From assembly GCA_020633205.1 (NCBI GenBank), contig JACKEB010000014.1, positions 331,392 to 395,391 on the forward strand: a stretch of DNA of 64,000 nucleotides, in the 5' to 3' direction. A program made the position numbers and the translations under genes. The notes under the pieces were generated by a model. The model was not told the DNA's origin, did no database searches, and saw nothing but the letters and a program-made list of their open reading frames with translations. Shown in pieces: positions 1 to 64,000 of the stretch. Numbering within the stretch: the first letter of the stretch is position 1; the number at the start of each line of letters is the position of its first letter. Source of the DNA: Polyangiaceae bacterium (GTDB lineage: Bacteria; Myxococcota_A; Polyangia; Polyangiales; Polyangiaceae).

Positions 1-161
1 GCTGCACAAGGCGGCGTTTCCCGAGCACGTTCATCTCGAAGCGAGGCTCAGCAGAGCCGCCTGGACCTTGTTGAACGCATGCCTCGTGCGCTTCGTCGCG
101 CGAAGCGACGGTCGAAACGACTAATGAGCCTGAGGTGACGGGCCCGAGCCGAGCCTACCGT

Positions 162-1081
162 CCGAACCGGCAACAACCCCACAGCGCGCCAGCCTCGAAG
201 CGCCAAGGATATTTCCCTGAGGCAATAGGCGAAGCCCGAGCCGAGCCGTAGGTCAACTCAAGGCACCGGACGTCTGAGTCCCTTTAGGCGTCTTTAGTCA
301 CCCGTACTCGAGGAAAAGCGAGGGAGTTGTGGAGGCGGCGCAACGGCCCGCAGGGTTCGGGCGCCGAGGCGGGTGAGCGTAGCCCGCGTGAGGCCGGTCT
401 TCGCGATGGACGCTCGCGGCTGGTTTCAGGCGCAGGGTGTTGAAAACACCCTGCAGATCGAGATCACCGGCTCCGCGCACACCTCTGCCAGATCTTGCTC
501 TCGCAAAACCCTCACCCCGCTGGGGTTTTGCGAGAGCACGGAGTAGTTCCGCGCGGGGCCATGCGAGCTGGAAGCGTAGATTCTATGGTCGCTGTGCGCA
601 GGCCAAGACTCGCACGAGGCCGCCACGTTGCCTTTCCCTAGCGACCCCCATTCAAGCCCGAACCAGGAGGGCCGTGGGAGCCGACTGAACCCGAACCGGC
701 AACACCCCCACAGCGCGCCAGCCTCGAAGCGCCAAGGATATTTCCCTGAGGCAATGGGCGAAACCCGAGCCGAGCCGTAGGTCAACTCAAGGCACCGGAC
801 GTCTGAGTCCCTTTAGGCGTCTTTAGTCACCCGTACTCGAGGAAAAGCGAGGGAGTTGTGGAGGCGGCGCAACGGCCCGCAGGGTTCGGGCGCCGAGGCG
901 GGTGAGCGTAGCCTGCGTGAGGCCGGTCTTCGCGATGGACGCTCGCGGGTGGTTTCAGATCAGAGCTGGAAGCGTAGATTCTATGGTCGCTGTGCGCAGG
1001 CCAAGACTCGCACGAGGCCGCCACGTTGCCTTTCCCTAGCGACCCCCATTCAAGCCCGAACCAGGAGGGCCGTGGGAGCCG
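162..1081. repeat. Tandem duplication of a composite non-coding unit: segment A (162-429 and 691-958, ~268 bp) plus segment B (565-683 and 963-1081, 119 bp)
   Basis: Read directly. The two A copies and the two B copies are near-identical, with a handful of substitutions or 1-nt indels. In copy 2, A and B are joined by only atca (959-962); in copy 1 they are separated by 135 bp. ORFs over the region (426-785 and 827-1153 minus; 437-688 and 856-1098 plus) simply echo each other and have no coding-like composition. Confidence 0.85.
430..564. other. 135-bp indel between the two repeat copies, carrying two perfect stem-loops
   Basis: Stem-loop 1: gcagggtgt (432-440), loop tgaaa, acaccctgc (446-454). 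Stem-loop 2: 16-bp perfect stem tgctctcgcaaaaccc (496-511) / gggttttgcgagagca (523-538) with an 11-nt loop. Neither strand has a following U-tract, so this is not a canonical intrinsic terminator. Confidence 0.8.
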
Positions 1082-1142
1082 CCGCGCTCTACGACTGAGC
1101 CCGGCTTGGCGACTGAGCCCCGATGGGCTAGAGCAGCCTCTG

Positions 1143-2714
1143 ATGGCTTTCAATCTTTACGATACGCGACAGAAGCGGCAGGTGGAGTTTCAGCCCCTCG
1201 AAGCGGGCAAGGTCAAGATCTACAACTGTGGTCCGACCGTCTACTCCACGGCGCACATCGGTAATTTTCGCTCCTTCGTGTTTGCGGATCTGCTGCGTCG
1301 CTACTTCGAGTATCGCGGCTTCGAGGTGACGCAGGTGATGAACATCACCGACGTGGGGCACCTCACCGAGGATGATCGCGCGGATGCAGGGGGGGAGGAC
1401 AAACTCCAAAAGACCGCGCGTGAGCTGGGGTGGGATCCGTTCAAGGTCGCCCGACATTTCGAAGACGGCTTTCACTCGGATCGCGTTGCCCTAGGGATCC
1501 AAAATGCGCATCAGTACCCGCGCGCGACGGATCACATCCCCGACATGCTGGTCCAGGTGCAACAGCTGCTCGACCGCGGCCACGCCTACATCCCCGAAGG
1601 CACCGGTGAGGTCTACTACGACATCTCTAGCTTCCCGGAGTACGGCAAGCTGAGCGGGAAGATCACCGAAGACCTGGAGGCGGGTGCTCGCGTAGAGGTC
1701 AACACGGTGAAGCGCCACCCGGCAGACTTCGCGCTGTGGAAGACGGAGCAAGGACACCTGATGCAGTGGGACCCTCACGCCGATGCGACGTGGGAGGGCT
1801 ACCCTGGCGCGCGTCCGAAGCTCGATGAGCGTATTCAGAAGGGATTCCCTGGCTGGCACATCGAGTGCAGCGCCATGAGCTCGCGTTACCTTGGGGATAC
1901 GTTCGATATCCACACAGGAGGTGAGGACAACATCTTCCCTCACCACGAGTGCGAAATCGCCCAAGCCAAGGGCGCCACCGATGGCGAGTTCTCCCGCTAC
2001 TGGATGCACGCGCGGCACCTGCTGGTGAACAACAAGAAGATGAGCAAGAGTGAGGGTACGCTCTACACCCTCGAGGATCTCAAGGCGAAGGGTTACACCG
2101 CGAAGGAGATCCGCTACCTGCTGCTCTCCAACCACTACCGCCAGCCCATGAACTTCACGCTGGAAGGGCTAGACGCAGCGCGCGCCTCGATGGGGCGGCT
2201 GCAGACCTGCCGCGACCTGCTGGTGGAGCGCAAGGAGCTGAGTGAGGAGCCGAAGAGCGCCGAAGTGGACGAAGCCGTCGCCAAGCTCGAGCGTGGCTTT
2301 GGTGAGAGCCTGGACGACGACCTCAACACCGCGAACGCCCTGGCGGCGGTGTTCGAGTTCGTGAATGGAATCAATCGTGTGCAGCCCACCGGGGCCGATG
2401 CCGCGAAGGCGCTGGCTGCGCTGGATCGCGCCGATCATGTCCTCGGAGTGCTCAACAAGGAGAGCAAGAGCGGCACCATCAGCAAAGCCGAGCTGGACGC
2501 GGAGGTCGATCAGGCACCGAGCCCCGAGCGGGCGAAGGAACTGCTCGCGCAGCCGAGCTTGAGCCCCGCAGAGCTTCGCCAAGTGGCGCTCGCACGTCAC
2601 GCCGCTCGCAAGAACAAGGACTGGGGCACGGCGGACGCGATCCGCGATGGCCTGAAGGCCCTGGGCGTGTTGTTCGAGGACACACCCCAAGGTGTGCGTT
2701 TCAAGTTGCCTTGA
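1143..2714 (+). CDS. cysS: Cysteine--tRNA ligase
   Basis: ATG at 1143 gives MAFNLYDTRQKRQVEFQPL... Class I aaRS motifs HIGN (HIGH) and KMSKS are present, as is the WHIECS zinc-site region. The 1026-1142 extension in the ORF track lies inside the upstream repeat and is not coding-like. Confidence 0.97.
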   Translation: MAFNLYDTRQKRQVEFQPLEAGKVKIYNCGPTVYSTAHIGNFRSFVFADLLRRYFEYRGFEVTQVMNITDVGHLTEDDRADAGGEDKLQKTARELGWDPFKVARHFEDGFHSDRVALGIQNAHQYPRATDHIPDMLVQVQQLLDRGHAYIPEGTGEVYYDISSFPEYGKLSGKITEDLEAGARVEVNTVKRHPADFALWKTEQGHLMQWDPHADATWEGYPGARPKLDERIQKGFPGWHIECSAMSSRYLGDTFDIHTGGEDNIFPHHECEIAQAKGATDGEFSRYWMHARHLLVNNKKMSKSEGTLYTLEDLKAKGYTAKEIRYLLLSNHYRQPMNFTLEGLDAARASMGRLQTCRDLLVERKELSEEPKSAEVDEAVAKLERGFGESLDDDLNTANALAAVFEFVNGINRVQPTGADAAKALAALDRADHVLGVLNKESKSGTISKAELDAEVDQAPSPERAKELLAQPSLSPAELRQVALARHAARKNKDWGTADAIRDGLKALGVLFEDTPQGVRFKLP

Positions 2715-2752
2715 GCGAGTAAGCAAGCGCCGTAGGTCAGCGTGGTGAGGGG

Positions 2753-4450
2753 CTAGCGCTCCTCACCCCCCCCGGCTCCCGCCGCTGCGAGCCGGGCTAG
2801 CTGCCGCGCAACGAAGGCGCGCAACTCGCGCTGATCGAAGGGCTTGTCGAGATGCCCCGAGTTGAGTTCCTCGAGGAAACGAATTCCGGCTTCGGAGAAA
2901 GCTCCTCCGGTCATGAACACGAGGCGCTCAGTGTACTTCGGAAGTTGCGCCTGGACGCGCTTCATCACTTCCATTCCGCTCATCTCCGGCATCATCAGGT
3001 CGCAGAGCACCAGATCGAAGTCGCCTGCCCCCATCAGCTCCAGGCCTTGCATGCCCGTCTGCGCGAGGGTGACATCGTGGAGCTGGGCGAGTCCGCGCCT
3101 CATGGCTCTCCCGACTTCGGGTTCGTCGTCGATGATCAAGATTTGACGTCGCTCAGCGGACGCGACCCGCGGAGGCTCTGGGGTCAGCACACGGGCGGGT
3201 TGAGAGAGGCTCTCCGGAAGCTGGACGATCACGCACGTGCCGGCTCCAGGAACGGACGTCACGCGAATGTTCCCGCCGTGCTCGTCGATGATCTTCCTGC
3301 AGATTGAGAGCCCCAAGCCGAGCCCGCCGGCGCTCTGCTTGGTCGAGAAGAATGGGTCGAATAGCTTGCGCAGATCACGAGCTTCGATGCCAGCTCCCGT
3401 GTCGCAAATCTCGACTTCGATCCAGCTCCCTGTGCAGCGGGTTGCGATTTCGATGCGATTCTCTTTCGCGTTGCCCGGCTCGATCGCTTGAGCGGCATTC
3501 AAGAGCAAGTTTACGAATACTTGGACGATGCGGGAGCATTCCGCGCGGAGAAGCGGGAGATCCTCGCGACGCCGCACCACTTGCGCGCGGTGGCGGGTCT
3601 CGTTTGCCGTCATCGTGAGCGCGGTGTCCACGGCTTGGTTGATATCGCAGCTCTTGCGCACCTCTGGCTGGGGGTTCGCCAGCGTTCGCAGATCGCGCAC
3701 GATGTGGCTCACGCGTTCGGCGCCTGCCTTGGCTTCGCGCAGCGCCTCGAGCGCGTCTTCCATTGCGCTTGCGGCGTCGCCATCGGAGAGGCTCTGCAGC
3801 GCGTGATCCAGATTCGCGATCACGAAGGTGAGGGGGTTGTTCACCTCATGGGCCACGCCAGCGGCCATCACACCCACCGACGCCATGCGTTCGCTCAAGT
3901 TGAGCTGTTGCTGGATGTCCCGCAGCTCGGTGATGTCCCGCACCAGCACGACGCAGCCGCGAGTTCCGTGGGGTACACAACGCCCCTCGTAGAGCTTCAC
4001 TCCGTCGGCCGAAGGCAACTCGAACTCCCAGAGGCGGATGCGGCCTTCGATGCGCGCCTTCTTTGCTTGTGCCTGCACTCCGCCCGCTTCGATCAGTGAG
4101 TCGGACAGTGAGCTGGTGATTTGAGGTCGCGGGTTCAGGACCTGACCCGAGTCGTCCACCAGCCACACGTGGTCGGGGATGGCCGTCAGGACCTCTTGTA
4201 GTTCCGTGCGGCTATTGGCGAGCGCTTGCTCGTATTCGGTCAGTGTCGCGAGCTCTTCCGTCAGCTGGCGATTGCGCTCTAGGAGCTCGTTGGAAACGAG
4301 CTGAAGCGAGCGACCCACTAGATCGTGCTCCGAGTCCGCCTGCGCGTACGCCGCCTCGACGAGTTCAAGCAGCTTCTTGAAGGGGGGGTCGTCCGGCGGA
4401 TCCCCACCGTCGTAAGCGCGCTGCAGCTGGCGGCGCAGGAGGCGGTGCAT
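2753..4450 (-). CDS. Hybrid sensor histidine kinase / response regulator (coiled-coil + PAS + HisKA + HATPase + C-terminal receiver)
   Basis: H-box AHEVNNPL. HATPase N/G boxes (NLLLNAAQA, DTGAGI, GGLGLGLS). C-terminal receiver ILIIDDEPE...DLVLCDLMMPEMSG...K. Confidence 0.92.
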   Translation of the reverse strand: MHRLLRRQLQRAYDGGDPPDDPPFKKLLELVEAAYAQADSEHDLVGRSLQLVSNELLERNRQLTEELATLTEYEQALANSRTELQEVLTAIPDHVWLVDDSGQVLNPRPQITSSLSDSLIEAGGVQAQAKKARIEGRIRLWEFELPSADGVKLYEGRCVPHGTRGCVVLVRDITELRDIQQQLNLSERMASVGVMAAGVAHEVNNPLTFVIANLDHALQSLSDGDAASAMEDALEALREAKAGAERVSHIVRDLRTLANPQPEVRKSCDINQAVDTALTMTANETRHRAQVVRRREDLPLLRAECSRIVQVFVNLLLNAAQAIEPGNAKENRIEIATRCTGSWIEVEICDTGAGIEARDLRKLFDPFFSTKQSAGGLGLGLSICRKIIDEHGGNIRVTSVPGAGTCVIVQLPESLSQPARVLTPEPPRVASAERRQILIIDDEPEVGRAMRRGLAQLHDVTLAQTGMQGLELMGAGDFDLVLCDLMMPEMSGMEVMKRVQAQLPKYTERLVFMTGGAFSEAGIRFLEELNSGHLDKPFDQRELRAFVARQLARLAAAGAGGGEER

Positions 4451-5569
4451 TCAGTTCTCGGAGAGAAGTGTGACAGTCATCGTCTGGTTGTGAAGCGCTT
4501 CACCAGGCATCGTGTGACAAATCTCGCCGTTGGCGTAAAAGCCCGAGAGCTTGCAGTCGCGGAGGTGTTCAACGACAGCGTCCAGCTCGTCCTCGGCTTC
4601 TTGCGCCATCAAGAGGCGGCGTCCGACGCAGCTCACGAGAATTGCGAGTTGTGGCGTACCCCCGTGTTGCTCGAGGGCGCGCTGGGCGGCGACGGCGGCA
4701 CCGTCCACCAACCGCGCGGTACTCGAGAACATGAAACGCGCGAGGTGCCCTTCGGGGACATCACCGGCGAAACGCATCGCCTCGTCATCGATGCCGAGAA
4801 TCGTGCGCACCACCTGGGGGCTATCGGCGACCTCGGCTCTCACACTGAGGGGGAAGCGCAGCGCTGCTGCTGGCAGGCCCTCTGCATAAGGGCCAAGGTA
4901 GTCGCGGTAGAGCTTCAAGGCGGAGCAACCGTCCAGCTCGTAGAGCAGGTTTCCGGAGGAGCGGGTGATCACCCGTTCGGGGCCAAATGCACTCCAGCCA
5001 CCGGCGAAGCCGCAGCCAACCCGCAGGCTCTCGCCGTACAACCCGACCGCGCATAGCCCGCTCCTCACCAGCTTGCCCTTGCTCAAGAGCAGCGTGTCCT
5101 TGAACGCCGCGCCATCCGCCGCGAGCCCGCCACTAATCGGGACATCCTTGGGGAGGCCAGCAGCCAGGCCACGGACGACCTCACTACCGTTGATCACCAG
5201 GCCATTCGAGAGGACGAATACGAGACGCAGGCTGGTGTCGGAAAGTTGTTGCCCCAGGGATACGCCTGCGTCGAAGGCTGAGGCGAAGTCCGACAGCACG
5301 GCGCATGCGCCGCGCACCTCCGCCTCCCGGAATCGCATTGCGGTCAAGACGAGGTTTCCGTCGCAGACGCATGTTCCTCGAATGCTGCCGCCGCTCGAAC
5401 CACCAAGCACGACCTGGGGGTCGAAGCGCTGACAGATCGCCGAGACCGCGTCGGGCTGCGCAAACGCAGAGTACTCACCCAGGCTCAGTACCAGCTGTGG
5501 CTCGAAGTCGAGCGCGTCGTGATCGATGAATCCGTCAGCGGGATCCCAAGTGATGTGCGCGACTTTCAA
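4451..5569 (-). CDS. FIST-domain signal-sensing protein
   Basis: 372 aa. GGLAADG and the C-terminal ...SCVGRR...LSGFYANGEI pattern are typical of FIST_N/FIST_C. Its stop codon directly abuts the kinase start (4451/4450). Confidence 0.85.
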   Translation of the reverse strand: MKVAHITWDPADGFIDHDALDFEPQLVLSLGEYSAFAQPDAVSAICQRFDPQVVLGGSSGGSIRGTCVCDGNLVLTAMRFREAEVRGACAVLSDFASAFDAGVSLGQQLSDTSLRLVFVLSNGLVINGSEVVRGLAAGLPKDVPISGGLAADGAAFKDTLLLSKGKLVRSGLCAVGLYGESLRVGCGFAGGWSAFGPERVITRSSGNLLYELDGCSALKLYRDYLGPYAEGLPAAALRFPLSVRAEVADSPQVVRTILGIDDEAMRFAGDVPEGHLARFMFSSTARLVDGAAVAAQRALEQHGGTPQLAILVSCVGRRLLMAQEAEDELDAVVEHLRDCKLSGFYANGEICHTMPGEALHNQTMTVTLLSEN

Positions 5570-5784
5570 CCCCGACCCCCCCGAACCCGAGCACCGCCCA
5601 TTGCGAGATGCGTTGGCATCACGCGGGCTGCCGTGGGCAGCGCTTCAGAGCATCTCTCAGAAGCGGCTTCGAGAGAAGCGCGATGAGTCGCCGGACACAG
5701 GAGCACACTAGAGCTACGGCTGCGTCGGTCGAAGCTTGAGGCGCGAAGCTACCAGCGGCTGTCCTGTCAGCCTGTCTCGCAGAC

Positions 5785-6300
5785 TTAGAGTGCGCTTGCG
5801 TAGACGAGCCGCAGATCGTTCAACTTACCGCCGATTTCCTTCTTGGGGGTCACGGTGACGCTGAACTCGTGCTTCTTGCCGAGCGGATATTGAGCCGGAT
5901 CGCCAGGAGTCAGGACGACGTAATCTTTCGCCTTGTCGAACGGACCTTCGGATCGCTCCGAGACGACGATGTACTTCAGGCAGGGCGTGCCGTCTTGCCC
6001 CGACTCGCACTTCGAGTGTTCAATCACGGTCGCGTTGAACTTCAGGATCGCCGGGCCTGGCAGGGCCTTGCCTAATCCCTCGAAGGTGACCTCAGTGGCA
6101 ACCGGCGCCGCGGCAGGCGCGCTCGACGCCGGCGCACTTCCGCCTGACGAAGCGGGCAGGGCACTGGCGGTCTCCAGCAGCTTGGCTACCGCCGACGGAT
6201 CAGGCGTCGCGATCTCGTCTCCGCCCTTCGCCTTGTCGTTGCATCCCAGGGTCAACCAAGCGCCTACGAGTAGTACGAGGTAAGCGGTTCGTCTCTGCAT
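5785..6300 (-). CDS. Hypothetical lipoprotein
   Basis: Signal peptide with lipobox LTLGC, followed by an Ala/Ser/Pro linker. No recognisable family. Confidence 0.7.
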   Translation of the reverse strand: MQRRTAYLVLLVGAWLTLGCNDKAKGGDEIATPDPSAVAKLLETASALPASSGGSAPASSAPAAAPVATEVTFEGLGKALPGPAILKFNATVIEHSKCESGQDGTPCLKYIVVSERSEGPFDKAKDYVVLTPGDPAQYPLGKKHEFSVTVTPKKEIGGKLNDLRLVYASAL

Positions 6301-6686
6301 GACTCCTCCTCGAAGCTCAGGCTGAAGGTCCTGTCGCTTTCGTTCAGGGCGGTGAGTGTACTCTGCTAGACGCCGAGGTAGGCCAGTTCCTTCCCATCGA
6401 CCGCGAATGCTTCTGAGTCCGTCATCTGACCCATGGGACCGACCGAGGTGAACACGTGAGCTTGGTCAAGTGACGGAAGCGGCAGGCGAGCGCATCCGTT
6501 GCTTCACGGAACCGGCATGTGACTACGACCTAGCTCGAACGGATACTCCTAATTTTATGCGGTGAAACTTGATTTGAATAGGGAGAACTCGGGCTCCCCA
6601 CGGTAATGTTCAATGTCGTCTGTTCGCGGTCTTGGCGCGCGCTGCGCGACACAACAAGGGCGTCGGCGGAACTGCTGGAGGACGTG

Positions 6687-7712
6687 ATGAAGAGAACGTT
6701 GGGTCTAGGGATGGCGGCATTGCTCGCTCTCGTGTTCACCAGTGGCTGTGATCGGCTGGATCTAGGCGACACTTTCGGTTCAGGCGCATCGATCGACGTG
6801 AGCAGCGCGAGCGAACCCGACTCTCCCAGCGTCCAGTGGGTCGCCGCGCAATACACGGACATCAACAACCGCGCGACGCGGCGTGAGCTCCGCGCAGTGA
6901 GCGGTCGTGACTCGAGAGGTGCCAGCGTGCTTGGCTACTTCGACGGCGACGTCCTGCGTAAGATCATCCGTGGCGGTAACCCTTACCAGGAGTACCTCTA
7001 CTCCCCGACGGGACAGCTGATCTTCGCTTTGGACATCACGAACCGTACGGATGGTACCCGCGAGGAAACGCGTGGGTACTTCCATCGTGGCTCGATGTTC
7101 CGCCAGTTGAAGAAGTTCAACGGTGGAGCAAACCAAAGCGTAGCCGTGACGCCTGATGTTGCCTCAGGGATTCTCGTCGACTCTGCGGAGATGGCGGGAG
7201 TGCTTGGAGTCTCCACGGCGCCCGGGACCTTCGTACCCGCCGCGGCACCGCCCGTCGCCGAGTGCAGTGACTGCAACTTTGCTGGCACCCGCTGCAACGC
7301 TTCGGGGCGCTGCGAGATGAACCCGACGGCGACCTGGCGCTTCGAGACCATGCAGATGACGATGGTGGACGCGCCCCAGGGCACCACCGTTCAGGTGTGC
7401 ATTCGTCAAACGCGCACGACGCAGTACTACTGTTCCCAGGCGCAGCGCGCGCCCGGGCGCTCCGGCAAGTTCTACAACTTCATCCCGCCGGCGCAGCGCT
7501 CGTCGATCAACATCCGCAGCTCGGACCTGGTCACCGGCAGCGGCATCGACATCATGCTCTATGTCAACGGGCAGCAGTCCACGACGCGCTTCGCCGCTTC
7601 CTACACATCGGTCAAACCTGGCCCGAAGCTGTTCGACGGGGGGCTGGTGTTCAAGACTCAGAACGCGATGTTCCCGGCGGTGACCTTCAAGCTGATCAAC
7701 ACCAGTGGCTGA
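6687..7712 (+). CDS. Hypothetical lipoprotein
   Basis: ATG at 6687 gives MKRTLGLGMAALLALVFTSGC (lipobox). The 6606 start in the track adds a non-signal extension. The C-terminal half is Cys-containing. No family recognised. Confidence 0.7.
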   Translation: MKRTLGLGMAALLALVFTSGCDRLDLGDTFGSGASIDVSSASEPDSPSVQWVAAQYTDINNRATRRELRAVSGRDSRGASVLGYFDGDVLRKIIRGGNPYQEYLYSPTGQLIFALDITNRTDGTREETRGYFHRGSMFRQLKKFNGGANQSVAVTPDVASGILVDSAEMAGVLGVSTAPGTFVPAAAPPVAECSDCNFAGTRCNASGRCEMNPTATWRFETMQMTMVDAPQGTTVQVCIRQTRTTQYYCSQAQRAPGRSGKFYNFIPPAQRSSINIRSSDLVTGSGIDIMLYVNGQQSTTRFAASYTSVKPGPKLFDGGLVFKTQNAMFPAVTFKLINTSG

Positions 7713-7745
7713 TTCCGTCCCACGGCGCCCTAGTACAACGGCGCC

Positions 7746-8180
7746 CTAGTCCCACGGCATCCTTGGTTCCACACGGTAACCTGTGACTCGCCAGGTGTCT
7801 CCTTCATGTCGGAGTACGAGGGTCTCGACACCTGGCAACGCTGCGTACTCGCTAGCGTACTGCACAATCACGAACTCTCCGGGTTCGAGGAGATTCTTGA
7901 TCAACTTCGTACTTCGCAGCGCGTGCAAGTCGCGGCGTTTCAGCTCACCGCTCTGAGCGTGCACCTGGCGCAATGCGGCGGTCCAGCCTTGCTCCGAGAC
8001 GCTCACCCTCAGCCACTCAGAGCCTGCTGACCATGTCTCGGAGTAGCGATGGGCGTCGAGCAGCGCGAGCCACTCGCGCGCGGCGATGTCTGCCGGGTGC
8101 TCCTTCGGTGGCGCCTGGTGGCAGCCCGCGCAAGCCAGCAACAAGGCAACGAGCCAGAAGCGACGCACCACGGACTTCAC
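7746..8180 (-). CDS. DUF4019-like secreted/lipoprotein
   Basis: AREWLALLDAHRYSETWSAGSEWLR...GEL resembles DUF4019 from memory. GTG at 8180 gives VKSVVRRFWLVALLLACAGC (lipobox). The track's start at 8249 is an alternative. Confidence 0.65.
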   Translation of the reverse strand: MKSVVRRFWLVALLLACAGCHQAPPKEHPADIAAREWLALLDAHRYSETWSAGSEWLRVSVSEQGWTAALRQVHAQSGELKRRDLHALRSTKLIKNLLEPGEFVIVQYASEYAALPGVETLVLRHEGDTWRVTGYRVEPRMPWD

Positions 8181-8292
8181 CGCACACAGGCTAGCCGGGA
8201 ACGTGCACCTGGGCGCTACCACTCGTCCTCTGCTGGCGCCGCTCGTCACAGCGTCCCAGCGCTCGCGCCTGGCGGATGCTCAGCTGCGAACA

Positions 8293-9339
8293 GTGTCGCG
8301 TTCGACCTGGCTCGTGATCGGCGTGTGGTGGACGGCCTTTGGGTTGCTCCACTTCTTTTCGTTGCTCGAGTTTCTGCCCTTCGAGGACGTCGCAGCACGA
8401 CGCAGTCTGGCTTGGACGCTCTCCGGCTTCTTCTCGAGTCTCCCGCTGGCTTGGCTGGTGCCACGTGTGAAGCGCCCACGTGGCTTCGCTGGGCTCGTGG
8501 TGCTCGCGACCCTGCTCTCCCTGTTGTGGGGGATCGGTGGGTCAATCCTCGAGGAAATGGCGGACCCGTTCTTGTCTTCCTACACGAGTTACCTCTTCTT
8601 GGCGCCGAGCCAGGAGGCGCGCCTCGACTCACCCCTGGCGTTTCCGGGGATTTTACTGGGGCTCTTGGTCGTGCTGCTCCTGCTCGAGCAGCGCACTCGC
8701 CTACGCGGCCAACAACAAAGTTTGGTGGAGGTGGAGCGTACGGCACAGCGAGCTCAGCTCGAGGCGCTCCGTTATCAGCTCAACCCGCACTTCCTGTTCA
8801 ACGCGCTCAACAGCATCGGCGCGCTAGCCACGGAGGATCCAGAGAAGACGCGCCAGGTGGTGACTCAGCTCGCCGACTTCCTTCGCTACTCCCTCTTGCC
8901 CAGCAATGAGGAAGCGAGCCGGGTCACGCTCCAGCAGGAGATCGAAGCCATCGTCGCCTACCTCGGGATTGAACAAGTGCGTTTCGAGAGCGATCTGGTC
9001 GTGACCTACGCCATCTCGGAGGCTGCCGGTGTGCAGGAAGTGCCCGCGTTTTTGCTCTTGCCGTTGGTCGATAACGCGATCAAGTACGGGCAGCGCACGA
9101 GCCCCACGCCGCTGAGGATCAAGCTGAGCGCCAGCTTCGAGGACGGCGCCTTGTGGGTCGAGGTCGCGAACACCGGGCGCTGGCTCGAAGACGCGAGCGT
9201 GCCCGGCACCCGCAAAGGCCTAGCCAACGTGGAACAGCGTCTCGCCGCCGAGTATCCTGGGCGCTACTCCCTCACCACCGATGCCGATGGAGAGTGGGTG
9301 CGCGTGAGCTTGAGCCTCAGACCTGAGCTTCCGAAGTGA
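8293..9339 (+). CDS. LytS/YehU-type sensor histidine kinase (membrane N-terminus + His_kinase + HATPase)
   Basis: LNPHFLFNALNSI motif of LytS-family kinases. Several N-terminal TM segments. The C-terminal ATPase has NAIKYG. Start is uncertain: GTG at 8293 avoids overlap with the divergent gene, while the ATG at 8086 in the track would overlap it. Confidence 0.85.
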   Translation: MSRSTWLVIGVWWTAFGLLHFFSLLEFLPFEDVAARRSLAWTLSGFFSSLPLAWLVPRVKRPRGFAGLVVLATLLSLLWGIGGSILEEMADPFLSSYTSYLFLAPSQEARLDSPLAFPGILLGLLVVLLLLEQRTRLRGQQQSLVEVERTAQRAQLEALRYQLNPHFLFNALNSIGALATEDPEKTRQVVTQLADFLRYSLLPSNEEASRVTLQQEIEAIVAYLGIEQVRFESDLVVTYAISEAAGVQEVPAFLLLPLVDNAIKYGQRTSPTPLRIKLSASFEDGALWVEVANTGRWLEDASVPGTRKGLANVEQRLAAEYPGRYSLTTDADGEWVRVSLSLRPELPK

Positions 9340-9345
9340 CCCTGC

Positions 9346-10122
9346 ATGAAGGCCTTGATTGTCGATGATGAGCGGCTGAGCCGTCGTGCGCTGCGAGGCC
9401 TGCTCGGTCACCTCGGCGTCTCCGAGTGCGAGGAGGCGAGCAGCCTGAAGGACGCCATCGACGCGCTCACGCAAGAGCGCTTCGACCTGGTGTTTCTCGA
9501 CATTCAGCTCCGCGGGGAAACTGGCTTCGAGCTATTCGAGCGCGCCGGGCAGCTCGAGCTGCCCCCGGTCATCTTCGTGACGGCGTATGACTCCTACGCC
9601 GTGCGCGCCTTCGAAGTGAACGCCCTCGACTACTTGATGAAGCCGGTCGCGCTGGAACGTTTGCAGTCGGCGCTCGACCGCGCAAAGCAGCGCACCTCAC
9701 CCCCAAAATCTCGGGTAGAAACGCCGTCCACGGGCGTGGGGGGAGCGGCTCTGACTGCGCCGGCAACGGAGCTTTCGAAGCTCTCACCAGAGGACCTGAT
9801 TTTCTGTGAAGAAGGTGGAAAGGCGCGCTTCGTTCGGGTGAGCGAGGTGGTGTTGATTCAAGCCGCGGGGAACTACACCGAGATCGGACTGCAGGGTGGA
9901 GTGAGCGTGTTGGTGCTCAAGCCGCTGCTGGTGTGGGAGCAGCAACTGCCGGAGCGTCAGTTCGTGCGCGTCCATCGCTCGACGATCGTGAACGTGAGCT
10001 TCATTCGCGAGATCACCCGGGAGAGCTCGTCGAGTCACAGCGTCACGCTGCAAGGCTGGCCACGCGCCGTGCAGCTCAGCCGTCGGCGGGCGACGGAGCT
10101 TCGGAGTCGACTCGGGGTGTGA
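9346..10122 (+). CDS. LytR/AlgR-family response regulator (receiver + LytTR DNA-binding domain)
   Basis: Receiver motifs (LIVDDE, DLVFLDIQL, K). C-terminal LytTR-like FVRVHRSTIVN. Lies 7 bp downstream of the kinase. Confidence 0.92.
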   Translation: MKALIVDDERLSRRALRGLLGHLGVSECEEASSLKDAIDALTQERFDLVFLDIQLRGETGFELFERAGQLELPPVIFVTAYDSYAVRAFEVNALDYLMKPVALERLQSALDRAKQRTSPPKSRVETPSTGVGGAALTAPATELSKLSPEDLIFCEEGGKARFVRVSEVVLIQAAGNYTEIGLQGGVSVLVLKPLLVWEQQLPERQFVRVHRSTIVNVSFIREITRESSSSHSVTLQGWPRAVQLSRRRATELRSRLGV

Positions 10123-10215
10123 CCACTCATCCGGGTACGGAGCCGCTCATCCAACGAGGGCTCCGCTTGGCCTGAAGCGGTGGAACGCCACAAAAGATCC
10201 TGCAAACTCGGACCC

Positions 10216-11478
10216 ATGTTGCGCATCGCGAAAGTTGGCAGTCTCTGTTTGCTGGTGTCACTCCTCGGAGTCGGTTGCTCCGATGATGACAGCGCGTCTG
10301 GCGCGGGCGGGAGCGCCGGTTCGTCCACGGCAGGTTCCGCAGGGATTGGGGGTGAGGGGGGCAGCGCCGGAAGTAGCGCGGGCACCGGTGGAGCCAGTGG
10401 AGCTGCGGGCAGCGGCGGAACCGAAACGGGAGGCACCGCCGGGCAAGCCACAGCCGATCTCCAGAGCCTCATCGAAACAGCGCAGACCGAGATCGGTCTA
10501 CCGGCGCTCGCTGGCGTGGTGCTCCGCTCAGGCGGCATCGTCGATCAAGGGGTGAGCGGTGTGAGGCGCCTCAGTCAGCCGGATCTGGCGACGCTGGATG
10601 ACCACTGGCACATCGGCTCCAACGTCAAGGCCATGACCGCCACGCTGTGCGCGATGCTGGTGGAAGACGGCAAGCTAGAGTTCGACGCCAAGCTCAGCGA
10701 CTTATTCCCCGAGGTAACGGGTATCGACCTAGGGCTGGCGGACGTCACCCTCGAGATGTTGCTCCAGCACCGCGCTGGCATCGCAGCCTACACCAGCCGT
10801 TTGTCCATCAACGTCATCCCCACGGATGTCGCCGACGATCGCCAGAAGTTCGCGGAGTGGCTGATCCAGCAGCCACCGGCGACCCCCATCGGTGAGTTCA
10901 ACTACTCGAACGCCGGCTATGGCCTCGTGGGTGCGATCCTCGAACGCGCCAGCGGTATGACCTACGAAGAGCTCCTCGACTCGCGCCTCGTGCAACCTCT
11001 GGGGATGCAGTCCAAGGCGTGGCTCAGCTGGCCCGCGAGCACCGAAGCAGAGCAGCCCTGGGCCCATTGGTCGATCACCGGACCCTTGCAAGAGCACCCG
11101 CCCACTGACGTCTCGATGCCCCTCGGGCTGAGCACTGCAGGCAACTTCAGCTTCTCGCTGCTCGACTACGCACGCTTCGTCCAGCTCCACCTGCGGGCGC
11201 GTCGTGAAGATCCAGAGCTCCTGAGCCAAGGCAGCTTCGACAAGCTGCACACGCCGAACGGCGACTACGCCATGGGCTGGGTCGTTGCGAGCTACAACGG
11301 CAAGCCACTTCTGGCTCACGAGGGCAGCCTGGATGGCTTCGATGCGCACACCGTGATCTGGCCGACTGAAGATCTAGCGCTCGTGCTGGTCAACAACGCG
11401 GGCGCGAACTTCGCGAGCGAACCGGTAGCGATGCGTTGGCTGGCGTGGTCCGAGCTGCCGTGGCCAGCCGCGAAGTGA
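10216..11478 (+). CDS. Serine hydrolase, class C beta-lactamase / PBP-related family, lipoprotein with Gly/Ser-rich linker
   Basis: Lipobox LLGVGC, then a GS-rich linker. SxxK (SNVK) and YxN (YSN) active-site motifs are present. Alternative start at 10180. Confidence 0.85.
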   Translation: MLRIAKVGSLCLLVSLLGVGCSDDDSASGAGGSAGSSTAGSAGIGGEGGSAGSSAGTGGASGAAGSGGTETGGTAGQATADLQSLIETAQTEIGLPALAGVVLRSGGIVDQGVSGVRRLSQPDLATLDDHWHIGSNVKAMTATLCAMLVEDGKLEFDAKLSDLFPEVTGIDLGLADVTLEMLLQHRAGIAAYTSRLSINVIPTDVADDRQKFAEWLIQQPPATPIGEFNYSNAGYGLVGAILERASGMTYEELLDSRLVQPLGMQSKAWLSWPASTEAEQPWAHWSITGPLQEHPPTDVSMPLGLSTAGNFSFSLLDYARFVQLHLRARREDPELLSQGSFDKLHTPNGDYAMGWVVASYNGKPLLAHEGSLDGFDAHTVIWPTEDLALVLVNNAGANFASEPVAMRWLAWSELPWPAAK

Positions 11479-11500
11479 CGCGACGTGCGGCTAGCTGCGG

Positions 11501-12421
11501 TTACTGTGGCGGCTGCAAGCACCGCACGCACTCGAGGAGCGCGCGCATCTTGGGCGCAGTAGAAATTCTCTGGGGAAAATAAAGAAACAACCCGCTCTCG
11601 ACGATGCTGTACTCCGGCAGCACACGCATCAACGAGCCGCAGGCGAGCTGGCGCTCGACCAAGGGCGCAAACAAGTAGGCGAGGCCCTGGCCTGCCTCGG
11701 CGAGCTCGGCTGCATACAAGGCGTCATTGACCACCAGTGAGCCGCGCACTTCGACACGCCGATCGTCGCCTGCTTCCTGAAACTCCCAACGGTAAAGGCC
11801 GCCCCCGCTGACTTCCCGGTAGCCAATGCACTGGTGCTGCGCGAGGTCAGACAGCGTCTTCGGAGGTGGATGCGTACGGAAATACGTCGGGCTCCCCACG
11901 ACGATGGCTTCCAGAGGCGGTGTCAGCCGAACCGCGACCATGTCTTGCTGAACCATCTCACCGAGGCGCACCCCAGCGTCGAAACCCTGGGCGACGATGT
12001 CTGACAAGCCATCGTCGATGAAGATCTCCAGCTGAACCTTGGAGTGCTTTCGCCCGAGCTCAAGCGCGAGCGGAGTGACGGTCAACGGGAGCGCCACGCG
12101 GGGAACATTCAGGCGCAGCAGCCCGGTGGCTTCTCCCGAAGCGGCGAGCCGCAACAGCTCGAGCTCTTCACCCAGGCCAGTCAACGCCGGCTCGGCCGCC
12201 GCGACAAAACCATGGCCCGCTTCCGTGAGGGAAACGCTGCGGGTCGTGCGCGCAAACAGAGCGACGCCGAGGCCGCTCTCCACCTGGCGCACGGCGTGAG
12301 AGACGGCGGAAGGCGTCATCCCAAGCTCCCGCGCGGCCGCGGTGAAGCTCCGCTTTTGCGCGACGCTGAGCACCACCGGTAGGTGCCTCAAGAGGTCCCG
12401 CGTGGCGCTCAGCTCCTGCAT
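11501..12421 (-). CDS. LysR-family transcriptional regulator
   Basis: N-terminal HTH (SFTAAARELGMTPSAVSHAVRQVE) followed by a LysR substrate-binding domain. Divergent from the aldo/keto reductase gene. Confidence 0.93.
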   Translation of the reverse strand: MQELSATRDLLRHLPVVLSVAQKRSFTAAARELGMTPSAVSHAVRQVESGLGVALFARTTRSVSLTEAGHGFVAAAEPALTGLGEELELLRLAASGEATGLLRLNVPRVALPLTVTPLALELGRKHSKVQLEIFIDDGLSDIVAQGFDAGVRLGEMVQQDMVAVRLTPPLEAIVVGSPTYFRTHPPPKTLSDLAQHQCIGYREVSGGGLYRWEFQEAGDDRRVEVRGSLVVNDALYAAELAEAGQGLAYLFAPLVERQLACGSLMRVLPEYSIVESGLFLYFPQRISTAPKMRALLECVRCLQPPQ

Positions 12422-12520
12422 TGTGAAACTCTACTTCATAATGCATGCAATCAGCAGGCGATTATCAGAACGCATTGCAGGGTGCACAGTCACTGGGTCA
12501 GCCATCGAGAGGAGATCCAC

Positions 12521-13603
12521 ATGACCTTGAACCGCTACTTCACCCTCGGAAACACCGGCTTACGCGTGAGCCCCCTGGCGCTGGGCGCCATGACCTTCGG
12601 CACCGAGTGGGGCTGGGGCACAAACCGCGAGACCGCGGAGCAAATGCTGTCCCTGTACCTGGAGCGCGGCGGCAACTTCATCGACACCGCGGACCTCTAC
12701 ACCGGCGGCACCAGCGAACAGTGGCTGGGTGAGATGATCAGCGAACGCAAGCTGCGTGACCGCGTCGTGCTGGCCACCAAGTTCTCGTACAACGCGGAAC
12801 CGGGTAACCCCAACGCGGGCGGCAACGGTCGCAAGAACCTCTTGCGCGCGGTTGAAGGATCATTACGCCGTCTCAAGACGGACTACATCGACCTCTACCT
12901 GCTTCACACTTGGGACGGCGTGACGCCGGTCGAAGAGGTGATGCGCACCTTCGACGACTTGGTTCGCGCGGGAAAGGTGCGCCACGTCGGGCTCTCGAAT
13001 ACTCCGGCGTGGTATGCGGCGCGTGGCCAGACGCTGGCCGAGGCGCGTGGTTACGAGCGCTTGAGTGCGCTGCAGCTCGAGTACTCCCTCGTCGAACGCC
13101 ATATCGAGCGCGAGTTCATTCCGCTCGGAACCGAACTCGGCATGGGCGTGATGGTGTGGAGCCCGCTGGGCAGCGGGATGCTGAGCGGGAAGTATCGCGC
13201 AAAAGACGGCGCGGCACCATCCACCGAGGGTCGCCTCCAGGTGATGCAGGACTCCACCAACCCGGGCTTCACCAAGCTGAAGCAAGAGAGGAACTGGCGC
13301 ATCGTGGCCGAGCTCGAGCAGGTGAGCGACGCGCTGGGCCACTCGATGGCGCAAGTGGCGCTGAACTGGGTGGCGAATCGACCAGGCGTGGCGTCGGTGC
13401 TCGTGGGTGCCACCAAGCTCAGCCAACTCGAAGACAATCTCGGGGCGCTGGACTTCGACATCCCCACGGAGCTGCGGCAGCGCCTGGACGCGGTGAGTGC
13501 GCTACCCCAGAGCTTCCCCTACAGCTTCTTTGAGGGGGAGATCCAGAGCATGATCCACACCGCGGACGTTGCTCGAAAGCCGCCGCGCTACCTTGCGCGT
13601 TGA
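12521..13603 (+). CDS. Aldo/keto reductase
   Basis: ATG at 12521 is preceded by gagaggag. MTLNRYFTLGNTGLRVSPLALGAMTFG..., plus GNFIDTADLY and LYLLH motifs typical of the AKR11/13-like family. Confidence 0.93.
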   Translation: MTLNRYFTLGNTGLRVSPLALGAMTFGTEWGWGTNRETAEQMLSLYLERGGNFIDTADLYTGGTSEQWLGEMISERKLRDRVVLATKFSYNAEPGNPNAGGNGRKNLLRAVEGSLRRLKTDYIDLYLLHTWDGVTPVEEVMRTFDDLVRAGKVRHVGLSNTPAWYAARGQTLAEARGYERLSALQLEYSLVERHIEREFIPLGTELGMGVMVWSPLGSGMLSGKYRAKDGAAPSTEGRLQVMQDSTNPGFTKLKQERNWRIVAELEQVSDALGHSMAQVALNWVANRPGVASVLVGATKLSQLEDNLGALDFDIPTELRQRLDAVSALPQSFPYSFFEGEIQSMIHTADVARKPPRYLAR

Positions 13604-13612
13604 GCAGTCCTG

Positions 13613-14788
13613 CTACTCGGCGCGCTGAGCAGCGTAGGCGTCCGCTGCGGCGCCCAGCGGATCACCCTTGGGCGCGACGCCCTGGTTGCCGAGGGCGGCG
13701 AGCAGCGCGCTGAGGCAGGTGGTGACATGATTCCGCGTGGCACCAGCACCCATGAGCCCGATGCGCCAGGTCTTGCCCTTGAGCGGTCCCAGTCCACCGC
13801 CGATCTCCAAGCCGAAGTCGTGCAGCAGCTGACTACGGAGCTTCGCGTCATCGACGCCTTCCGGGATGTTCACGCTCGTCAGCTGGGGGAGTCGCTCCGC
13901 CTCGGGCACCGCGAGCGACAGGCCCATGGCCTCGAGCCCGGCCTTGAGCGCACTCGAGTGGCGCTGGTGGCGAGCAACGCGCTCTTCCAGCCCCTCATCC
14001 AGGGTCAAGCGCAGCGCCTCGTGCAAGGCGTACATCATGTTGATGGGCGCCGTGTGATGGTACGCGCGCGCCTGACCCCAGTAGCTGGCGATCAGGCTCA
14101 GATCCAGGTACCAGCTCTGCACGGGTTGTTTTCGTGCGGCAAGGCGCTCCTCCGCCTTCGCCGAGAAACTGATCGGCGCGAGTCCTGGCGGGCAAGACAA
14201 GCACTTCTGGGTGCCGGAGTAGATGGCGTCTACCCCGTGCTTGTCCAGGTCGATGTGGGAGCCGCCAAGAGAGGTCACGGCGTCCACCAAGAGCAACGCG
14301 CCAAGCTCGTTTGCGACCTCGCGCATCGGCGCCAGGTCTTGCAGCACGCCGGTCGAGGTCTCAGCGTGCACCACAGCCAGGATATCGAACGACTTGCCGC
14401 CAGCTGCCGCGAGCAGTTGCTCTTTGGTGAGGGCGCGGCCCCAGGTCTGCTCAACAACGCTGACTTCGGCGCCGCAGCGTTTCGCCACCTCCACCATGCG
14501 TGTGCCGAAAACACCGTTCACTCCCACCAAGACGCGCGTGCCTGGCTCCACCAGGTTCACGAAGCAGGTTTCCATCCCCGCGGAACCGGTACCGCTCATG
14601 GGAAACGTCAGGCGATTCTTGGTGTTGAAGGCGCCGCGCAGCATCTCGCGTACTTCGTCCATCACCTGGAGAAAGTACGGGTCCAGGTGCCCGACGGTGG
14701 GCTTGCTCAAGGCGTTCAGCACGCTTGCAGGCACGGGCGAAGGTCCGGGCCCCATCAGGACGCGAGTCGGAGGTGTCAGCTGCTGCAT
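13613..14788 (-). CDS. Class V aminotransferase (serine--pyruvate / alanine--glyoxylate aminotransferase-like)
   Basis: PLP-enzyme motifs: HAETSTGV and SGTQKCL (Lys). ATG at 14788 is preceded by ggggaagg. The track's 14824 start is a TTG. Confidence 0.9.
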   Translation of the reverse strand: MQQLTPPTRVLMGPGPSPVPASVLNALSKPTVGHLDPYFLQVMDEVREMLRGAFNTKNRLTFPMSGTGSAGMETCFVNLVEPGTRVLVGVNGVFGTRMVEVAKRCGAEVSVVEQTWGRALTKEQLLAAAGGKSFDILAVVHAETSTGVLQDLAPMREVANELGALLLVDAVTSLGGSHIDLDKHGVDAIYSGTQKCLSCPPGLAPISFSAKAEERLAARKQPVQSWYLDLSLIASYWGQARAYHHTAPINMMYALHEALRLTLDEGLEERVARHQRHSSALKAGLEAMGLSLAVPEAERLPQLTSVNIPEGVDDAKLRSQLLHDFGLEIGGGLGPLKGKTWRIGLMGAGATRNHVTTCLSALLAALGNQGVAPKGDPLGAAADAYAAQRAE

Positions 14789-14847
14789 GCTGCGAGCCTT
14801 CCCCGGTTTGCCCTGGGAAGGCAAGCGCTCGCGCTCGACGAGCTGAG

Positions 14848-15474
14848 TCAGCGTACGAGGCGAAAGCCCATGCCGGCATAGCGCGCTGCGGCACCATCGG
14901 CGTCGTCGCGATCGCCAATCACCAAGCAGCGCTTCGCATCCACGCCGAGACGCTCTGCGGCCTTGAGGTAGCCATCAGGCCACGGCTTGAGGCGACTCGG
15001 TCCGTCGGGCTCGCCGTTGGCGATCACCACATCGAAGAGCTCCACGGCGCCCAGTGCTTCGAGCTTGAGCTGCGCCGGGTAGTCGCTCACGAGCGCTGTC
15101 TTTCCGCCATCCGCGTGGAAACGCTGTATTTCGTCTAGCAGGCTCTGGCGACGAAACCAGCGGATGAAGCGTCCCGGCCTCGCCACCATCCAGTCCGTGA
15201 TGATCCCGCGCACCTCGTCCACAGGGCGTTTGGTTGCAGACGCAGTGCGCTCGAGCTGGATCGCGAAGGGGCTCTCCACCGGCTCGGTCAGGTGTTCGCG
15301 CAGGGCCTCGTGTTCATGCCGAAAGCGCCGCAGGAGCTTCACGTGGCGAAAGCCAAACAGCACCAGGCTGAGCGCCATCATCAGCTTGAGGGGCTTCGGC
15401 CGATACAGCGTACCGTCCAGATCTACGAGCCAAGCGTCGTATTCGCGCGAGCTGTCTACTGCCAAGGTCGCCAT
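14848..15474 (-). CDS. HAD-superfamily hydrolase
   Basis: Motif I DLDGTLY near the N-terminus. Motif IV-like GDRDDAD near the C-terminus. Confidence 0.8.
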   Translation of the reverse strand: MATLAVDSSREYDAWLVDLDGTLYRPKPLKLMMALSLVLFGFRHVKLLRRFRHEHEALREHLTEPVESPFAIQLERTASATKRPVDEVRGIITDWMVARPGRFIRWFRRQSLLDEIQRFHADGGKTALVSDYPAQLKLEALGAVELFDVVIANGEPDGPSRLKPWPDGYLKAAERLGVDAKRCLVIGDRDDADGAAARYAGMGFRLVR

Positions 15475-15560
15475 CTGGTAGCACGCTGTCTGCGGGAAGT
15501 GTGAGGCTAGCGCGTGACCGTTTCCGGAGTGTGACGTTGCTCGGGGGTTTGGGGGGGAGG

Positions 15561-18419
<2,859 letters not shown>

Positions 18420-18628
18420 GCTGCACGAAACGTTTGCGCGATTTACAGAACGGGGAAGCGAGGCCATTTGGGCGGGATTGCGTTGCGCGAAATGGAGCGC
18501 CTCACCCCCAACCAATGAAACGTCGTGAAACGACTGGGACAGCTGGTTTCAGGTGTTTGCAACGCGCTCGCCGCCTCTTCAGAGGCTGCAAGTCCCGTGA
18601 TCTCCGGCATTTCCGTGGGGTCAGTCAC

Positions 18629-18644
18629 TGGCACGCCGGCTGCA
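18629..18644 (+). promoter_or_regulatory. Candidate sigma-54 (-24/-12) promoter
   Basis: TGGCACG-CCGG-CTGCA compared with consensus TGGCACG-N4-TTGCW. GG and GC have the correct 12-nt register. It lies about 100 bp upstream of the 18747 ATG. It is the only good match I found outside coding sequence. Confidence 0.5.
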
Positions 18645-18746
18645 ATCCCTACCTCACCAACCACTCGCGCCTGAGGGGCGCGCTTTGAAAGAACCGTTTT
18701 CCTCCCGAGCAGCTCACACACGAGTACGGGGGAACAGGAGTGAGCC

Positions 18747-19637
18747 ATGCAGATCCAGTCGTTTTATGACAAGCCCACCTTCACGCTGACGTTCGTCGTT
18801 TGGGACGAGCAGACGAACGACGCGGTCGTGATTGATCCGGTCCTGGACTTCAACCCGCTGACCGTCGCTACTGAGACCATGAGCGCGAGCCACGTGCTCG
18901 AGTTCATTCAGAAGCGCAAGCTCAACGTCCATTACATCCTCGAGACCCACGCTCACGCCGACCACCTGAGCGGCGCGCAGTTTCTCAAGCGTCACCTGAA
19001 CGCGAAGGTGGTGATCGGGGAGAAGATCACGAAGGTGCAGTCGATGTTCAAGGACATCTTCGCGCTGGGTGAGCTCAAGACGGATGGCTCGCAGTTCGAC
19101 AAGCTGGCCGCCGACGATGAGGTGATCAAGGCAGGGAGCTTGGAGGTCAAGGTGATCGCAACGCCCGGCCATACGCCGGCTTGTGTGAGCTACCTGATCG
19201 ACGACGCGGTGTTCACCGGCGACGCGCTGTTCATCGAGGACTACGGCACCGGACGCTGTGATTTTCCTGGCGGCAACGCTGCGGACCTCTATGACTCGGT
19301 GCACGGTAAGCTGTACAACCTGCCCGAAGAGACGCGCGTCTTCGTTGGCCACGACTATCAGCCCGGTGGGCGCCCGCTGCGCTGTGAGACCACCATCGCC
19401 GATAGCAAGGCGAAGAACCCGCAGCTCAAGCAGTCCACCGAGCGTGAAGCCTTCGTCGAGGCGCGCCAAGCACGGGACGCGACGCTGGACCCGCCGCGCC
19501 TGCTCTACCCGAGCGTGCAGATCAACATTGCCGCAGGGCAACTACCGCCGGAGAACCCCAACGGTCGCCGCTACCTCTCGATTCCGCTGAACCTGCGGCG
19601 GCCCACCGACGAGGCCGGCGAGCCCAAGGCGATGTGA
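18747..19637 (+). CDS. MBL-fold metallo-hydrolase, type II persulfide dioxygenase-like
   Basis: THAHADH metal motif, [19 protein letters not shown]. The overall pattern matches my recollection of the ~295-aa bacterial PDO family. aggag sits 6 nt upstream of the ATG. Confidence 0.85.
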
Positions 19638-19699
19638 GCTGCGGTCGTTGCGAGCTGCGGTCGTTGCGAGCACGGTGCAATCCGGGCTAGGACGGGGCG

Positions 19700-20260
19700 G
19701 TGGAAACGCCGCGTCTGTTCCTAGCCCAAGCCTGCAACAACGCCTGGTCCAATCACCGGCTGTTGGTCGCCTGCGAGAAGCTGAGTGCCGAGGAGTTTGC
19801 TGACGCCTCGCGCACCAGCTTCTTTCCGTCGATCAGTGCGACCCTGAATCACAACCTGATCGTCGATTGGTACTACGTGGACGCGCTCGAGGGAGGTGAC
19901 CTCGGCCTCGCTGCGTTCGCGAGTGATGTCCCGTGTCCGAATTTTGCGGACCTGGCCAGGGAGCAGCGCGCCGTCGACCAGCGCTTGATTCGCTTCTGCA
20001 CCGGGCTTTGCCCCGAGGATCTGAGTCGCGAGGTGCGCATGCAGCGACGGGATCATGTGCAGGTGGACTGCGTGGCACGGACGCTGTTGCACCTGCTTCA
20101 GCACCAGATCCATCATCGGGGGCAGGCCCACGCGATGCTGAGCGGCACCTCGGTCAAGCCGCCTCAGCTGGATGAGTTCTTCATGGCGGGGGAGGTGCAC
20201 CTCAGGGCCGAGGAGCTTGCGGAGATTGGGCTCAGCGAGGCGCAGATCTGGGGGTGCTGA
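19700..20260 (+). CDS. DinB-family protein
   Basis: Four-helix DinB-like His pattern (NHNL..., LLHLLQHQIHHRGQ). GTG start. Confidence 0.8.
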   Translation: METPRLFLAQACNNAWSNHRLLVACEKLSAEEFADASRTSFFPSISATLNHNLIVDWYYVDALEGGDLGLAAFASDVPCPNFADLAREQRAVDQRLIRFCTGLCPEDLSREVRMQRRDHVQVDCVARTLLHLLQHQIHHRGQAHAMLSGTSVKPPQLDEFFMAGEVHLRAEELAEIGLSEAQIWGC

Positions 20261-20335
20261 GAAGCGGGTTTGCCGCAACACCCTCGGTCTGGCGGGAGCC
20301 TGGCGGGCGGGGCGCTAGCAGGATACGATCCGGCG

Positions 20336-21463
20336 GTGATCGAGCGGATTCACTACAAAGGCTTCAAGAGCTTGCGCGACGTGGTCTTCGAGCCTGGGCG
20401 CTTCGCCGTGATCGTGGGTCGCAACGGAAGCGGTAAGTCCACGATGCTCGAGGGCATCCGCAAGATGTGCATGCTGGCGCAGCCCTTACCCGGTGAGGGA
20501 AGGAGAGTGGGCGGGAGGCCTGCGCTCGTTTTCGACGAGTCGCAGTTCGATGCGGAGAGCTTTGCACGCCAGGGGCACTTTCAGCTCACTCTCACGTATC
20601 CACGCCACGTACTCAGCGTGCACGCTAACTCTAAGGGGGTCGAAGACAAGCGCCTCTTTCTCACGTTTGACAGCAACCAAGTACCGGCAACCTCCTCCGA
20701 GTGCAAAACGCGCCTTGATGCTGCTCAGGGTCATATACCCACTGCGCGCTACTTCCGCTTCGCCCAGGATCGACTAACGGCCGTGGCGTTACCTCGAAGC
20801 GACACGCCTGAGGTAGAGGAAGATGGCTACGGTGTTGCCACTGTTCTTTCAGATCTAGCGGGCAACGCGAGGCAACAGTTCGATTTGGTGCTGGAGGACG
20901 TCAAAGCCATTGTTCCGGGGGTGGAAGACTTGCGCCTACCCAACGCGTGGACCTCTGTGACCGAGAGTGAGCTTGTCAGGATTGGCGACGATCTGCTCCC
21001 CCGTCAAACAAAGCGAGACGTTGTTGGTAAGTCATTTGAACTGCGTTTGGGGAAGCAGGGGTGGATCCCTGCGGAAATGTTGAGTGAGGGCACGGTATTG
21101 GCCCTCACATTGTCAACTCTTATCCGCTCGGCAACACGCCCTCGGGTCCTCTTGATAGACGACTTGGAGCGCGGGCTACACCCCCTCGCCCAGCAAGCTA
21201 CGGTACGGCGAATTCAAGATGCCCTAGCAGCAGCGAGCGATCTCCAAGTGATTTGCACCACGCACTCGCCGTTTGTGGTCGACGCCGCGCCGCCGGAGAG
21301 CGTCTTCGTGACCAAGGTAGAGCGAGCGACGGGTGCGGCGAGCGCTAGGCGCCTGATCGAGCATCCCGAGTACGAAAAGTGGAAAGACGCGATGCTCCCG
21401 GGTGAGTTCTGGTCCAGCGTAGGCGAGGACTGGATCTTTGAGGATGAGGCCGCTGCCCAGTGA
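20336..21463 (+). CDS. ABC-type (AAA_21/SMC-like) ATPase
   Basis: Walker A GRNGSGKST, LSEGT signature-like motif, Walker B VLLIDDLERGLHP, TTHSP. GTG at 20336 gives VIERIHYKGFKSL..., the usual N-terminus for this family. The track's 20270 start is a TTG. GC is locally depressed. Confidence 0.88.
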   Translation: MIERIHYKGFKSLRDVVFEPGRFAVIVGRNGSGKSTMLEGIRKMCMLAQPLPGEGRRVGGRPALVFDESQFDAESFARQGHFQLTLTYPRHVLSVHANSKGVEDKRLFLTFDSNQVPATSSECKTRLDAAQGHIPTARYFRFAQDRLTAVALPRSDTPEVEEDGYGVATVLSDLAGNARQQFDLVLEDVKAIVPGVEDLRLPNAWTSVTESELVRIGDDLLPRQTKRDVVGKSFELRLGKQGWIPAEMLSEGTVLALTLSTLIRSATRPRVLLIDDLERGLHPLAQQATVRRIQDALAAASDLQVICTTHSPFVVDAAPPESVFVTKVERATGAASARRLIEHPEYEKWKDAMLPGEFWSSVGEDWIFEDEAAAQ

Positions 21464-22206
21464 CGCACACGAAGCTCTTCTGCCTAGCCGGCGAAGACGC
21501 AGCGCACCACAAGCTCACGACCCGAATCACCGATCGACTTCTAGTCGAGGGCATCGATTGGCTTGAGGAAGGGGCGGTCCTTGACGGGACTCGAACGTGG
21601 GCGGGGCTCCAGTCGGTCGAATATTTCCAGCTGAGCAAGGCTTGCGCTCGCGCTCGCGAGGAGAAGCTAAACTTCTACGGAGGCTTCCAGAATGATCCCA
21701 AGGCACTCGAAGCTCGGCAATACCGCGCGGCAATCTTGCTATTCATGAAGGTCTGCAAGCCCCCTCCCACCCTGCTGATCATCGCCCGAGATCTGGATGG
21801 AGAGCCCAACCGCCGTCATGGTTTCGAGAGTGCTGTCGAGCATACTAAGCCACCGTTTCCTGTTGTTCTCGCAGCGCCGCAACCCGAAGCGGAGGCGTGG
21901 TACGTTGCCGGCTACGTTCCTCGTGATGATACCGAGCGGAAACGCTTGGATGAGGTGACCCGAAAGCTCGGATTCGATCCTACAGAACGCCCTCACCAGC
22001 TCAAGTCGACGACTCACGCGTCAGTCCGTGACGCGAAGTCTGTCCTGGAAATGCTCGAACCGAATCGCGATCGCTGGATCGAGTGCCTGGACGAGCCATG
22101 GAGCGTACTCGAACGGCACGGAGACGGGAGTGTTGGCATGTGCGAGTTTGTGTCGCACTTGAGGGCGGCACTGACTGTGGTGTTCCCTGAGATGAGGAAG
22201 GGCTAG
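21460..22206 (+). CDS. Toprim-like protein (DUF4276 / OLD-nuclease-domain-like), partner of the ATPase
   Basis: GTG start overlaps the upstream TGA (GTGA). Ordered acidic motifs: LFCLAGEDAAH, LLIIARDLDGEP, PEAEAWYVAGY. The family assignment is inference from motif order only. Confidence 0.6.
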   Translation: MTHTKLFCLAGEDAAHHKLTTRITDRLLVEGIDWLEEGAVLDGTRTWAGLQSVEYFQLSKACARAREEKLNFYGGFQNDPKALEARQYRAAILLFMKVCKPPPTLLIIARDLDGEPNRRHGFESAVEHTKPPFPVVLAAPQPEAEAWYVAGYVPRDDTERKRLDEVTRKLGFDPTERPHQLKSTTHASVRDAKSVLEMLEPNRDRWIECLDEPWSVLERHGDGSVGMCEFVSHLRAALTVVFPEMRKG

Positions 22207-22773
22207 ATGCCCGGCAAGTCGCTCACCACCTACATCGCGCTGTTTCGAGGCATCAACGTTGGGGGCAACAAGAAGCTCCCGATGGCGGAGCTGCGAGCGC
22301 TGTGCGAGGAGCTTGGACTAGGTTCCGTACGGACATACATTCAGAGCGGAAACCTCGCATTTCGCAGTGGGCTCGACCAGAGCGCGCTCGAGCAGACGAT
22401 TGAGAAAGCCGTGAAGGGGGAGTTCGGCTTCCATGCTGATGTGATCGCCCGCACCGCAAAGCAATGGAAGAGCTACGCCAAGGCGTCCGCGTTCCCTGAC
22501 GCTGAGGAGGCGCGGCCGAAGTTTCTGCACTTGGGCCTGTCGAAGCAGAAGCCCGCGAAGGGTTGCATCAGCAAGCTCGAGGAGTACGCGAAGCTCGATG
22601 AACGCTTGGCCCTCAAGGGCGACGCGTTGTGGGTCGACTTCGTTGGGGGAGCTGGACGCTCGAAGCTCACCCCCGCAGTCTTCGATCGCGCGGTGGGCTC
22701 AACCGTCACCCTGCGCAACTGGCGTTCCGTGCAGGCGATCAGCGCGCTCTTGGAAGAGGTCGAGAGCGACTAG
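22207..22773 (+). CDS. DUF1697-family protein
   Basis: YIALFRGINVGGNKKLPMAELR is the characteristic DUF1697 N-terminus. Its ATG immediately follows the TAG of the preceding gene. Confidence 0.85.
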   Translation: MPGKSLTTYIALFRGINVGGNKKLPMAELRALCEELGLGSVRTYIQSGNLAFRSGLDQSALEQTIEKAVKGEFGFHADVIARTAKQWKSYAKASAFPDAEEARPKFLHLGLSKQKPAKGCISKLEEYAKLDERLALKGDALWVDFVGGAGRSKLTPAVFDRAVGSTVTLRNWRSVQAISALLEEVESD

Positions 22774-22790
22774 CGCGCGCGGCATGGCGT

Positions 22791-23207
22791 ATGCAGTTGA
22801 TGAACGTCGAGGTCGCCATGTTCAAGTTCGTTTCCGCCATCTTCGCCGCAACTCTGCTGGTTTCCTCCGTGAGTTGCGGACCGCCCACAACGCCCATCCC
22901 CGGAGCTTCGGCGGCTCGCTCGTCTATCGAGGGGCGGGTCACGCGCATCGAACGAGGACCGGAGGACGACCTGCAGCAGAATGTGCGCATTACGGTGGCG
23001 GTGGGCGACGGCTCGGAGCTCGACGTAGACCTCGCGCCGGGCTGGGTGCTGGATGAACACGGCTTACGCCTCGAGAAGGAGGACGCTGTGGCGATCGAGG
23101 CGCGCAGTGTGGCAGGAGGACTCGAGGCTACATCGATCCGATCGAGCGGCCCCCGCATCGATTTGCGCGCGCAAGACGGCAAGCCGCTCTGGCACCCCAA
23201 GAAGTAG
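22791..23207 (+). CDS. Small hypothetical lipoprotein
   Basis: Signal peptide with lipobox ...FKFVSAIFAATLLVSSVSCG. Possible starts at 22791, 22800 or 22818. Confidence 0.65.
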   Translation: MQLMNVEVAMFKFVSAIFAATLLVSSVSCGPPTTPIPGASAARSSIEGRVTRIERGPEDDLQQNVRITVAVGDGSELDVDLAPGWVLDEHGLRLEKEDAVAIEARSVAGGLEATSIRSSGPRIDLRAQDGKPLWHPKK

Positions 23208-23228
23208 CGAGTCTTCTGGCTACGGCGC

Positions 23229-24158
23229 CTAGGCGTGGTCTCGCTCCGCCAGGTCGCTGTTTGGGGTCGGAGCTGCACGAGCGCGCTCCAGCGCCATGGT
23301 CTTGCATGGTAGCTCGGGGTAGCTCCAACGCACGAGACGGGCCTTCAGCCGATCCGCGGGGAAAAGCAGTCCTTCGCGGAGCGCCTTCGACTGGTAGGTC
23401 CCGGTCAGCCGCTGAGCCCACTCTGGAAGCAGTGCCATGCTGGCGTGCACGCCGACCCAGCGTTCCCGCCGCTCTCTGGCTGACTGCGGAAAATCATCCG
23501 TCTGTCCGCTCAGGAAGTCGAGGAACTCCTGGAACTGCTGCGTCATGGCGAGCTTCGGGCGCATCTGAAGCAAGTAGTCTTCTAGCTCGGAGACGCTCTC
23601 TGGAACGTAGTCCGCCCCGCCCATTCGCCCGATGGGCGCTTGCTCTCGCAAGTAGCGGTCCTTCTCCGCGCGCGATAGCGGGCGGTTGTAGGTCTCGAAA
23701 GCGCGCATGACTGCCCAGGGGATCGCCGTGTGCACCCAGCCGATCAGCTCTGGATCGAGCGCGTGATACTCGACGCCATCGGCGCGGGTGCCTTTGATTC
23801 TCGCGTGGACGCCCTTTACCTGTTCAATCACCCGGGTTGCGGCGCGGGTGCTGCAGAAGGTGGTGCGCAAGACGTAGCCGAGGGTGTTGCGAGCCCTTCG
23901 AAATGGATCCGTGCGGTAAGAAGACTGAGTGAACACCCCGGCCATCACGGAAGGGTGGAGCACCTCCATCAGGATCGCGGCGGGTCCACCGATGAGCAGG
24001 CTCGCGAGGTCACCGTGGATCTCCCAGGAGATGCTCCCAGGGCCGATCAAGCCAGGGTCACCCAGAGGCTCAGCGTACAGCGCTGGCTCCGCGTGGCGAC
24101 CTCCCTGGCTCTCGATCTCGTGGATGATCCCCTTTCGGAGTTTTTCGAATAGCGCCAT
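23229..24158 (-). CDS. MpaB/DUF2236-family oxygenase-like protein
   Basis: GPGSISWEIHGD...LMEVLHPSVMAGV pattern typical of DUF2236. Confidence 0.8.
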   Translation of the reverse strand: MALFEKLRKGIIHEIESQGGRHAEPALYAEPLGDPGLIGPGSISWEIHGDLASLLIGGPAAILMEVLHPSVMAGVFTQSSYRTDPFRRARNTLGYVLRTTFCSTRAATRVIEQVKGVHARIKGTRADGVEYHALDPELIGWVHTAIPWAVMRAFETYNRPLSRAEKDRYLREQAPIGRMGGADYVPESVSELEDYLLQMRPKLAMTQQFQEFLDFLSGQTDDFPQSARERRERWVGVHASMALLPEWAQRLTGTYQSKALREGLLFPADRLKARLVRWSYPELPCKTMALERARAAPTPNSDLAERDHA

Positions 24159-24201
24159 GTGTCCCTCCCGAGGAGCAGCTTACGCTTCTAGCGGAGCTGC
24201 T

Positions 24202-24831
24202 TCAACGCTTCGGGGTCTTGGCCTTCGACCGGGGCGGGTGTAGCGTTTCCCCACGGGAGCACATGTCCACGAAGCGCGAGATTGCGTTCTCGCGCCCTTT
24301 GGCGGTCTTCAGGCTATGCAGCCGATACAGGATCGCGTAGCGATTGGCGCTATCTAGCTTCGCGAAGAAGCGCTCCGCTTTGGGCACCTTCGCGAGCGCT
24401 CGGGTGAATTCTTCAGGAACTTCAATCGTTCGTGAACCGGCGTAGGCCCTTGCCCAGCGTCCGTCAGCCTTGGCCTCGTCGATTGCGGCTTGGCCGGGGG
24501 CCTCGAGTCGCTGCGCGGCGATCAGCACATCAGCCTTCTCGCGATTGATCTTGGACCACGGGCTTTTGGCGGTTCGGCGAGAGAAGCGCTGCAGCCAAGC
24601 GGTGTCGTCCAGCGCGGCCTTCTGGCTGTCGATCCAGCCCCAGATCAAAGCGCCCTCGATGGCTTCGGCATAGGTGATGCTTGGGGCGGCCCCGCGCTTG
24701 GCGAGGCGCAGCCAGACGGCGCCGGACTTCGCGTGGTTCTTCTTGAGCCATTTCAGCCAGCTCGCGAGATCCTTGAAGCTCAACTGGGGTTCAGCGTCGC
24801 TCGTGGCTGGCTGGGACTTTTTGGCTGCCAT
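24202..24831 (-). CDS. YdeI/OmpD-associated family protein
   Basis: C-terminal ...RYAILYRLHSLKTAKGRENAISRFVDM... pattern. ATG at 24831 (MAAKKSQ...). Confidence 0.78.
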   Translation of the reverse strand: MAAKKSQPATSDAEPQLSFKDLASWLKWLKKNHAKSGAVWLRLAKRGAAPSITYAEAIEGALIWGWIDSQKAALDDTAWLQRFSRRTAKSPWSKINREKADVLIAAQRLEAPGQAAIDEAKADGRWARAYAGSRTIEVPEEFTRALAKVPKAERFFAKLDSANRYAILYRLHSLKTAKGRENAISRFVDMCSRGETLHPPRSKAKTPKR

Positions 24832-24939
24832 CTGGCGACAGTAGCCCGCGGGGGTACAAGTCAATTGGACAAACGCGACGCTAGGGGGTTGGGCAGGCAG
24901 GAGATCTCTCGAAGCGATGAGGCGTAGAACCTGAGAAAC

Positions 24940-25377
24940 ATGCAGCAGAACCGTTTTGGAGTGGGGCGATCCGCTTCCAGGCGCCGCGTCTGGGGTGCCC
25001 TGTTGGTGGCGCTCTCACTGATATCGATCGGCGCATGCGGTGGCCGACGGGGTGGAAGTACGCCGCCGCCCAGTTCCGCGGGTCCGAACGCGAACGCCTG
25101 CGGCATGCATTTGTTCGAGACGCCTGCTTGCGAGAGCGCGTTGGACCAGGGGTGCTGTGCGCAACAGCAAAACTGCGCGGCGGATCCCAACTGCATGCGC
25201 ATCGTGCAGTGCTGGAACGCTTGTGAGGCGCGGCGGGCCAGCGAGGGATGCAACTGCTTCAACAATTGCGCCCCACAGGGGTTGCAGACGCCGGGTCTCT
25301 CATTGTTTGGCTACGTCGCAGACTGCAGCAAGGCGATCCAGTATCCTGAAGCCATCGAATGCGAGACGGGGTGCTAG
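24940..25377 (+). CDS. Small Cys-rich secreted lipoprotein
   Basis: Lipobox LISIGACGG. About 14 Cys in the mature part. The Cys pattern resembles the C-terminus of the 57556-58182 protein. Confidence 0.65.
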   Translation: MQQNRFGVGRSASRRRVWGALLVALSLISIGACGGRRGGSTPPPSSAGPNANACGMHLFETPACESALDQGCCAQQQNCAADPNCMRIVQCWNACEARRASEGCNCFNNCAPQGLQTPGLSLFGYVADCSKAIQYPEAIECETGC

Positions 25378-26684
25378 GACAATTACCGCGAGGTATCAAA
25401 GGCCGTTTGGGCTGGGGCGCGGGTATCGCGCTGGCCGTGCTTGCGGGTTGCTCTGCGGAAGAGACGGATCGCGCAGGTGGGCCGGCAGACGCGGGGGCAG
25501 ATGGGGACGCGACGAACGTGGATGGCGCGGTAGACGCCGGCTTGAAAAGCCAGCGGCCTCCGCCGGATTGGGCGAGCGCGGATTTCATCGATGTTCACAC
25601 GCACTGTGAGCTGATGTCTGACTGCGCAGGCGCGCGCTGTTGCGACACCAGTGGCCTCGCGTCTCTGGAAGGCTTGTACTCCGCTCGCGCGGTGCTCTTG
25701 AGCAACGAGTACTGGCTGATCAACGAAGATATTTACCCCGCGGAAGCGGTGAACTACTTCACGGGGCTGAACGAGACCGCTCGCGACACCGCAGCGAAGG
25801 AGCCCGAGGCGGTAGGCTTCTTTGCCGGGCTCCGTTGCTTGTATCAGCGGAAGGTAGATGAGAGCTGGGCCGAAGCCTGCAAGGCGGAAGCCCGGGATTG
25901 GGCGCGCCAGGGCGCGATTGGATTCAAAGATCACATTGGCAAGCAGTACGAGACCGGGGAAGCCGAAGGGGGCATGTTCATCGGTGGGTGGAATCGCTTC
26001 AACGGCTTCTGCGTTGTGCCCCAGGGCTCCCTCACCCCCAACTCCAGCTGCATGCAACAATCGACGGTGCACTACTTGGCGCTCGAGCCTGCTTGGCGAG
26101 AGGTCGTTCGCTACATCGTGGCGGAGCTGCGCCTGCCCATCGTCAGTCATGCGGCGTCCTACCAGGGGGCAACCACGACCTGCTATGACCCGGAGCTTGG
26201 GGCCATCGACAACTGTGCGCTCGTGACGCGACGTCACCAGCAGTCCCTCGCGACCTGGCTCTCGAACGAAGTGGATAGCGCTGCCCGTCGCCGCTTCATC
26301 GTCGCGCACATGGGGTTCCTGACGGGGGAGCCTGCCGGTTTGGTTGCACTCCTGGACACTGGCGTCTCTGTGGACACCTCACGGTTGGATGCCTTCGCGG
26401 CGGCTGGCTGTCAGGCGCGGAGCCTCTTCGCGGCCTATCCGCAGCAGATCCTGTTCGGGACGGATCGTCGGGTGAGCCAGACTTGCTTGCCTGCGTCTTA
26501 TTCCGCGTGGATGCACATCTTGCGTGGCCCAGCCGACCAAGCGCAGAGCTTCGACACCTGTCAGGGGACGATCGATGCGCGCGGCTTGGAGCTTGGAACA
26601 CCGCAGGTCGCTGGTTGCCCGGATGTCCCTAGTGACGCCCTCACTCGTGTGCTCAAGCAGAACTTCCTCGAACTCTACGAGTAG
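25359..26684 (+). CDS. Amidohydrolase-family lipoprotein
   Basis: Lipobox VLAGCS. IDVHTHCE (HxH) metal motif and later His/Asp residues. The family call is moderate. Confidence 0.72.
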   Translation: MRDGVLGQLPRGIKGRLGWGAGIALAVLAGCSAEETDRAGGPADAGADGDATNVDGAVDAGLKSQRPPPDWASADFIDVHTHCELMSDCAGARCCDTSGLASLEGLYSARAVLLSNEYWLINEDIYPAEAVNYFTGLNETARDTAAKEPEAVGFFAGLRCLYQRKVDESWAEACKAEARDWARQGAIGFKDHIGKQYETGEAEGGMFIGGWNRFNGFCVVPQGSLTPNSSCMQQSTVHYLALEPAWREVVRYIVAELRLPIVSHAASYQGATTTCYDPELGAIDNCALVTRRHQQSLATWLSNEVDSAARRRFIVAHMGFLTGEPAGLVALLDTGVSVDTSRLDAFAAAGCQARSLFAAYPQQILFGTDRRVSQTCLPASYSAWMHILRGPADQAQSFDTCQGTIDARGLELGTPQVAGCPDVPSDALTRVLKQNFLELYE

Positions 26685-26728
26685 CAATGACGTTGGGCCG
26701 TCTCGCTCTGCGACAGCTACCACGCGCG

Positions 26729-27406
26729 CTAGCGGCGCCGGCTCCACACGCCGGTGCATTCGGGCAACAGCGCGTCCTCGACAAGCTCTGCTTTGCTCTC
26801 GCCGAAGAAGAACTCAACCAGCTCACGCGCGCTTGCTGGTGAGTCGAAGCGATAATCCGTGCGGATTGGCTGGCAAACGAAGCCTCGTTCATTCTCGAGC
26901 CAGGCGTAGTACTCCGCTAGGTCTGCATTCGGTGGCTTCGGGGCGCGATGGCCGGTGCCTAACGTCTCCACGACGATCAGCGTTCCCCCAGGGCGGACTA
27001 CCCTCGCGAGCTCATCGAGCCCTCGGCCAATCTCGGCTCGCCAGCTGTCGGGCTCCCAGTGCCGCAAATGGCCGAACACCCAACCGGCGACCCCAACATC
27101 CGCGCTGGCGTCTTCGACGGGGAGGGTCCTCGCATCCGCGAGGAACCAACTCGCCTCAGGGACGCGTTCTGAGCCCAGCTTGAGCATCGCCTCGGCGGCT
27201 TCTGTCGCCACCACCCGCGCACCGGCGCTTACCAAGTGACGCGTGACTCGGCCGGTGCCGGCGCCGACCTCGATCACGTCCGTGTCGCGCAACGACACCA
27301 ACGCGTTGAGGGTCGCTGGCAGCTGACCTTGGTGGTCTTCTGCTCGCACCAACCGATCGTATTGCGCCGCGTGGTCGCGGTAGATCTCTTCGTAGGTCAG
27401 TCGCAT
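26729..27406 (-). CDS. Class I SAM-dependent methyltransferase
   Basis: Motif I VIEVGAGTGRVT. ATG at 27406 (MRLTYEEIY...). Confidence 0.85.
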   Translation of the reverse strand: MRLTYEEIYRDHAAQYDRLVRAEDHQGQLPATLNALVSLRDTDVIEVGAGTGRVTRHLVSAGARVVATEAAEAMLKLGSERVPEASWFLADARTLPVEDASADVGVAGWVFGHLRHWEPDSWRAEIGRGLDELARVVRPGGTLIVVETLGTGHRAPKPPNADLAEYYAWLENERGFVCQPIRTDYRFDSPASARELVEFFFGESKAELVEDALLPECTGVWSRRR

Positions 27407-27452
27407 CTTGGTCACTGTCTTAACGTGGAACGAACTCCGCGCGGTCCATCCT

Positions 27453-29048
27453 CTACTCATCGCTGACGGAGTAGGTGACCAGCGGGTAGCCCTTGTACTT
27501 CTTCTGGGGTTCGACCTGCAGCTTTAGCAAGCGGCCACGCGTGGCGACGTAGTGGGAGCCACGGCTTCCGATCCCTGCAGTCGACGTCAGCCAACAGCTG
27601 TCCAAACAGGTCAACGTGGCGTCCGCATCGGGCATCATCGCGGAGGGTTTTTCGTCCAGCCCGGTGTTGATGATCAGGCGTGGATTCGCTTTCACCAGGT
27701 CGAAGATCACCCTGAGGTTACCTTTGCCCGGCAGCACGACCGAGCGCTCGGCCAGGGCTGGGTGGTTCGCCCCGTTCACGATCAAGGAGCAAGCAGGCGT
27801 GCAGGAGATCTTCAGTCGGCGCTTTCGCTCCCCAGTGGACGCGGGCTTGCTCTCCCCTGACGTCGGCAACGCGTCGCGGGTGTTGGCTGCCGTGCTCCGC
27901 GTGTGACTCGCCTGGCGAGCCTTGCGACGCTGCAGGAAGACGCCGATCAACACACTCGCGACAATCAGACCGCCGACAAGCGCCCACACCCACTTGAGGT
28001 TGCGCTTGCGTTGGGGGGGCAGCGAAGCCGCGGGAAAGTTCGGCGCACCGTGCAGCCCTTGGGTTGCCGGCAACAGATTCTGGCTGCTCAAGTGGGTTTG
28101 TTGGGGGTGAGGAGCCACGCTCGGCGCTTGAGAAGCAGTCGCCGCCAGCGCGAGGCTCTCTGCTTCGGGTCGCGCCAGCAGTGCATCCAGCTCGGCAAAT
28201 GCCTGGGCCGTGCTGGGGCGCTCATCGATCACTCGTGACGTGCAGCGCGCAAACCACGCGTCGAATCCGTGAGGTAACGGATGCTGCGCGCCGAACTCCT
28301 GCGCGCGGGTCGACGCGGGATCTTGAGGGTCGAAGATCACCTCGCGCATCAAGGCGGGGAGGCCTGTTTCGGGGCGGTTGGCGCTCCGCCAGTAGTGGCG
28401 CCCGGTGAAGGTGAAGAAGGCGACGAGCGCTGCGGCCCACACGTCGGTGTGCGGCCCGATGCGATTTCCAGCGTCCGTCTGCTCCGGGGCCATGTAGAGC
28501 GGAGTGCCAAGGGCCGCCGTGCTATCCGTGGTGCTCCCGAGGATCTTGGCGATGCCGAAATCCAGCACCTTCAGGCAAAACGGAGCATCGGTGGTGCGAG
28601 AGGTAGCGACGAAGAGGTTCTCGGGCTTCAGATCGCGGTGCACGATGCCCTTCGCGTGGGCCTGTACGAGACCGTGCCCCAGCTGCGCAAAGAGTATCCG
28701 TGCGGTAGCAAACGGGGGCGGCCCTTGTTCGCGCAGCATGGCGTCCAAGGTGCGCCCTTCAAGGAACTCCATCACCAGCCACGGAGCGGATAGCTCCTCG
28801 TCGATTCCCGCTGCCAGTACCTGAACGACGTGGTCGCTGGCGATTTCAGCCGAGACACGCGCCTCACGCTGGAACCGTTCCCGGAGTTCTTGCTTCGCTA
28901 GCAGCGCTGGATGCATGAGCTTCAGCGCGCGTCGGCTACCGGTGCTGAGCTGGGTGGCAATGTAGACTTGCCCCATGGCTCCCTGACTGAGCCGCTGGAC
29001 GATGCGGAACTCCCCGCCAATTACGGTGCCGGCCGAGATCGAATCCAT
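27453..29048 (-). CDS. Ser/Thr protein kinase with TM segment and extracytoplasmic C-terminal domain
   Basis: GxGxxG-like GQGAMGQVY, VAIK-like ALKLM, HRDLKPEN, DFG, APE. The TM segment is WVWALVGGLIVASVLIGVFL. Confidence 0.93.
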   Translation of the reverse strand: MDSISAGTVIGGEFRIVQRLSQGAMGQVYIATQLSTGSRRALKLMHPALLAKQELRERFQREARVSAEIASDHVVQVLAAGIDEELSAPWLVMEFLEGRTLDAMLREQGPPPFATARILFAQLGHGLVQAHAKGIVHRDLKPENLFVATSRTTDAPFCLKVLDFGIAKILGSTTDSTAALGTPLYMAPEQTDAGNRIGPHTDVWAAALVAFFTFTGRHYWRSANRPETGLPALMREVIFDPQDPASTRAQEFGAQHPLPHGFDAWFARCTSRVIDERPSTAQAFAELDALLARPEAESLALAATASQAPSVAPHPQQTHLSSQNLLPATQGLHGAPNFPAASLPPQRKRNLKWVWALVGGLIVASVLIGVFLQRRKARQASHTRSTAANTRDALPTSGESKPASTGERKRRLKISCTPACSLIVNGANHPALAERSVVLPGKGNLRVIFDLVKANPRLIINTGLDEKPSAMMPDADATLTCLDSCWLTSTAGIGSRGSHYVATRGRLLKLQVEPQKKYKGYPLVTYSVSDE

Positions 29049-29791
29049 CCACCTTCAGGGTAGCGGCAGAGACCCGGAGAGTCCGTGCTTTTTCTCGCTG
29101 CGCCTCTTCGTAGCTGCCTCACTCGCCGGTTCATCAGGTGGCGTATCCCGTACGCGAACAGCCAGCGCTGGAGGCCGCTGAGGTTCCCACCGTGGGCTCG
29201 GTAGAAGGCGTCTGGATCGTCGAAGACTCCAAGGTCTGCGTTGACGCCGGTGCGCTGGATGAAGGTGTCGACTCCGCTCCACTCCACGCCGGGTGCTTCC
29301 AGTTGCGTGGTGCCCGCCCCATAGCCCAGGAATTCTCCCGAGCCGAACTGAGCCTGCAACGAGCTAAGGTACTCTTCGTCGAGGATCACGCCTTCCAGGG
29401 CACGCCAGCCACGGAAGTCCACTTCCACCCAGCTGTGGACGATGCTCTCGGGTGCGATCGGGTAGAACGCCGCAGGCACTACGCCGCGCTGCAGAGACTT
29501 GTGGATTGTTGCTCCGTGGAAACGGCAGGGGACTCCGCTGCCCCGGAGTAGCGCCATCAGCAAGCTCGACTTGGTGTTGCATTGACCGTATCCATCAGCC
29601 AGCACGCGGGAAGCGGGCACATCGTCCGCGATGTTGTAGCCGAAGGCGATCTCGTTCCGCACGAAGTCGTAGACCGCGCCGATGCGCTCGAACTCGGGCA
29701 GTGAGCGCCAGCCGCGGCTCGCGATCAAGGATTGGATGGCGGGATGTTGGTGATCGAGCAGCGGGGTTGCACCGAGTAGATGGTCTTGCAT
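29021..29791 (-). CDS. Transglutaminase-like cysteine-protease-fold protein
   Basis: GYGQCNTKSSLLMALLRGSGVPCRF followed by HSWVEV (Cys/His core). Its 3' end overlaps the kinase start by 28 nt. Confidence 0.82.
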   Translation of the reverse strand: MQDHLLGATPLLDHQHPAIQSLIASRGWRSLPEFERIGAVYDFVRNEIAFGYNIADDVPASRVLADGYGQCNTKSSLLMALLRGSGVPCRFHGATIHKSLQRGVVPAAFYPIAPESIVHSWVEVDFRGWRALEGVILDEEYLSSLQAQFGSGEFLGYGAGTTQLEAPGVEWSGVDTFIQRTGVNADLGVFDDPDAFYRAHGGNLSGLQRWLFAYGIRHLMNRRVRQLRRGAARKSTDSPGLCRYPEGGWIRSRPAP

Positions 29792-29837
29792 GCCCTGAAC
29801 TTGGTGAGTCGCGCGCCGCTCGGCTTGAACGTTGCGG

Positions 29838-30575
29838 TCAGCCTGAGTCGATCAACTCGAGTTCCGACAACACGCTGGAGGGTGGCAGCCCGAAGAGTCC
29901 ACGGAAGGTGCGGGTGAAGTGCGCGCTATCGCTGAATCCAGCGGCGTGGGCGGCATGGGTCATCGATGTCGGGCCACCGTTGGCCGCTAGGCGCGCCGCG
30001 AGCTGAACACGCATCCACAACACCCAGCGGCGGAAGGGTAAGCCAACTTCTTGAGTGAAGCGGTGCGTGAGCGTGGTCGGAGCAAGGTCCGCCGCCTGCG
30101 CTGCTTCGGGCAATCTCGGCACCTCTGGTAATCGATGCAGCACCAATTCCTGTGCGCGCCGGATCGGTTCCGAGGGCGGAGCGGCGGGCCGCGACGGAAG
30201 CGCGAGGGCTTCGAGCAAGTGTGCGCTCCAAGCTGGGAAGTCCCGGGGTGATTGCGGCGGCGTCTGCGCTAAATGCCTCGCGGAAATATTGGTCGCGACC
30301 TGCGGACCCAGGGCGTTCAGCGCCGCAGTGGGCTCCAGGAAGGCAAGCAGCACGCGGCCACGGCAGTCGACGCTGTGGCGGGCGTTACTTGGAATGAGCA
30401 TCGCCTCGCCCTGCAGCGTGCGGCCATCGATGCTTGCCTGGAGCGGTTCGTCGAGGGCCCAGGCGAGTTGCACCGCATGATGGCGATGGGCCTGAGCTCG
30501 GCTGCCAATGCCGAAAAACACCCAGAGACCTGGTTGAAACCAAAGGCGTCCGGCCCATCGCGTGTTGCTGCTCAT
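29838..30575 (-). CDS. AraC-family transcriptional regulator
   Basis: N-terminal cupin-like region. C-terminal AraC HTH (AAHAAGFSDSAHFTRTFRGLFG). Confidence 0.9.
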   Translation of the reverse strand: MSSNTRWAGRLWFQPGLWVFFGIGSRAQAHRHHAVQLAWALDEPLQASIDGRTLQGEAMLIPSNARHSVDCRGRVLLAFLEPTAALNALGPQVATNISARHLAQTPPQSPRDFPAWSAHLLEALALPSRPAAPPSEPIRRAQELVLHRLPEVPRLPEAAQAADLAPTTLTHRFTQEVGLPFRRWVLWMRVQLAARLAANGGPTSMTHAAHAAGFSDSAHFTRTFRGLFGLPPSSVLSELELIDSG

Positions 30576-30653
30576 GTGGATGCCGGGGTTTGCTCCGCCA
30601 GAGGAGGTGCTGCGCCGGAGGAGGTGTTACCAACCCCGAGCGTAATACGGGTG

Positions 30654-31274
30654 ATGGGCGTCCGCATGCTCTCGGCTTTGGCGCTACTCGGGGCCTGTGG
30701 CTGTACCTCCTGGACCACAGTGCACGCTGGCTACGCGGAAGTGGCTGGGGATCGCAAGCCGCTTTATGCCGTTGAGACGCGCCGCGTAGTCGGCGGGAAG
30801 ATTGACTCGACCAGCGCAGTGGGCGGCTTTCGAGTCGACGGCAACGGAGAGCAGCTCGACGTCGAGTTGCATGCTGGCGTGGAGCGCGCGCTGTTCCTCT
30901 CAGAGCGCTGGATGCTGATCCCGTCGTTCACCGTGGACGCCGTGCGAGTGTCGCGCTTGGAGTCTCGGTGGTTCGTCGGGACTCACAGTCCTGCCCTCGG
31001 GCTGGAGTGGCTGTACTGGTTCGAGGTGCAGCGACGTCGTCGTAGCGATACTGGCGTGCTTGGCTGCATGGGAGGCGCCATCGGCTATGACTGCCCCCGC
31101 TGTGAGGTGGAAGACGTCAACCGCCGCGGCTTCGGTCTGCGCATCGAGGGGAGCTACGATCTGCGCTACTCAGATGCCTTTCCCAAGTACAACGACTGGT
31201 CCTTGTGGGCGCTGATCGGCTTCAGTGAGGCGGAGAGCACTCGCGAGAAGGACAGCTGCGCGCCGAAGAACTAG
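30654..31274 (+). CDS. Hypothetical lipoprotein
   Basis: ATG at 30654 gives MGVRMLSALALLGACGC. The track's 30273 start would run antisense through the AraC gene. Confidence 0.65.
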   Translation: MGVRMLSALALLGACGCTSWTTVHAGYAEVAGDRKPLYAVETRRVVGGKIDSTSAVGGFRVDGNGEQLDVELHAGVERALFLSERWMLIPSFTVDAVRVSRLESRWFVGTHSPALGLEWLYWFEVQRRRRSDTGVLGCMGGAIGYDCPRCEVEDVNRRGFGLRIEGSYDLRYSDAFPKYNDWSLWALIGFSEAESTREKDSCAPKN

Positions 31275-31510
31275 GCACTCGCTGGGACCAAGTAGTGTTT
31301 CCGTGAGAAAACAAGCATCGCCAGCGGCCAGGCGACGAGGAACAGGTTGCTCGCCCCGCTGAGGCCGGTGACACTCGCCAGCAAGTCGAGGGGCAGGAAG
31401 GACCAGTTCCAAGCCACGATGTTCGGATCGGTGTAGTCGCGAAACAGCCAGTCCGCGGGCACCTTGAGGAGGCCAAGCGCCATCGCTCCGCTGAGGCCCC
31501 AGTAGAGCAA
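31271..31510 (-). CDS. Small membrane protein, possibly a truncated remnant
   Basis: 79 aa with two or three hydrophobic segments. TTG start 12 nt after the Hsp70-like stop. An upstream in-frame stop prevents a longer reading. Confidence 0.4.
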   Translation of the reverse strand: MLYWGLSGAMALGLLKVPADWLFRDYTDPNIVAWNWSFLPLDLLASVTGLSGASNLFLVAWPLAMLVFSRKHYLVPASA

Positions 31511-31521
31511 GAAGCTAGCAA

Positions 31522-33336
31522 CTACTCACGCACGTTCAGCTCGAGCTTCCAGCGCTCGTCCGGCTCGTTGGGCTCCAGCGGAACCGCTTCCAGAAGTAGC
31601 GTTCCGATGGCGGTGACGGATGCATTCAGGCGCACCGGCACGAGATCGCCCTCGAGGCGACCCTCTGCGGGAAGGGTAATTTCCACGGGGGCAAGCTCCT
31701 CGAGTTCTTCATCGGACCAGTCCTCGAGTTCCGCTCCGGGCGCATCTTCCCGCCGCACCGAGCTGCCAAAGAAGCGGAAGCGCACGGGCTCGCCCACGAC
31801 CACTGCCAGCTCCTGGGGCGGTAGCTCGGCGTCAGTGCCCTCTTCCATGCCGAAAGGTGCGACACACAGCGCGCTGATCGGCGGCTCCATGCCTGGCACT
31901 GCGGGGACCGGCGCCTCGATGCCGACGTAGTAGGCGCGCGCCGTTCCCCCGCGGATACGCAGGCCCTTGCCGCGCCGCACCTCGCCGTAGTACGCGGCGC
32001 CGCGCGCCACCGCGAGATCCAGATCGCTGCCGGGTAGCTCGGTGGGCGCGGGGGCGCCATCCGCGGTGACCCAAGCGGCCAGTGTCTCGAGCACGCGCTG
32101 CTTGACCAGCTCCGCCTTGAGCACGCCACCGTTGAACAGCACTCGCGTGGGGTGAAGCAACGTGCCCTTGATGGTGTCACCCTTGAGCTTGCTCGTGGCG
32201 CCAGCCTGGCGAGCCAGGAAGGCGGCGAGGTGCTTGGTGATTGCGGGGTCCGCGGCGTAGGGCAAGCCCACCTGCGTCAGGCCGACGCGGGCGCGGGTCG
32301 CGGGCTTTGCGTTGCCGGGCACCGCCGGGAAGAAGCCATCCACGATGACCGCGCGAACCTCCTCGCGCGTCAGCTCCGTCTTCAGCGAACCACCGAGCAA
32401 CTGGGAGCCTCGGCTGGGGACGACTACCGGCAGCTTGTCGAGTTGCTCGTCGCTCAGCAGTCGCTCTTTTGCCGCGCGGCAAGCGTGCGTGAGGGCGCCG
32501 AGCTGCCAGCGGTCCAGCTTCTTGCCGTCGCCCTCGAGCTTCACGCGCAAGGTGTGGGCAAGGGCGAGGTCCATGTTGTCGCCGCCGAGCAGGATGTGAT
32601 CGCCAACCGCGACGCGGTGGAGCTCGAGGTTACCGTCGCTCTCCAGAGCAACGATGGCGGAGAAGTCCGTGGTGCCGCCCCCGATGTCGACCACCAGGAT
32701 CACGTCGCCGACCTTCAGCTCCTTGCGCCAGTCGTCTCCCATCGCCTCGAGCCAGGCGTAGAGCGCAGCTTGAGGCTCCTCCAGCAAGCTGACGTTTTCG
32801 AAGCCCGCGGCGTAGGCCGCTTCGACCGTCAGATCGCGCGCTGCGGCGTCAAAAGAAGCGGGAACGGCGAGCACTACGTCTTGCTCGGCCAGGGCAGGGC
32901 GCTCCTCCCCAGCGTGCTGCCAGCTCTCCGCGAGGTGATCCAGATATTTCCACGCGGCTTCAACCGGGGAGATCTTTTCGATGTCCTCGGCGGCATTCAA
33001 CGGCAGCACCGCCGCACGCCGGTCGATGCCGGTGTGACTGAGCCAGCTCTTCGCGCTCGAGATCACGCGCCCAGGAGCTTCAGCGCCACGTTCCCTCGCT
33101 AGCTCACCGACGCAAAAGCTCCGCTCGTCATCCCACGGCAAGGCGAGGGCACCTTCGCTCTCGTGTGCGAAGTAGACGAAGCTCGGCAGCAGCGTGCGGC
33201 TCTCCACGCTGCCGCGCGTGACGAGCTGTGAGATGCCCTGGACGGCGGGTCCTTTGGCTTCGCCCTCGCTGTCTACGACGGCCAGGGCGCTGTGCGTCGT
33301 GCCGAGGTCGATGCCGACGACGAAGCGGCTCGTCAT
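31522..33336 (-). CDS. Atypical Hsp70-family ATPase (~605 aa)
   Basis: VGIDLGTTHS and DIGGGTTD motifs. ATG at 33336 overlaps the TGA of the upstream DUF2760 gene (ATGA). Confidence 0.9.
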   Translation of the reverse strand: MTSRFVVGIDLGTTHSALAVVDSEGEAKGPAVQGISQLVTRGSVESRTLLPSFVYFAHESEGALALPWDDERSFCVGELARERGAEAPGRVISSAKSWLSHTGIDRRAAVLPLNAAEDIEKISPVEAAWKYLDHLAESWQHAGEERPALAEQDVVLAVPASFDAAARDLTVEAAYAAGFENVSLLEEPQAALYAWLEAMGDDWRKELKVGDVILVVDIGGGTTDFSAIVALESDGNLELHRVAVGDHILLGGDNMDLALAHTLRVKLEGDGKKLDRWQLGALTHACRAAKERLLSDEQLDKLPVVVPSRGSQLLGGSLKTELTREEVRAVIVDGFFPAVPGNAKPATRARVGLTQVGLPYAADPAITKHLAAFLARQAGATSKLKGDTIKGTLLHPTRVLFNGGVLKAELVKQRVLETLAAWVTADGAPAPTELPGSDLDLAVARGAAYYGEVRRGKGLRIRGGTARAYYVGIEAPVPAVPGMEPPISALCVAPFGMEEGTDAELPPQELAVVVGEPVRFRFFGSSVRREDAPGAELEDWSDEELEELAPVEITLPAEGRLEGDLVPVRLNASVTAIGTLLLEAVPLEPNEPDERWKLELNVRE

Positions 33337-33980
33337 AGCTCGACTTCCGCCTGGGCCAGCACCTTCGGATCGTGCTCGGGGAGCAGCGCGGGTAGCTCCG
33401 CGCGAGTTGCCTTCCAACCCTTGTGGCGCAACGTGCCGCTGTACGGTGCCTTGCCGGAGACATTGCCGGTGAGCTTGACGGCCTTCGCGTCGTAGCCTTC
33501 TTCCAAGGTGACCTTCGCGCCTTCTTCTTCCGTGCGGATTGCTTCGAGATCGAGGTGCTTCTCCAGGCTCTGCTTGCAGCCGTCGTGGATCACGCGGGCG
33601 GCGCCGCCCACCTCTGCGTCGTCAAAGCTCGCGATGTCTTGCTGTAGGAAGTCGACGAAGCGACCTTCTTTCTGCAACAGGCCAAGCAGCCACAACGCGC
33701 CGTCGGCGCGCGCGTCGCCCGCAACGCTTGCCTCGCTCTTCAGCGCCTTGAGCTCCGCCTCGAGCTCGTGAATACGCCGCTCGTCCTTGCCGAGCTTGTT
33801 CTCCAGCTCGGCTTGGGTGTCGGCTTCGACCACCGCGTCTGGCAACGCCTTCGGTGGATGCAGGTTGTTGATGCGCTTGGCGTAGAACCCGTCGAAGAGG
33901 ATCTTGAAGAAGACGATGTACGCCAACCAAAACCGCGTGAAGAAGCCGAGGGGTGATTCGTTGGGATCCTGTTCGCTCAC
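33333..33980 (-). CDS. DUF2760-family protein
   Basis: N-terminal hydrophobic FFTRFWLAYIVFFKILF, a coiled-coil middle, and a C-terminal domain. GTG at 33980 gives ~215 aa. The track's TTG at 34082 is an alternative. Confidence 0.75.
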   Translation of the reverse strand: MSEQDPNESPLGFFTRFWLAYIVFFKILFDGFYAKRINNLHPPKALPDAVVEADTQAELENKLGKDERRIHELEAELKALKSEASVAGDARADGALWLLGLLQKEGRFVDFLQQDIASFDDAEVGGAARVIHDGCKQSLEKHLDLEAIRTEEEGAKVTLEEGYDAKAVKLTGNVSGKAPYSGTLRHKGWKATRAELPALLPEHDPKVLAQAEVEL

Positions 33981-34144
33981 GGCGGGAGTTCTGGCCCGAT
34001 CTCGCCCCGGATGGCCACACTTTTCGCGCGCATCGTGAACAGTCTCTCGGGCGGCGCCGCGGAGCGCCTTCTGGCGCGACAAACCGCGATTGTTGCGCCA
34101 AGCGTAGCTGCTAGGTGCCGCGTTTTCGCCTACGCTCGCGGGCG

Positions 34145-35287
34145 ATGGCTACGTCTCTCCGTGATGTCGTTCGCGTGTTGGAAGCGCTCGCGCCGACCCG
34201 CTTCGCCGAAGACTGGGACAACGTGGGTTTGTTGGTCGAGCCGCCGGACGTGCGAACCGTGAGTCAGGTGCTGTTCACCATCGACTTGACTGAGCCGGTC
34301 TTCGCCGAGGCGTTGTCTCTCGGCGCGGAGCTGATCGTCGCTTACCACCCGCCAATTTTTCGCGGTTTGAAGCGCCTGACTCAGCACACACCCCTCGAGC
34401 GCGTGGTCACTCAAGCGTTGTCCGAGGGCATCGCCATCTACTCGCCGCACACCGCCGTGGACGCCGCGCCGGGGGGTGTCAATGACTGGCTGTGCGACGT
34501 GCTCGGCGCCGGGGAGCAGCGCCCAATCCAGCAGACCCTCGAGCTGGATCCGGAGCAGGCGCTCAAGCTCGTCACGTTCATCCCCGCGGAGCACGCCGAC
34601 GCGCTGCGTTTGGCGCTTGGCAAGGCTGGGGCCGGGCGCATCGGCAACTACTTCGAGTGCGCATTTTCGAGTCCGGGGCACGGCAGCTTTCGACCTGGAG
34701 AAGGCGCGAATCCATACATCGGGACGGTCGGCGAGACGGAGAACGTCTCGGAGCTGCGGGTGGAGATGGTTTGCGCGCGGAAGCACCTGACGCTGGTCAG
34801 CGAGGCGCTGCGTCAGGCGCACCCCTATGAGGAGCCAGCCTGGGAGGTCTACGCTCTTGAGCCGCGCCCGCGAAAGGGCAGCGGAATGGGGCGTCTGCAT
34901 GAGCTGAGCAAGCCGGCGACGCTCGGTGAGCTCGTGAATCGGGTCAAGGTGGGCCTCGGCTTGGAACATATCCGCGTGGCAGCGTGCGAGGCCCATCGTG
35001 AAGGGCAGCCGATCACCCGGGCCGCAGTCTGTGCGGGCGCTGGAGGTAGCCTCTTCGAGAAGTTGCCGACCGCCGCGCGTGGCGGACCGGAGCTGCTGTT
35101 CACCGGGGAGATGCGCCATCACGACGTCCTGGCACGGGTCGCCACCGGCTCGAGCGTGATCCTCTGCGACCACACGAACACGGAGCGCGGCTACCTACCG
35201 CATTTGTCCCAGCGCGTGCGCGACGCCCTCCCGGAGCTGGAGCTCGTCGTCTCCCAGCGCGACCGGGATCCGCTGGAAATCGTCTGA
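34145..35287 (+). CDS. Nif3-like dinuclear metal centre protein (YbgI/GTP cyclohydrolase 1 type 2 family) with inserted PII-like domain
   Basis: AEDWDNVGL, AYHPPIF and YSPHTAVD at the N-terminus. CDHTNTERG at the C-terminus. Confidence 0.9.
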   Translation: MATSLRDVVRVLEALAPTRFAEDWDNVGLLVEPPDVRTVSQVLFTIDLTEPVFAEALSLGAELIVAYHPPIFRGLKRLTQHTPLERVVTQALSEGIAIYSPHTAVDAAPGGVNDWLCDVLGAGEQRPIQQTLELDPEQALKLVTFIPAEHADALRLALGKAGAGRIGNYFECAFSSPGHGSFRPGEGANPYIGTVGETENVSELRVEMVCARKHLTLVSEALRQAHPYEEPAWEVYALEPRPRKGSGMGRLHELSKPATLGELVNRVKVGLGLEHIRVAACEAHREGQPITRAAVCAGAGGSLFEKLPTAARGGPELLFTGEMRHHDVLARVATGSSVILCDHTNTERGYLPHLSQRVRDALPELELVVSQRDRDPLEIV

Positions 35288-35328
35288 GGCGCTTCGATGC
35301 TCTCGATCGCTCATCAGGGGGTGAGGTA

Positions 35329-35964
35329 GTGCCGCGCGGTAACGTAGTGCGCCTGATTGGCGGCGTGGTGCTGCTGGCTCTGGCAGGCTGCGCTCCAGGT
35401 GCAAACGCGGACCCCCAAACCACCGCAGCCAAAGCGGGGGGCGACGGCGACAACCATGGAGGCCCAACGCCTGCCCCCTCACCCCCGAAAAATGCGGAGG
35501 CCGCTGTGGTGAGCTGGGAGAGCGTGGACCCGAATGGTGCTGATGCAAAGACGCTGGCGCGTGCCGGGGCGGAGTGCAAACGCCGTTCTGAGGCGAGCAA
35601 GGCTGGCTCGCAGGAGTTGCTTGCCTGTGTCTGGCTTGGCTCCGCAAAGCTCGCGAACGGTGACCAGCGCGATGCCCTCGAACATTTCCGCGCGGCTTGT
35701 GAGGCGGGCGAGGCGCTCGGCTGTGTCGGAGAGGGAAACGTGTTGATGGAGGGGGGCGTCGCGGTCACCGGGAAAGGCGTGTTGCGTGAGCCCGAAGCGG
35801 CGGAAACGGCTTGGAAACGGGCGTGTGAACTCGGGGCTCGGAGTGGTTGCTGGCTCTTGGCGCAGACGCTCGAGCGTGGAAAGAAGTCAGACGCCGCCCG
35901 AGAGTATCGGGAAAAATCATGTGATCTCGGGGTGGTAGAAGCTTGCGGGGAGCCCTCCAAGTAG
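35329..35964 (+). CDS. Sel1/TPR-like repeat lipoprotein
   Basis: GTG start after gggggtgagg. Lipobox LALAGC. Repeated ...A...ACE.G...GC... units typical of Sel1-like repeats. Confidence 0.75.
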   Translation: MPRGNVVRLIGGVVLLALAGCAPGANADPQTTAAKAGGDGDNHGGPTPAPSPPKNAEAAVVSWESVDPNGADAKTLARAGAECKRRSEASKAGSQELLACVWLGSAKLANGDQRDALEHFRAACEAGEALGCVGEGNVLMEGGVAVTGKGVLREPEAAETAWKRACELGARSGCWLLAQTLERGKKSDAAREYREKSCDLGVVEACGEPSK

Positions 35965-36002
35965 AGCGACCCCGCGAGCTTGCGCGCGCGCACAGCGTGC
36001 AC

Positions 36003-36566
36003 ATGTTGGCGCGAATGTCTGACTCGAGCCCCGACAACAATCGCCCCGATGACGCCGAGAGCCCGCATGTGGAGCCAGAGGCCACGTCGGACACCACAGC
36101 CGACGACAACAACGCACGAGCTGATGCCGCGCCAGAGTCCAGCGCCGTCGATGACCTGACCCAGGGTCTAGGGCTCATGTTCCGTGCGGCAAAGAAGGCC
36201 GTGATGGGAATCGATCCGCAGAAGATCGAGACCATGGGGCGCGAAGCGGCTGCGCGGGCGACCCGTGAGGTGGAGCGGCTCGACAAGGATCGCGTGACCG
36301 AGTTGGGGAAGAAGGCTGCTGAGAACCTGCGCCCAGAGAAGATCGAAGCCTTCGCTGAAGATGCAGGCCGCGAACTCGTCAACGTCGTGGAACGAGTTGC
36401 AGATCGCGTGGAGCAAGTACTTGGCGTGCGTGAAACCGCCGCCGGCCAGACCAAGAGCAGTCCACCTCCTGGCGACGCCGCTGAAGGGAGCGCGGTCACG
36501 CAGGAGGCTAAGGAGGACAAGCCGACCGAAGCGGATCCTCCGCCGCGCGTTCGGGTCGACGACTGA
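36003..36566 (+). CDS. Hypothetical acidic protein
   Basis: ATG at 36003 or 36015. Low-complexity acidic ends and a helical middle. No family recognised. Confidence 0.55.
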   Translation: MLARMSDSSPDNNRPDDAESPHVEPEATSDTTADDNNARADAAPESSAVDDLTQGLGLMFRAAKKAVMGIDPQKIETMGREAAARATREVERLDKDRVTELGKKAAENLRPEKIEAFAEDAGRELVNVVERVADRVEQVLGVRETAAGQTKSSPPPGDAAEGSAVTQEAKEDKPTEADPPPRVRVDD

Positions 36567-36591
36567 CGTGCGTTTGCGTTAGCGTCAGCGG

Positions 36592-37002
36592 ATGCAGGGA
36601 TATCCAGGGGGAGGCTACGCGCCTCCGGGGCACGGCCAAGGCTTCGTGCCGCCACAGGGTGGGGGAGGCGTCGGCCGACTGCAGCTCTACACCAGCTTTT
36701 TTCCGCTGATGTGGTTTCTGTTCTTTGCAAAGCCGACGATCACTATCGATGGGCAGCCGCAGCAGCGGCCTTGGGGCACCACGTACTTCGATCTCCCTGA
36801 AGGCGTGCACTACGTCCAGGTTCACTTCGCCAATCTGTTTGGTCCCGGTGGCAAGGCGGAGCGGCAGTTCCAGATCTGGGCGGGGCACACCACCAAGCTG
36901 AGCTACTCGGCGCCGTTCTTGTTCGCGGCGCTCGCGGGCACGCTGACGGAGGGAGGCACTGAGGCGATGCATCAGCTGCCTCCTGGCCCCGGTCACTACT
37001 GA
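36592..37002 (+). CDS. Hypothetical membrane protein with Gly/Pro-rich N-terminus
   Basis: MQGYPGGGYAPPGHG... followed by TM segment FFPLMWFLFFA. No family recognised. Confidence 0.6.
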   Translation: MQGYPGGGYAPPGHGQGFVPPQGGGGVGRLQLYTSFFPLMWFLFFAKPTITIDGQPQQRPWGTTYFDLPEGVHYVQVHFANLFGPGGKAERQFQIWAGHTTKLSYSAPFLFAALAGTLTEGGTEAMHQLPPGPGHY

Positions 37003-37008
37003 TCGCGC

Positions 37009-38814
37009 CTACTTCGAGGCGGTCTTCTTCGCTGGCTCCTCAGGCTTCTTTTCGGCTGCGGCCGGCTTGAGGCCTTGAAGCGCCTCTTGGACCTCGGAGT
37101 TCGTCAGCGGATCTTTCGCTGCTTCCGCGACGAGGGTCTCGCCCTCTTTACCACCAACTCGCAACATCGCTTTCGCCACGGAAACGACTGCGGCGATGAT
37201 GTCATCGTCGGAGGCCGTGGCGCGGTAGAGCGCGAAGAAGATCTTCAGGTCACTGAACTGCTCGGCGCTGGCCAGGGTTTCGAGGGCCTTGGCCGCCCGC
37301 TTGATGTCGTCGGGGGTGTCCGACGGATCGTTCAGGTGATGCGCGAGCGGCCCGGCGGCGCGCTGCTCTTTCATCGCCGCGAGGGCGTCTGCGAGGGGGC
37401 CAACCGGCGGCGGCAGCAGGACGTCGTCCAGGAAGTCGTACTCGCGCTCGAGGGCCTTGAGCATGAAGTCAGCGCCGCTACGGCGCTCGGCGAGGAGCTT
37501 TCGCGAGTCTTCGTACAGCGCTGGCGGCGTGTCCGTGTTGCTCGCTAGATCGATCAGCACCTTGGTGACGCTGTCGTCCTGCATGCCTCCGAGCTTGGTC
37601 AAGAGGAAGCGCTGCGCTGGAACCATCTGCGGGTCCTTGGTGGCGATGACTTCGCCGAGCTGTTCGGCGAGGGTGCTCTCCGGGGAGTTGCTCGGGACCG
37701 TGAAGTCGCCGGCCTGTACCTCACAGCTCATCACAGGAGCGCCCAGGTTGAGCACTCCCGCCTTGGCGCCGCTCGCGCTGTCGACCAGCAAGACATCGCC
37801 CTTCGCCGTACAGAAGGCGAAGCCGCCCTTGGCCGCTGCTCCGCCCAGGATGTCGGAGTCGACGAGCTTTGCCCAACGCAGCTCACCATCCGAGGCGCCA
37901 AAGCCCATTGCCACGCGGAAGTACGTTGCGGCCATGCGGTCGTTCTCGAACTTGCCTTCGCCCGTGGGCTTCGCGATCAGGCGGATGCGATCGGGTGCAC
38001 TGGCGCTAGGGGAAAGTACCTCTGCACCGGGGGCGAACCAGCGTGGAGTGCCGGGCAGCTCGTGTTTTGGCAGCGCCGCTAGCGTGCCTCCGCCCCCAGC
38101 AGCTGCGCCAATCTTCGGGTCGAAGCGCAGCAGCTGAGACTCACCAAAGTACAGCTCTCCGCCGACGTTTTCTGCGTGGGTGACCTGCTGACGCATCAGG
38201 AGTCGCCCGCGCTCCGCGCCAGTCGTGACGTCGATGGCTGAGACGTATTGGTTGCCCCACGGAACGAAGGCGATGCCGCCGACGATGGCGGGCGTGCCGA
38301 TTTCAGGCTCTGGCTCAGCATCGAGGATCACGCTGCCGCCGCGCTTGACCACCACCAGGCGGCTTTGCCCGCCGTTCAGCGCGCCGAGAGAAGCCACGGT
38401 GTAGGTGCCGTCGTCGCCTGCGCCACGCAAGCTGCGCCCGCCCGACGAGATGGACCACAACTTTTGTCCCGTGCGAGCGTCGAGAGCGAACAGCTGGTTG
38501 TCTCCCGTGGCCACGACCACGTCTCCGCTTAGCTTCGGTCGTGCGTCTACGCTGCCGGTGTACTTCCAGCTCTTGCCGGCGAGAGTCGTCGCGACCAAGC
38601 CGCCCTTGACCACACCAACGGCGAGCCCGGTTCCCTTCGGAATCGAAGCCGATGCGAGCTCACGCTGGACGCTGCTGATCGACTGGCCGCCGTCGTTTTG
38701 CCAGGTGGTATCAAACGCACCAGACAAGGCGTTGGAGCCGCTACACGCCGCCAGCAATGCGGCGCCACACACGAGACTTGAGAACTTGCTCAGTTGCTTG
38801 ATTCGCGGGCTCAT
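37009..38814 (-). CDS. PQQ-like beta-propeller repeat lipoprotein with helical C-terminal region
   Basis: Lipobox LLAACSGS. Repeated ...G.V..ld..tG...W... blades. Its start overlaps the stop of the upstream HEAT-repeat gene (ATGA at 38811-38814). Confidence 0.8.
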   Translation of the reverse strand: MSPRIKQLSKFSSLVCGAALLAACSGSNALSGAFDTTWQNDGGQSISSVQRELASASIPKGTGLAVGVVKGGLVATTLAGKSWKYTGSVDARPKLSGDVVVATGDNQLFALDARTGQKLWSISSGGRSLRGAGDDGTYTVASLGALNGGQSRLVVVKRGGSVILDAEPEPEIGTPAIVGGIAFVPWGNQYVSAIDVTTGAERGRLLMRQQVTHAENVGGELYFGESQLLRFDPKIGAAAGGGGTLAALPKHELPGTPRWFAPGAEVLSPSASAPDRIRLIAKPTGEGKFENDRMAATYFRVAMGFGASDGELRWAKLVDSDILGGAAAKGGFAFCTAKGDVLLVDSASGAKAGVLNLGAPVMSCEVQAGDFTVPSNSPESTLAEQLGEVIATKDPQMVPAQRFLLTKLGGMQDDSVTKVLIDLASNTDTPPALYEDSRKLLAERRSGADFMLKALEREYDFLDDVLLPPPVGPLADALAAMKEQRAAGPLAHHLNDPSDTPDDIKRAAKALETLASAEQFSDLKIFFALYRATASDDDIIAAVVSVAKAMLRVGGKEGETLVAEAAKDPLTNSEVQEALQGLKPAAAEKKPEEPAKKTASK

Positions 38815-39698
38815 TCGTCATCCTCGTCGTCGTCGTCGTCGCTGCTCTTGCCCTTGCCTACGGCTTTCACCGCGGCATCCAGGGCGGCCTTCACACGCTT
38901 GCTCCAGTCCTTGGGCCAGCGCTCCGCGACGTCCGCCAGGTACTTGCCGGCTTCTGCAGTGCCCAGCTCCCGCAGCTTGCCGATGATGCCGATCTTCGCG
39001 TCGTCGCTCAGGCTCGCCGGCGGGCGGAACAACATCTGGTCCAGGCCAGACGTCATGATGTCGAAGGGCACTTTGCCAACGCGCTTGAGGAAGTCCTTGC
39101 AGCCGTCGGCTTCGCAGAGCTGTCCGATGGAGACAGCCGCCTCGCCCACTCGGTGATCGAACGCGGCGAACAAATCTGGCAGCGCCTCTTTCGCGCCCAG
39201 TGTGCCGAGCCCACCAGCGGCGGTGCCGCGCACGACTGGATCTCGGCTGCGCAGCCCCCGGCGCAGCGCTTTGACCGCATCGGGACCCTTGGTGTGGAGC
39301 AGCGCCTTCGCAGCCGCTTGGCGGACCGCCTTGTCGCGGTGCCGGACGTAGGGCGCGATGGCTGAGCTGGAGGAGGGGTCCTCTAGCTTGCTGGCGCTCT
39401 GAATCAGGGCCACCAGTAGAGAAGCGGTAGAGCCCTTCTTGAGCACCGTGTTCAGCGTCGGGACGATGGGTTTGGCGGCAGCGCCTGCCTCCTTGATCGT
39501 CTCGAGCGCCTTCTGAATCTCCTCGCTATTGCCGCTGAGGAGCTGCTTCTTGACCGCCTCCGTGTCGAACTTGGCTGGCGCGGCCGACGCTGGCTGGGCG
39601 GTGGTGAGCGCGAGCAGCGGCACTGCGGCGCCCAAGGTGAAGCGCAGCAGGACTGGCGCCACACGATTGGCGATGGAGATAGGACGTGTGTGCATCAT
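38811..39698 (-). CDS. HEAT-repeat secreted protein with poly-acidic C-terminus
   Basis: ATGATG at 39698 is preceded by gggggaag. Signal peptide ends ...AQPASAAPA. HEAT-like units (VRQAAAKALL, VRGTAAGGLG). The tail is SSDDDDDEDDE. Confidence 0.78.
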   Translation of the reverse strand: MMHTRPISIANRVAPVLLRFTLGAAVPLLALTTAQPASAAPAKFDTEAVKKQLLSGNSEEIQKALETIKEAGAAAKPIVPTLNTVLKKGSTASLLVALIQSASKLEDPSSSSAIAPYVRHRDKAVRQAAAKALLHTKGPDAVKALRRGLRSRDPVVRGTAAGGLGTLGAKEALPDLFAAFDHRVGEAAVSIGQLCEADGCKDFLKRVGKVPFDIMTSGLDQMLFRPPASLSDDAKIGIIGKLRELGTAEAGKYLADVAERWPKDWSKRVKAALDAAVKAVGKGKSSDDDDDEDDE

Positions 39699-39807
39699 GA
39701 CTTCCCCCTGTTCCGGCTCCTGACCAGCGGACGGAAAGGACCGGTATGCTCTATCGCAGCGAGGGAGTCGCGCAAAGCCCGAACAACCTCTACCCTTGGT
39801 GCACTGC

Positions 39808-40506
39808 ATGACCAAACCCATCGAAGAGGCCGGGGCTCTGGGGCAGCACATGCCGCGCATCGAGCTCGAGGTGAAGTCTGTCGATTCTGCCGCGCCGCCG
39901 GGTTTCCTGCGCTTGGTTCGTAGGCAACTGGTGGCTCGCTACCCGGACAGCTCGGAGAGTGCGGTGTTCGTCTACGACGAGGTGGATCGCAAAGCGCTGG
40001 ACGCGGTGGTGGTGGCGCCGCACTACGTGGCAGGCGGGATCCGTTACGTTTACCTGCGTAGCGCGCTTCGCCCACCGGTTGCCCTGCGAGATCCGAAGCG
40101 CTCTCCCATCGACGAGCCTCCCGAACGTGGCATGTGGGAGCTCGTTGCAGGATTGCTCGAAGAAGACGAGCAGGATGCCGCCGGGCTGACACGCTGCGCG
40201 GCTCGCGAGCTCCTGGAGGAGACTGGCTTCGACTACCCGGTGGAGTGCTTTCGCCAGCTGGGCCCCAGCACCTACCCGGCACCAGGGGTGATCGCTGAAC
40301 GTCACTTCTTTTTCCACGTGGAAGTGAAGCCTGCCGAGCGGGGGGAACCGACGCTCGATGGGTCCGCGCTCGAAGCGGGCGCCGCGATCATTCCGGTGCG
40401 TCTCACGACGGCCCTCGAAGCCTGCCGGGAAGGCTTGCTCGAGGACGCGAAGACAGAACTCGGGTTACGGCGCTTGGCGGAGCTCGAGCTCCTCGGCAAG
40501 CTGTAG
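39808..40506 (+). CDS. NUDIX hydrolase
   Basis: Nudix-box-like GLLEEDE...AARELLEETGF. ATG at 39808; the track's start at 39796 is a TTG. Confidence 0.82.
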   Translation: MTKPIEEAGALGQHMPRIELEVKSVDSAAPPGFLRLVRRQLVARYPDSSESAVFVYDEVDRKALDAVVVAPHYVAGGIRYVYLRSALRPPVALRDPKRSPIDEPPERGMWELVAGLLEEDEQDAAGLTRCAARELLEETGFDYPVECFRQLGPSTYPAPGVIAERHFFFHVEVKPAERGEPTLDGSALEAGAAIIPVRLTTALEACREGLLEDAKTELGLRRLAELELLGKL

Positions 40507-40515
40507 GGGTGACAC

Positions 40516-41421
40516 GTGAGGCCGCGAGTCATCGTCGTTGCGAAGCGCTCTGCGTACACTCACTACGTCGAGGAGCAGCGGGACCGCCGCGTCGGCGAGT
40601 TGGTGCAAAAGCAAGACCCGTCGGTGCGCCGTTGGCGCGCCGCACATCAGGCACACCAAAAGACGGTGAAAGCCGTCGAGCGGGAGCTCGAGCGGCTTGG
40701 GGCGAAGGCGCTGATCTTGCGCAAGTCTCACGCTGTCTTTGACGCTTCGAGCTGCGATTTGGTGGTCACCGTGGGTGGCGACGGCACACTGCTTGCGGCG
40801 TCTCATCACGTCTCGCGCGCGCCGATGCTGGCGGTCAACAGCTCACCCAAAGATAGCGTCGGATTTTTCTGTGCGGTAAATCGAGCCGGCTTGCGGGAGG
40901 CCCTCGAGAAGGCGCTGCTCGGCAAGCTGACCAGAGTGGAATTGGCACGCATGGAGGTCGAGGTAAACGGGAGCGTGCGTTCGCGCAGGGTGCTGAACGA
41001 GGCGCTGTGTTGTCACACGTCGCCAGCGCACACGTCGCGCTACATCGTGCGGTATGGGCGCATCAACGAGCAGCACCGCTCGAGCGGTTTCTGGATTGGC
41101 CCCCCGGCTGGGTCTACCGCCGCGCTGCGTTCTGCGGGTGGTCGTATCTTGCCACTCACCAGTCAGCAGCTCCAGTTCGTGGTCCGCGAACCGTATGTGC
41201 CAGCCGGTGAAGAGTATCGCTTGAGTCGGTTCCTTGCGGAACCGGGTCGGAGCGTGAAGGTGCAGATCAAGATGCATGACGCTGCGCTCTACTTGGACGG
41301 CCCTCATCTCGAGTACCGCCTGCGGCTCGGGGACCAGGTGGTGTTCCGGCTGAGCAAGGAGCCGCTGACCTTACTTGGGCTCAGCGGGCGTCGGCGGACC
41401 CGCGCAGCAGCCGCCGAGTAA
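40516..41421 (+). CDS. nadK: NAD kinase
   Basis: DLVVTVGGDGTLL and NE...H motifs. GTG start. Confidence 0.88.
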   Translation: MRPRVIVVAKRSAYTHYVEEQRDRRVGELVQKQDPSVRRWRAAHQAHQKTVKAVERELERLGAKALILRKSHAVFDASSCDLVVTVGGDGTLLAASHHVSRAPMLAVNSSPKDSVGFFCAVNRAGLREALEKALLGKLTRVELARMEVEVNGSVRSRRVLNEALCCHTSPAHTSRYIVRYGRINEQHRSSGFWIGPPAGSTAALRSAGGRILPLTSQQLQFVVREPYVPAGEEYRLSRFLAEPGRSVKVQIKMHDAALYLDGPHLEYRLRLGDQVVFRLSKEPLTLLGLSGRRRTRAAAAE

Positions 41422-41645
41422 GCTGAGCCTCGGTTGGGGAACGCCGGACCTCACCCCCAACCCCACTGGAATGAGCGTTACAGCGTCCAACGGGGGCGGA
41501 TCCGAGTGGGCCTGTCAAAGAAATGCACCCCCCCTACAAGGCCGAATTGTCGCTGAGTGCGGCAGGTTAGGCCTGAAGCTTGCTTATTGGCCCTCGGGCC
41601 GGTCTTGCGTTGGCGGACTTCCCGAATATGTTGAGCCCCCCCGCC

Positions 41646-44534
41646 ATGGCTACAGCTCGCTCCCTCGTCATCGTTGAGTCTCCCGCAAAGGCGCGAACTA
41701 TCGCGGGTTTTCTCGGCGATGGGTTCGTCGTTGAGTCCTCGATCGGTCACATCCGTGACCTGCCGAAGCGAGCGAGCGACATCCCGGCGCAATATAAGAA
41801 GTCAGCCTGGGCCCGCCTTGGAGTCGATGTCGAGAACGGCTTCCAGCCGCTGTACATCGTCGACCCCGACAAGAAGAGCCACATCCAGAAGCTCAAGGAT
41901 CTCTTGAAGGGTGCGGACGAACTCTTCCTCGCAACCGACGAAGATCGCGAGGGAGAGAGTATCGCGTGGCACTTGCTCGAGGTGCTGAAGCCGAAGGTGC
42001 CCGTGAAGCGCATGGTGTTTCACGAGATCACGCGGCGCGCGATCCAAGAAGCCATCGACCATCCGCGTGAGCTCGATCGGCGTCTGGTCGACGCGCAGGA
42101 AGCGCGACGCATCCTCGATCGCCTGTACGGCTACGAGGTGTCGCCCGTCCTGTGGAAGAAGGTGATGCCCAAGCTCTCCGCGGGTCGCGTGCAGAGCGTG
42201 GCGACACGCATCATCGTGGCTCGCGAACAGGAGCGCATGGCGTTCCGTTCGGCCCAGTACTGGGGCATCGACGGCACCTTCGGCACGAAGGACGGCAAAG
42301 ATCAGCCCGGTGGCGGCCAGTTCGAAGCCAGCCTGCTCGAACTCGACGGCAAGCGCGTCGTTCAAGGCAAAGACTTCGACGATCTCGGCAAGCTGAAGAA
42401 AGATGATCTCTTCCTGCTCAAGGAAGCGGAAGCCAAGGGCCTGGTCGAGTCGCTGAAAGACGCGCCGGCCAAGGTGCTCTCCGTCGAGCGGAAGCCAAAC
42501 CGTCGCAGCCCGGCAGCTCCGTTCATGACCAGCACGCTGCAGCAGGAAGCAGGACGCAAGCTGCGCTTCACTTCCGCGCGGACCATGCGTGCCGCGCAGC
42601 GCCTGTACGAGAACGGCTTCATCACCTACATGCGTACGGACAGCACCACGCTGTCGTCTGCAGCCATCAACTCGGCGCGCACGCAGATCGAGAAGATGTA
42701 CGGCAAGGACTACCTGCCGAGCTCGCCCCGCGTTTACAAGAACAAGGTCAAGAACGCCCAAGAGGCCCACGAAGCGATCCGCCCGGCGGGTGATGTCTTC
42801 AAGCTTCCGGAGCACGTCGCGCGCGAAGTCGACAGCGACGAAGCGAAGCTCTACGAGTTGATCTGGAAGCGGACGATCGCCTCGCAAATGGCTGATTCTC
42901 GCGGTGAGAGCATCTCCGTGCGGATCAGCGCGAAGGCGAAGGATGGTCGGGACGCGCTGTTCAACGTCAGCGGGAACACGATCATCTTCCCGGGCTTCTT
43001 GCGCGCCTACGTCGAAGGCAGTGACGACCCCGCCGCCGAGCTCGGCGACAAGGAGAAGCACCTGCCAGCGATGAAGGAAGGCGACGCGCTGAACAGCTTG
43101 TCCTTCGAGACTCAAGGCCACGAGACGCAGCCGCCGGCGCGCTTCACGGAAGCTTCCCTGGTGCGCAAGCTCGAGGAACTCGGCGTCGGTCGTCCCTCGA
43201 CGTACGCCTCGATCATCAGCACCATTCAGGCGCGCGGCTATGTCTGGAAGAAGGGCAGCGCCCTGGTTCCGTCGTTCACTGCGTTCGCCGTGATTGGCTT
43301 GCTCGAGCAACACTTCGGCGACCTGGTCGACTACGCCTTTACCGCGCGGATGGAAGATGAGCTCGACTCCATCGCCAGCGGCAACGAAGAGGTCGTGCCG
43401 TGGCTCAAGCGCTTCTACTTCGGCCAGAAGCCAGAGAACGACGGGCCCGACGACGGTGGCTCCGGCTTGGACCTCGGGCTGCGCTCCTTGGTTGCCGATC
43501 AGCTGGGTGAGATCGACGCCCGCGCCATCAACTCGCTGCCCATCGGCAAAGACGAAGAGGGTCGAGAAATCGTGGTGCGCGTCGGTCGCTACGGCGCCTA
43601 CCTGCAGCGCGACGAAGATCGCGCGAGCCTCCCCGAGGACATGGCGCCCGATGAGCTGACCTTGGAGAAGGCCAGCGAGATGCTCAACGCGCCGAGCGGC
43701 GATCGCGATCTGGGAACGGACCCCGAGAGCGGCCTGCAAGTGTTCGTGCGAGCCGGGCGCTTCGGCACGTACGTGCAGCTTGGGGAAGCGGGCGAGGGCA
43801 AAGAGAAGCCCAAGACTGGCAGCATCCTGAAGAGCATGGATCCGGCGACGATGACGCTGGAGGACGCGCTCAAGGTGCTGAGCCTGCCCCGCGAAGTCGG
43901 CGTGGGTCCGGAAGATAAGGTCATCACCGCGCAGCTCGGCAAGTTCGGCCCGTATTTGCGTATGGGAACGGATAGCCGCAGCCTGGAGACGGAGGAGCAA
44001 GTCTTCACCATCACCCAGGAAGAGGCGCTGAAGATCTTCGCTCAGCCGCGTCAGCGCGGTCGGCGTGCGGCCGCCCCGCCGCTGAAGGAGCTCGGCAACG
44101 ATCCGGTCAGCGGTGGCGCCATCACGCTGCGTGAGGGTCGCTTTGGTCCCTACGTGACCGACGGCGAGACCAACGCGAGCCTGCGTAAGGACGACGACCC
44201 GAACACCATCACGCCAGAGCGCGCCCACGAGCTGCTCGCCGATCGTCGTGCCAAGGGGCCTTCGAAGAAGAAGGCGAAGAAGAAGACCGCCAAGAAGGCG
44301 ACGAAGAAGACGGCCAAGAAGGCCACCGCCAAGACTGCTAGCGACGCGCCGGCCAAGAAGACCGCCAAGAAGAAGGCGACCAAGAAGGCCAGCAAGAAGA
44401 CGGCCAAGAAGGCCAGCAAGAAGACTGCTAGCAAGGCAGCGGGTAGCGACGGCGAGTCCAAGGCCAAGTCCAGCGCAAAGCCGGTGAAGAAGGCGCCGAG
44501 CAGCGATAGCGGCTCCGCCGATTTGGTTGGGTGA
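41646..44534 (+). CDS. topA: DNA topoisomerase I (type IA) with four GRFGPY-type C-terminal repeats and a Lys-rich tail
   Basis: Toprim LVIVESPAKA and DEDREGE. Active-site region includes GFITYMRTDS. C-terminal repeats are GRYGAYLQ, GRFGTYVQ, GKFGPYLR and GRFGPYVT, followed by KKKAKKKTAKKATKK... ATG at 41646. Confidence 0.97.
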   Translation: MATARSLVIVESPAKARTIAGFLGDGFVVESSIGHIRDLPKRASDIPAQYKKSAWARLGVDVENGFQPLYIVDPDKKSHIQKLKDLLKGADELFLATDEDREGESIAWHLLEVLKPKVPVKRMVFHEITRRAIQEAIDHPRELDRRLVDAQEARRILDRLYGYEVSPVLWKKVMPKLSAGRVQSVATRIIVAREQERMAFRSAQYWGIDGTFGTKDGKDQPGGGQFEASLLELDGKRVVQGKDFDDLGKLKKDDLFLLKEAEAKGLVESLKDAPAKVLSVERKPNRRSPAAPFMTSTLQQEAGRKLRFTSARTMRAAQRLYENGFITYMRTDSTTLSSAAINSARTQIEKMYGKDYLPSSPRVYKNKVKNAQEAHEAIRPAGDVFKLPEHVAREVDSDEAKLYELIWKRTIASQMADSRGESISVRISAKAKDGRDALFNVSGNTIIFPGFLRAYVEGSDDPAAELGDKEKHLPAMKEGDALNSLSFETQGHETQPPARFTEASLVRKLEELGVGRPSTYASIISTIQARGYVWKKGSALVPSFTAFAVIGLLEQHFGDLVDYAFTARMEDELDSIASGNEEVVPWLKRFYFGQKPENDGPDDGGSGLDLGLRSLVADQLGEIDARAINSLPIGKDEEGREIVVRVGRYGAYLQRDEDRASLPEDMAPDELTLEKASEMLNAPSGDRDLGTDPESGLQVFVRAGRFGTYVQLGEAGEGKEKPKTGSILKSMDPATMTLEDALKVLSLPREVGVGPEDKVITAQLGKFGPYLRMGTDSRSLETEEQVFTITQEEALKIFAQPRQRGRRAAAPPLKELGNDPVSGGAITLREGRFGPYVTDGETNASLRKDDDPNTITPERAHELLADRRAKGPSKKKAKKKTAKKATKKTAKKATAKTASDAPAKKTAKKKATKKASKKTAKKASKKTASKAAGSDGESKAKSSAKPVKKAPSSDSGSADLVG

Positions 44535-44619
44535 GGACCCATTGCTAGTTCCGTGGGGACTCAAACTGACCCCGCGGAGCCGAGCGGTGGGCCCCAGGCT
44601 CATTGCGTAGGATGACGCC

Positions 44620-45903
44620 ATGGAAGCCGAGCCGTCCAACGCGATAGTGCGAGGTGGTCAGCTTCGTCGTGCGCTGGCGCTGACGTGTTTGATCATCGCG
44701 GGCGAGGCGGTGTTCGGCTTGCCGTTTCATTTGGCGCGCTTTTTTCGGCCGACCGTGCTTGCTGTACTGGGGCTCACCAACACCGAGCTTGGTGAGGCAC
44801 AGGCAGTTTATGGCGTGCTGGCGATGCTGGCTTATTTCCCCGGGGGACCGCTCGCCGACCGCTTTTCGGCAAACAAGCTCTTGGCAGTCGCGCTCTGGAT
44901 GACGGGGCTTGGCGGCTTCTACTTTGCGACGTTCCCGAGCTACCATGGCATGGCGTGGCTCTTCGGATACTGGGGGGTCACGACGATCTTGCTGTTCTGG
45001 GCGGCCCTGATCCGCGCCACGCGGGATTGGGGGGGAGAGGACAAGCAGGGCCGCGCCTACGGCATCCTCGACGGTGGCCGGGGCTTGTTTGCGGCGCTCC
45101 TCGCCAGCGCGGCGGCGCTGCTCTTTCAGCTGGTGTTCCCCGCGGATGAAGCCAGCGTCACTCCGGAACAGCGCGCAGCGGCGCTGCGCAGCGTGATCTA
45201 CGTCTACACGTTGGTGACGCTCCTGGCGGGCGTACTTGCCTGGCTGTTTGCGCCGCGTTCGGAGCGGGCGGCGCAAACGCCTGGGAATGGTGCGAGCCTA
45301 GAGCTGATCCGCGAGGTAATACGTCTGCCTCAGGTGTGGCTCCAGGCGCTGATCGTCGTGGCGGCGTACGTCGCCTACAAGGGCTTCGACAACTACTCGC
45401 TGTACGCTCACGAGGTGCACGGCATGAGTGAGGTAGAGGTCAGCCGCTTCACCGCGTCCATGCAGTGGGTACGCCCAGTGGCAGCGATTGGCGCTGGATT
45501 CCTTGCGGATAGGCTGCGTGGGGCGCGAGTAATTCTCGGGTGCTTCGTGCTCTTGCTCGCCACGGATCTGTACTTCGCGCTGGCGGTGCCTGGCCTGCGC
45601 TGGATCCTGTATGGCAACGTGCTCGTGACTTGCACCGCGATGTTCGGCTTGCGAGGTGTGTACTTTGCGGTGTTTGCCGAAGCCAAGGTGCCGTGGCGGG
45701 CCACAGGTACCGCGGTGGGGGTGGTGTCGGTGATCGGTTACACGCCAGATATCTTCGTTGCGTGGGTCGCTGGCGTGCTGCTGGACGGCGCTCCTGGCCT
45801 TGCGGGGCATCAACACTTCTTTTGGTTTCTCGCCGCTTTTTCGCTGCTTGGTGTGCTCGCGACGCTCGCCTTCATGCGGCTTGGTAAGGATCGAGTGGCG
45901 TAG
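44620..45903 (+). CDS. MFS transporter
   Basis: About 12 predicted hydrophobic segments. Typical MFS loop (GPLADRFS). Confidence 0.85.
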   Translation: MEAEPSNAIVRGGQLRRALALTCLIIAGEAVFGLPFHLARFFRPTVLAVLGLTNTELGEAQAVYGVLAMLAYFPGGPLADRFSANKLLAVALWMTGLGGFYFATFPSYHGMAWLFGYWGVTTILLFWAALIRATRDWGGEDKQGRAYGILDGGRGLFAALLASAAALLFQLVFPADEASVTPEQRAAALRSVIYVYTLVTLLAGVLAWLFAPRSERAAQTPGNGASLELIREVIRLPQVWLQALIVVAAYVAYKGFDNYSLYAHEVHGMSEVEVSRFTASMQWVRPVAAIGAGFLADRLRGARVILGCFVLLLATDLYFALAVPGLRWILYGNVLVTCTAMFGLRGVYFAVFAEAKVPWRATGTAVGVVSVIGYTPDIFVAWVAGVLLDGAPGLAGHQHFFWFLAAFSLLGVLATLAFMRLGKDRVA

Positions 45904-45930
45904 CTCGCGCAGTGGTACCATCGCAGGCGC

Positions 45931-47193
45931 ATGAGCGGTCGCGTCGTCGAGATGGTGTGGACGTGCTCGAGTTGCCGACGGGAAAATCTCGGTAGGCACC
46001 TCAGCTGTCAGACGTGCGGCAGCCCCAAGGAAGAACACGAGGAGTATCGGATGCCGGGAACGCCGGCTCAGCTCCCGAGTGTCACCGACCCTCGACTGCT
46101 TCAGATCGCTCATGGCGGCGCAAACTGGCGCTGTCGCTACTGTGGGAGCAATCAGCGCGCCGCGGACGGCGACTGCGCGAACTGTGGCGGGGATCGCGCG
46201 CGTCATCAGCAGGCAGCCCAGGCTGCGGCGAGTCATGGGCGCCCCCAGAAGCGTGGGAAGAGCGCACTCAGGCGGATCTTGATCGCCGGCGTGCTACTCG
46301 GGTTGTTCTGTTTGCCCATCTTCCTGGTTTTCCAGCTGGATAATTGCCATCGCTCCGACTACTCGACTCACGGCGCCGCTTTCGCTGAAGCTTTTCACAC
46401 CGAGTACGGCACCATCGCCAGCGCTAGCTGGAGCCAGGCCGTGTACGTCGAGCGCTGGAAGGTCGTCGAGCGGGAAGGCTTTGAAGATGCAAAGCCGAAG
46501 TCTGCGACGGATGTGCGAGCTTTGGGGAAGCGCCAGCACCACGTCGACAAGGTCGCCGATGGCTTCGACACACAGACGTACACCGAAGAGGAGCCAAACG
46601 GCTTTCGTACGGAAACGTACACCGAGCAGGAGCAATGCGGGCAAAGTTGCACCCCACGGCCGAAGAGCTGCCGCGAAGTGTGCACCCCTCAGGGCAACGG
46701 CTTCGCCAAGTGCGACCAGGTTTGCACTGGCGGTGGCGAGACGTGCAGCCCCAAGTACTGCATGGTGACCAAGACCAAGCAGGTGCCTCAGACTCACCTG
46801 GTGACGAAGACTCGCCAGGTCCCCAGGTTCAAAGACGTCCCGGTCATGGCTGCGTATTTCAAATGGAAACAGTGGGCGTGGGAGCCAGAGCGCACCATCG
46901 AAGAGAAGGGCAGTGACTTTGCGCCCAAGTGGCCGAGCGCCGAACAGATCAAGCTGGGTGAAGGCCTGGCCAAGGACGAGAAGGAGCGCAAGTCCGAGCG
47001 CGCTTCCTACAGTGTGCTTTACCGCACGGCAACGGGTAAGGAGTACACTTATCGGCCTGGCGACCTGGCGGAGTACAGGCGCTGCGAGGGCACGTATCTG
47101 ACGCTCAAGGTGGGGCGATACTCTTCGCCCGAGGCAATGGGCGTCCCTATTTCCGGCGCGCCACCCGCGGCGAGCAGTCCAAACGCGCAGTAG
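45931..47193 (+). CDS. Membrane protein with two N-terminal RanBP2-type zinc fingers, one TM segment and a Cys-rich C-terminal region
   Basis: WTCSSCRRENLGRHLSCQTC and WRCRYCGSNQRAADGDCANC fit W-x-C-x2-C-x3-N/Q-x6-C-x2-C. The TM segment is ILIAGVLLGLFCLPIFLVF. Confidence 0.75.
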   Translation: MSGRVVEMVWTCSSCRRENLGRHLSCQTCGSPKEEHEEYRMPGTPAQLPSVTDPRLLQIAHGGANWRCRYCGSNQRAADGDCANCGGDRARHQQAAQAAASHGRPQKRGKSALRRILIAGVLLGLFCLPIFLVFQLDNCHRSDYSTHGAAFAEAFHTEYGTIASASWSQAVYVERWKVVEREGFEDAKPKSATDVRALGKRQHHVDKVADGFDTQTYTEEEPNGFRTETYTEQEQCGQSCTPRPKSCREVCTPQGNGFAKCDQVCTGGGETCSPKYCMVTKTKQVPQTHLVTKTRQVPRFKDVPVMAAYFKWKQWAWEPERTIEEKGSDFAPKWPSAEQIKLGEGLAKDEKERKSERASYSVLYRTATGKEYTYRPGDLAEYRRCEGTYLTLKVGRYSSPEAMGVPISGAPPAASSPNAQ

Positions 47194-47273
47194 CGGGGGG
47201 CGATCGCCCACGGCTTGCGGCGAATTCCGGCTTGGCTTTGCGCTGGCTCGAGATTCGCATTAAGCGTTCCTCG

Positions 47274-47723
47274 ATGACTTTGCGTTGGACCCCCGTGTTT
47301 GCTCTCTCGTTCGTCTGCGTTGGCGCGGCCTACGGCTGCAACTCCAAGCCGGCTCAGGACCCCGACGCGGCTCAGCCGCTGCCCACGACGGAGGTTACGG
47401 CCCCCACGCCGAGCGCGGCGCCCAGCGCCACGGAAGAGCCCGTGCCGAGCGCCGAGCCGAGCAGCAACCCTCCCGAAGACGCCGGTCCACCTGGGGAGGA
47501 GTTCACCCAGTGTCCGCCTCGCAAGCCTGACGCCGGCCCCGTGATGTGCACCAAGGAGTACATGCCTGTGTGCGGTCTCGTCGACACGGGTGTGCGGTGC
47601 ATCACCACACCCTGTCCTTCGGCGACGAAGAAGACATTCGGCAACAAATGCGAAGCCTGCGGAGCCCAAAAGGTGATTGGTTACACCAAGGGCGCTTGTG
47701 AAGAAGCCGCAAAGACCAAGTAA
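47274..47723 (+). CDS. Lipoprotein with C-terminal Kazal-like protease-inhibitor domain
   Basis: Lipobox AAYGC, a Pro/Ala-rich linker, then CTKEYMPVCG...FGNKCEACG...GAC, a Kazal-like Cys pattern. Confidence 0.72.
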   Translation: MTLRWTPVFALSFVCVGAAYGCNSKPAQDPDAAQPLPTTEVTAPTPSAAPSATEEPVPSAEPSSNPPEDAGPPGEEFTQCPPRKPDAGPVMCTKEYMPVCGLVDTGVRCITTPCPSATKKTFGNKCEACGAQKVIGYTKGACEEAAKTK

Positions 47724-47789
47724 GATATTCCCCGCGGCAATGTGATGGCTCGCGGCCTCGGGGCCGCTAGAGTCACTAGCTGGCGGGGG

Positions 47790-48686
47790 TCAAACGGAGC
47801 GCAGCGGGCTTGGCAATCGCAGCACACGCGCCCCGCGTGGCGGGGGATCGAACGGTGGCAGCGCCAGCACCAGCCGCTCGATGCCTGAGAGCAAATCGCG
47901 CAGTGCGCTCTCGGTGTGGAGCTCGGACCAGTTCGCATCGACTGCGAGGCCGATCCAGTAAATCCCGCTGATTCGGCGGCCGAGGAGCGCGCCACCGTGC
48001 TCCAGCGCGAGTTGAAAGCGCTCAGCGCGAGCAGGCTGCTTTCCAACAAGCTCTATCAGCGCTGCCGCGCTCAACGCGCGCTCTGCGTTGTCACCGTCGA
48101 TTTCCCCGCGGGTGCGCTCGACCCGAGTGGTCAGTTCACGCAGGCGCTGACGGCTCGAGATGTTGGCTTGCTTGAATGCATCGCCGAGTCTCGCTCCAAG
48201 CTCTTCGTCGTCCAGGGGCAGGAGTTCGACCAGCGACAGCGAGAGCTCCTCACAGGCGCGGGACGTCTCCAGTGCGTCGAGCAACAGATCGCGATCGTAG
48301 CCGCCGCCAAGGCCGCTCTGGGACCATATCATGGGCGACTGCTGATCGACGACGAGCGCGACCGCCGCGCCGCTGCGACTCCGCAGGCTATCCAGCACTT
48401 GCTCGAGACGACGGTCCGGTGGGGCATGGCGCTGCATCGTCTCCTCTGGCTCCACGCCTGACAGTGTCTCCGCGAACGTGTTGAGGAGCGCAACCAAGCG
48501 CTCCTGCAGCTCCAGGGGTTCAGCGGGAGGCTGATCGAAGACGACGACTACGCGCTCGGCGTTCCCCAGGTTTACCCAGATCAAATGCGGGTCGTCCGGA
48601 TCGAGCCCGCCAATCTCCAGGCGCGCGTCAGCGGCGCCCAGCTGGGCGCACACGACCTCCAACAAACGCAGCACGGCGCGCGACAT
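47790..48686 (-). CDS. Hypothetical cytoplasmic protein
   Basis: 298 aa with coding-like composition. No family recognised. Confidence 0.6.
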   Translation of the reverse strand: MSRAVLRLLEVVCAQLGAADARLEIGGLDPDDPHLIWVNLGNAERVVVVFDQPPAEPLELQERLVALLNTFAETLSGVEPEETMQRHAPPDRRLEQVLDSLRSRSGAAVALVVDQQSPMIWSQSGLGGGYDRDLLLDALETSRACEELSLSLVELLPLDDEELGARLGDAFKQANISSRQRLRELTTRVERTRGEIDGDNAERALSAAALIELVGKQPARAERFQLALEHGGALLGRRISGIYWIGLAVDANWSELHTESALRDLLSGIERLVLALPPFDPPPRGARVLRLPSPLRSV

Positions 48687-48729
48687 GAGCTGAGTCTAGC
48701 CCTTCGCGCGCCGCTTTCGAAACCCCGCG

Positions 48730-50544
48730 TCAGCTGCTGCGGCGGCGGCGCAGGATCACAGCGCCGAGGCCTAGCAAACCCGCCAGGGCTCCGTTTGGCA
48801 CGCCGTCGCTCGGGGAGCCGGGAACGCTGCAGCTGCAGCTGTCGTCGTCGGGGACCTTGAAACGGGGAGCTGGTTCGACGCCGCCGTCGCCGACGAAGCC
48901 GCCCGCACCGCCAAAGCTAGCTCCAGCGCTGCCGCCATTCCCTGCGGAACCACCTGTCGCCGCGCCTGCAGAGCCGCCGGTCGCTGCGCCTGCAGAGCCA
49001 CCCGCTCCGCCACTCGTGGCGCCTGCGGTGCCTCCGGTTCCGCCGGTTGTCGCGCCGCCAGAGCCTCCGGTGGTTCCGCCGGTTCCGCCGGTTGTCGCCG
49101 TGCCTCCGGTTCCGCCAGTTGTCGCGCCGCCAGAGCCTCCGGTGGTTCCTCCGGATCCGCCGGTTGTCGCCGTGCCTCCGGTTCCGCCAATCCCTGCGGA
49201 ACCACCGGTGTTGGTCCCGCCGGATCCGCCGGTCGCTGTAGTGCCTCCGGTTCCGCCTGTGCTGACGGTTCCTCCCGATCCGCCGGTCGCCGTAGTTCCG
49301 CCGGTGCTGACGGTCCCGCCGGTTCCACCGGTTGCCGTGGTTCCTCCGGTTCCACCGGTGCTGACGGTTCCGCCCGTCCCGCCGCTGGTGCTCGTTCCGC
49401 CGTTGCCTCCGGTGGTTCCCCCGGTTCCGCCAGTTGTCGCCGTGCCTCCGGTTCCGCCCGTGCTGACGGTTCCTCCGGATCCGCCGGTCGCGCTTGTCCC
49501 GCCCGTCGCGCCGGTCCCAATGGTTCCGCCGGTTCCGGTGGTGGCTCCGGTACCGCCGGTGCTGATCACGCCGCCGCTCCCACCCGTGGTGCTGGTCCCG
49601 CCGTTTCCGGTGCTGCTGCCACCCGTTCCGATCACGCCGCCGCTTCCGCCGGTTCCTGTGCTGCTGCCGCCAACGCCGATCACACCTCCGGTCGCGCCGG
49701 TGCCCACGGTGCCGCCGGTGCTCGTCGCCGCCCCGGTTCCGCCGGTCGCTCCGGTTCCACCGGTCGCTCCGGTTCCGCCCGTCGCTCCGGTTCCGCCGGT
49801 TCCGCCGCTGCCGCTGGTTCCGCCACTACCGCCTGCGCCAGCCGCGCCCGCGTCTGAGACGGGGCAAGGGTTGGCTTGGCGGAGTGTGACCGTACTGGTG
49901 TCGACCAGGGTGAATGCGTCGTTGCAGGCGATGTTGGTTTGATCCGTCGTGGCCCCGGTGTCCTCGAGCAAGGAAACGCTGAGCGTCGTCTGGGGGTCGC
50001 ACGCTCTGCTGCCCTCCCACCACACGTCGAGGAGAGCAGCGCCATTCGTGTCGAGGAACTTCAGACCATCCGGAGCTCCATTCTGCAGCAGGTCGTCGTT
50101 GTTCCCGCTATTCGCCCGGAATGCATCGCACATCGACTTGTCCGTTGCGATGCCATTCGTGGCGCAGATCACGAAGTAGTCGTCGTTGGGGATCGTAGTG
50201 GTCGATACATCGACGTCCCAGACCGTTCCGCAGTTGCTGCCGTTGACATGACGTACAATACCCAGGCCGCACTCCCCGAAAGTCGTCGCCGTTGATCCGG
50301 AATCGCGGATGACGTGGAGTTCGACGAAGTTGGCGGTATCTGCACCTGTGTCGTCGTAGTTGACCTTCGTCAATTCCACACGGCAAGTACTGCCGCTGCC
50401 CACGCCGATCACCTCCTGCGTGGCGCTACCAACCGACTCGCCGGGCGGGGTGGGGTCGCTACTACACGCGGTGAAACCAAGAATGGTGACTGGGAGCACA
50501 CTCGCGAGCGCAGTCGCTCGAGCACGGATCTTGAGCATAGCCAT
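48730..50544 (-). CDS. Secreted lipoprotein: lamin-tail-like domain + ~330-aa Gly/Thr/Ser repeat region + MYXO-CTERM-type sorting tail
   Basis: Lipobox LGFTAC. VELTKVNYDDTGADTANFVELH is LTD-like. The C-terminus CSCSVPG...LAGLLGLGAVILRRRRSS matches the MYXO-CTERM pattern. Confidence 0.85.
   Translation of the reverse strand: MAMLKIRARATALASVLPVTILGFTACSSDPTPPGESVGSATQEVIGVGSGSTCRVELTKVNYDDTGADTANFVELHVIRDSGSTATTFGECGLGIVRHVNGSNCGTVWDVDVSTTTIPNDDYFVICATNGIATDKSMCDAFRANSGNNDDLLQNGAPDGLKFLDTNGAALLDVWWEGSRACDPQTTLSVSLLEDTGATTDQTNIACNDAFTLVDTSTVTLRQANPCPVSDAGAAGAGGSGGTSGSGGTGGTGATGGTGATGGTGATGGTGAATSTGGTVGTGATGGVIGVGGSSTGTGGSGGVIGTGGSSTGNGGTSTTGGSGGVISTGGTGATTGTGGTIGTGATGGTSATGGSGGTVSTGGTGGTATTGGTGGTTGGNGGTSTSGGTGGTVSTGGTGGTTATGGTGGTVSTGGTTATGGSGGTVSTGGTGGTTATGGSGGTNTGGSAGIGGTGGTATTGGSGGTTGGSGGATTGGTGGTATTGGTGGTTGGSGGATTGGTGGTAGATSGGAGGSAGAATGGSAGAATGGSAGNGGSAGASFGGAGGFVGDGGVEPAPRFKVPDDDSCSCSVPGSPSDGVPNGALAGLLGLGAVILRRRRSS
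48880..49850. repeat. Highly repetitive GGT/GGN-rich coding DNA (Gly-Thr-Ser repeats), including an exact-looking 72-nt tandem unit
   Basis: The unit beginning gttgtcgcgccgccagagcctccggtgg... occurs at 49046 and again at 49118 (a 24-aa repeat). Degenerate ccggttccgcc periodicity runs throughout. Confidence 0.85.
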
Positions 50545-51184
50545 AAGAGTCGCCGAGTTTAGCGGTCGTGGTCAACGGCGCACGGAGACGCGAGCAGAAT
50601 GGCGTTCGTATGTCGACGTGATGGAGTGTAGGTGTTTCCAACTGAGGTCTGGCCGTGCCTTTGGCTACTGTCTTTGGCTGCATGATCCGTCTTATGGCTG
50701 ACGGCTTTGCTGCGATTCGCGCTTGTTCAGGGATTTCCAGGAGCGCGGCTTGGCGCTCGCCGGATGTGGCGAAGTTGCTCTTCGGTTGGGGGGCCGGATA
50801 CGTGCGGAACCGCTGATTCCTTTCCTAGCGTTTCGATCTTAATCTTTGGACTCGCTGCTGGTTTGGGCCGGCGCTCTGTTGTTTGTTCGCGCCTCCCGGG
50901 CGCGAAGTGGCGTGTGGTTTCAGAAGGCGCTTTCGCCGGGCAGGGCCCGATCAGTCGCCTACCCTGCGCGCAACGACGGCTGGTTCTGGGGGGCGAGATG
51001 GCGCTTTCCTTGTGGCGCGTTTGGTTCGGGGGCAACTCTGGGCGTCGGAGCTCAGCGAGTCAGCCCGGGGACTCGGACTTTCCTGCGTGATCTCGTGCAG
51101 ATCCGACTCGCTACTTGTCGTTTCTCCCTCTCCCCCCCATCCTGAGTCGAGCGCCGTAAGCTGAGGCTGTGCGCTGCGTTGGGG

Positions 51185-51610
51185 ATGGAAATGCAGAAAC
51201 TAGACGCTTGCGCTGAGTGCGGTGGTTTTAGTCCAGAGGGTGCGGCGTGCCCCCACTGTGGAGCGGCGCCGTCGCGGTTGCCGCCCGCGGTTTCGCGGCT
51301 GGGGTCGCGCCTGCTCCAGGTCGCGATTGGAAGCAGCCTCGCTATGACTCTGATGGCTTGTTACGGCGCGCCTCACGCCTATATGCAAGAGCCCGCGGAC
51401 CCGACGTCCGATCTAGATGGTGACGGTTTTCCCGCTCGGGAAGACTGCGATGACCACTCCGCCAGTATTCATCCGGGTGCCGCCGACGAGGTTGGTGATG
51501 GCATCGACTCGGACTGCGACGGCACCGATCGGCCAAAGCCCAAGGAGTTTGCTGAGCCCCCGTCCGAGGACAAGCCGCCGTTAGAGGTGGCCACGCCGCC
51601 AGCGGAGTGA
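51185..51610 (+). CDS. Zinc-ribbon / single-TM anchored protein with MopE-like putative metal-binding motif
   Basis: CAECGG-x10-CPHCG, the TM segment ending in SLAMTLMACYGAP, then DLDGDGFPAREDCDD...IHPGAADEVGDGIDSDCDG. ATG at 51185 or 51191; the track's start is a TTG. Confidence 0.75.
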   Translation: MEMQKLDACAECGGFSPEGAACPHCGAAPSRLPPAVSRLGSRLLQVAIGSSLAMTLMACYGAPHAYMQEPADPTSDLDGDGFPAREDCDDHSASIHPGAADEVGDGIDSDCDGTDRPKPKEFAEPPSEDKPPLEVATPPAE

Positions 51611-51621
51611 ACTCGCAAGGG

Positions 51622-52884
51622 TCAGTTCGTTCGCTGCGGCCGACGCGTGATCTGAACCAAGCCCTCAGCAGTTGGTTCTGGGGGTGAGGGTGCATCGAAG
51701 GGCTCCGTCACCAGCTCGAACGCACCGTTGTCGAACGGCAGCCCCGTTGCCGGACCGGTCGGCACTAGACGCTCTCTCAGCCCGCGTTTGGCAAGCGTTT
51801 TCGCGCGGAAGTGGCAGTAGGGATTGTTGCCTGGTCTTCCGAGGATGGAGTGTGCGGTGAATGAGCAACCGCCCAGGCACGTCGCAGCGAACACGCACTC
51901 TCGGCAGAACCCCCACAAGGCGTCGACGCCTCGCTCGCGAGTGAAGGCCAGTTCCGGTGCGTCGTCCCAGATCTCGCGGAGCTTTTGCTGCTTGAGGCTG
52001 CCGCCCACATAGTGAGACGTCTGCAGCGAGGGGCAGCCTTTCACCGCCCCATCGGACTCGATTCCAAGCACGAAGCGCCCGGCCTGACAGCCCGCCCAAT
52101 GGTCCTTGCCGCCCAGGGTGGGTGAGCGCAGTAGCGCTTCTTCCTGCCCGAAGTACCCCAGGTTGTTGCCCGGTAGCAGCGTAATGCCTCGCTCGAAGCC
52201 GAGGCGCTTGAGGTCGGCGATGCGCGGCAGCAGGTCGATCAGCTGCCACGGCTGTAAGATCAGGTCCGTGCGATCTGCCGCGCGGCCAAGCGGCGCGGTC
52301 AGCTGGAGTTGCCAGGCGACGATCCCCAGGGACGAAAGGTGCTCGAAGAGCGCCTCGAGGTCGGCGTGGTTCAAGCGGTTGATGTTGGTGTTCGCCGTGA
52401 TGCGGATGCCAGCGCCTTTGCAGGCGATCAGAGCGCGCGTCGCCAGGTCGAAGCTGCCCTTGAGGTTTCGCATGCGGTCGTGGGTCTCACGCAAGCCGTC
52501 GACGCTGACGCTCACTTGCAAGAGCCCGGCTTCTTGCATCCGTGCGGCAAGGTCCGCATCGACACCGCGACCTCCGGTGGTCAGTGTTGGATGGATTCCC
52601 GCCCTAGCCAACGCTTCGACGATCTCCAGAAAACCTGAGTGAAGATAAGCTTCGCCTCCAATCAGCACCACCTCACGCGCGCCCATATCGGCCAGCTCTG
52701 CGACCACTTCGAGCGCCTGTTCCGTCGTTAGCTCGTCGGGTCGAGGGGCGCTTGCTCGGGACCCACAGTGAGTGCATGCGTGGTCGCAGCGCAGGGTCAG
52801 CTCCCACACGACATAGGCCGGAAAGAAGTCCTTGGAGAGCACGTTCAGGCGCCGACGACTCATGGCTCGCTGAGTATGGGGCAT
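51622..52884 (-). CDS. Radical SAM enzyme with C-terminal SPASM domain
   Basis: CDHACTHC (CX3CX2C) near the N-terminus. SPASM signature GC-x16-GC followed by CRECVFAATCLGGC (CX2CX5CX3C). Alternative ATG at 52863. Confidence 0.92.
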   Translation of the reverse strand: MPHTQRAMSRRRLNVLSKDFFPAYVVWELTLRCDHACTHCGSRASAPRPDELTTEQALEVVAELADMGAREVVLIGGEAYLHSGFLEIVEALARAGIHPTLTTGGRGVDADLAARMQEAGLLQVSVSVDGLRETHDRMRNLKGSFDLATRALIACKGAGIRITANTNINRLNHADLEALFEHLSSLGIVAWQLQLTAPLGRAADRTDLILQPWQLIDLLPRIADLKRLGFERGITLLPGNNLGYFGQEEALLRSPTLGGKDHWAGCQAGRFVLGIESDGAVKGCPSLQTSHYVGGSLKQQKLREIWDDAPELAFTRERGVDALWGFCRECVFAATCLGGCSFTAHSILGRPGNNPYCHFRAKTLAKRGLRERLVPTGPATGLPFDNGAFELVTEPFDAPSPPEPTAEGLVQITRRPQRTN

Positions 52885-53000
52885 CCGCCGGCGAACTTAC
52901 ACCGGGGCTCGCTTTGAGGCCTTGGGGGACGCCTTCGGAATACCTTTCCGTTGCTATTGATTGGGAGTGCACAGCGCGCGAAACGCGCAGAAAACAAGCC

Positions 53001-53019
53001 AAATGACGAATTGTCATTT
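53001..53019. promoter_or_regulatory. Perfect 7-5-7 palindrome in an AT-rich divergent promoter region (candidate operator)
   Basis: aaatgac gaatt gtcattt. It lies 13 nt upstream of the 53032 ATG, in the 147-bp spacer shared with the radical SAM gene. Confidence 0.35.
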
Positions 53020-53031
53020 ATCCGGAGGGAA

Positions 53032-53736
53032 ATGAAAACAATGCGCCAGATTGACAAGCAGAGCACGTTGCGGAGTGGGATGATGTTGGCAGTTGGGGTC
53101 ACCGCGTTGGTGTCGACGGCTCCCGCCTGGGCGACCCCCGCGGATAGCGGGGGCAGCGACGGAGCATCTGGGCCGTTGCGGCAAGTCGCTGACCACACGC
53201 TCTTGCTCGACATCGATGAAGTTGCCAAGGCGGAGCTCGCACGCGACTCGGACGAAGGTCCCTACAGCGACCGAGGAGTGAAGTTCGGGTCCGGAGTGAC
53301 GTTGGGGGCCAACGCGGTGCTGCTTCGCGGACTGACGCTGGGTGGGTTGGTCAACCTGGCAAAGTCGCGTGAGGGCGATGGGGATCGTTCCGAGCTGGGA
53401 GGTGCGTTCCGCGCCGGCTACCTGATTGCTTTGGGTGGCCCCTTCACGCTCTGGCCGAACGCGAGCGTTGGCTACTCCAGGGCAACCAGTCCCTACCACA
53501 TCGACGGCGACGAGTTTCGAGCGCCTGAGGACGGAGAGCAGACCACACACTCTTGGCAAGCTGCCGGCGAGGCGCGTCTCCTCGCGGAAGTAACTAGCCA
53601 CGTTGGGTTGACCGCAGGCGTCAAGTACACGCACGTCCTTGCCGCTGGCATCGCCTTCAACGAAGGTGACGTCCGCAACTGGTATCCGGGCAAACAAGCG
53701 ATCTCTGGAGATCTCGGCCTCGCCGCGTGGTTCTAG
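53032..53736 (+). CDS. Small outer-membrane beta-barrel protein
   Basis: ggaggga RBS. Signal peptide ends ...APAWA. Alternating amphipathic strands. C-terminal ...GLAAWF (terminal aromatic). Confidence 0.75.
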   Translation: MKTMRQIDKQSTLRSGMMLAVGVTALVSTAPAWATPADSGGSDGASGPLRQVADHTLLLDIDEVAKAELARDSDEGPYSDRGVKFGSGVTLGANAVLLRGLTLGGLVNLAKSREGDGDRSELGGAFRAGYLIALGGPFTLWPNASVGYSRATSPYHIDGDEFRAPEDGEQTTHSWQAAGEARLLAEVTSHVGLTAGVKYTHVLAAGIAFNEGDVRNWYPGKQAISGDLGLAAWF

Positions 53737-53755
53737 TGACTACGGAGACCGGACG

Positions 53756-54385
53756 CTACTCCCCCACGCCGCCTTCGGTGTAGCAATACTCCGAGCAGCC
53801 ATCACCGTTCACGCGCGCGCCGTCGTCGCATTGCTCGTAGGACTGCTGGATACCGTCACCACACGTGGGGGTGAACTCGACCCAGATGCGTGTGTCCGCT
53901 GCCTGGGTCGAGTCGACGCCGCTGATCGCGACGATCTGAGAGCCGAGCACCTCGAAGGTCGAAGTGCCGGTGTCGTTCGGAGCGAAACAGGCGTGCTCCG
54001 TGCTGCCCTCACAGTCGAGCTGGGCTATCGCGAGGCTGTTCTGGTTGGACCAGCGCACGGTTGCCTTGCTCGGTTCGTTGGGGTGCACAGCGAACATGAA
54101 GGTTGGACCTGAAGCGTTTCCGCACGAAAGCGGGTCGAAGTCGGCGCCGAAGCCGTCGCTCAACGGCCTCGGCGTTCGTGTCAGCTCGGGATGGTCCGTG
54201 TCGCACGCGTAGTCGTTTGGCGCGCCGTAACAGGCCATGAGCGTCATGCTGGAGACGGCGCTCAAAGCCACCATCGCGAGCCGGGCCCTGCGGGAAACAC
54301 GGCGTTCGCAGTGGGGGCACGCCGTCGCCCCGGACGGCAGGAAACCAGCGCAGTGCTCGCAGCTCGTCAGCATGAAGGCCAGCAT
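53756..54385 (-). CDS. Zinc-ribbon / single-TM anchored protein with Myxococcus cysteine-rich repeat
   Basis: CEHCAG-x11-CPHCE and a TM segment ending in SSMTLMACYGAP, paralogous to 51185-51610. The C-terminus is CGDGIQQSYEQCDDGARVNGDGCSEYC. Confidence 0.78.
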   Translation of the reverse strand: MLAFMLTSCEHCAGFLPSGATACPHCERRVSRRARLAMVALSAVSSMTLMACYGAPNDYACDTDHPELTRTPRPLSDGFGADFDPLSCGNASGPTFMFAVHPNEPSKATVRWSNQNSLAIAQLDCEGSTEHACFAPNDTGTSTFEVLGSQIVAISGVDSTQAADTRIWVEFTPTCGDGIQQSYEQCDDGARVNGDGCSEYCYTEGGVGE

Positions 54386-54537
54386 AGCGACAAGCGTGCC
54401 CAGACGAGGGGGAACAGCGGATCTAGCGCAATTTCTCCTGGTTTGGGCGTTGGCGCAGGAGGGGGCAGCTCCCAGATCATGACAACGCTGTCACTGTCAC
54501 TAGCGACTGCGGGTTACGCCGCCATTAGAGTGCCCCG

Positions 54538-55254
54538 GTGCCCGAGCTGTATCAGAGCCCGCTCTTCTACCAGCGCTTGTTCGGGCAACGAGTGCACGAT
54601 GTGGCGTTCTACCGCTGGCTCGCGCAGGGCCAGGTCAAGGTGCTCGAGTTGGGCGCGGGTAGCGGCCGCATCAGCTTGCCGTTGCTGGAAGACGGAGTGC
54701 ACGTCCGCGCCGTGGAGCGGGCTCCCGAGATGTTACGGCTGCTGGAGGAGCAAGCCGTGGATTTGGGGGTGAGGGAGCGCCTGACGTCGCTGTGCGTCGA
54801 CTTCCGGGACTTTGAGCTGGGTGAACGACTGAGTCTTGCGATTTGTCCTTTCAACGCGCTCGCTCACTTACACACAGAAGAGGACCTGCGGAGGACGTTG
54901 GGGCACGTCGAGCGGCACCTGGAGCCCCGTGGGGCGCTGGTGTGCGATGTACTTCGCCGTGAAGCGCATCACGACGCGCAAACGACGCACCTCACCCCCT
55001 ACTTCGAACACCCTGAGAGCGGCGTCCCTTGCCGTGTACTGGAAACTCTCGAGTTCAACGCGGAAACAAACCGCCTCAGGATTCAACTCACGCTCACTGC
55101 GATGCGTGGCCCCGAGCACGTGGAAGAACACACCCTGGATTTGCGCTTCTGGAGCGCCGATGAGCTCGCAGCTGCAGGGGACGCTTCAGGGCTCGAGCTC
55201 ACCAACCACGGGAACCTGGGAGATAGTGACCTGTGGGTGTTGCGGAAGCCATGA
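54538..55254 (+). CDS. Class I SAM-dependent methyltransferase
   Basis: Motif I VLELGAGSGRIS. GTG start. Confidence 0.82.
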   Translation: MPELYQSPLFYQRLFGQRVHDVAFYRWLAQGQVKVLELGAGSGRISLPLLEDGVHVRAVERAPEMLRLLEEQAVDLGVRERLTSLCVDFRDFELGERLSLAICPFNALAHLHTEEDLRRTLGHVERHLEPRGALVCDVLRREAHHDAQTTHLTPYFEHPESGVPCRVLETLEFNAETNRLRIQLTLTAMRGPEHVEEHTLDLRFWSADELAAAGDASGLELTNHGNLGDSDLWVLRKP

Positions 55255-55269
55255 TGTGAGGGGAACGCT

Positions 55270-56019
55270 ATGTTAGGCTGCGCAGCGATGTGGGGTCGCT
55301 ATTCCAAGGCTTTCTGTCGGGGGTTGATCGGGTTGTGTTTCGCGGGTGTGGTCGTGCTGCCACTTCTGGCGTGCAAGGCCACATCGAACTCTGGAGGCAC
55401 TGCGGCTACTCCGCCGATGGGGGCTACGGGCAAGCACTCCGGCTCATACACCATTAGTGCCGCACGGAACCCCGGGGGCGGTGAGTACACCGGGGAAGTC
55501 GCGATCACGCAGAACGGGCAGATCTACCTGCTCAATTGGACGCTGGGTTCCAGCGCAGTGAAGCAGGTCGGCGTCGCGATCGAAGATGGCACGACGCTGG
55601 CCGTTGGGCTCTCCGACGCAGAGCCCTATGGCGTCGTTGTGTACCACGTCAATGGTGGCCAGCTGGACGGCACCTGGGGCTTACCCAGCATGTCGAAGCT
55701 CGGTGCCGAGAGCCTGAAGGGACCGCCAGGTCTGAACGGCAACTACCAGATCATCAAAGGTCAGAATCCCGATGGCTCCATCTACAAGGGGACCGTGGAT
55801 ATTACTCCGCGCGGAAAACTCTACGATGTGAGGTGGAACATCCCCGGCAATAGCTACTCTGGGGTCGGTTTGCTCTCAGGTAACGTGTTCGCCGTTGGCT
55901 GGGGTACGGCGAAGAACGTCGGTGTGGTGCTGTACGTGGAGTCTGGCGGGAAGCTGGTCGGCCAGTGGGGCCAACCGGGTGGCACCGACTTGGGCGCCGA
56001 GACGTTGACCAAGCGCTAA
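55270..56019 (+). CDS. Hypothetical lipoprotein made of two tandem ~95-aa repeats
   Basis: Lipobox LLACK. The two halves align clearly (…NPGGGEYTGEVAITQNGQIYLLNW… versus …NPDGSIYKGTVDITPRGKLYDVRW…). Confidence 0.72.
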   Translation: MLGCAAMWGRYSKAFCRGLIGLCFAGVVVLPLLACKATSNSGGTAATPPMGATGKHSGSYTISAARNPGGGEYTGEVAITQNGQIYLLNWTLGSSAVKQVGVAIEDGTTLAVGLSDAEPYGVVVYHVNGGQLDGTWGLPSMSKLGAESLKGPPGLNGNYQIIKGQNPDGSIYKGTVDITPRGKLYDVRWNIPGNSYSGVGLLSGNVFAVGWGTAKNVGVVLYVESGGKLVGQWGQPGGTDLGAETLTKR

Positions 56020-56062
56020 GCGGTTCCTCCGCGTTTCATTGGTCGGCCAGGTGCAAATACGG

Positions 56063-56096
56063 CGAAGCCCGCAGTGTTTTCACACAGCGGGCTTCG
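56063..56096. terminator. Candidate bidirectional stem-loop between convergent genes
   Basis: 10-bp stem cgaagcccgc / gcgggcttcg with a 14-nt loop. Only a weak U-tract on the minus strand (tattt). Confidence 0.4.
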
Positions 56097-56115
56097 ATGC
56101 TGCCGGTCGTTGCGC

Positions 56116-57432
<1,317 letters not shown>

Positions 57433-57555
57433 TCACGCGCGGAAAGGTCACCCAAAGCCGAGAAAGAAGCGCCATGAGACTCCTCGGCTTGCCCACGGCC
57501 CGCACCGCGCGCCACTATTTGTCATCGGTCGTGCGGACGACTGCTTGGAGGGCTT

Positions 57556-58182
57556 GTGGCGATGGCTTGGACGATGCGGACAGGGACGGTCGTGTGCTTG
57601 GCAGCGGCGTGGCTCGCGGTGGGCTGCGGGAACGACGATGAAAAGCCGAAATCATCGGCGTTCGGCGGAAGCGACCAAGGCGGAAGCGCTGGCAATGGCG
57701 GCGCTTCAGGGAGTGGCGCTCAGGGCGGTAGTAGCGGGTCCTCCGCCAGCGGCGGCTCTGGCAACAGCGGTGGAAGTTCCGGTGGAAGCGCGGGGTCAGC
57801 CGGCACCAGCACCGGCGGCACTGGCGCTGCGAGTGGGGCTGGCGGCGGCGGGGGCGCGAGCGACGCGAGCACGGAGTTCACGCCTCAAGACGAGTGCCTG
57901 CTCTGCGAGCAGCTCGACTGCGCTGACAAGATGAAGGCGTGCGACGACAACACGGAGTGTTCGGCCATGGTTGCCTGCGTCGAGCAGGGCTGTGAGTACT
58001 CGGCGTCTGGGGTCGGCTGCATCAAGATTTGTATCGAAGCCACCTGCACATCGTCCACATCGGTCCAGCTCTACATGGATACGCTGAGCTGTCGCTTCTG
58101 CAACCAGGCTTGTCAGACGCAGTGCGCAGGTTTGTGCTCGAACCTCAACCTCAACGCTTCAAGCTATACTTGCAACGGTTGA
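57556..58182 (+). CDS. Secreted lipoprotein with Gly/Ser-rich linker and Cys-rich C-terminal domain
   Basis: Lipobox WLAVGC. GS-rich region. About 20 Cys in the last 90 aa. GTG at 57556 or ATG at 57562. Confidence 0.7.
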   Translation: MAMAWTMRTGTVVCLAAAWLAVGCGNDDEKPKSSAFGGSDQGGSAGNGGASGSGAQGGSSGSSASGGSGNSGGSSGGSAGSAGTSTGGTGAASGAGGGGGASDASTEFTPQDECLLCEQLDCADKMKACDDNTECSAMVACVEQGCEYSASGVGCIKICIEATCTSSTSVQLYMDTLSCRFCNQACQTQCAGLCSNLNLNASSYTCNG

Positions 58183-58200
58183 TAGTTACCTTGCGGAAAC

Positions 58201-60903
58201 CTATTCCGAGGGAACGCAGCTCAGCTGCAGGTTCCATGCGCTGACGGTGGGAGCGGACTGCCCGTCGCCGCTCGGATCCAGGAGCATGCGGAGGCGAACG
58301 AACGGCACTCCGTTCGCCAGCCCAAGCCGGGTGAGGTTGCTCGCAACGCTTAGCGAACCATTCTCGGTACCAAGGGCGAAGGAGGCCACCGCAGGTGTGC
58401 CTGGGGTCCCACTGGTGCCGCTGTCACCCGTGAACTCGAGCGGCGCAAAGCTGGCGGAGTCCAGCTCTGTTTGACTGGCGCCAGTTGCGATCTGGAAGCG
58501 TACCCGTGAGTCGCTTGGTGTAGCGCTGGCCCACGACCAGAGTCCCCACACCGGCTTCAAACCGGAGTCCACGCCGCACGCCTGGACGGCGTCGTAAGTG
58601 CGATCAAACGTTGATGGACTGTACCCCGGGGAACCGGCGAGCGTCTGAGATTGGCAGCCGAACACTAGCTCAACGCCCGCGCTAGCATCGCCTTCAGCCT
58701 GGTCGCAGGTTGCTGGGCACAGCACGACCTCGGTTGGCGCGGCTGGATCGTCGAAGTACCAGCCACCGTTGGCATCGCAGCTGCTCGCTCCCGTCACGCG
58801 TGTGATGACTCGGTCCGACTGACCGCTCGAGTGAAACACGACGTTCACCTGTGCTGGATCGACGACGCCGCTGCTTGGCGCCGGGATCTGGAAGCTGCAG
58901 CTGAAGCCCGTCGCGCGGATGTTGTTGAGGGCCGTGATGAAGCCAGCAACGTCGCTGTTGTTCACGACGTACGCGTGTGTGGTGCCACCGGCCGCGGCCC
59001 ACGCGTTCATGTTGCTAATCCCCGCGGAACTGCCAACGCCGATCACGAAGGTGTTGATCGCTTCAGCACCGCTCAGACCTGCGGTGATCGCTGACGTCAC
59101 GCTCGAGACGTCGGAGGAGCAGCCGTTCGGCTCGCCATCCGTCGCCAACACGAGGGCCGTGCGGCGTCCGCTGCTTTGCTGGTGGGCTCGCGCATGGTCC
59201 ACGGCGCCCCGCACGGCGGGGAGCGTCGGAGTATTCCAGCCGTAGGGTCCTGTGTTGGCAATCGAGAGCGCCAAGGCGCTCGCGTTGGCAGGGAGCGGCG
59301 CGATGTTGACCGATGGTGCGGCGTAGTTGGCGCGGGTACAGGCGGTTTCCGTGTCGTCATAGGGGAAGTACTCGATGCCGACGCCGACGCCATCGGAGCT
59401 CGTGTCCTGGACAAAGGTCGTCAGCGCCGTACTTACGGCGTCCCAGCGCCCGTAGTCGTCCATCGAACAGGAGCGGTCGAGCATCACATACAGATCGATT
59501 GGAGCCAGCTCAGCCTCGGCGGACTCGTTGGCACAGCTATCGAGGTTTGGGTCCTGTACCAGGCAGTGGCAGCCGACCAGGTCTACGCAGCCTTGGTCCC
59601 AGGTGCCGCTGCAACAGCTGGGGCGCGCGGCGCAGATGTCTTCGATGCAGCTTCCAAGTGCCGGATAGCTGTTCGGCGTTGGGTCCACCACCTCGAGCGT
59701 TACATCGTCGATCGACCAGGAAGGCGCGAAGATCCCTTGGTCGGCTGCGTCTAACCTTGCCGCGTGGATTTCGAATTCGAAGCGGACCTGCTGTCCAACG
59801 AAAGCGCCCAGGTCGACGGTTACTTCTTGCCAGGTATCGATGTTGGCCGGGCTTGGTGCCGTATACACCGTGGCGATCGGATCCCCATGGGAGTTCAGAA
59901 TGCGCACCCCATGAACGAATGGGTAGGTGCTCATCAGCTGATGGAAGAAACGCAGGCGCGCGTCGGTGTAGCCACTCAGGTCGAGCAGGGGGCCGCGGAA
60001 GTAGAACTGGTTGAGGGGCGCAAAGTCGAAGACGTTGATGCAGCTTCCGAGGCGTGCGCCGCCGATCGAGTTCGACGGTCCTGGAGTGTGGTCCGTGATT
60101 GGATCTTCTGCGCCGCCAAGTGTGGAACAGGCGGACGCCTGTGCCGCCCCGATATCCCAGCCGATGGAGCTCCAGTTGGACCAATCCTCGAGGGTGTCGC
60201 GGAAGAGCGGCACCCACGCGCTTGAGGCGCCGATGTCACAGCCGACGCTCAGCGCGCTGCCCGTGTTGCAGACACCGTGCCCACAGCTTCCGAACTGCTG
60301 ACAGACATCTGGGTTGGGCGCTGAGCAAGCTGCGCGCGGGTTGGTGATGCCGTCACTACCAATCACGCTCCCGCCGTCTCCGGGGTCAAGCCCTTCGGAG
60401 TCGTCGTCGAACTGCATGCAGTAAGGATCACACGGGTTACCCACGCAATTGTCAGGCGTCCCCAAGCCTAGGGTGTGGGAGCTTTGCGCCTCCGGTGGTG
60501 GCAGCGTGTTGTTGATGATGCACTCGCCCCACTGCCCGCCACTGCACAACGACTCTCCGTAGCCGCAGCTCTCGATGCCATTGATCACCACCGTGACTTT
60601 GCCACACGGAACTCGGGTGCCTTCCGCTTCAGCGTCGCACAAGCAGCCATCGCGACCCGTGGTCGTGCACTGCGGACAGTTCTCGAAGACGCTGGCATCC
60701 AGGTCGTTGCAGTCGGGGCCCGCGGCGCAACCGACTCCGTGCTGGTCGCCATCAACGTCTTGGCAGCCACTTCCGCTTCCACCCATACCAGTGGCGGATC
60801 CACTTGGGCGTCCGTCATCACCACACGCGGTCACGCCGCCAGTGGTCGCAAGGAAGCCCAGAGCCATGAGCAGGATGGGACGAACTGAAACCTTGGGAGT
60901 CAT
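58201..60903 (-). CDS. Large secreted lipoprotein with Cys-rich modules and a vWA (MIDAS) domain, paralogue 1
   Basis: ATG at 60903 gives MTPKVSVRPILLMALGFLATTGGVTACG. DVDGD...DCND metal-motif-like module. DLYVMLDRSCSMD (DxSxS). Shares its whole architecture with 61188-63935. Confidence 0.85.
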   Translation of the reverse strand: MTPKVSVRPILLMALGFLATTGGVTACGDDGRPSGSATGMGGSGSGCQDVDGDQHGVGCAAGPDCNDLDASVFENCPQCTTTGRDGCLCDAEAEGTRVPCGKVTVVINGIESCGYGESLCSGGQWGECIINNTLPPPEAQSSHTLGLGTPDNCVGNPCDPYCMQFDDDSEGLDPGDGGSVIGSDGITNPRAACSAPNPDVCQQFGSCGHGVCNTGSALSVGCDIGASSAWVPLFRDTLEDWSNWSSIGWDIGAAQASACSTLGGAEDPITDHTPGPSNSIGGARLGSCINVFDFAPLNQFYFRGPLLDLSGYTDARLRFFHQLMSTYPFVHGVRILNSHGDPIATVYTAPSPANIDTWQEVTVDLGAFVGQQVRFEFEIHAARLDAADQGIFAPSWSIDDVTLEVVDPTPNSYPALGSCIEDICAARPSCCSGTWDQGCVDLVGCHCLVQDPNLDSCANESAEAELAPIDLYVMLDRSCSMDDYGRWDAVSTALTTFVQDTSSDGVGVGIEYFPYDDTETACTRANYAAPSVNIAPLPANASALALSIANTGPYGWNTPTLPAVRGAVDHARAHQQSSGRRTALVLATDGEPNGCSSDVSSVTSAITAGLSGAEAINTFVIGVGSSAGISNMNAWAAAGGTTHAYVVNNSDVAGFITALNNIRATGFSCSFQIPAPSSGVVDPAQVNVVFHSSGQSDRVITRVTGASSCDANGGWYFDDPAAPTEVVLCPATCDQAEGDASAGVELVFGCQSQTLAGSPGYSPSTFDRTYDAVQACGVDSGLKPVWGLWSWASATPSDSRVRFQIATGASQTELDSASFAPLEFTGDSGTSGTPGTPAVASFALGTENGSLSVASNLTRLGLANGVPFVRLRMLLDPSGDGQSAPTVSAWNLQLSCVPSE

Positions 60904-61118
60904 CGCGAGCCTCGAGGCGGTAGGTCGATCGGCGCTGCTGTGGTGACAGGTAGTTGTCACTAAACATACGTGATCGAATCTCAAGCGTCTTGAGGCTAGT
61001 ATGGGGACGGGGTGCTCGCTCCCCAAGTATGCAACATTTCACGGGAATAGGCCGGGCGCCCGATGTGGTTGTGAGTCGCACCACTCGACCAGGCGTTCCC
61101 TCCTCCAGGCGCGAACGT

Positions 61119-61167
61119 CAAAAACGCAAAGGGCCTGACCGTTGCTCTCAAGCTTTGGTCAGGCCCC
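61119..61167 (-). terminator. Intrinsic terminator downstream of the 61188-63935 gene
   Basis: 10-bp perfect stem gggcctgacc (61131-61140) / ggtcaggccc (61157-61166). On the minus strand it is followed by tttgcgttttt. Confidence 0.7.
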
Positions 61168-61187
61168 AGCGTCTGGGTTTCGGCAGA

Positions 61188-63935
61188 CTATTCGGACGGA
61201 ACGCAGCTGACTTGCTGATTCCAAGCCTGGACTGAAGGCGCGCTACCTCCGTCCGTCGATGGATGCAGGTTCATGCGGATGCGAACGAACGGGCTCTGTT
61301 GGGGCACGCCCGCGGCGACCAGCGCTTCGGTGAGATTGGCCGAGCCGCTCTGGGTGTTGGTTGGCGTGCTGCGCGCGATGGCCTGCGTGCCCGCCAAGCC
61401 CGACGGGCCCGGTGGGTTCGTGAACCTGACAGGATAGAACGTCGCGCTATTGAGGCCCGCCGCGGTGCTGGCTGCGGCCACCTGAAATTCCACACGGGAA
61501 TCAGAGGGTGTGGTCGCCGACCATGACCAGAGGCCCCACACCGGCTTGGTTCCCGCTCCGCAGAAGGTCGCGTCGTAGTCCCGATCGAAGTAGCCCGACG
61601 AGTACCCAGGGTTGCCCGGGGCTTGCTGCGAGAGACAGCCGAACACCACCTCGATCTGGGCGTATGGGTCTGCCGAGACAGTGCTACACGTCGTGGGGCA
61701 GAGCGTGACCTTCGTTGGGTTGGTGTTGTTGTCGAAGTACCAACCGCCGTTGGCGCCGCAGGCCGCAGCATTGGTTACCTTCAGGATCGCCGAGGTACCA
61801 CTGCCGTTGCCCTTCGTGTAGACGACGTTGACCTGCGCAGGGTCGATGGTGCCAGACGTTGGGGTTGGGATGTCGAAGGTGCAGCTCACCCCCTGATTCC
61901 GAATCGCTGTCAGCGCGTCGATGAAGCCTTGCGCGTCGTTCGCCGCAACGACGATTGCCTGGGTGGTACCGCCCGCGTTCGCCCAGTTGTTCATGTTGGT
62001 GACACCTGCGCCGGTCCCAACGCCGATCACGAAGGTGTTGATTTTCGAAGAGCCATTGAACCCGTTGGCGATCGACGTCTGCACGTTGCTCACTGTCGAG
62101 CTGCAGTCGTTGGGCAGACCGTCGGTTGCAAGCACCACCACCGTCTTGCGGCCGGTGTTGCTCTGGTTCGTGATCGCGCGGCTGATCGCGCCATCGATGG
62201 CGGGTTTCGTCGGCGTGTTACCGCCTACGCCGGTGCCGGAGATCGAGCTCGTCAGCGAGGCAGCGTTACCTGGCAGCAGCCCGATGTTGACGTTCGGGTT
62301 CGCGTAGTTGCTGCTGCTGCAGTAGGAGCTACTGCCGTTTCCGAAGTACTCGATGCCCATGCCGATGCCGCTCGAGTAGGAGTCATTGATGAACGTGGTC
62401 AGCGCGCCGGTGACCGTGTTCCAAGGTGTGCCGTTCATCGAGCACGAGCGGTCGAGCATCACGTAGAGGTCGACCGGAGCGAGCTGCGCCTGCGCCGAGT
62501 CGTTTGCGCAGGATGACAGGCTAGGGTCGCTGACCGTGCAGTAGCAGCCAGCGAGGTCCGCGCACAGCGAGTCCCAGTTGCCACTGCAGCACGAGGGCCG
62601 GTCGTTGCAGATGGACTGAATGCAGTTGCCGAGGTTTGCGGTGCTGACCTGGGTGGGGTTGTAGCCACGCACCCTGATGTCATCCAGCGACCAACCAGGG
62701 CTCTCCTCGAACCAGTAGCTGTAGTCGGTGCTGTGCGTGAAGGTGCGGAAGGCCAGGCGGATCGCCTGTCCGGCGTACGCGCTTAGGTCGACAGTCACCT
62801 TCTCCCAGTTGGAGCTGTTGTAGCTCGACGCGGGAGCGTAAACACGGCCCAGGTAGTTGAGCCCCGGGTCGCTGTACACGAGCACGTCACCGTCCACGGG
62901 CCAGTCGTGATGCAAGTGCTGCCAGAAGGTCAGATCGGCCGCGTTGTGCGGCGTCAGATCGATGGGCGGGCTCAGCAGGTAGGGGTCGCCGTAGTACCAG
63001 ATCTCCCACCCGTACACGCAGCCGCCGATGTTCAAACCAGCGACGCCGTTGTTGCCACCCGAGCTGTGATCCGTGCCAGGATCGTTCCCCACGGAACCGC
63101 AACCGCTCGAAGAGGCTGAGCCAATCTCCCATGGCGAGTCCCAGAGCCAACCCTGGTTATTGTTGGCGAAGTGCTCGATGAACACATCCTCCCAGCCGAC
63201 CACGCTGTTCGTGTTATCGCATCCGACAGGTAGCGCCGCGCCGGTGGTGCAGACCGAGTGTGAGCAAGTACCGAACACCTGGCAGACGTCGGCGGGAGGA
63301 GCTGGACACGCCGCGCCGGGCACGGTGACTCCGCCGGGGCCGGTGATGACTCCGCCAGGCCCGGGGTCGACACCGTTCGCGTCGTCGTTGAACTCCTTGC
63401 AGTAAGGATCGCAGACGTTCCCCACGCAGCTCTGGGCGCTGCCCAGGTTCATCGCGCCGGCGCTCGGCTTCTGGACGAGGCTCGTGTTGTTGATCACGCA
63501 CTCGCCCCACGTGCCGTCGCTGCACACCGACTCGCCGAAGCCGCACGCGACCTGATCGTTGATCACCGCCTCGACTTTGCCGCACGCAGCGCGCTCGCCG
63601 TCTGAATCCGCGGGGCAAGGGCACCCCTCGCGCCCGGGCATGTCGCAGTAGTAACACTCGTTCGTGCTGTTCGGGTCGCTGTCGTTGCAGTCACGCCCCG
63701 ACAAGCAACCGTCGCCGAACCCGTCGCCGTCCGCGTCGTCGCAGGTCGCTCCGCCGCCCGAACCGCCATCGCCAACAGTACCCAGCGGGTCCTCGCCGGA
63801 GCAACCAGCAGGAGCGACCAGAACCGCCGATGCACCGATTGCCATCAGACCAAGCGGCATCACGAGGCGCTGGATCCTGGATGCCCAAGCTGTTCGGCCA
63901 GAGGCCGTCTCCGATGTATGCGGCAGTTCGCTCAT
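61188..63935 (-). CDS. Large secreted lipoprotein with Cys-rich modules and a vWA (MIDAS) domain, paralogue 2
   Basis: Signal/lipobox ...VLVAPAGCSG. DADGDGFGDGC...DCND. DLYVMLDRSCSMN. The C-terminus ...WNQQVSCVPSE parallels ...WNLQLSCVPSE of paralogue 1. Alternative ATG at 63860. Confidence 0.85.
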   Translation of the reverse strand: MSELPHTSETASGRTAWASRIQRLVMPLGLMAIGASAVLVAPAGCSGEDPLGTVGDGGSGGGATCDDADGDGFGDGCLSGRDCNDSDPNSTNECYYCDMPGREGCPCPADSDGERAACGKVEAVINDQVACGFGESVCSDGTWGECVINNTSLVQKPSAGAMNLGSAQSCVGNVCDPYCKEFNDDANGVDPGPGGVITGPGGVTVPGAACPAPPADVCQVFGTCSHSVCTTGAALPVGCDNTNSVVGWEDVFIEHFANNNQGWLWDSPWEIGSASSSGCGSVGNDPGTDHSSGGNNGVAGLNIGGCVYGWEIWYYGDPYLLSPPIDLTPHNAADLTFWQHLHHDWPVDGDVLVYSDPGLNYLGRVYAPASSYNSSNWEKVTVDLSAYAGQAIRLAFRTFTHSTDYSYWFEESPGWSLDDIRVRGYNPTQVSTANLGNCIQSICNDRPSCCSGNWDSLCADLAGCYCTVSDPSLSSCANDSAQAQLAPVDLYVMLDRSCSMNGTPWNTVTGALTTFINDSYSSGIGMGIEYFGNGSSSYCSSSNYANPNVNIGLLPGNAASLTSSISGTGVGGNTPTKPAIDGAISRAITNQSNTGRKTVVVLATDGLPNDCSSTVSNVQTSIANGFNGSSKINTFVIGVGTGAGVTNMNNWANAGGTTQAIVVAANDAQGFIDALTAIRNQGVSCTFDIPTPTSGTIDPAQVNVVYTKGNGSGTSAILKVTNAAACGANGGWYFDNNTNPTKVTLCPTTCSTVSADPYAQIEVVFGCLSQQAPGNPGYSSGYFDRDYDATFCGAGTKPVWGLWSWSATTPSDSRVEFQVAAASTAAGLNSATFYPVRFTNPPGPSGLAGTQAIARSTPTNTQSGSANLTEALVAAGVPQQSPFVRIRMNLHPSTDGGSAPSVQAWNQQVSCVPSE

Positions 63936-64000
63936 GGTTCTCTCTCAGGGCAGGCGATGGATCGCGAAGTTGGTCTGCGAGCCAGATACACGCATGGCCA

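Follow-up and report, generated by a model that had tools for sequence, protein, structure and literature searches.

Genes A and B, two adjacent genes of a Polyangiaceae bacterium (GCA_020633205.1, contig JACKEB010000014.1), probably form a defence cassette and a divergent member of the ATPase plus Toprim-like kind represented by HEC-01 and Mad3/Mad4. That the pair is a self-contained and horizontally mobile two-gene cassette of this kind, operating by the mechanism proposed below, is the reading we favor and consider fairly probable. The analyzed stretch of 64,000 nt (positions 331,392-395,391 of the forward strand of the contig) is referred to as the window, and all features are given in window coordinates on the plus strand. 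Gene A (20336..21463) encodes a 375-aa ABC-type (AAA_21) ATPase, a putative sensor or motor subunit, while gene B (21460..22206) encodes a 248-aa DUF4276-like (Toprim-superfamily-like) protein and putative metal-dependent nuclease effector.

The longest open reading frame of gene A extends from 20270 to 21463 and begins with TTG; the GTG at 20336, which has AGGA ahead of it, yields the 375-aa product. The GTG start of gene B overlaps the TGA stop of gene A in a GTGA tetranucleotide (21460..21463, sequence ccaGTGAcg), an arrangement that suggests translational coupling. At its 3' end, the TAG of gene B is immediately followed by the start codon (ATG) of a DUF1697 gene (ggcTAGATGccc; Pfam PF08002, E = 3.5e-40). 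The neighbors of A-B in the window are ordinary housekeeping genes and do not form a defence island, as is the case in most of the loci carrying the pair. Stress/detoxification-type genes (DinB-family, MBL and YdeI) are also found among the window neighbors. BREX genes are absent from the entire 64-kb window, no other mad genes are located near A-B, and neither flanking repeats, tRNAs, promoters nor terminators were detected above chance as insertion or regulatory marks around the pair. Two 984-aa open reading frames considered as a possible duplication proved to be unrelated, and this was rejected.

The composition of A-B is foreign-looking, the pair being the lowest-GC stretch of the window. 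Across the window, sliding windows of equal length average 0.641 +/- 0.0155 in GC content; A-B has 0.594 (z = -3.0), and only 0.3% of sliding windows are as GC-poor, every one of them overlapping A-B. GC3 is 0.686 in gene A, 0.671 in gene B and 0.776 +/- 0.032 in 47 other genes, the spread of the latter being narrowed by filtering the set at GC3 >= 0.70. The anomaly stops sharply at the border between B and the DUF1697 gene, whose GC3 of 0.804 is native-like. The windowed GC deviation anticipated in the original prediction was thus observed, and the anomalous composition supports the horizontal acquisition of the pair which it had proposed. A search for an empty site, that is, a DinB-DUF1697 adjacency without A-B, returned none; because relatives of the DUF1697 protein share no more than 54% identity with it and lack synteny, no empty-site orthologue is available.

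Pairing of the two genes is conserved elsewhere, as had also been anticipated. An A homologue is located directly upstream of a B homologue in 29 of 30 loci (phmmer, 1e-31 to 1e-61), a 4-nt RTGA overlap is present at 22 of 28 homologous A/B junctions, and the two proteins co-diverge (Mantel r = 0.92). As pairing, overlap and motifs recur across about 30 independent loci, these features are beyond what chance would produce. The DUF1697 gene, whose participation the original prediction had raised as a question, does not belong to the system: it is found near A-B in none of the 30 A-B loci, neither A nor B is found near DUF1697 in any of 80 DUF1697 loci, and it was rejected as a third component. 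Five loci carry the pair embedded in Pgl/BREX operons, for example in the order PglW-PglX-[A-B]-PglY-PglZ; four of these have A-B between PglX and PglY while the fifth adjoins BrxC. Roughly three of every four non-redundant loci, the window among them, have no BREX or RM genes nearby, and there A-B stands alone. The distribution of the pair is patchy and it has no conserved neighbors. Guilt by embedding in Pgl/BREX operons makes A-B a candidate anti-phage system.

Based on its profile match, gene A is an ABC ATPase of the AAA_21 type. It matches Pfam AAA_21 (PF13304) with E = 3.2e-23 and 83.7 bits against a cut-off of 27, and the alignment spans aa 23-316 of A and profile positions 1-304 of 304. 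The Walker A motif or P-loop GRNGSGKST (aa 28-36, 20417..20443), containing Lys34, follows the pattern G-x-N-[GA]-x-G-K-[ST] throughout a comparison of 24 A sequences that contains the window copy, and the ABC signature-like motif LSEGT (aa 249-253, 21080..21094) appears as [LVI]S[ED]GT in all 24. The Walker B motif and D-loop VLLIDDLERGLHP (aa 271-283, 21146..21184) show a hhhDDhDxxLH pattern conserved across loci, and the H-loop TTHSP (aa 308-312, 21257..21271) is found as T[TS]HSP in 22 of the 24 sequences. These motifs had been correctly located in the original prediction, while the spacing from Walker A to Walker B, given there as about 230 aa, was measured as 243 aa.

Among PADLOC models, the best match of A is HEC-01A (PDLC04175, E = 2.4e-27), the best-scoring stretch being partial (aa 244-360), and several other HEC-01A models are matched at 1e-17 to 1e-24, so that A carries the HEC-01A match expected of the A component of HEC-01. 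The PADLOC mad3 model is matched over its full length (E = 9.6e-25; aa 1-360 to 1-370 of 374). Together with these two, PDC-M07A and AriA (1.1e-22, matched partially) rank among the best defence-model matches of A. Also matched were PDC-M25A and PDC-M31A, whose counterparts PDC-M25B and PDC-M31B are matched by members of the B family; Old followed at 4e-15 and GajA-type models were weaker. The nearest plasmid relatives of A are ATPases directly followed by genes annotated by PGAP as 'DUF4276 family protein', and the loci that enclose these plasmid pairs are of the MTase/helicase, BREX-1 and MTase/Mrr types. Their DUF4276 partners match HEC-01B at 1e-71 to 1e-100.

The B protein itself has no match in Pfam, NCBIfam or PADLOC (0 at E <= 1). 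It is not rare: clustering at 50% identity leaves at least 1,248 representatives of its family, most of them from Myxococcota and Planctomycetota. Across 232 B-family members, six residues reach 98-100% conservation, namely E12, D111, D113, E145, W147 and K193. Glu12 (21493..21495; 98%) lies at the C-terminal end of beta-1 (model strand 5-11), the position of the Toprim catalytic Glu, and Asp111-x-Asp113 (21790..21798; each Asp 99%) just past beta-3 (model strand 105-109), where it aligns with D-L-x of DUF4276 group 2. Past beta-4, E143-x-E145-A-W147 (21886..21900) has E145 and W147 conserved in 100% and E143 in only 64% of members; it aligns to 'ELEAWLLAD' of DUF4276 and can be compared with the DUF4276 motifs hEfEAll and vEAWfLAD. 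Lys193 (22036..22038), located in the C-terminal helical region within DAKxVL, is 100% conserved and comparable to nPKxvL in DUF4276 group 2. The GTG overlap, the coordinates of B and the three acidic-motif segments described earlier, LFCLAGEDAAH (aa 6-16), LLIIARDLDGEP (aa 105-116) and PEAEAWYVAGY (aa 142-152), are all present.

Comparison of profiles suggests that the B family is effectively an unmodelled sister family of DUF4276/HEC-01B. Out of 62 B-family members, 8 weakly match DUF4276 and 15 weakly match HEC-01B through model PDLC04196. The HEC-01B models PDLC04196, 04205, 04200 and 04206 are matched at 1e-4 to 1e-5, the best being PDLC04196 with E = 5.5e-5, and an annotated Anabaena DUF4276 protein matches the shared models 04196, 04205 and 04206 about as strongly as the B family does. 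Against Pfam DUF4276 (PF14103), the best family member reaches 17.4 bits (E = 0.0057), under the gathering threshold of 30.2, and the window B shows no match. Using hhalign, the B family aligned to DUF4276 group 2 with P = 1.6e-4 (Prob ~50%) over 98 columns of a template of only 4 sequences, while reversed controls gave P = 0.37-0.57. DUF4276 groups 1 and 2 align to each other with P = 1.7e-4, that is, equally well. Alignment of the B profile to group 1 (P = 0.097) and to single DUF4276 sequences (E = 0.5, 0.003 and 0.031) was weak. The earlier description of B as DUF4276-like is therefore supported by consistent remote similarity at the level that DUF4276 subgroups show to each other. In the literature, DUF4276 and HEC-01B are assigned to the Toprim superfamily and credited with a metal site like that of OLD (PMC12065111; bioRxiv 10.1101/2024.01.29.577857). 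A word-index search with the 62-member B profile returned clean B-family members and no Pfam-annotated bridge, tblastn of B against sequenced phages and plasmids returned no relatives, and tblastn of a DUF4276 protein against plasmids returned a single one; viral contigs scanned for DUF4276 relatives returned none.

An AlphaFold2 model of B is confident (pLDDT 91.2) and shows the order beta1-alpha-beta2-alpha-beta3-alpha-beta4 with E12 past beta-1 and D111xD113 past beta-3, a chain order compatible with Toprim. Foldseek searches with the full-length model against PDB and BFVD yielded nothing significant (best E = 0.04 and 0.03), the only Toprim-type match being M. tuberculosis topoisomerase I at rank 38 (E = 0.36). 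For a model of the N-terminal 156 aa, no OLD, GajA, AriB, RNase M5, primase or topoisomerase was found among the 50 matches listed, and neither B model matched 8UX9, 6P74, 6NK8 or 8SM3. Alignment of the B profile with the Toprim domain of the TopA protein encoded in the window was not significant (hhalign, P = 0.08), and a search of PDB sequences with the B profile gave only noise. As genuine DUF4276 profiles likewise find nothing there, the PDB sequence search has no power and its negatives carry little weight. Because Foldseek retrieved no Toprim structure with support, the Toprim fold of B is one that we infer only, and its nuclease activity is likewise putative.

These searches bear on the idea that B has a Rossmann-like fold other than Toprim and a mechanism unlike that of OLD or PARIS; it could, for example, be another type of hydrolase, or bind nucleotides or the ends of nucleic acids as a MID-like domain would. 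The best Foldseek match of the domain model is a Rossmann-like short-pAgo MID domain (9om4_B, E = 0.027, prob 0.96, TMq 0.50), short-pAgo MID domains are the sole matches with raised probability, and one of the 62 B-family members weakly matches Pfam MID_pPIWI_RE (E = 0.099), which together with the missing Toprim structure match and the TopA result is what speaks for such a fold. However, all Foldseek E-values for B are above 0.02, the negative searches weigh little for the reason given above, and the profile links to DUF4276/HEC-01B are consistent. Further, an invariant Glu past beta-1 combined with a DxD past beta-3 is a hallmark of Toprim and does not correspond to MID-domain residues, and we consider a non-Toprim fold of B very unlikely. 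Also very unlikely is a reading in which the B family is a distinct Rossmannoid effector rather than a mere DUF4276 clade. Its invariant E/DxD/E/K site would then act on something other than bulk DNA, such as a modified base, a nucleotide signal or one specific tRNA. Together with the ATPase, it would guard Pgl/BREX type 2 in particular by sensing anti-BREX factors of phages, and the many stand-alone copies would be an autonomous, unrecognized abortive-infection system. If this were true, stand-alone copies in Myxococcota and Planctomycetota would be missed by all current defence finders.

For the preferred reading, a two-gene cassette of the HEC-01 / Mad3-Mad4 kind, we propose the following mechanism. 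A, probably as a dimer or higher oligomer, would hold and control B, a small DUF4276-like metal-dependent nuclease of the Toprim superfamily with E12, D111/D113, E145 and K193 as its catalytic residues. The conserved stop/start overlap would ensure that both proteins are made in a fixed ratio. If the analogy to PARIS, OLD and Gabija holds, A would respond to a sign of infection, perhaps an anti-restriction protein of the phage, by releasing or activating B. Cleavage of tRNA or DNA by B would then halt phage replication, with the cell paying a price. Physical complex, trigger and defence phenotype are all proposed elements of this scheme. Pairs embedded in Pgl/BREX operons could represent a second line guarding the methylation-based system while the window copy would function on its own.

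The embedding can also be read differently, with A-B lacking any autonomous defence function and serving methylation-based immunity (BREX/Pgl, MADS, Hma or RM) as an accessory or regulatory part, one that might license or restrain the host system, for example. The window copy would then be an inert or re-purposed orphan. Its position between PglX and PglY in four loci and beside BrxC in a fifth fits this idea, as does the location of canonical HEC-01 pairs in Hma-like, BREX-1 and RM loci. Expressed alone, the single HEC-01 representative assayed failed to protect against any of the phages used (bioRxiv 10.1101/2024.01.29.577857), so the HEC-01 kind is unvalidated as autonomous defence. Mad3 and Mad4 are accessory components of MADS, yet deletion of either mad3 or mad4 weakens MADS defence (bioRxiv 10.1101/2023.03.30.534895). 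Against a purely accessory role stand the roughly three quarters of non-redundant loci without BREX or RM genes nearby, where neither reading frame is disrupted and the motifs of the ATPase as well as the acidic ones are kept, which indicates selection on the pair by itself; the window, free of BREX genes, is one of them. We regard an accessory role as unlikely. Two readings without an anti-phage role, a selfish cassette of the addiction or toxin-antitoxin type and a RecF/RecR-like pair (SMC-like ATPase plus Toprim protein) serving housekeeping repair, are together highly improbable. In favor of one or the other, the Pfam entry for AAA_21 reads 'putative AbiEii toxin, Type IV TA system', RecF cooperates with the Toprim protein RecR, and TIGR00611 (RecF) is matched by the N-terminal part of A at 1.3e-8; the window neighbors of stress/detoxification type would suit either proposal. 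The RecF match is, however, confined to the P-loop region (aa 2-46) at 34 bits against a cut-off of 172, and patchy distribution, foreign GC, lack of conserved neighbors and BREX embedding are atypical of housekeeping repair, which led us to reject the repair pair. As for an addiction cassette, nothing points to an antitoxin-like small partner and both proteins possess enzyme-like invariant motifs.

With B left blank by Pfam, NCBIfam and PADLOC, the pair would go uncalled; PADLOC would not report the window system because B lacks a HEC-01B match even at E <= 1. Recognition of the sister group would extend ABC ATPase plus Toprim-like modules into Myxococcota and Planctomycetota, Pgl/BREX type 2 would join the list of systems in which pairs of this sort are embedded, and many natural embedded and stand-alone variants would become available for testing the role of this class. 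The gain lies in fuller coverage of a known class and not in a new concept.

Of the known systems, HEC-01 (Hma-embedded candidate 01; Payne et al., bioRxiv 10.1101/2024.01.29.577857) likewise has two genes, the first for an AAA_21 ATPase and the second for a small DUF4276/TOPRIM-like protein. Their stop and start codons often overlap, and the module is embedded in larger methylation-based defence operons. The adjacent, co-oriented and often embedded layout of HEC-01 is found in the A-B loci, the window copy itself not being embedded. The B family differs from HEC-01B in the lack of a HEC-01B match for the window B, in length (~245 aa compared with ~190-225), in the motif past beta-1 ('aGED' instead of 'vEGxxE') and in its concentration in Myxococcota and Planctomycetota; HEC-01 is hosted by Hma, BREX-1 and RM systems while B-family pairs are found in Pgl/BREX type 2. 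Mad3/Mad4 of the Pseudomonas aeruginosa MADS system similarly combine an AAA_21 ATPase, to whose PADLOC model A aligns full-length, with a DUF4276 homologue, as Mad4 has been described (PMC12065111), within a methylation-based system. However, A scores 94.3 bits against NCBIfam MAD3 (NF047739), far under the cut-off of 420, and is thus not a MAD3 equivalog, and no mad4 model is matched by the B family. With DUF4276 (PF14103), the B family shares a collinear Glu past beta-1, D-x-[DHY] past beta-3, E-x-E-A-[WL] past beta-4 and a C-terminal [PS]-K, although it remains below the Pfam gathering threshold. PARIS (AriA/AriB), OLD and Gabija GajA couple an ABC ATPase to a Toprim-family nuclease effector, as A-B may do, and AAA15/21 plus DUF4276 pairs have been listed in the same ATPase tree as PARIS (PMC11464382). 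Unlike in PARIS and OLD, B is neither DUF4435 (AriB) nor Toprim_OLD by any profile, no DUF4435/AriB match being found in B or the 62 family members, and A and B are smaller than AriA (~53-55 kDa) and AriB (35 kDa). Of the membership in the OLD/Gabija/PARIS supergroup originally assigned to the pair, the combination of an ABC ATPase with a DUF4276-like, putatively Toprim-type protein is supported, while the nearest relatives are HEC-01 and Mad3/Mad4 rather than PARIS, OLD or Gabija. Its designation as an uncharacterized defence candidate is likewise supported, by the BREX embedding, as far as the candidate itself is concerned; the kind, given these nearest relatives, is already catalogued as a candidate.

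The three open reading frames that had been described in one orientation were all recovered from this Polyangiaceae (Myxococcota) MAG: the ABC-type ATPase gene A (20336-21463, plus strand), gene B (21460-22206, plus strand) and an abutting DUF1697 gene (22207-22773, plus strand). A begins at a GTG with AGGA just ahead, a longer ORF being possible from a TTG at 20270, and the GTG start of B overlaps the TGA stop of A (ccaGTGAcg), while the B/DUF1697 junction reads ggcTAGATGccc. Every motif quoted in the original prediction was found in the two proteins, with 243 aa separating Walker A from Walker B. The sequence of protein B is found unchanged in NCBI as 'hypothetical protein H6718_21605', encoded on a 671-kb contig.

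The low GC content ascribed to the pair holds under a sliding-window analysis, with A-B at 0.594 compared with 0.641 +/- 0.0155 for windows of the same length (z = -3.0), making it the lowest-GC stretch of its length within the 64 kb. GC3 agrees (A 0.686, B 0.671 vs 0.776 +/- 0.032 for 47 other genes), the spread of the latter being narrowed because comparison genes were pre-filtered at GC3 >= 0.70, a filter that does not enter the sliding-window test. With a GC3 of 0.804 the DUF1697 gene looks native, and the anomaly thus stops exactly at the stop codon of B. Neither border is marked by any of the tRNA, flanking repeat, promoter or terminator signals sought.

This copy of A-B is of a stand-alone type, no BREX genes being found across the 64-kb window, and is surrounded by genes for an Hsp70-like DUF3731 protein, a metallo-beta-lactamase, a DinB-family protein, DUF1697, MpaB/Lcp and YdeI. 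The large Hsp70-like protein (15561-18515, minus strand) carries a C-terminal DUF3731 'DnaK-related' domain (Pfam 1.7e-71). An equally long 984-aa ORF (41580-44534, plus strand) is not its kin (BLASTP E = 2.8); its N-terminal sequence resembles topoisomerase I (VIVESPAKA ... LATDEDREGE) and would put a genuine Toprim domain into the same window. GC peaks locally at 48001-50000 (0.698, the highest in the window), where a 604-aa ORF (48730-50544, minus strand) combines a GC of 0.685 with a GC3 as low as 0.714, suggesting a composition-biased, Ala/Gly/Pro-rich protein.

The pairing of A with B is conserved elsewhere. An A homologue ends at the start of B in 29/30 loci (phmmer 1e-31 to 1e-61), the one exception being cut by a contig end 137 nt upstream, and the identical 4-nt RTGA overlap is present at 22/28 junctions. 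When pairwise identities are compared across 24 loci, divergence between A proteins tracks that between their B partners (Mantel r = 0.92; 0/2000 permutations as high), indicating that the two are inherited as a unit. One family protein (P0232, 444 aa, 359-kb contig) joins a complete B in frame to half of an A-type ATPase, the C-terminal one that lacks Walker A; the fusion may be natural, or it may reflect a pseudogene or a gene-calling error. Participation of DUF1697, which the original prediction had raised, was not borne out: it lies downstream of B in 0/30 A-B loci and, reciprocally, neither A nor B occurs at any of 80 DUF1697 loci (423 kb). The DUF1697 gene is native to this genomic neighbourhood and does not belong to the module.

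In other genomes, A-B is embedded in Pgl/BREX type 2 systems, a setting new for this family. Two Polyangiaceae MAG contigs, JBILLK010000045.1 (locus L030:3-15036) and JAFGBI010000276.1 (L027), carry a complete operon on one strand, PglW-PglX-[A-B]-PglY(BrxC)-PglZ, with A-B exactly between PglX and PglY. Pgl genes were assigned by PADLOC in L030 (all E <= 1e-142) and via tblastn to L030 in L027 (64-75% identity). As all junctions overlap, the BREX genes and A-B seem to share one transcript. Two further loci (L029:4441-6511 and L028:1181-3393) contain a Septu-like PtuA ATPase (PADLOC 9.4e-58) and a small downstream ORF between PglX and A-B, followed by PglY-PglZ, so that two different ABC-ATPase modules are stacked in one BREX-2 locus; in L029, an unannotated 953-aa gene (8779-11640, opposite strand) separates A-B from PglY. 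Another locus (L024, 488-8717) encodes BrxC (PADLOC E = 0), a PDC-M07A-type ATPase (2e-69) with a 196-aa partner lacking any PADLOC match, and then A-B; its contig GC of 71% makes the label 'uncultured Enterobacteriaceae' probably wrong. About 16 other non-redundant loci have unrelated housekeeping flanks, each family seen once or twice, with Menshen NsnABC nearby in one. In an 'Alphaproteobacteria' MAG (73% GC, bin named MYXO), a 574-aa ORF without PADLOC match (L019:5135-6859) overlaps the A start by 4 nt, suggesting a third co-transcribed gene at that locus.

Protein A (375 aa) is a full-length AAA_21 ABC ATPase (Pfam PF13304, 83.7 bits). Its PADLOC matches are led by HEC-01A (2.4e-27), mad3 (9.6e-25, full length), PDC-M07A (6e-23) and AriA (1.1e-22), followed more weakly by AbiLi, PDC-M31A, PDC-M25A, PtuA and Old. 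A score of 94 bits against the NCBIfam MAD3 equivalog (cut-off 420) excludes orthology with Mad3. The nearest plasmid-borne relatives of A are ATPases whose next gene is directly a PGAP 'DUF4276 family protein'.

Protein B (248 aa) has no match at E <= 1 in Pfam (noise aside), PADLOC or NCBIfam, and no tblastn match among sequenced phages or plasmids. A word-indexed search recovered only ~14 clusters of its family, compared with at least 1,248 at E <= 1e-3 (478 at E <= 1e-30) in an exhaustive HMM search that counted one representative per 50%-identity cluster. All 150 of the matches listed are compact (207-308 aa, mostly ~240-260 aa). The family is concentrated in Myxococcota and Planctomycetota, a distribution not previously described; members with a named source belong to Sorangium, Archangium, Polyangiaceae, Nannocystaceae and Kofleriaceae in the former phylum and to Tuwongella in the latter, besides a few MAGs labelled Proteobacteria. 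Among 232 members, E12 (98%), D111 and D113 (99% each), E145, W147 and K193 (100% each) as well as R110 (95%) and R118 (94%) are conserved, with E143 kept in only 64%.

When 62 diverse members were scanned one by one, DUF4276 (PF14103) was the only Pfam family matched repeatedly (8/62, best E = 0.0057), others being matched once each. In PADLOC, HEC-01B models PDLC04196 (15/62) and 04205 (7/62, best 2.4e-5), PDC-M25B (12/62) and PDC-M31B recurred, all exact partners of the ATPase models matched by A. Two DUF4276-annotated partners of the plasmid relatives of A and an unannotated partner from an E. coli BREX-1 locus all match HEC-01B (1e-71 and 5e-100 for two, 1e-8 for Anabaena). The annotated Anabaena protein reaches only 2e-5 to 5e-4 against PDLC04196, 04205 and 04206, similar in strength to B-family members (5.5e-5, 2.4e-5 and 8.8e-4). 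Profile-profile comparison with a DUF4276 subgroup, a template of only four sequences, gave P = 1.6e-4 (Prob 50%) over 98 collinear columns spanning beta3-DxD, beta4-ExEAW and the Lys motif, compared with P = 0.37-0.57 for reversed controls. One genuine DUF4276 subgroup against another yields P = 1.7e-4 (Prob 49%), which would place B within the divergence range of the superfamily, yet under every curated threshold. On two Streptomyces plasmids (L013:1796-3765 and L045), adjoining AMP-binding and ACP genes, an AAA ATPase is paired with an unannotated partner (217 aa; N-terminally truncated to 144 aa in L045). The 217-aa protein is the closest sequence to the B profile outside the family (16.8 bits) and may bridge it to DUF4276.

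The AF2 model of B is confident (pLDDT 91.2, pTM 0.89), with strands 5-11, 45-48, 105-109 and 135-138 alternating with helices and a C-terminal helical region. E12 lies at the C-terminal end of beta-1, D111/D113 at that of beta-3 and E143/E145 at that of beta-4, placed in the model as a Toprim site would have them; the same arrangement is given for DUF4276 (PMC12065111). Motif placement is compatible with the Toprim-like character originally proposed for B, but structural searches gave no significant match to support it. Foldseek searches of PDB and BFVD with the full and N-terminal domain models returned nothing significant, the best match (E = 0.027) being the MID domain of short pAgo proteins, which is Rossmann-like. 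OLD, GajA, AriB, RNase M5, primase and topoisomerase were absent among the 50 matches listed for the domain model, and among those listed for the full-length model the only such entry was M. tuberculosis topoisomerase I (rank 38, E = 0.36). Genuine DUF4276 profiles likewise find nothing in the PDB by sequence, so these negative searches are weak evidence; even so, a Toprim fold stays a putative assignment for B.

The original observation is therefore confirmed, and its interpretation as an acquired ATPase and DUF4276-like pair with a candidate defence function is essentially right, given the pairing, GC content and DUF4276/HEC-01B similarity. PARIS, OLD and Gabija are mechanistic analogues (PMC11464382), although B matches none of their effector families (DUF4435, Toprim_OLD). 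We consider it reasonably probable that A-B is a horizontally acquired, stand-alone system of the HEC-01 or Mad3-Mad4 type, combining an ATPase with a putative DUF4276-like nuclease in a defence role. Mad4 has been described as a DUF4276 homologue (PMC12065111), and deletion of mad3 or mad4 weakens MADS (bioRxiv 10.1101/2023.03.30.534895). HEC-01, the commonest gene family embedded in Hma systems, is already catalogued as an ABC ATPase with a TOPRIM-like HEC-01B reported to have the BpOLD metal site in common; the representative tested conferred zero protection (bioRxiv 10.1101/2024.01.29.577857). Judged by sequence, B would add to these a large sister family that every current model misses, widening the coverage of a known candidate class rather than introducing a new principle.
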